20,000 bases of DNA from an uncultured virus (IMG/VR IMGVR_UViG_3300002092_000039) (lineage: Duplodnaviria; Heunggongvirae; Uroviricota; Caudoviricetes), in the IMG/VR virus record IMGVR_UViG_3300002092_000039. One strand, given 5' to 3'. The notes beneath the pieces were generated by a model that saw only the letters and a list, made by a program, of their open reading frames with translations, searched no databases and had not been told where the DNA came from. The position numbers and the translations under genes are program-made. Positions 1-20,000 of this stretch are shown here, piece after piece. Positions within the stretch are counted from its first letter, which is position 1, and every line of letters starts with the position of its first letter.

Positions 1-444
1 GTTGAAGTAATTAAAGAAGTGCGAGTTGAAGATCATGCTCGTATGGGTGAACTTGCCAGAGAAATAGATAACCTATTAGGTGAGCTTAAGAATAAAGATC
101 ATGCCATTGGTAAATTACGAGCTCAAATTGAAATACTTGAACATCCAGATGACTTTGTCGTTAATGACAGCTTCTATGGTAAAACATTGCCCGCACAAGG
201 CACAACTGGACAACTATTTGTTCAATATAGTGCAAATGGATTAAGTGTTTACAAATGGAATGGGGACAACTGGCTTGCCGTAGACAAAGAGCAGAACAGT
301 TCTTATCTATTGGATGATCCAGTGACAGATGGAATAATAACTACGTTGGCAACCAGTGAACTTGATTGGGAAGTACTTACTCCCAGAGAACAAGAAGCAC
401 TGGAACCATTGCTAAAAGATGATTTCAAGATTGGCCGTAGATGA
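1..444 (+). CDS. Hypothetical phage protein, 5'-truncated by the window edge
   Basis: The frame is open from base 1 (VEVIKEVRVE...), so the start probably lies upstream of the window. Coiled-coil-like stretch, then a GQLFV...YKWNGDNW segment. The TGA stop overlaps the next ATG (ATGA). Confidence 0.75.
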   Translation, partial: VEVIKEVRVEDHARMGELAREIDNLLGELKNKDHAIGKLRAQIEILEHPDDFVVNDSFYGKTLPAQGTTGQLFVQYSANGLSVYKWNGDNWLAVDKEQNSSYLLDDPVTDGIITTLATSELDWEVLTPREQEALEPLLKDDFKIGRR

Positions 445-824
445 CAAGTGATGAAAAGAAAATAATTACTCCACCGGATTATGATTATTCGCGTGGTTTT
501 AAAATTCTACTTGTTGATTTTGAGTGGCCAGAAATAACAAACGTAGTCGAAGCAATGAAAACATTTCCTGGACCAATGACATTATTTCTTTATGGAAGCA
601 ATGACTCTGATCCAAAATGGTGTATTGCTCAAGCCAAACAATGTAATAGTGTTTTGCTTAATATGAATCATATTGGTAATTGTGAAACACTTAAAGGCTA
701 TCTAATGGGAGAACCAAATGTATTTTCCTTTGGATCACATCATTTAAAAGATGTTTTTCAAAGGAATGTTCTTGATTCACTTAGCTGGCTTGCTAATTCT
801 TATCAGAATTTTCATAAGCAGTAG
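441..824 (+). CDS. Hypothetical protein (small alpha/beta domain)
   Basis: 127-aa ORF coupled to the upstream gene by an ATGA overlap. No family recognised. Confidence 0.75.
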   Translation: MTSDEKKIITPPDYDYSRGFKILLVDFEWPEITNVVEAMKTFPGPMTLFLYGSNDSDPKWCIAQAKQCNSVLLNMNHIGNCETLKGYLMGEPNVFSFGSHHLKDVFQRNVLDSLSWLANSYQNFHKQ

Positions 825-868
825 AGTAGTTGGATGTTTCTAGCATCGCGAACTACAATTATATTTAT
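822..868 (-). repeat. Orphan copy of the endonuclease-leader hairpin motif (TAAATA...GTAGTTCGCG-stem-CCAACTACTCTA)
   Basis: On the + strand, TAGAGTAGTTGG (822-833), CGCGAACTAC (847-856) and TATTTAT (862-868) recur in the same order at 4213-4256. Confidence 0.8.
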
Positions 869-872
869 CATA

Positions 873-901
873 TTGACAATTAAAAATAAATTAGTTACAA
901 T
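873..901 (+). promoter_or_regulatory. Sigma70-type promoter
   Basis: TTGACA (873-878), 17 nt, TACAAT (896-901). A GAGGTG Shine-Dalgarno precedes ATG 935. Confidence 0.8.
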
Positions 902-934
902 ATGAACAGTGGCATAGAATCAATGAGGTGAAGA

Positions 935-1675
935 ATGTCAACGTGGAAGCTTAGTACACAATTTAAGAAATCATGCACACAAATTGAATATTTTAAAAAA
1001 GGTGAATTAGTTGCTCAGAAAGAAATCGGCTGGCGCTGGTGTTGGGCGAGGTATAATGAAAAGCCTGATCTAAGTGATTATGATCCAGAGAAGGACCAGA
1101 TTGAACTTTATTCAATTGGTGACGTTATTGATATGGAACAAGACGACGGTTGTTGGGAAGAATGGACATGGCCTGAGGACTTGGATGAAGAAGAAGTTGA
1201 GCGTCTTGAAGAGATCTATGAAGAAGATGGCGATGATGGTCTCGAGGATGAAGAGTGGGTGCTTGACGATACTGAGTATTGGATAAGTGGTCCACTGGAA
1301 CTAGTACAGGAAATCCAATGGTATCTAAATGGCGATCAGCCCATGGTACTTGTTGAGCGTTGGACTAAGGATGATCTTGTTGTTGAACAGCGCAAGACAA
1401 TGGAAACAACGCATATTGTATTTGACGAAGAACCAGATCTTGCGGGATATGATCCAGAAGATCAATTTGATGTTAAGTCATTGAATATTTCTACCAGATA
1501 TGAAACTGAAAAGATTTCTGAAGAATGGGAATTTCCTGAGGATATGCCCAAGAAGGAACAGAATTGGTTTAAGAAATACGATTGGGATAAGTGGTCTAAG
1601 GCTGGGTGGACCAATGCAAACAAGCAGCTATGGGTCACTGGCGAAATAACTTTAACAAAGGATGAGGAAGAATAA
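935..1675 (+). CDS. Acidic Trp-rich hypothetical protein with an internal domain duplication
   Basis: 246 aa with a good SD. Repeated motifs: PDLSDYDPE/PDLAGYDPE, EEWTWPEDL/EEWEFPEDM, WISGPLEL/WVTGEITL. Confidence 0.8.
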   Translation: MSTWKLSTQFKKSCTQIEYFKKGELVAQKEIGWRWCWARYNEKPDLSDYDPEKDQIELYSIGDVIDMEQDDGCWEEWTWPEDLDEEEVERLEEIYEEDGDDGLEDEEWVLDDTEYWISGPLELVQEIQWYLNGDQPMVLVERWTKDDLVVEQRKTMETTHIVFDEEPDLAGYDPEDQFDVKSLNISTRYETEKISEEWEFPEDMPKKEQNWFKKYDWDKWSKAGWTNANKQLWVTGEITLTKDEEE

Positions 1676-1926
1676 TGAGTTTTGAATATGAAGACCTTCG
1701 TCAGAAGGGTACATTGGTTGAAGTACATAATAACGACGTTACTAAGGCGCTACGCAAGCTTAAGAAGGTTGTGCAGGCAGAGGGTATCTTCCAGACACTG
1801 CGTGAGCGTGAGCGGTTTGAGAAGCCCAGTGTAAAGCGTAAGAAGGAACAGGCTCGTGCCAGCAAGCGTTGGCAGAAGAAGCTTAAGGACTACCGTGAGC
1901 AGGGTAAGACTACCCAAGTTAGATAA
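1675..1926 (+). CDS. rpsU: 30S ribosomal protein bS21 (phage-encoded)
   Basis: VEVHNNDVTKALRKLKK...GIFQTLRERERFEKPSVKRKK fits the bS21 pattern (ALRRFKR...YEKPS..RK). GAGGA SD and a TAATG overlap with the upstream gene. Confidence 0.92.
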   Translation: MSFEYEDLRQKGTLVEVHNNDVTKALRKLKKVVQAEGIFQTLRERERFEKPSVKRKKEQARASKRWQKKLKDYREQGKTTQVR

Positions 1927-1951
1927 AAATTAAGTTTTTTTGTATAAAACA

Positions 1952-1982
1952 CTTGATTTTTTAATCTGAAATGCTATATAGT
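1952..1982 (+). promoter_or_regulatory. Putative hsp20 promoter (sigma70- or alphaproteobacterial RpoH-like)
   Basis: CTTGAT (1952-1957) then CTATATAGT (1974-1982), immediately ahead of the structured leader. Confidence 0.5.
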
Positions 1983-1984
1983 AT

Positions 1985-2046
1985 TGTAGCAGTGCTAAAT
2001 GAATAGGCTGCTACATATATCTTGCTTTAAAAGGAGATACACTATG
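1985..2046 (+). promoter_or_regulatory. ROSE-like RNA thermometer in the hsp20 5' UTR
   Basis: Hairpin 1: TGTAGCAG (1985-1992) pairs with CTGCTACA (2008-2015). Hairpin 2: TATCTTGCT (2018-2026) pairs with AGGAGATA (2032-2039) with a bulged G, the U(U/C)GCU anti-SD hallmark of ROSE elements. Confidence 0.75.
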
Positions 2047-2478
2047 AACGCAAGAACTTTTGACCTAACCCCTTTTCACCGTGGAACTATAGGGTTTGAA
2101 AATCTAATTAATGTATTAACCCATCATCATGCAACTGCATCGAATACTGGGTATCCTCCATACAATATCATACGTGTTGACGAAGACGCTTATCAAATCG
2201 AATTAGCAGTTGCTGGATTCAGTATGATGGAGCTTTCAATTACACAGGAACGCAATGATTTGATCATTGAAGGTACTCCAAACGAACATGAGGATGATAT
2301 TCCTCTATTTCTACACAAGGGAATTGCCAATCGTAATTTCATTCGCACATTCAAGATTGCCGAACATGTGGAAGTCAAGGACGCAAGTCTTGAGCTTGGC
2401 ATTCTAAAGATTACTTTGGAACGTAATGTTCCTGAGGAACTACAGCCTAAGAAAATTGCTATTAACTATAAAGCCTAA
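2044..2478 (+). CDS. ibpA: Small heat-shock protein (Hsp20/IbpA family)
   Basis: Motifs IGFE, YPPYNI, IELAVAGF, FLHKGIANRNF.RTF and LER.VPEELQPKKIAI. Start moved from 1999 to ATG 2044, which follows AAGGAG. Confidence 0.95.
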   Translation: MNARTFDLTPFHRGTIGFENLINVLTHHHATASNTGYPPYNIIRVDEDAYQIELAVAGFSMMELSITQERNDLIIEGTPNEHEDDIPLFLHKGIANRNFIRTFKIAEHVEVKDASLELGILKITLERNVPEELQPKKIAINYKA

Positions 2479-2488
2479 TATAACCACT

Positions 2489-2523
2489 ATCATGGCGGGT
2501 ATACTGCCCGCCATGATTAAATA
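2489..2523 (+). other. 11-bp perfect inverted repeat followed by TAAATA
   Basis: ATCATGGCGGG (2489-2499) and CCCGCCATGAT (2507-2517) with no U-tract. TAAATA at 2518-2523. Confidence 0.65.
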
Positions 2524-2529
2524 ATAGTG

Positions 2530-2850
2530 ATGGGAAAAATGACAACAGAAACCGAAACAACTACACGCATTGCAATTAAACATGATCTGGTTGCGCCGCC
2601 TCAATACAAAGTTATATTTGTCAATGACAGTGTAACTACTGTGGATTTTGTTATGGAAATCTTAGTTACCATATTTGCATATGATGCAGATGGAGCAAAG
2701 GATCTTACATTGAAGATTCACGAAGAGGGGCAAGCAGTTGTTGCTATTATGCCATATGAATTGGCTGAACAAAAAGCGTTGGAAACAACTGCTATTGCTC
2801 GTAGTAACGGTTTTCCACTCAATGTAAAAATTGAGCCAGTGGTCGTTTAA
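2530..2850 (+). CDS. clpS: Clp protease adaptor ClpS
   Basis: PPQYKVIFVNDSVTTVDFVMEIL...IHEEGQAVV...YELAEQK...GFPLNVKIE. The start could be 2527 (GTG), 2530 or 2539. Confidence 0.93.
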   Translation: MGKMTTETETTTRIAIKHDLVAPPQYKVIFVNDSVTTVDFVMEILVTIFAYDADGAKDLTLKIHEEGQAVVAIMPYELAEQKALETTAIARSNGFPLNVKIEPVVV

Positions 2851-3629
2851 GTTAAAATCATTTTGGGATAATAGAATAAGTTCTGGGGGCTGTCATCTTT
2901 ACGACCTCTTGGGTGACAAACGTATCTTACCCCATCAATTATTTCATCATACTCTTGATGTACATGCCCAAAGCACCAATTTTTAATTTTGCTATTGATA
3001 TCAAAGTCTAAAATTTTAGGTAAAAAGCTACTACCACATCTTGAAAAATGTGCGGGATGTTGTGGTTGTTTAACATCATTAAATTTATTGAATGGTGCAG
3101 TATGTGTTAGTACAATAATTTCTGCCACACCTGGATCAGTAGTTAGTTTAGCAACTATCTCACACATATAATGAGCATCTTCTCTGGCAGTATGAAAAAT
3201 TTCATACAATAATGGATCACTATAATGTCCATTATTTAAAAAATAAAAGTACGCTTCTTCCCTGGATATTTCAGGTTCCATAAAATCAAAAGTCCACCAG
3301 CCATTTGCTCCAACAAATGCAGTGCCATCAATGACAATTGCGTTGCGATTTAGGAATGTGATATTTTGATATTTGCTTAATTCATTTTTTAATTGTTGAT
3401 TATGTTCCTGAAATCCACATTGGTTATTATGCTCGTGGTTGCCATCAACAAAAATTACATACTTGTAATGTTTACTAATATCCACAACCGTTCGATAAGT
3501 GTCCTCAACATCAAAGTTAATGTCACCTAATACTACTGCTATCAAACTGGTACCAATACCTTCCCATTTTATTTTTGCATCATCGGGCCAGAAATTGTTA
3601 TGCAGATCCGAGACAAGATCAAACTTCAC
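2847..3629 (-). CDS. Calcineurin-like metallophosphoesterase
   Basis: Motifs SDLH, LGDI, DGNHEH, THTAP and FGHVH. GTG start with an AGGAG SD inside the 3' end of the endonuclease gene. Confidence 0.92.
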   Translation of the reverse strand: MKFDLVSDLHNNFWPDDAKIKWEGIGTSLIAVVLGDINFDVEDTYRTVVDISKHYKYVIFVDGNHEHNNQCGFQEHNQQLKNELSKYQNITFLNRNAIVIDGTAFVGANGWWTFDFMEPEISREEAYFYFLNNGHYSDPLLYEIFHTAREDAHYMCEIVAKLTTDPGVAEIIVLTHTAPFNKFNDVKQPQHPAHFSRCGSSFLPKILDFDINSKIKNWCFGHVHQEYDEIIDGVRYVCHPRGRKDDSPQNLFYYPKMILT

Positions 3630-4191
3630 GTTGTAATCTCCTATTCAGTTGAGCAAGTATTCTTGCTTCTGACCAAGGTTTACCTTTCATCGAAGATCTG
3701 GCAGATCCTTTATCGACCCTTGTTTTATAAGTTTTTCCTAAATTAACAGGAATACCTTTTTTTGCTTTTGAGATATTGCTATTAACATCTACATCTCTAA
3801 CTCTTGCTGCCTGACTTAAACTCATTTTTAATTTAGTTTTCTCTGAATGAGTTTTACCTTTCCAAGGACCTTCTCTTCCAATACTGGATTTGCTTATTTT
3901 AACTTTGGCTTCATTGGTGTGCCTATATCCAGATATTCCCTCGCCTCCGTTAGTTATGTTACGCAAAATTCCTGATCCTAAATCTTTTCGTCCAAATAAT
4001 TTTATGTATGCTATTTCTAATCTGAAAGCATCGTACTCTAATAGATTTTGTTGTAAAAAAATTATTCTGAGAGGATCTTTAGGAACTTTTACATTGTGCT
4101 TTTCAAATGCTCTGTTCTTACTACCTTTACCAATATAATATGGGGTGAGATCTTTTTCACGCAGGTAGGCGTAGATGTAGTAAATATTCAT
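3619..4191 (-). CDS. Free-standing GIY-YIG-superfamily homing endonuclease with NUMOD3 motifs
   Basis: YIYAY...PYYIGKG..NR, helix Glu in FRLEIAYIK, LRNITNGGEG, then NUMOD3-like GYRHTNEAKVKIS and GKTHSEKTKLKMS. AAGGAG SD. Confidence 0.88.
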   Translation of the reverse strand: MNIYYIYAYLREKDLTPYYIGKGSKNRAFEKHNVKVPKDPLRIIFLQQNLLEYDAFRLEIAYIKLFGRKDLGSGILRNITNGGEGISGYRHTNEAKVKISKSSIGREGPWKGKTHSEKTKLKMSLSQAARVRDVDVNSNISKAKKGIPVNLGKTYKTRVDKGSARSSMKGKPWSEARILAQLNRRLQREV

Positions 4192-4256
4192 GCTGTTGCT
4201 CCTTTAAAGCGATAGAGTAGTTGGGACTGCAATCCGCGAACTACGCTTTTATTTAT
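4192..4256 (-). promoter_or_regulatory. Structured leader of the endonuclease (TAAATA, hairpin, SD)
   Basis: Minus strand reads ATAAATA AAAGC GTAGTT CGC GGATTGCAGTCC C AACTAC TCTATCGCTTTAAAGGAGCAACAGC ATG. Confidence 0.7.
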
Positions 4257-4276
4257 TAAATCAAATTTCATTTCTG

Positions 4277-4305
4277 TTGACACGTTCCAAATAATACTAT
4301 ATAGT
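4277..4305 (+). promoter_or_regulatory. Sigma70-type promoter, probably giving a leaderless mRNA
   Basis: TTGACA (4277-4282), 17 nt, TATAGT (4300-4305). ATG 4312 follows after 6 nt with no SD. Confidence 0.75.
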
Positions 4306-4311
4306 TATATC

Positions 4312-4674
4312 ATGCAGATTATATTTGACGAAAAAATGGTACCAGAATTGCGTTCCAGATATGTTGTTCTGGAACTGGACACAATCATGCAGCCAGGGAT
4401 GGAGAAGCCTCTAACTCTGTATGCCCTCATTGAAACTATGAATTTGGAAATATTAACCAAGTTACCGGAAATTGTTCAGCAGCACGAAGATATGATTCGT
4501 GCATATAAGTCAAATGACTGGGATACTGCTGAAAGAGAAGCAAAAGCATTGCGTGGTTCTTGGCGTGGTGAGATTGATGAATTCTATGACATACTAATTG
4601 AATCTGTCAAGGAAATGCGTACATCAAATACTATCTGGACCGGTGTTAAGTTCGTTACTCCAGCCGAGGAATAA
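4312..4674 (+). CDS. Hypothetical protein resembling the C-terminal extension of class III adenylate cyclases
   Basis: 120 aa with ELDTI..PG...PLTLYAL, AYKSNDWDTAE, FYD and WTGV. No cyclase catalytic core. Confidence 0.65.
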   Translation: MQIIFDEKMVPELRSRYVVLELDTIMQPGMEKPLTLYALIETMNLEILTKLPEIVQQHEDMIRAYKSNDWDTAEREAKALRGSWRGEIDEFYDILIESVKEMRTSNTIWTGVKFVTPAEE

Positions 4675-4676
4675 TA

Positions 4677-5447
4677 ATGAGAACATACGCACACGAATGG
4701 AAGATTTTTGAATACATACGCAAGAAGTATGAGCTCAATAAGCCATATGCTCTTGAATGGGGCGGTTGGAAGAAGTGGAATGCACAGGCCAAAGCTGAAA
4801 AGCCCATAGTTTATTTCATTTGTGAGACCATTCCTGATTGGATTGATGACATCACACATTATATTCCAACGCCTATCTCTGATATTCGTTACTATTGTCG
4901 TAATCGTTTCAATCGTAAGACTCATGTACTGCCCACTGGTTTTAAGCCCGGTGATTATCATGATTTGGATGAGCGTATCCTATATGGTGTAATGAATGGT
5001 CTAGTTGACTATGTGGAAGTTGAGCTTGCCTATAAGAGTCGTTGGTGTAATACTGAGGAAAGCAAAACTGCCAAGTGGCGTAATGGGCGTTGTCCGGAAC
5101 TTGGACTTGCTCACCTTGCTTGGGAAATGACTCTTGATGATGAGGAGCTGAATGTAAATGAGCGTAGTGATACACAAGCGCAAACTGCCCGGGAAGTAAA
5201 GGCAATTTATGATTGGTGGAAGGCTCGTCCCAATCGTCCTGATCCGTATGATGTCAGTGGTTGGACTGCTATTTGCGAAGAGGGTAGAGATGCCGGTCTT
5301 GATTTCTTAGAAAATGGCGACGATGATTATGAGTCACGTAAAAGTGAAGCTCATAAGGTTCTACATCAGATGGAACGAGACTATGAAGCTGAGGATGAGG
5401 AAATGCTTATCCGTGTAATCAAGCGCCGCAAGTCACTGTGGTCTTGA
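4677..5447 (+). CDS. Hypothetical phage protein
   Basis: 256-aa Trp-rich ORF with a GAGGA SD, 2 nt after the previous stop. No family recognised. Confidence 0.8.
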   Translation: MRTYAHEWKIFEYIRKKYELNKPYALEWGGWKKWNAQAKAEKPIVYFICETIPDWIDDITHYIPTPISDIRYYCRNRFNRKTHVLPTGFKPGDYHDLDERILYGVMNGLVDYVEVELAYKSRWCNTEESKTAKWRNGRCPELGLAHLAWEMTLDDEELNVNERSDTQAQTAREVKAIYDWWKARPNRPDPYDVSGWTAICEEGRDAGLDFLENGDDDYESRKSEAHKVLHQMERDYEAEDEEMLIRVIKRRKSLWS

Positions 5448-6186
5448 TAAATTCATTGAAGTAGGCTTCATGTGCAGGTTCCAATGGATGACTGCCAAAG
5501 CCCACTTCATAATTATTTTGTCTGGACCACTCCAATAAACTAGGAGCATGACTCCAGTTTGCGCCCAATGCTATATTTTTAAAAGTTTCAATATAATCAT
5601 CTGAACTATTCATATTGCTTGGTTTTGCTGCATCACATGCTGTAAAAAATAGGTAGGGGATATTATTTGACTCAAGATATAGTTTAGTCATTACCATACT
5701 TTTTAATGTTTCATAATAGAACCAATTATCGTGAGCATATTTTACCAGGTTCCTACTGATTTCTGCAACCCCAATTTTCTCATACCCAACATGTTCTCGT
5801 TTAAAATGTACACGTTGTCCCTCACTCATTGCACCCCAGTGCTGAACTTTCTCATCAAAATCCATACCATGCCAGCCACTTACTGTTAGGAAGTTGTCAT
5901 ACTTTTCTATGTTTTGATTCTTTTGTTTAGGATATGTTTCAGTTCTATATGGATATGTCCACATAACCATAACAAATAAGTCATCTTTAATGGTTTCACA
6001 GTAATGAATACAGCGTCGTGAAATAGTGCTGTTGCTGCATCCAGGCGCCGCAGCGCAAACATATTCATAATTCAAATGCTTTGCTGCTAATGCTGAGTAT
6101 GTGGAATTACTATACTTCCTGCCATTGCTGTCACTTAGATCACTTCCCCAGGTAAAACTGTCACCCACTGCTATTAATTTTGTCAT
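5419..6186 (-). CDS. SGNH/GDSL-like hydrolase-fold protein
   Basis: N-terminal AVGDSFTWG, APGCSN and C-terminal SHPLEPAH. TAAATA (6196-6191) lies 4 nt before the ATG. Confidence 0.75.
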   Translation of the reverse strand: MTKLIAVGDSFTWGSDLSDSNGRKYSNSTYSALAAKHLNYEYVCAAAPGCSNSTISRRCIHYCETIKDDLFVMVMWTYPYRTETYPKQKNQNIEKYDNFLTVSGWHGMDFDEKVQHWGAMSEGQRVHFKREHVGYEKIGVAEISRNLVKYAHDNWFYYETLKSMVMTKLYLESNNIPYLFFTACDAAKPSNMNSSDDYIETFKNIALGANWSHAPSLLEWSRQNNYEVGFGSHPLEPAHEAYFNEFIKTTVTCGA

Positions 6187-6209
6187 ACTTTATTTAAAAA
6201 ATATAGTAC

Positions 6210-6237
6210 TAGACATCATTGAAATAGACTGTATAAT
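6210..6237 (+). promoter_or_regulatory. Sigma70-type promoter
   Basis: TAGACA (6210-6215), 16 nt, TATAAT (6232-6237). GAGG SD before ATG 6260. Confidence 0.55.
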
Positions 6238-6259
6238 ATACATACATTAAGAGGCATCA

Positions 6260-6952
6260 ATGAAACTCATTATTGTATTAATGGCATTAACATTGGCAGG
6301 GTGTACTGCTAATACATTTACTGTTGACTCAAGGCGAGGTAATGCACCACAGACGCAAAGCCTTATACAGGCAAGTGAGAGTGTTGGAACAAAATCAAAT
6401 AGTCCAACATTAATACGTATTTTTAAGGAATCACATGAGCTTGAGCTTTGGCGAAAGACTACTAGTGGTGAGTATGCTCTAGTTAGGTCCTACGACATTT
6501 GCACATTCAGTGGCGATCTTGGTCCTAAAAATAAGCAGGGTGACAGGCAAGCACCTGAAGGCTTTTACTCCATTACGTCACATCAGATGAATTACAACAG
6601 TATTAGATTCCTAAGTATGAATACAGGCTTCCCCAATGACTACGATAGGTTTCATAAGGCAACTGGATCTGCACTTATGATTCATGGTGGATGTGACAGT
6701 GCCGGGTGTTATGCAATCCAAGATGGGCCCATGCAGGAAGTATTTACAGCAGTTCGTGATTCATTAAAAGCAGGGCAAAAGTCAGTACAGTTGCAAATCT
6801 ATCCATATCGTATGAGTAAATGGGCAATGATAACTCATAAGTCAAAGCATGAGGATTTTTGGCATCAGCTTAAATTTGGATACGATAAGTTTGAATCTAC
6901 TAGACGAGAACTGGATGTCACAGTGGTCAAGGGACGTTACCAAGTAAAGTAA
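6260..6952 (+). CDS. L,D-transpeptidase-family (YkuD; YafK/DpaA-like) lipoprotein
   Basis: Lipobox LAGC; RIFKESHELELW; GDLGPK..QGDRQAPEGFY; catalytic IHGGCDSAGC; FW.QLK.GYD.FE. Confidence 0.92.
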   Translation: MKLIIVLMALTLAGCTANTFTVDSRRGNAPQTQSLIQASESVGTKSNSPTLIRIFKESHELELWRKTTSGEYALVRSYDICTFSGDLGPKNKQGDRQAPEGFYSITSHQMNYNSIRFLSMNTGFPNDYDRFHKATGSALMIHGGCDSAGCYAIQDGPMQEVFTAVRDSLKAGQKSVQLQIYPYRMSKWAMITHKSKHEDFWHQLKFGYDKFESTRRELDVTVVKGRYQVK

Positions 6953-6992
6953 GTGACATTTTTATAGTCAGATATTGGATAAATATTTGGCT

Positions 6993-7727
6993 ATGAAACA
7001 GAATTTTCAGAACCTTGACCAATTTGAATATTGGAATCTAATAAGAGAAATAGGCTCATTTAATGACAAATGGGAAGATTCTGTCGCAACCAAATCAGAA
7101 ATCTTCAACAGATTGATTAAGAATTTAGATCAAAATTCCATAACGATTTTGTTACCAAAGTTTAATCCCATTGCTTTACATCTGGCAAGGTCATACTCAG
7201 TCAGTGTAATTGGACCAGTTGAACTTAGAACTATTTTTGACATGACTAATATCAAACTGTATCCATCTGTTGATGCAGTGTCGCAAAAATATGATGTTGT
7301 ATTGGCATTGGATGAATATTTTACCTTTGCAGTTGATGAACAGGATCAACGCAACAAGCTTGGGGCGATGAGCAAGCTAACAAATGGTTGGTTAATTACC
7401 ACTTTACAAGACTATAAGAACTTTGCACCACATAAAAAGAATCAGATTGAAGCAGTTGCCATTAACAGTGAACATAACTATATTATGTTAGAGAACAGTA
7501 TTGCTGATAAAAAAGATAAGCAACTCTGGTATCATTATTGGTGCTGTATTAAAGATCACAATGAACTATTGAATTTTGGTCCCAGTACAAGACGTACAAT
7601 GTATTTTAAGCAGTTAGCAAAATACAGCAGTGACGTCGGCAGTAAACAATATGTGATACAAAAGAACTTGCTTTATAAAGGCTTTTTCAGTAAAATGTTT
7701 GAACATATTATTACTGTGAATTTTTAA
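6993..7727 (+). CDS. Hypothetical protein, possibly a degenerate class I SAM-methyltransferase fold
   Basis: KYDVVLALDEYFTF and LTNGWLIT resemble MTase motifs, but there is no Gly-rich motif I. ATG 6993 after TAAATA (6980-6985) is preferred to TTG 6975. Confidence 0.65.
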   Translation: MKQNFQNLDQFEYWNLIREIGSFNDKWEDSVATKSEIFNRLIKNLDQNSITILLPKFNPIALHLARSYSVSVIGPVELRTIFDMTNIKLYPSVDAVSQKYDVVLALDEYFTFAVDEQDQRNKLGAMSKLTNGWLITTLQDYKNFAPHKKNQIEAVAINSEHNYIMLENSIADKKDKQLWYHYWCCIKDHNELLNFGPSTRRTMYFKQLAKYSSDVGSKQYVIQKNLLYKGFFSKMFEHIITVNF

Positions 7728-8707
7728 TGATCAACTTGGACCTAGAAGCACTTATTAAAACTCAAATTGAACAAGCTGTCAAAAATTATATTGACGGTGC
7801 AATTGATGCCATAATCAACAAGGTAGCTGTTAAAGTACATAATGAAATTGATACTTCATTACGGTCCTTGCAGTTTCCTGAAGGAAGTATTGCATCATCA
7901 GCAATTGCTTGGCAACCATATTCACTATCGGGATCATATATTTCCGGTGGATCAATCAAAAACTTCAGTAGCACAGGCATTGAAGACAAGTCCAACAATG
8001 TACAGTTAACAATACTTGATGATCATGTTGTTGTTGAAGGTGAATTTACAGCAATGAACCTTACCGCGGCGGATACGGTAACAACAAAGCATCTTAGTCT
8101 AACTGGTACACTGGAAATTGGTACTGATATTATTGACCATGGCGCATTAGCTGGATTAATTCAAACTCATTTTGACAATAAAATACAAGAATCATTGGAA
8201 CCATTCAATGAATTTCTAAACAATGGCACGCCACTGGTACAACGTGAAAGTCTAGCTAATACCGTTACCAGTAGTAACTTACGCAAGCTTGGTAATTTGA
8301 CTGAGTTGAATGTACTTGGTGATGCAAAGTTCAGTGAAACATTATACATTGGGTCCAATGGTAGGGTTGGTATTAATACTGAGGAACCCAGTGGCGCATT
8401 GACAATTTGGGACGAGAACGCCGAAGTAAGCTTTATTAAATCCAGTAAAAAGACAATGTATATTGGTAGTACCAGAGGCAGTAACCTTGAACTTGGTGTT
8501 AACCTTGAAGGCAAAATAATCATTAATGAGGATGGTGTCACGATTCCAGATCCCATTACATTCATGGGCGTTAAGATCAGTACAAGTACTACAGTACCAG
8601 AAGGTGATGGATCACCCAATGAAATATGCTATGTTTTACATGTAAGAGAAGATCAACCCAGATTCTATATTTGTCTAGGTGGAAACAAATGGAAGGCACT
8701 AGCCTAA
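7727..8707 (+). CDS. Probable virion structural/fibre-like protein
   Basis: Gly/Ser/Thr-rich beta-type sequence with SNLRKLGNLTELNVLG, GRVGINTEEPSGALTI and a C-terminal ICLGGNKWK. TAATG-coupled. Confidence 0.65.
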   Translation: MINLDLEALIKTQIEQAVKNYIDGAIDAIINKVAVKVHNEIDTSLRSLQFPEGSIASSAIAWQPYSLSGSYISGGSIKNFSSTGIEDKSNNVQLTILDDHVVVEGEFTAMNLTAADTVTTKHLSLTGTLEIGTDIIDHGALAGLIQTHFDNKIQESLEPFNEFLNNGTPLVQRESLANTVTSSNLRKLGNLTELNVLGDAKFSETLYIGSNGRVGINTEEPSGALTIWDENAEVSFIKSSKKTMYIGSTRGSNLELGVNLEGKIIINEDGVTIPDPITFMGVKISTSTTVPEGDGSPNEICYVLHVREDQPRFYICLGGNKWKALA

Positions 8708-8802
8708 TGTTTATTGTAAACTTTTTTAAAAATCTTTATTACAAGTGGCAAAGACGTAGGTTAATTGCAAAACTTCGTAAACAAGATCCTTTCATCTACT
8801 AA
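8707..8802 (+). CDS. 31-aa basic peptide MFIVNFFKNLYYKWQRRRLIAKLRKQDPFIY (not in ORF track)
   Basis: Fills the gap exactly, with TAATG overlaps at both ends (8705-8709 and 8800-8804). Confidence 0.75.
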   Translation: MFIVNFFKNLYYKWQRRRLIAKLRKQDPFIY

Positions 8803-10256
8803 TGATACTTGGCATTAATGCACTCAATCATGATGCTGCCATATGTCTCGTTAATAATAGCGAGATAAGGTTTGCTGGTCATGCTGAACGATACAGTCGT
8901 CGTAAGAATGACAGTGAATTACATCATAGACTGTTGTCTGACTGTTGTAATTATGGCACTCCAACTGAGATAGTTTGGTTTGAAAAACCACTTAGTAAAG
9001 CAATGCGTCGTTGGTACGCCGGCGAAACTCCCGTCTTTCAGAATGTAACCAAACATTTGAAAGAACACGGCCTTGGTAATTTACCTGTCACATATGTTCC
9101 TCATCATGCTGCTCACGCCGCAATGGGATTTTATACCAGTAAGTTTCCCAATGCTGCTGTCATTGTAGTAGATGCAATAGGGGAATGGGATACGACTAGT
9201 ATTTGGTCTGCTGACGGCACAGGGTTAAAATGTATCTTTAAGAACACTTACCCCAATAGCATGGGATTATTTTACAGTGCTGCTACCCAAGCAATTGGGC
9301 TTAAACCCAATGAGGAAGAATATATCCTTATGGGAATGGCTGCGTTTGGAAAACCAACATATACACAGTTGTTAAAGGATAGACTTTTTAAAGTATGGGA
9401 TGGGCCCAGATCAAAACTGAGACACAATCTTCACCGTGGTATGAAGCCCTGGATAACTGTGCAGCCCAATGACTATGCCAACTTTGCAGCAAGTGTACAA
9501 GCAATATTTGAAGAGTATATGTTTAGCTTGTGTGCTTATGCTCAAGTACGTATTCCCAGCAAGAACCTAATAATTGCTGGCGGCGGCGCATTAAATTGCG
9601 CCACAAATGGAAGAATTGATCAATTAAAAGTATTTGACCGTATATGGGTTCCACCTAATCCTGGAGATGCAGGGTTAAGTTTGGGTGCTATTGCGTATCA
9701 TACAAAGCAACCAATTGATTTTGATCATGCTTATCTTGGATATGATATTAAAAAGCATGTGGACATAGAGTCCATCATCAATAAACTTTCAAATGGTGAA
9801 GTTATTGGTGTAGCCAATGGGCGAGCAGAGTTTGGCCCACGAGCATTGGGCAACCGTAGTATATTGGCAGATCCTCGTGGCCCCGATGTCAAAGACCGTG
9901 TCAATGCTGTTAAGAAGCGTGAACCATTTAGGCCATTTGCTCCTGTCATACTAGCAGAATATGCAGATGAATATTTTAAATTGAATCATAACAACTATGA
10001 TTATATGCAATTTGCTGTTAAATGCAGACGCCCAGACCTATTCCCTGCTATTATACATGTTGATGGAACCAGCCGAGTTCAAACTGTGAATAAGGATAGT
10101 CCCAGTATTATTCGCCCAATATTGGAAGCATGGTATGCAAAGACTGGGTGCCCAATGTTACTGAATACCAGTCTGAATGTCAAAGGTGAACCATTGGTTA
10201 ACAACGCATTTGATGCTAGAATGTTTGGTAATATTAATAAGATACCAGTATTCTAG
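8802..10256 (+). CDS. Carbamoyltransferase (NodU/CmcH/TobZ family)
   Basis: HDAA, ERYSRRKND, HHAAHAA, DAIGE, GGGALNC, PGDAG, EFGPRALGNRSILADP, KKREPFRPFAP, HVDGTSRVQTV, LNTSLN.KGEP. Confidence 0.96.
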   Translation: MILGINALNHDAAICLVNNSEIRFAGHAERYSRRKNDSELHHRLLSDCCNYGTPTEIVWFEKPLSKAMRRWYAGETPVFQNVTKHLKEHGLGNLPVTYVPHHAAHAAMGFYTSKFPNAAVIVVDAIGEWDTTSIWSADGTGLKCIFKNTYPNSMGLFYSAATQAIGLKPNEEEYILMGMAAFGKPTYTQLLKDRLFKVWDGPRSKLRHNLHRGMKPWITVQPNDYANFAASVQAIFEEYMFSLCAYAQVRIPSKNLIIAGGGALNCATNGRIDQLKVFDRIWVPPNPGDAGLSLGAIAYHTKQPIDFDHAYLGYDIKKHVDIESIINKLSNGEVIGVANGRAEFGPRALGNRSILADPRGPDVKDRVNAVKKREPFRPFAPVILAEYADEYFKLNHNNYDYMQFAVKCRRPDLFPAIIHVDGTSRVQTVNKDSPSIIRPILEAWYAKTGCPMLLNTSLNVKGEPLVNNAFDARMFGNINKIPVF

Positions 10257-10284
10257 TTGACATTGTGTTACTTGGGTGTATACT
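10257..10284 (+). promoter_or_regulatory. Sigma70-type promoter, probably leaderless uvsE mRNA
   Basis: TTGACA (10257-10262), 16 nt, TATACT (10279-10284). ATG 10291 follows after 6 nt. Confidence 0.65.
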
Positions 10285-10290
10285 TGTAAT

Positions 10291-11328
10291 ATGACACAAC
10301 GTATCGGCTTTTGCTGCAAATGGATTGATGGTCCCAGTCAAATCAATGGGGTCAATCAAAAAGACACTGCCAAGGAGTTCAACACTGGCACAACCACTAT
10401 TACTTGGTTGAACAGGCAAACTCGTAGTGCCGCCGAAGATAGACTTTGGCTGCTGATGAAACAGAATCTTGAAGCAACTCGAAAACTTGTTGAACGTGTA
10501 GGAGATTTACCCAATGCATTACGAATGGTACGAATTAGTAGCGATCTTTTGCCTGCTTATACTGAGTCTAATTGGAGTTACTTTTGGCGTCAAGCAGATG
10601 TTAGATCATTTGCTGAGTTGGGGTTCCAGCGTATTGGTAAAATTGCGAGAGATCGCGACGTTCGTTTGTCTTTCCATCCTGGCCAGTTTTGTGTGTTGGC
10701 AAGTAATAGCGATGATGTCGTAAATAGAAGTATAGAGGAGTTTGAATATCATGTTGACATGGCACGTTGGATGGGCTACGGACGAGAATGGCATGACCAC
10801 GGGTTCAAGGTCAACGTACACATTGCTGGACGTCGGGGTCCTGCCGGAATTGTCGCTGCTTTGGGTCGTCTTAGCCCTGAGGCTAGGAATCTTATAACTA
10901 TTGAGAACGAAGAAAATGCGTGGGGATTAGATGACTGTCTTAGTATTGGACGTGATGTTGCTATTGTTCTGGACGTTCATCACCATTGGGTCAATACGGG
11001 CGAGTACATTGTGGCCACTGACGACAGAGTTAAACAGGTTGAATCTTCTTGGCGCGGTGTTAGGCCTACTCTTCATTATAGTTGCAGCCGTGAGGACATA
11101 CTGGGACATCATGACCCTGTTGTAATGCCCGATATGTTTGCCCTGCTTGAATCTGGTCATAAGAAACAGAAGCTTAGGGCACACAGTAACTTCATGTGGA
11201 ATCGTGCTGTTAACATGTATGTCAGTGAGTTCTGGGACAGGTTTGACATACAGGTTGAGAGCAAGGCCAAGAATCTTGCCAGTCATGCACTATATGAGGA
11301 ACTATGCAGGAACAACTTGAACAGCTGA
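10291..11328 (+). CDS. uvsE: UV-damage repair endonuclease (UvsE/UVDE)
   Basis: RIGFCCK, RISSDLLP, RLSFHPGQFCVL, NVHIAG, ITIENEE, LDVHHHW, RAHS, ESKAKNLA. Start moved from GTG 10276 to ATG 10291. Confidence 0.95.
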   Translation: MTQRIGFCCKWIDGPSQINGVNQKDTAKEFNTGTTTITWLNRQTRSAAEDRLWLLMKQNLEATRKLVERVGDLPNALRMVRISSDLLPAYTESNWSYFWRQADVRSFAELGFQRIGKIARDRDVRLSFHPGQFCVLASNSDDVVNRSIEEFEYHVDMARWMGYGREWHDHGFKVNVHIAGRRGPAGIVAALGRLSPEARNLITIENEENAWGLDDCLSIGRDVAIVLDVHHHWVNTGEYIVATDDRVKQVESSWRGVRPTLHYSCSREDILGHHDPVVMPDMFALLESGHKKQKLRAHSNFMWNRAVNMYVSEFWDRFDIQVESKAKNLASHALYEELCRNNLNS

Positions 11329-11459
11329 TTAAAGAAACCATGCAGTGGCGAGAGTACCATCGTGTCAATAGAAATCAAATTGATGCTGCTGCTTGTGCCA
11401 TTAGACTAACTGCACTTCAAGAAGTATTGTCAATTATTAAAAAGGCACTAAACACATAA
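11304..11459 (+). CDS. 51-aa helical hypothetical protein (not in ORF track)
   Basis: MQEQLEQLIKETMQWREYHRVNRNQIDAAACAIRLTALQEVLSIIKKALNT. GAGGA upstream; its TAA overlaps the ATG of the radical SAM gene. Confidence 0.65.
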   Translation: MQEQLEQLIKETMQWREYHRVNRNQIDAAACAIRLTALQEVLSIIKKALNT

Positions 11460-12646
11460 TGGCAATTGGTAAAAATATATGTGTGGTTCCATTTACTCAA
11501 ATAACTTATGGTGCTTTTGATAATGCAAGTCCTTGTCCATATTTGGGTGGGGACATATGGCACTTTGATTCCAATACTACATTAACTGATATTTGGCTTA
11601 GTCCAGAATATGAAGCATTACGCCAATCATTTAAACAAAATGATAAGAATGAAATATGCAGCAGATGTTGGCGTGAAGAGGAACATGGTAAGCAGAGTGC
11701 TAGAAAACTTGAATTAATTAGTTCCAAGTACAAGAAGGATATTGTTAACGTAGTTGACGGCGACTACAAATTAGGACCAAAACAAATTAATCTAAGAGTC
11801 AGCAATATTTGCAATCTTAGATGCAGACCCTGCAACGGGCAAAGTTCCTCTACATATTCCATTGAGGGAAAGTATTATGAAGAAAAAAATAATCTCCCTC
11901 AGACAACGTATACACGCCTTTCCGATCCCACTCAATTTAGTGACAAACAGATAGATGGGATTTATGAACTTTCCAATAATCTTCGTTACATTGGGTTCTA
12001 TGGTGGAGAACCATTAGTGGATAAGCCAACGCTGCGGTTATTGGAAAAGCTAGTGGAAAGTGGCAGAAGCAAACAGATTACTCTATACTATAATACCAAT
12101 GGCATATCTGTACCCACAGCAAAACATTTGGATCTCTGGCGTCAATTTGAAAGCATTGAATTTAAATTTAGTATTGATGCCATTGACAAACAGTTTACCT
12201 ATATTAGACACCCGGGTAAATGGCAGGAGTTGCTGGAAAACGTAAATTTTATTAAGAATGATCTTTCTAATTTAATTGGTATTCCAGTATCATGCGGCAT
12301 TATATGTACTGTGCAGATACTAAATGTATTTTATCTGCCAGAAATAATATCTGCATTTGATAAATTTGAGATGTCGTGTTTTTTAAATTTAGTTACTAAG
12401 CCTGCTTATTATGACATACGACATATACCAACTGATGTTAAGCAACAGATCATTGACAAGCTATCACTTATGCAGCAAAAATCTGATATTGCATCCATTA
12501 TATCAATCTTGAAATCAGAGTATAATCCAAAGCATTGGGAAGAATTTAAATTTTGGTCACGGCAGAAGGATGCTTATCGTAAGGAAAATTTCGCCGCAAC
12601 TTTTCCAGAATTCTTTAAGATCATAACTGAACTGGGACATTGGTAA
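11459..12646 (+). CDS. Radical SAM protein with an N-terminal SPASM/twitch-like Cys domain
   Basis: CNLRCRPC (CxxxCxxC), GGEPL, YNTNG, SIDA; N-terminal CVVPF...SPC...CSRC. Confidence 0.92.
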   Translation: MAIGKNICVVPFTQITYGAFDNASPCPYLGGDIWHFDSNTTLTDIWLSPEYEALRQSFKQNDKNEICSRCWREEEHGKQSARKLELISSKYKKDIVNVVDGDYKLGPKQINLRVSNICNLRCRPCNGQSSSTYSIEGKYYEEKNNLPQTTYTRLSDPTQFSDKQIDGIYELSNNLRYIGFYGGEPLVDKPTLRLLEKLVESGRSKQITLYYNTNGISVPTAKHLDLWRQFESIEFKFSIDAIDKQFTYIRHPGKWQELLENVNFIKNDLSNLIGIPVSCGIICTVQILNVFYLPEIISAFDKFEMSCFLNLVTKPAYYDIRHIPTDVKQQIIDKLSLMQQKSDIASIISILKSEYNPKHWEEFKFWSRQKDAYRKENFAATFPEFFKIITELGHW

Positions 12647-13242
12647 TGGATGACATTCTAATAATTGATGATGCAGTATCAAAGGAAACTATGGATCATT
12701 TAGAAAAGTTGGTTACAAGTGTAATTTTCCCATGGCATTATCATCATACCAGTGCTTATAGTTTAGACGACATAAAGAAGTTGGGTTTAACAGAAGAATT
12801 TGTCATTAACTCTGTCGACACTCCTTTTATGAGTCATATACTTTGGAATGATGGTCCCAATTCTAATTTTACAAATGATTTTTTACCAGCGGCGGAAGTA
12901 ATACCCAATATTGATGATTATACTGTTGTTAGATTTAAATTGAACCTAACATTCCCCTCACCAGGATGTAATGAAAATACACACAGCTACCCACACTGTG
13001 ATCTTTTCTACCTTAAAGAGGATTATCTAACTGCAATTTATTATATCAATGACAGCGTGGGCGATACATTCATTTTTAATGAAAAATGGGGTCATTTTGG
13101 TGCTTTAACAGTGAAACAACGTATAACACCCAAAAAGGGAAGGCTAGTTGTATTCAATGGCAAGCTGTTACATGCTGGCAATAATCCACTGGTGGGAAAT
13201 GCTGGTAGATTGGTTGCAAACATAAATTTAATTAAAAAATAG
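12646..13242 (+). CDS. 2OG-Fe(II) oxygenase
   Basis: HxD (PHCD), AIYYIND..GDT, PKKGRLVVFNG, LHAG and distal Arg (GRLVANIN). ATG 12646 overlaps the upstream TAA. Confidence 0.88.
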   Translation: MDDILIIDDAVSKETMDHLEKLVTSVIFPWHYHHTSAYSLDDIKKLGLTEEFVINSVDTPFMSHILWNDGPNSNFTNDFLPAAEVIPNIDDYTVVRFKLNLTFPSPGCNENTHSYPHCDLFYLKEDYLTAIYYINDSVGDTFIFNEKWGHFGALTVKQRITPKKGRLVVFNGKLLHAGNNPLVGNAGRLVANINLIKK

Positions 13243-13273
13243 TTGACACACAATCTATTCTCATGTATAAATA
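13243..13273 (+). promoter_or_regulatory. Composite promoter: sigma70 -35 plus T4-late-like TATAAATA
   Basis: TTGACA (13243-13248), 17 nt, TATAAATA (13266-13273). Confidence 0.7.
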
Positions 13274-13277
13274 ATTG

Positions 13278-13289
13278 TGCAATGCAGCA
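13278..13289 (+). promoter_or_regulatory. PhaR-box-like operator
   Basis: TGCAATGCAGCA fits the TGCRNYGCASMA consensus I recall for rhizobial PhaR. It lies over the predicted transcription start. Confidence 0.6.
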
Positions 13290-13318
13290 CAAAGCTGCAA
13301 CCAACAAGGAGAAGTAAA

Positions 13319-13519
13319 ATGGCTACCAAGACTGCTGATTTTGATACCGACAAGTATTTGGATGAATATAACAAGAACGCCCGCATGATGCTTATGATGG
13401 TTTATCCCACTGAGCTTCGTACAATTTTTGAGAAGACAATTGATATTCAAGTTGACGCTGCCAAGTTAATTACTAAGACTTTAACTGAAGCTGTTGCCAA
13501 GATTATCCCCGCTAAGTAA
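13319..13519 (+). CDS. 66-aa amphipathic helical protein, possibly phasin-like
   Basis: AAGGAG SD before ATG 13319 (MATKTADFD...). Ala/Thr/Lys-rich helical pattern. The phasin label is inferred from the operator and composition only. Confidence 0.65.
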   Translation: MATKTADFDTDKYLDEYNKNARMMLMMVYPTELRTIFEKTIDIQVDAAKLITKTLTEAVAKIIPAK

Positions 13520-13527
13520 AAAATAAA

Positions 13528-13556
13528 TTGACATCCTATTGACAAGCATATATAAT
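13528..13556 (+). promoter_or_regulatory. Consensus sigma70 promoter
   Basis: TTGACA (13528-13533), 17 nt, TATAAT (13551-13556). AGGAG at 13570-13574. Confidence 0.88.
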
Positions 13557-13580
13557 TGTGCTTATCGATAGGAGTTAACT

Positions 13581-14051
13581 ATGTTAGAAAATATTATCAT
13601 CCTGGGATTTATTGGTTTAGTTGGATATGGCCTATACAAGGTTATTTTCAAAAAGGAAACCCCAGCAGAAGCAGCAAACGAAATTAAGAATGAAGTTGTT
13701 GCAGAAGAAAAGAAAGTTGAAGAAGCAGTAGCACCAGTTGTAGTTGCCGAAGTTGCTAAGATTGTTGAAGAAGCTAAAGCTGTAGAAGCCAAAGTTGAAC
13801 AAATCGTAGTTACTGAAGTTGCTAAAGTTGAAGCCGCTGTTGTAGCAGAAGCAGTTAAGGTAGAAGAAATCGTAGTTGCTGAAGTTGCTAAGGTAGAAGA
13901 AGTTGTAGTTACTGAAGTTAAGAAGGCAAAGGCTCGTGTTAAGAAGGCAGCTGATGTCAACCAAGACGGTAAGGTAGATGCCGCAGATGTTAAGGCTGCT
14001 GCTAAGAAGGTTGCCGCAAGAGTAACCAAACCTAAGAAGACCAAGACGTAA
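13581..14051 (+). CDS. Membrane-anchored repeat protein with an EF-hand/dockerin-like loop and a basic tail
   Basis: N-terminal hydrophobic helix, roughly 11-aa V/E/A/K repeats, DVNQDGKVDAAD, then a K/A-rich C-terminus. Has its own promoter, SD and terminator. Confidence 0.85.
   Translation: MLENIIILGFIGLVGYGLYKVIFKKETPAEAANEIKNEVVAEEKKVEEAVAPVVVAEVAKIVEEAKAVEAKVEQIVVTEVAKVEAAVVAEAVKVEEIVVAEVAKVEEVVVTEVKKAKARVKKAADVNQDGKVDAADVKAAAKKVAARVTKPKKTKT
13737..13925 (+). repeat. Degenerate ~33-nt coding tandem repeat (IVVxEVAKVEE)
   Basis: Units VVVAEVAKIVEE, IVVTEVAKVEA, AVVAEAVKVEE, IVVAEVAKVEE, VVVTEVKK. Confidence 0.8.
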
Positions 14052-14063
14052 CTTGGCATAACT

Positions 14064-14089
14064 GGGGTGGATTCGTCCACCCCTTTTTT
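14064..14089 (+). terminator. Rho-independent terminator
   Basis: GGGGTGGA-TTCG-TCCACCCC followed by TTTTTT. Confidence 0.92.
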
Positions 14090-14106
14090 CATGATTGAAA
14101 GCAAAA

Positions 14107-14793
14107 ATGCAAATTAACATATATCAAATCTATCATTCACCTGAACTTGTAGACAAACTTGATCCTGCATTTATTCCATATGACCACAGTGTCTTTACCA
14201 GTGAGAATAAAGATCTAAGCAATCGTCTTAGGGAATGGCCCATTATCAGAGATCTGGGATACAAGCAAGCAATCAATGACAAGTCAGATGCATGGGGCTT
14301 TGTAAGCTATAAGTTTCAAGAAAAAACAAACACAACAGGGCAACAGTTTGTAGATTTTATACAGGCTAATCCTGACAATGATGTTTGGTTTATGGAACCT
14401 GAATATGTTAATAATCCATTCTTTAATCCCTGGGTACAAGGTGATACCTATCATCCTGGAGTAAGTCAAATACCCAATGCTATCTTTAAGAAGGATGGCA
14501 ATCCAATTGATGTTACTACAATTCCCATGCCATTTTGTTGGTATAATTTCTTTGTGGGAACAACAAAGTTTTGGAATCTATATTTCCATGTAATTGATAC
14601 TATAATTGATAAAAGTAAAACAAGTTCCAAACTTGAAAAGGTATTATTTGATATGGGTGCAGGGCATGGTAATGATCCAACTGTCCCTTATTTTATCTTT
14701 GTTGTTGAGCGTATGTTTCCAACACTGTTGGCTTTGACTGATTTAAAGGCAGCGGGCTTAAAGTATAAACACGCTGACTTTGTTTTTAGGTAA
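14107..14793 (+). CDS. Hypothetical protein, possibly glycosyltransferase-related
   Basis: IYQIYH...LDPAFIPYD, WGFVSYKF, YNFFVG, FVVERMF. ATG 14107 is preferred to TTG 14095. Function not established. Confidence 0.7.
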   Translation: MQINIYQIYHSPELVDKLDPAFIPYDHSVFTSENKDLSNRLREWPIIRDLGYKQAINDKSDAWGFVSYKFQEKTNTTGQQFVDFIQANPDNDVWFMEPEYVNNPFFNPWVQGDTYHPGVSQIPNAIFKKDGNPIDVTTIPMPFCWYNFFVGTTKFWNLYFHVIDTIIDKSKTSSKLEKVLFDMGAGHGNDPTVPYFIFVVERMFPTLLALTDLKAAGLKYKHADFVFR

Positions 14794-15562
14794 TTTTTAC
14801 AGTCGTCAAGCTGCTGCGCTGACGTATTAACTCTGCAATTTCAGGATTATCCATTTGATCCAGTCTGGGTGCAAATCTTGCACGTGGGCGATCATCTGTA
14901 TCAGCCGGTGGATTACCGACATAGTAAGCAGCCATGCTTTGCCTAACCATATCGTCAGGGCAACTCAACGGAAGTGGTAAACCATGCCAACTGTTTTGAG
15001 TTGTATCAAATAATACAGCACGGTTAAACTCAATATCAACTGTCTTTACGTGCGCCAATGGCTGATTTGTTTCAGCATTGTGACTCCATAATTCTAGCCC
15101 ACCACCAAATTCAGGATGCCAGCCCTTACTCATATAAACTATAATGTTCAGCTTGCGTTGTAGTGCAAGCTTAGGATGAACATTGTAGTCAAGATGCATG
15201 TTTAGGTTGCCACCATTCATATGAGCGTGCCAACCGCCACCATGTAGACCAAAATCCATAGTGAGGTCTGGTCTATTGGCAATGGATCTAATATTTTCCA
15301 TAAAGGCATCACTGCCTAGAAAATTAAATGCTTTATATGTGGTCCTAGGGAATCGATCCCAGTGGTTGCAAGCCTTTTTATTTTCGATTGCATTATTGTA
15401 ATGAGCATTCCAAATTTTTGTATCATCATACTCAGGAAATTCATTGTACAATTCCTCTGCTATTTCAGGTAACCAAAAATTATCAATAACAACATGGTTA
15501 AAGGGTTCTGCTGCTAGGAACTCACCGCTTAACTCATACCAATCAATGTCTTGTCTAATCAT
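14786..15562 (-). CDS. 2OG-Fe(II) oxygenase (prolyl-hydroxylase-like)
   Basis: PFNHVVIDNF, LHGGGWH, HLDYNVHP, RKLNIIVY, GGGLELW, FNRAVLF, SWHG, RQSMAAYY. Confidence 0.92.
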   Translation of the reverse strand: MIRQDIDWYELSGEFLAAEPFNHVVIDNFWLPEIAEELYNEFPEYDDTKIWNAHYNNAIENKKACNHWDRFPRTTYKAFNFLGSDAFMENIRSIANRPDLTMDFGLHGGGWHAHMNGGNLNMHLDYNVHPKLALQRKLNIIVYMSKGWHPEFGGGLELWSHNAETNQPLAHVKTVDIEFNRAVLFDTTQNSWHGLPLPLSCPDDMVRQSMAAYYVGNPPADTDDRPRARFAPRLDQMDNPEIAELIRQRSSLTTVKIT

Positions 15563-15563
15563 A

Positions 15564-16283
15564 TCAATTCTCTATAAACTGTCCGTTGGGCGCAATATTT
15601 CCAGCAACACCGGTTCTTGCAATTTCCAACGTCATGTCCATTGGGAGGAATTTGCAGAATAGATGCTCAATGTCGATATACTTTCCATTATTGACTCTTT
15701 CCTGCATGTGATTGGTCATTATAGACAACCTAGCAGAAAAGTCTTCCATTAACACCGTATCCAAACTATAAACACGAAGCATATACTGTAAGCTTTGCCC
15801 AACATAATCCGGTGTAAATTGACTCAACATCTTCTTACTAACAACGTATTTGCCTTTGGCATCAGGCTTTTCATAACGTGTTATATCAAAATTGTCAGTA
15901 AGCCAATAACGTCCACTGACCTTGAAAACACGATCAGTATCATTGAACCACTTCTTCTCTTTTGCCAACTTAAAGAACTTGCTGACAACAACGAGTTCAG
16001 TTAAGTTCTTTACAGTGTCCTGATGCTGTATGTTGTTTTGAATCCAGTTAACATTTGGATCCTTGCTGAGATTAACAAACACATCAACATCTGCAGACAG
16101 TGCGTCCTGTGTTGCTTGATCAATGCCAGGTACGCTACAATCTGTCATACAAATGAAAGCATTTGGGATATACTTGCGAACAGACTCAACAGTCTTTAGA
16201 GTCTGTTCCACACGCTCCGCCGGGGAGTATTTGCTAAACTTGGCATTAGCTGCACTGGTGATGAATACTCCGTACTTAGACAT
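15564..16283 (-). CDS. Hypothetical protein, possibly glycosyltransferase-like
   Basis: ITSA...ERVEQT..TVESVRK, FKVSGRYWL, DIEH. Middle gene of the dehydratase operon. Confidence 0.7.
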   Translation of the reverse strand: MSKYGVFITSAANAKFSKYSPAERVEQTLKTVESVRKYIPNAFICMTDCSVPGIDQATQDALSADVDVFVNLSKDPNVNWIQNNIQHQDTVKNLTELVVVSKFFKLAKEKKWFNDTDRVFKVSGRYWLTDNFDITRYEKPDAKGKYVVSKKMLSQFTPDYVGQSLQYMLRVYSLDTVLMEDFSARLSIMTNHMQERVNNGKYIDIEHLFCKFLPMDMTLEIARTGVAGNIAPNGQFIEN

Positions 16284-17310
16284 TGATAGTTAACCAATCC
16301 TCGTTAGCAAGTGTCCAGTTAACTACTTGGCTGATACGTTCAGTCAAATCAATACGTGGTTCCCAACCCAAGCTCTTCATAAACTCACCACTGAGACTAT
16401 AACGCAAGTCATGCCCTGGTCGACTACTATGGAAATCAACCATCTCATACTTGAGTTCCTTGCCCTGTGACTTGGCAATTATATGAGCAAGATCAAGATT
16501 ATTGATCTCCTGCTTGCCTACAATGTTGAACTTGGGACACTTTGCTCCACCAAATTCCGGAGGCATTTGAAAGTCCTTAAGATCCAATAGAAACATCATG
16601 GCATCAGCAACGTCAGCAGCATGGATATAATGACGGCTTCCGGGAATTGTTCTACTGCTATCACTATGCACGGTGATAACTTGCCCATCACGAACCTTCT
16701 TGATACACATGGGGATATACTTCTCTGGATGCTGACGCTCACCAAACACGTTCATGGTATGTGTCACATAGATTGGCAACTTGTAAGTGTTCTCAAATGC
16801 CACTGCAAGTTCTTCGCCGCCTGCCTTAGCAGCACTGTAAGGATTGGTGCTGTTATAACGATCATATTCCTTGTAATAGACCCCATTGGGCGCAGGACCA
16901 AATACCTCATCAGTTGAGAAGTAAACAAAGCGTTCCAAGTTGTCAATAGTTCTGGAATAGTTCAGGATGTTACAAGTAGCAACAACATTATCCATTACGA
17001 ATTCCATTGGGAACTCAATACTACGATCCACATGACTGCCAGCAGCAAGATGCATGATGATATCAACCTTGCCAATCATACTGCGAGTCTGTGGATTGAT
17101 CTCTGCTTTGAGATCATGATAGATGATCTTAACACGCTTGCGAACATCTGCATCATGTGTCATCATCATGTGATGCAAGCGATTCAAATTACCGCTGTAA
17201 TCCAAACGATCTAGACTTACGATATTCCAATCTGTTGAATTGAGTATTCTATCAATTACATGATGTGCTATGAAACCGGCTCCGCCGGTAATAAGACAAG
17301 TTTTACTCAT
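16276..17310 (-). CDS. rfbB: NAD-dependent epimerase/dehydratase, dTDP-glucose 4,6-dehydratase-like
   Basis: TGGAGFIA, HLAAGSHVDRSI, STDEVFG, NPYSAAK, PEKYIP, RPGHDLRY. The exact nucleotide-sugar substrate is not determinable from sequence. Confidence 0.9.
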   Translation of the reverse strand: MSKTCLITGGAGFIAHHVIDRILNSTDWNIVSLDRLDYSGNLNRLHHMMMTHDADVRKRVKIIYHDLKAEINPQTRSMIGKVDIIMHLAAGSHVDRSIEFPMEFVMDNVVATCNILNYSRTIDNLERFVYFSTDEVFGPAPNGVYYKEYDRYNSTNPYSAAKAGGEELAVAFENTYKLPIYVTHTMNVFGERQHPEKYIPMCIKKVRDGQVITVHSDSSRTIPGSRHYIHAADVADAMMFLLDLKDFQMPPEFGGAKCPKFNIVGKQEINNLDLAHIIAKSQGKELKYEMVDFHSSRPGHDLRYSLSGEFMKSLGWEPRIDLTERISQVVNWTLANEDWLTINV

Positions 17311-17340
17311 TAATTTCCCTCTTTCTATACCTATGTTGTT

Positions 17341-17369
17341 ATAATATGACTTTTTGTGTAAAAACTCAA
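17341..17369 (-). promoter_or_regulatory. Sigma70-type promoter of the dehydratase operon
   Basis: Minus strand TTGAGT (17369-17364), 17 nt, TATTAT (17346-17341). GAGGG SD. Confidence 0.6.
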
Positions 17370-17377
17370 TATTAATG

Positions 17378-17408
17378 TTGACGCCAACGTAGATTTATCA
17401 TATAAATA
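17378..17408 (+). promoter_or_regulatory. Composite promoter: sigma70 -35 plus TATAAATA
   Basis: TTGACG (17378-17383), 17 nt, TATAAATA (17401-17408). ATG 17413 follows after 4 nt. Confidence 0.7.
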
Positions 17409-17412
17409 TTAC

Positions 17413-17559
17413 ATGTTAAAAAAATGGCGTTGCATTATCAGACTAAGTGATGGTTGGCAAACTGAAACAATGGTTCAGGCACGTGACCAACAAACAGCCA
17501 TGAAATTCGCTGAAGCTCAAACCGGCGGCAAGTGTTTGGCAGCTTATCCACAAGATTAA
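17413..17559 (+). CDS. 48-aa hypothetical protein (not in ORF track)
   Basis: MLKKWRCIIRLSDGWQTETMVQARDQQTAMKFAEAQTGGKCLAAYPQD. Directly after a promoter and ends 2 nt before the next ATG. Confidence 0.7.
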   Translation: MLKKWRCIIRLSDGWQTETMVQARDQQTAMKFAEAQTGGKCLAAYPQD

Positions 17560-17561
17560 TC

Positions 17562-17720
17562 ATGAAACATTGTTGGAGAATTTGGGCTAAGGCTTTGGGT
17601 GAAAAGTCTGGTTCAACTGATAAAGAAGCAGATCGTATAGCTTTAATTAGGACATCAATAGTACTTTGTTATATAGTAACTAATATGTTCATTGTTGCTG
17701 GTGTAATTAGACACTGGTAA
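17562..17720 (+). CDS. Small phage membrane protein
   Basis: MKHCWRIWAKALGEKSG...ADRIALIR plus a hydrophobic C-terminal helix. ATG 17562 is preferred to GTG 17532. Confidence 0.75.
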   Translation: MKHCWRIWAKALGEKSGSTDKEADRIALIRTSIVLCYIVTNMFIVAGVIRHW

Positions 17721-17724
17721 CCGT

Positions 17725-17800
17725 TCGGGGTTAGTTCAATTGGTAGAACTACGGACTTTGAATCCGTGTGTTGGTGGTTCGAGCCCATCACCCCGAGCCA
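17725..17800 (+). tRNA. tRNA-Gln (anticodon TTG), CCA encoded
   Basis: Acceptor TCGGGGT/ACCCCGA; D arm GTTC/GAAC; anticodon arm ACGGA-CTTTGAA-TCCGT; T arm GGTGG-TTCGAGC-CCATC; discriminator G then CCA; 76 nt. Confidence 0.97.
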
Positions 17801-17861
17801 AAATATTAAATTAGCACTTTACCCACGCGGGTTAAGGTAAATATAATGCTAGGAGTTTGGC

Positions 17862-18305
17862 ATGTTACAACGAGTTCTTTTATTCACAATTCTTTCAATC
17901 ACACCAGCAGTATCTGGAGAAATGATCTATACCTTTAAGAACCCTTCTTTCTCTGGCGACGGATGGAGCAGCCAGACATTGACGATCGAGAATCAAGAAT
18001 TTGCTCGCAAGCAAGCAATTGCTGCGCAGAAGAAAGCAGAAGCTGATGCGTTGGCTGCTGCTGCCTCAAATACCAATTTAAATAAGTTTTTAAACAATCT
18101 AGAATCTAGGATTTACGCACAACTTAGTTTACAATTAAGTAATGCTATGTTTGCTGATGGTAGCACAACTGGCACACTGGACTTTCAAGGCAGCACTATT
18201 AGCTGGGTGAAAGATACTACCGCTGGGACTATCTCATTGAGTATTATTGACACAAATGGCAATAGAACTGATATTGTGGTCCCAACAGGGAGTTTTAAGT
18301 TTTGA
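17862..18305 (+). CDS. csgF: Curli assembly protein CsgF homologue
   Basis: Signal peptide, then GEMIYTFKNPSFSG (compare CsgF GTMTFQFRNPNFGG) and F.NNLESRIYAQLS. AGGAG SD; TAAATA at 17838-17843. Confidence 0.85.
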   Translation: MLQRVLLFTILSITPAVSGEMIYTFKNPSFSGDGWSSQTLTIENQEFARKQAIAAQKKAEADALAAAASNTNLNKFLNNLESRIYAQLSLQLSNAMFADGSTTGTLDFQGSTISWVKDTTAGTISLSIIDTNGNRTDIVVPTGSFKF

Positions 18306-19144
18306 TTCTTAGATTGTTAGCGGTATCAATTATATCAGTCGCATTGTCGGGCTGCGGAGTCCTTATTAGGAAAGCAGAGAACATGGAAGAATCCATTGCT
18401 GCTATTCCCAGTACAGACCCAAGTCCAACAGCTAGAACAATTACACGACTAAAAGTCAGTGAGATAGATGGTTTAGCTGGTCCTGATGGTCCACCTATTA
18501 CTATTGCAGTTTATGGTTTCACTGATAAGACTGGGCAGCGTAAGCCCAATGATAAACTTGCTTTGTTTAGCAGTGCTGTTACTCAAGGCGCAGAAGTATT
18601 TCTTATCAAGGCATTGCAGGATGCTGGTAAGGGTAAATGGTTTCAACCTGTGGAACGTGTAGGACTTGATGATCTCATTAAGGAACGTCAGCTTATTCGT
18701 AATCAACGAGAAACTTATGAAGGCAAGGATGCTAAACCATTATCACCAATGCTAGTAGCAGGCGTGATGATCCAGGGCGGCATTGTTGGATATGATAGTA
18801 ACATTATCTCAGGCGGAGCAGGTGCTGCTCTACTAGGCATAGGCGCCTCGGCACAGTATCGCACAGATGAAGTAACTATTGTTATTCGACTGGTGTCAGT
18901 TCATACAGGAGAAGTTCTTGTAAGTGCTGGCGCAACTAAAACCATTCTAAGCGCAGGCGTAGATGGCAATGTTATGAAGTTTATAGATCAAGGTACAATG
19001 AGCGTTCAAATCGAAGCAGGTGCTAATATAAATGAACCTGCAACCTATGCTGTGAGAGTAGCCACAGAAGCAGCAGTGGTAGATATGATTCGACAGGGAG
19101 TTAAGAAAAAACTGTGGCAATTTGCATCAACGAGAAAAAAGTAA
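18302..19144 (+). CDS. csgG: Curli secretion channel CsgG homologue (lipoprotein)
   Basis: Lipobox LSGC; AVYGFTDKTGQRKP; FSSAVTQG; WFQPVERVGLDDLIKERQLIR; GGIVGYDSN; QYRTDEVT..IRLVSVHTGEVL; KTILS. Confidence 0.95.
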   Translation: MILRLLAVSIISVALSGCGVLIRKAENMEESIAAIPSTDPSPTARTITRLKVSEIDGLAGPDGPPITIAVYGFTDKTGQRKPNDKLALFSSAVTQGAEVFLIKALQDAGKGKWFQPVERVGLDDLIKERQLIRNQRETYEGKDAKPLSPMLVAGVMIQGGIVGYDSNIISGGAGAALLGIGASAQYRTDEVTIVIRLVSVHTGEVLVSAGATKTILSAGVDGNVMKFIDQGTMSVQIEAGANINEPATYAVRVATEAAVVDMIRQGVKKKLWQFASTRKK

Positions 19145-19184
19145 GCCAGGCAAAGGTATCGATTCCTTCCATGAGGGAATCACA

Positions 19185-19880
19185 ATGGAAAAGAAAATAT
19201 TCGGTCTGCTTGTAGCCAGCGTTATGCTGTTTTCAGGAGCAGCAATGGCACAGACCGCAAATATGGTATACATAGATCAGATTGGTAATAACAGTACCAT
19301 TGATGTGACTCAGAACGGGTCCAATAACGTCGTTGGTACTGAAACAACTAAAACTACTCTGTGGGGTAATAACCAAACAGTTGCTATCAATCAAGTTGGT
19401 AGTAATAACACCGCTGCGGTGAACATGCAGGGCGCAAGTGCGTCATTGACATCCAACGTAAACGGCAGTCTTAATAGCGTGACTGTAAACTGCGGCAACG
19501 GCGCAAGCGGTAACAACGGTGCTTGTACAGACAGTGTGCTTGTATCTAATATTGCTGGCGATAGCAATACTTTAACAACCACAACTGGTTCAAAAAGTCA
19601 ATCAACCATATCATTGATTGGTGACAGCAATACAGCAACCATATTAACCAATGTTGACAAACTTGTTGGTAGTAAAGCCAGCATTGTTGCTGTGGGTGAC
19701 AGCAACACCTTGAGCATTAATCAAGCAGGTACTGCTGGATCCAGTGGGCATGATGGCGCAATGGATATAACTGGATCAAGTAATACAGTGTCTATTATAC
19801 AGACTGGAACAGTGGATACAACAGTAAATGTCAAGAGCTTGGGTTCGAACAATACCATTACTGTTCATTCTGGCAACTGA
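19185..19880 (+). CDS. Secreted curlin-repeat-like (beta-solenoid) protein
   Basis: Signal peptide ending AMA-Q; repeats such as YIDQIGNNSTIDVTQNGSNN, INQVGSNN, GDSNT (x3), GSSNTVSIIQTG. Start ATG 19185 after GAGGG. Confidence 0.8.
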   Translation: MEKKIFGLLVASVMLFSGAAMAQTANMVYIDQIGNNSTIDVTQNGSNNVVGTETTKTTLWGNNQTVAINQVGSNNTAAVNMQGASASLTSNVNGSLNSVTVNCGNGASGNNGACTDSVLVSNIAGDSNTLTTTTGSKSQSTISLIGDSNTATILTNVDKLVGSKASIVAVGDSNTLSINQAGTAGSSGHDGAMDITGSSNTVSIIQTGTVDTTVNVKSLGSNNTITVHSGN

Positions 19881-20000
19881 TTGCTGGGCTGATGCTGTTG
19901 GAACAGTAATAACACAGACGGGGCCAACTGAGATTCAAAGAAATCGTCAGGTAATCCCCAGTGCTGTTCAAAGCCCATTGGAAATGGAAGATGCTGTTAT
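19828..20000 (+). CDS. Secreted FecR-domain-like protein, 3'-truncated by the window edge (not in ORF track)
   Basis: MSRAWVRTIPLLFILATDCWA-DAVGTVITQTGPTEIQRNRQVIPSAVQSPLEMEDAV...: signal peptide plus the VG.V....G...I.R...LEM.D.V pattern that precedes FecR domains. Open to the window end. Confidence 0.65.
   Translation, partial: MSRAWVRTIPLLFILATDCWADAVGTVITQTGPTEIQRNRQVIPSAVQSPLEMEDAV

Follow-up and report, generated by a model that had tools for sequence, protein, structure and literature searches.

The window analyzed here is a 20,000-nt stretch of DNA from an uncultured virus of the Caudoviricetes (IMG/VR record IMGVR_UViG_3300002092_000039). It contains a gene for a GIY-YIG/NUMOD3 homing endonuclease, which lies inside the 5′ end of a phosphoesterase gene (PE) and close to a divergent gene (DIV). 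The features of the locus are listed below, with positions counted from the first letter of the window.

4312..4674, plus strand: DIV, a divergent 120-aa gene from the ORF call, used as the left flank marker of the locus
4277-4305: putative sigma-70-like promoter facing DIV, from a promoter scan (11/12, a consensus match only)
4272..4311, unstranded: native 40-nt intergenic region, identical to that of the closest relative, L061
4296-4305: palindrome ACTATATAGT inside the native intergenic region, its core kept in the ~72% clade
4260..4271, minus strand: stub, made up of nt 1-12 of the native PE (four codons, ATGAAATTTGAT), the same as the starts of L061, L001 and L062-L067
4188..4271, minus strand: 27-codon ORF opened by the stub (MKFDLINKSVVRGLQSQLLYRFKGATA), read directly from the sequence
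4192..4259, minus strand: cassette leader, with an A/T box, helix 1, a weaker helix 2 and a Shine-Dalgarno (SD) sequence
about 4246-4259, minus strand: A/T box of the leader
4244-4217, minus strand: helix 1 of the leader, from covariation
4203-4199, minus strand: SD AGGAG of the leader, bracketed by the weaker helix 2
3619..4191, minus strand: free-standing GIY-YIG/NUMOD3 homing endonuclease gene (190 aa), assigned by domain and profile matches
3638..3642, minus strand: putative SD AGGAG, 8 nt ahead of the GTG at 3629 and assigned to the new PE start
3488..3629, minus strand: foreign PE 5′ tract (PE nt 1-142) with the GTG start at 3629-3627, which came with the cassette
2847..3487, minus strand: remainder of the PE gene, native and L061-like (595/641 identical to L061)

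The whole PE ORF (3629-2847) encodes a 260-aa calcineurin-like metallophosphoesterase (Pfam Metallophos, E=3e-6; phrog_1649, E=4.3e-35), and its metal-binding D-x-H motif (residues 8-10) falls within this downstream full-length ORF. The start of the gene is present twice. On the minus strand, positions 4271-4257 read ATG AAA TTT GAT TTA and positions 3629-3615 read GTG AAG TTT GAT CTT; 11 of the 15 nucleotides are identical, and all four differences keep M-K-F-D-L if GTG is read as a start. The two MKFDL copies with their peptide-preserving differences had been pointed out in the first-pass annotation, and reading of the minus strand confirmed them. That annotation had also placed the GTG and its SD inside the last codons of the endonuclease gene, and AGGAG is indeed found at 3642-3638, within the endonuclease ORF (4191-3619). 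The last 11 nt of this ORF overlap the PE start, and the first 11 nt of PE double as the last three codons and stop of the endonuclease gene. Because an in-frame TGA lies upstream of the GTG, at 3647-3645, the GTG is the sole possible start upstream of the D-x-H motif. Starts other than ATG also occur in natural PE alleles, namely TTG in L068 and the L-initial proteins P0141 and P0150. The native ATG persists at the head of the 27-codon ORF as the four-codon stub, and the TGA of this ORF overlaps the endonuclease ATG as ATGA.

Homologs of DIV adjoin PE in 19 of 23 related metagenome loci and in the IMG/VR locus L001. Family searches with DIV gave no reliable match, and an IMG/VR scan with DIV as the query gave no confirmed relative.

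Empty and occupied alleles

Alleles were compared among the 23 metagenome loci related to the window, plus L001. In 18 of the 23 and in L001, DIV is followed by a spacer of 29-43 nt and a PE ATG, without an endonuclease gene. This empty arrangement spans the whole PE tree (18 loci, 42-90% protein identity). The upstream start copy in the window lies 40 nt from DIV, and PE starts 29-43 nt from DIV in the 18 empty loci; a chance match of the two starts is thus ruled out by position, since the upstream copy sits where PE starts in these alleles. The proposal that 4271 is the ancestral start was upheld by the same comparison: the PE of the empty alleles starts at the matching place, about 40 nt away from DIV, and its product begins with MKFDL(V/I)SDLH, as had been expected.

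The only occupied locus among the 23 is L060, a 99.87% twin of the window and not independent of it, and no endonuclease relative adjoins PE besides those of the window and L060. A tblastn search of the window found one endonuclease ORF only. When PE was searched for in the large IMG/VR records with endonuclease relatives, only the record of L001 and one weak match were obtained. Megablast of window positions 2400-4800 against GenBank phages gave no match. GenBank relatives of PE, found by tblastn, were considered as empty alleles and set aside as of no use, being distant jumbo-phage phosphoesterases (<=28.5% identical).

The breakpoints can be read to the base. L061 is about 92% identical to the window over about 7 kb, with one gap of 642 nt. 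It is 100% identical to window positions 4328-4260 (69 nt), stopping exactly after ATGAAATTTGAT, and directly after the gap follow about 120 nt with just 36-41 identical positions per 60. Two other lake studies yielded contigs with flanks ~99% identical to the window and 130 nt in place of 3488-4259 (772 nt); these are thus near-isogenic empty alleles. X11 record 1 (6767 nt) has 2 differences over 2908-3487 and 7 over 4260-4700; X5 record 8 (1322 nt) has 7 over 2900-3487 and 1 over 4260-4452. In both, identity breaks at 4260 and resumes at 3487, the joint skipping 772 letters with 130 between. A second occupied version, X5 record 10, comes from the same run as an empty one; it is ~94% identical over 3346-4273 (53 differences), and on the stub side it extends over just 14 nt, not enough to bridge that junction. 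Relatives that are otherwise collinear thus differ in having or lacking the endonuclease gene at a single fixed site. This site is one codon earlier than first annotated: the cassette had been placed after codon 5, and both the L061 identity and the joint of the empty contigs at 4260 put it after codon 4 (nt 12). No more than these 12 nt are native; the fifth codon, TTA, belongs to the cassette side of the junction, where it adjoins the A/T box that heads the leader of the endonuclease family.

An independent insertion was found in L073, in which a radical SAM gene on the opposite strand leaves an 18-nt native start stub at the ancestral position. In both insertions, the cassette of the window and the radical SAM gene of L073, a native start stub remains at the same spot and the gene is re-started from imported sequence.

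Origin of the new 5′ end

The new start was found to belong to a longer foreign tract. PE nt 13-142 are identical to L061 at only 83 of 130 positions (64%) vs 107 of 130 (82%) to L001, and the remaining gene is 93% L061-like. Among informative sites, 32 are L001-like, 9 L061-like and 8 neither over PE nt 1-140, and 24, 166 and 15, respectively, over nt 141-783; the switch lies at about PE nt 142 (Fisher p=2.8e-16). The tract protein differs from that of the native tract at many amino acids. The closest matches to the tract are 82% identical (107/130 nt), with 43 of 47 residues in the best protein (P0133); no donor was found, the best nucleotide match being 82%. The tract is contiguous with the cassette, and the limits of the pair at 4260 and 3487 mark the co-conversion of flanking host sequence.

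These data bear on the earlier idea that the element carries a recoded replacement N-terminus. A replacement start is supplied, as proposed; instead of five recoded codons, however, there is a foreign tract of 142 nt (47 codons). Because the tract is foreign (64% to L061, 82% to the other clade), the seemingly recoded start is best read as the co-converted 5′ end of the donor allele, and the replacement appears to be an ordinary co-conversion of the donor flank, taken from another lineage of PE alleles. A conversion tract of 142 nt on one side only agrees with a cut site near the PE 5′ end, which may be expected of this enzyme. The divergence may also, as the first-pass annotation suggested of the recoding, protect against self-cleavage. 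No donor sequence lies left of the junction, where 69/69 nt are identical to L061. A zero-length left conversion tract is unusual for homing between homologous flanks.

The endonuclease and its leader

The endonuclease appears to have a GIY-YIG catalytic domain with the Tyr...Tyr-x-Gly, Arg, Glu and Asn residues, a fold assignment based on motifs and a profile match. Residues Y5, Y7, Y19, G21, R27, E59 and N78 are invariant in 19 sequences of the family; they would have counterparts in the numbering of I-TevI. The family profile matches the solved "GIY-YIG domain-containing protein" 9u75 (E=7.2e-8) and, weakly, UvrC N-terminal domains. The Pfam GIY-YIG model gave no match to the protein at E<=0.01, and phmmer gave none against the PDB. 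A homing-endonuclease-type DNA-binding module, NUMOD3, is predicted at residues 88-124 (E=9.3e-12), and the protein matches phrog_314, "homing endonuclease" (E=8.4e-14). Two relatives, P0001 and P0002 (97% and 88% identity), are also 190 aa long. The 88% relative ends in ...SEI, and the options for the Ser codon require AGT GAA ATT TGA; the same GTG-AAA-TTT-GA overlap is thus implied in that relative by codon inference. To judge by the 88% and 94% variants, the architecture is older than the acquisition seen here.

The leader is kept upstream of members of the endonuclease family in other contexts, including intergenic sites. In helix 1, 98.5% of cells are paired and 9 of 11 pairs are changed on both sides; a covariance model of the leader matches window positions 4260-4188 with 80.6 bits. 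The single-sequence fold is no better than shuffles (z=-0.19), so the case for the hairpin rests on covariation. Counting with the T4 late-promoter octamer consensus gave 2 sites in the window vs 1.9 expected. The A/T box was considered as a late promoter and is not so called, because the octamer is not enriched in the window. Elsewhere in the window, at 872-788, lie a leader and the last 8 codons of another endonuclease gene, which is intact in L063.

Several relatives bear on the 3′ end of the gene. In the closest leader-bearing ones (L002, L003, L007, L012, L013, L019 and L063), no gene on the same strand begins where the endonuclease gene ends, and the L063 endonuclease gene is antisense to its neighbors. 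The related endonuclease of L048 is a C-terminal fragment; its end falls at the same length, and its last codons contain the SD of the next gene.

Discussion

The sequences directly show how the locus is built, that it occurs with and without the endonuclease gene, where the breaks lie to the base, that the tract is foreign and that the leader is conserved; beyond this, a history can be proposed. It is highly probable that the GIY-YIG/NUMOD3 cassette was inserted in PE after the native 12 nt and arrived with a foreign PE 5′ end by intronless homing. The cassette (leader with hairpin, own SD and 190-codon ORF) and the first 142 nt of another PE allele would have arrived as one 772-nt block, replacing the resident 130 nt (PE nt 13-142). 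Double-strand-break repair from an endonuclease-bearing donor would thereby give intronless homing with one-sided co-conversion; the empty allele would be cleaved within about PE nt 1-142, and the occupied allele would be resistant. PE would stay whole because the incoming block brings its GTG start. The native initiation region, the endonuclease gene and PE are probably linked in series by translational coupling.

The origin of the stub allows a sub-variant of this explanation, which we entertain tentatively: the stub may have been made in this lineage by one-sided illegitimate break repair. A cut near PE codons 4-6 would have spared the native 12 nt; the right end would have been copied from a donor with the endonuclease gene upstream of PE in a different neighborhood, and the left end sealed at a microhomology. 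The absence of anything from the donor left of the junction (69/69 identical to L061) would follow, the radical SAM insertion of L073 also leaves a native start stub (18 nt), and one-sided repair at microhomologies is among the events that a review describes for T4 (PMC2988022). However, ATGAAATTTGAT is common to the starts of L001 and L061-L067, so a stub-bearing donor with a crossover within the stub would give the same product, and the 88% and 94% variants suggest an older architecture. More doubtful is an adaptive design, in which the cassette would be built to reside within the 5′ part of its target ORF and would carry a portable SD, start and first codons at its own 3′ end, and the stub would be kept as a translational on-ramp, or an operator beside the A/T box, rather than as a scar. 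The overlap seems kept in the 88%-identical endonuclease by codon inference, the stub ORF ends precisely in ATGA with the endonuclease start, the L048 fragment has the same end length and places the SD of the next gene in its last codons, and the operator of I-TevI, in the review's account, is a homing-site look-alike overlapping its own promoter (PMC2988022). By contrast, the seven same-leader relatives without a same-strand gene at the 3′ end, L063 being antisense, rule out start donation as a family trait, and the first 18 nt of the new start diverge like the rest of the tract (15/18 identical to the L001-clade start vs 82% for the tract), as in a plain homologous allele.

Two other readings were weighed. 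Loss of the endonuclease gene from an ancestral occupied state does have a precedent in the group, in the remnant at window positions 872-788 beside the intact gene of L063. It is nevertheless very improbable as the source of the empty alleles: these extend across the PE tree (42-90% protein identity, 18 loci), the foreign tract goes with the endonuclease gene while the near-isogenic empty contigs carry 130 other letters there, and a deletion would not bring back the native-type tract. A group I intron or other self-splicing element, with PE restored by splicing from the upstream MKFD(L) exon, would account for the first codons being present upstream as well; in its favor, too, "group I intron endonuclease" is a frequent annotation in the endonuclease family (names given by the source). 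This reading is barely credible, as Rfam gave no family at E<=1 on either strand of 3400-4500, the non-coding sequence amounts to the 68 nt of leader, the PE downstream possesses a full homologous 5′ end that includes a start and an SD, and the same leader stands at intergenic sites elsewhere. A surrounding self-splicing intron RNA that restores the host ORF thus does not appear to be part of this locus. The splicing-free invasion of a coding sequence, already suggested in the first-pass annotation, neither requires an intron nor met with one in Rfam.

Insertion by intronless homing has parallels in T4-like phages. The T4 review covers free-standing seg and mob genes, co-conversion and marker exclusion, as well as promoters of downstream genes embedded in endonuclease genes (PMC2988022). 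As with the seg genes it describes (SegF/gene 56 and SegG/gene 32), a GIY-YIG enzyme is encoded outside any intron, is polymorphic in presence at a fixed site with the adjacent gene co-converted, and holds expression signals of the downstream gene inside its own gene (PMC2988022). The likeness is one of features. Unlike those seg genes, which lie between genes, the cassette lies inside an ORF after codon 4, leaves a start-codon stub and has its stop overlapped by the downstream start codon; moreover, the host is an uncultured freshwater phage represented only by metagenome contigs. The locus also resembles mobE in nrdA of phage Aeh1 and mobA in T4 gene 39/60, which the review presents as intronless insertions in coding regions with function kept (PMC2988022). 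There, the host protein is made as two reassembling polypeptides, whereas here the upstream piece is four native codons and a complete protein is predicted from the new start; it is not a gene in pieces of the mobE/nrdA type. The A/T box, stable hairpin and SD directly upstream of the ORF recall I-TevI, segB, mobE of Aeh1 and seg43 of phage 25, and the second, weaker helix that brackets the SD may be counted as a likeness to the hairpin-controlled endonuclease genes of T4 (PMC2988022). Unlike T4 late-promoter/hairpin control as outlined there, the element is at most a candidate promoter, helix 1 leaves the SD uncovered and the leader has no Rfam family.

A further parallel comes from the mORFs of fungal mitochondria (Allomyces macrogynus atp6; Glomus atp6, atp9, cox2 and nad3), in which, in the cases described, an endonuclease ORF comes with a foreign host-gene end, the native end stays as an untranslated remnant, and the sister genome is matched much less closely by the foreign end than by the remnant (64-81% vs 91-98% there) (PMC3630166). 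The locus has a foreign copy of a gene end and a native remnant, as an mORF hybrid does, in mirror image: the 5′ 142 nt and a 12-nt remnant (PMC3630166). The remnant is this short because the resident 130 nt were replaced, not displaced. The mORF element, by contrast, is at the 3′ end of its gene and in phase with the host ORF as a fusion; here, in a phage and not a mitochondrion, it is at the 5′ end with the start codon, as a separate cistron in another frame with an 11-nt overlap. In keyword searches of open-access text, no phage endonuclease was found that leaves a start-codon stub behind.

It is also conceivable, though we think it unlikely, that the endonuclease family repeatedly breaks PE at codons 4-6, where both the cassette and the radical SAM gene of L073 have left a stub, and that repair of the break imports unrelated DNA as well as the endonuclease gene. 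If so, "start-donating" cassettes would be the phage counterpart of the mORF hybrids of mitochondria, and through them homing endonucleases would drive the capture of accessory genes inside coding regions without introns. By way of the stub and the leader hairpin, expression of the endonuclease would then be linked to the site at which the host gene is natively initiated.

In sum, the near-isogenic empty and occupied alleles provide a clean natural before/after pair, with both breakpoints placed to the base and the tract assigned to another allele lineage. The endonuclease family has a conserved structured leader, absent from Rfam and common to its members across freshwater phage contigs. On these findings, the enzyme would be expected to cut PE within its first ~140 nt. 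The arrangement mirrors the C-terminal hybrids of fungal mitochondria and points to a third way in which a homing endonuclease can occupy a gene: there is no intron or intein and the protein is not split, since a replacement 5′ end and start come with the element.

Results

Two starts of the phosphoesterase gene

The metallophosphoesterase gene (PE; minus strand, ORF 3629-2847) has two copies of its start. The minus strand reads ATG AAA TTT GAT TTA at 4271-4257 and GTG AAG TTT GAT CTT at 3629-3615, with a 190-codon ORF (4191-3619) between them. An AGGAG (3642-3638) lies 8 nt ahead of the GTG within the last codons of this ORF. Both starts, the intervening ORF and the ribosome-binding site are present in the sequence as the first-pass annotation described them. 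The PE ORF is intact, and the GTG is its only possible start, since an in-frame TGA (3647-3645) leaves no other before the D-x-H metal motif at residues 8-10. The upstream ATG begins an ORF of 27 codons; its TGA and the ATG of the 190-codon ORF share bases in ATGA (4191-4188), and the stop of the 190-codon ORF lies 11 nt inside PE. The native spacer between PE and DIV, a divergent 120-aa gene (4312..4674, plus strand), spans 4272-4311. It contains a perfect 10-nt palindrome, ACTATATAGT (4296-4305), kept in the ~72% clade, and a sigma-70-like promoter facing DIV (TTGACA, 17 nt, TATAGT; 11/12). With 6 nt between the end of the -10 element and the DIV ATG, the DIV mRNA may be leaderless.

The inserted endonuclease

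The product of the 190-codon ORF matched NUMOD3 in Pfam (E=9.3e-12) and the PHROGs 'homing endonuclease' family phrog_314 (E=8.4e-14); the Pfam GIY-YIG model did not match it, and phmmer found no match in the PDB. Across 19 aligned family members taken from IMG/VR loci, Y5, Y7, Y19, G21, R27, E59 and N78 are invariant, and the 19-member profile matches the solved GIY-YIG domain protein 9u75 (E=7.2e-8) and, weakly, the UvrC N-terminal domain. The gene is taken as a GIY-YIG/NUMOD3 homing endonuclease on these similarities. The protein belongs to a large family, with 1648 proteins at E<=1e-10. Two of its members, closely related at 97% and 88% identity, share the length of 190 aa. The 88% one ends in ...LLSEI; given the Ser codon options, its gene would have to end AGT GAA ATT TGA, again with GTG AAA TTT GA. 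Overlap with a PE-type start thus seems to predate the present acquisition.

Empty and occupied alleles

Neither megablast of window 2400-4800 nor tblastn with the PE protein found anything close among GenBank phages. Scanning IMG/VR with PE yielded a single syntenic relative, L001 (73% protein identity), which lacks the endonuclease; its PE begins ATGAAATTTGATCTTGTT..., 41 nt from DIV. A metagenome scan with a two-protein alignment gave 23 loci, which were sorted by tblastn with PE, DIV and the endonuclease and by inspection of starts (L078 is the same contig as L001).

Loci from the metagenome scan
L061-L067, L069, L071, L072, L074-L081: 18 loci, empty (without the endonuclease cassette), DIV-to-PE spacer 29-43 nt
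L060: occupied, 99.87% identical to the window over 770 nt, not independent
L073: a different insertion at the PE 5' site
L068: without DIV
L070: truncated at the 5' end
L082: distant (30%), without DIV

The comparison with endonuclease-less relatives proposed earlier thus came out as predicted, with PE starting 29-43 nt from DIV in 18 of 23 loci. The upstream ATG in the window, 40 nt from DIV, falls within this range, which bears out 4271 as the ancestral start; by its position, the upstream start copy is not a chance match. In L068 (2900-3010), PE directly follows a 257-aa gene and has a TTG start (LRFDLV...).

The closest relative, L061, shares ~92% nucleotide identity over ~7 kb (PE protein, 90%) and is separated from the window by a single 642-nt gap. 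It is 100% identical to window 4328-4260 (69/69), stopping right after ATGAAATTTGAT. Directly past the gap, two 60-nt bins have only 41 and 36 identical positions, against 46-60 in nearly all others; equally low bins occur only at 5951-5892 (41/60) and in a run at 2307-2088. Affinity within PE switches from the L001 to the L061 allele (Fisher's exact test, p=2.8e-16).

Affinity of PE in the window to the L061 and L001 alleles
PE nt 13-142: identical to L061 at 83/130 (64%), to L001 at 107/130 (82%)
PE nt 143-783: identical to L061 at 595/641 (93%), to L001 at 452/641 (71%)
PE nt 1-140, sites differing between L061 and L001: window with L001 32, with L061 9, with neither 8
PE nt 141-783, sites differing between L061 and L001: window with L001 24, with L061 166, with neither 15

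Contigs from public runs of two other studies (X11 and X5) delimit the exchange.

Contigs bridging both junctions
X11 record 1 (6767 nt): PE side 2908-3487, 2 differences; DIV side 4260-4700, 7 differences
X5 record 8 (1322 nt): PE side 2900-3487, 7 differences; DIV side 4260-4452, 1 difference

Both contigs skip 772 window nt and carry 130 letters in their place; nearly isogenic phages thus bear the empty allele. The alleles differ by 772 nt (window 4259-3488) in the occupied form and 130 nt (native PE nt 13-142) in the empty one. The 772-nt block consists of the cassette and donor PE nt 1-142, in place of resident nt 13-142, and the left flank is purely resident up to PE nt 12. The element has therefore carried in a replacement PE start, the GTG, as the first-pass annotation held. 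The same X5 run also contains a second occupied version, ~94% identical (record 10, 1041 nt; 3346-4273, 53 differences), whose 14 nt on the stub side are too few to count as bridging that junction. The donor of the block was not found. Over the first 47 PE residues, the protein that matches best is P0133, of L001 type (43/47), followed by P0128 (41/47).

A conserved leader

The 68 nt that separate the native stub from the endonuclease ATG are, judging from their conservation, more than random filler. Family members at quite different sites (L002, L003, L007, L012, L013, L019, L063) share a layout of A/T box, hairpin, SD and ATG. RNAalifold predicted 18 pairs from 8 sequences, 11 of them changed on both sides, and a covariance model built from these had 21 matches in 70 sources.

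Leader elements in the window
4244-4217, minus strand: helix 1 (covariance model)
4203-4199, minus strand: SD

In the covariance-model alignment, which is fitted to the model and has 12 distinct rows, 98.5% of helix 1 cells are paired and 9/11 pairs show double changes, against only 22-44% of cells paired in slid controls. A second helix, bracketing the SD, is weaker (83% of cells; double changes in 5/7 pairs). The single-sequence fold of the leader is no better than shuffles. Rfam has no family matching it; this and the PE ORF intact from its GTG agree with the earlier proposal of invasion without splicing.

The A/T box starts at or <=3 nt from the junction. The fifth 'codon', TTA, is thus part of the cassette, leaving a native remnant of 12 nt (4271-4260); this moves the insertion, earlier placed after codon 5, to after codon 4. 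The box resembles the T4 late-promoter octamer; with 2 occurrences in the window against 1.9 expected, this octamer shows no enrichment, and the box is therefore not called a promoter. Leader matches lie at window 4188-4260 and in L002, L003-L013, L019, L061 and L063; further copies occur away from known endonuclease starts in L007 (1346-1420), L010 (125-199) and L012 (3459-3536).

Other insertions near PE

L073 (1730-3010) has an independent insertion at the PE 5' position. Its native intergenic region is kept, nearly identical to that of L075, as are the 18 nt that open PE, ATGCAGTTTGATTTATAT, which match L075 at 16/18 positions and lie 38 nt from DIV. Past this stub, a radical SAM gene on the other strand encodes 371 aa (Pfam E=6.3e-10) and has copies of a 16-nt direct repeat on either side, at 1779-1794 and 2944-2959. 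Beyond it, a complete PE stands behind 41 nt of new upstream sequence. By this comparison, the first codons of PE are a junction at least twice, with different cargo each time; with L073 as the one case beyond the window's, they may be a recurrent break.

Window 788-872 (minus strand) holds a relic of a second cassette: a leader that scores 58.1 bits (E=1.2e-14) with the covariance model and keeps helix 1 intact is joined directly to the final 8 endonuclease codons (YENSDKN, stop), as if the body of the endonuclease had been lost by internal deletion. L063 has an intact endonuclease at this site (5869-6480), and the L061 remnant is ~100 nt longer than the window's. In a distant clade, L074 (5039-5548) and L076 (5167-5643; both locus minus strand) carry ~40% identical endonuclease paralogues on the strand opposite to PE and ~2 kb downstream of it; several sites around the locus are thus endonuclease-prone. 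Accessory genes are abundant nearby (1999-2850 and 8802-13242).

Accessory genes in the window
1999-2478: Hsp20
2527-2850: ClpS
8802-10256: Nol-like carbamoyltransferase
10276-11328: PHROG 'endonuclease'
11459-12646: radical SAM
12640-13242: endonuclease V / 2OG-Fe(II) oxygenase-like gene

Discussion

The endonuclease would cut within the first ~140 nt of empty PE alleles; with an occupied genome as repair template, the cassette and the stretch from insertion site to cut would be copied together, and occupied alleles would be cut poorly on account of their diverged donor tract. T4 seg genes follow the same intronless-homing scheme; passages of PMC2988022 describe co-conversion and marker exclusion by free-standing endonucleases, endonuclease genes with embedded promoters of downstream genes, and endonuclease control by a hairpin and late promoter. 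Ribosomes from the native PE initiation region may read the 27-codon stub ORF through the hairpin, stop at ATGA and restart on the endonuclease. PE is probably translationally coupled to the endonuclease in turn, because the endonuclease gene ends 11 nt into PE and a strong SD precedes this overlap.

How the stub and the new start came together may be explained in two ways. The donor may already have had stub, cassette and GTG, the left crossover falling within the <=17 nt common to clades around the start, which fits the left flank, where L061 is matched at 69/69 positions and donor sequence is lacking altogether. The same identity also fits a donor cassette that lay upstream of PE in another neighbourhood, its left junction sealed by one-sided illegitimate repair at microhomology, a process documented for T4 in the relevant part of PMC2988022. 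A family-wide cassette design for donating starts is unlikely: seven leader-bearing relatives (L002, L003, L007, L012, L013, L019, L063) have no same-strand gene at the 3' end, and the L063 endonuclease lies antisense between two genes. Nor do we think that the start was 'recoded', as first suggested, because it belongs to an allelic 142-nt tract and has diverged from the L001-clade start (15/18 identical) to the same degree as the tract as a whole. Natural alleles also have non-ATG PE starts (TTG in L068; also P0141 and P0150).

The mechanism class is already textbook. The cassette would work like a free-standing seg-type endonuclease, although it lies inside an ORF and has left a start-codon stub behind. 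Unlike PE, the host proteins of the mobE/nrdA and mobA insertions are divided, each into two working pieces. The closest conceptual relatives are the fungal mitochondrial mORF hybrids (Allomyces atp6; Glomus atp6, atp9, cox2, nad3), in which, according to sections of PMC3630166, a foreign C-terminus comes with the endonuclease ORF and its native counterpart is left as a remnant, the foreign part being 64-81% and the native part 91-98% identical to a sister genome. The present case differs in affecting the 5' end, in a phage, with a putative translational restart instead of an in-frame fusion and a remnant of only 12 nt. Keyword searches of the open-access literature returned no phage example of a 5'-end start-stub arrangement, which is not proof of its absence in print. 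In sum, the locus is worth recording for a conserved leader without an Rfam listing, for an exact pair of empty and occupied alleles, and as a 5'-end mirror of the mORF hybrids.
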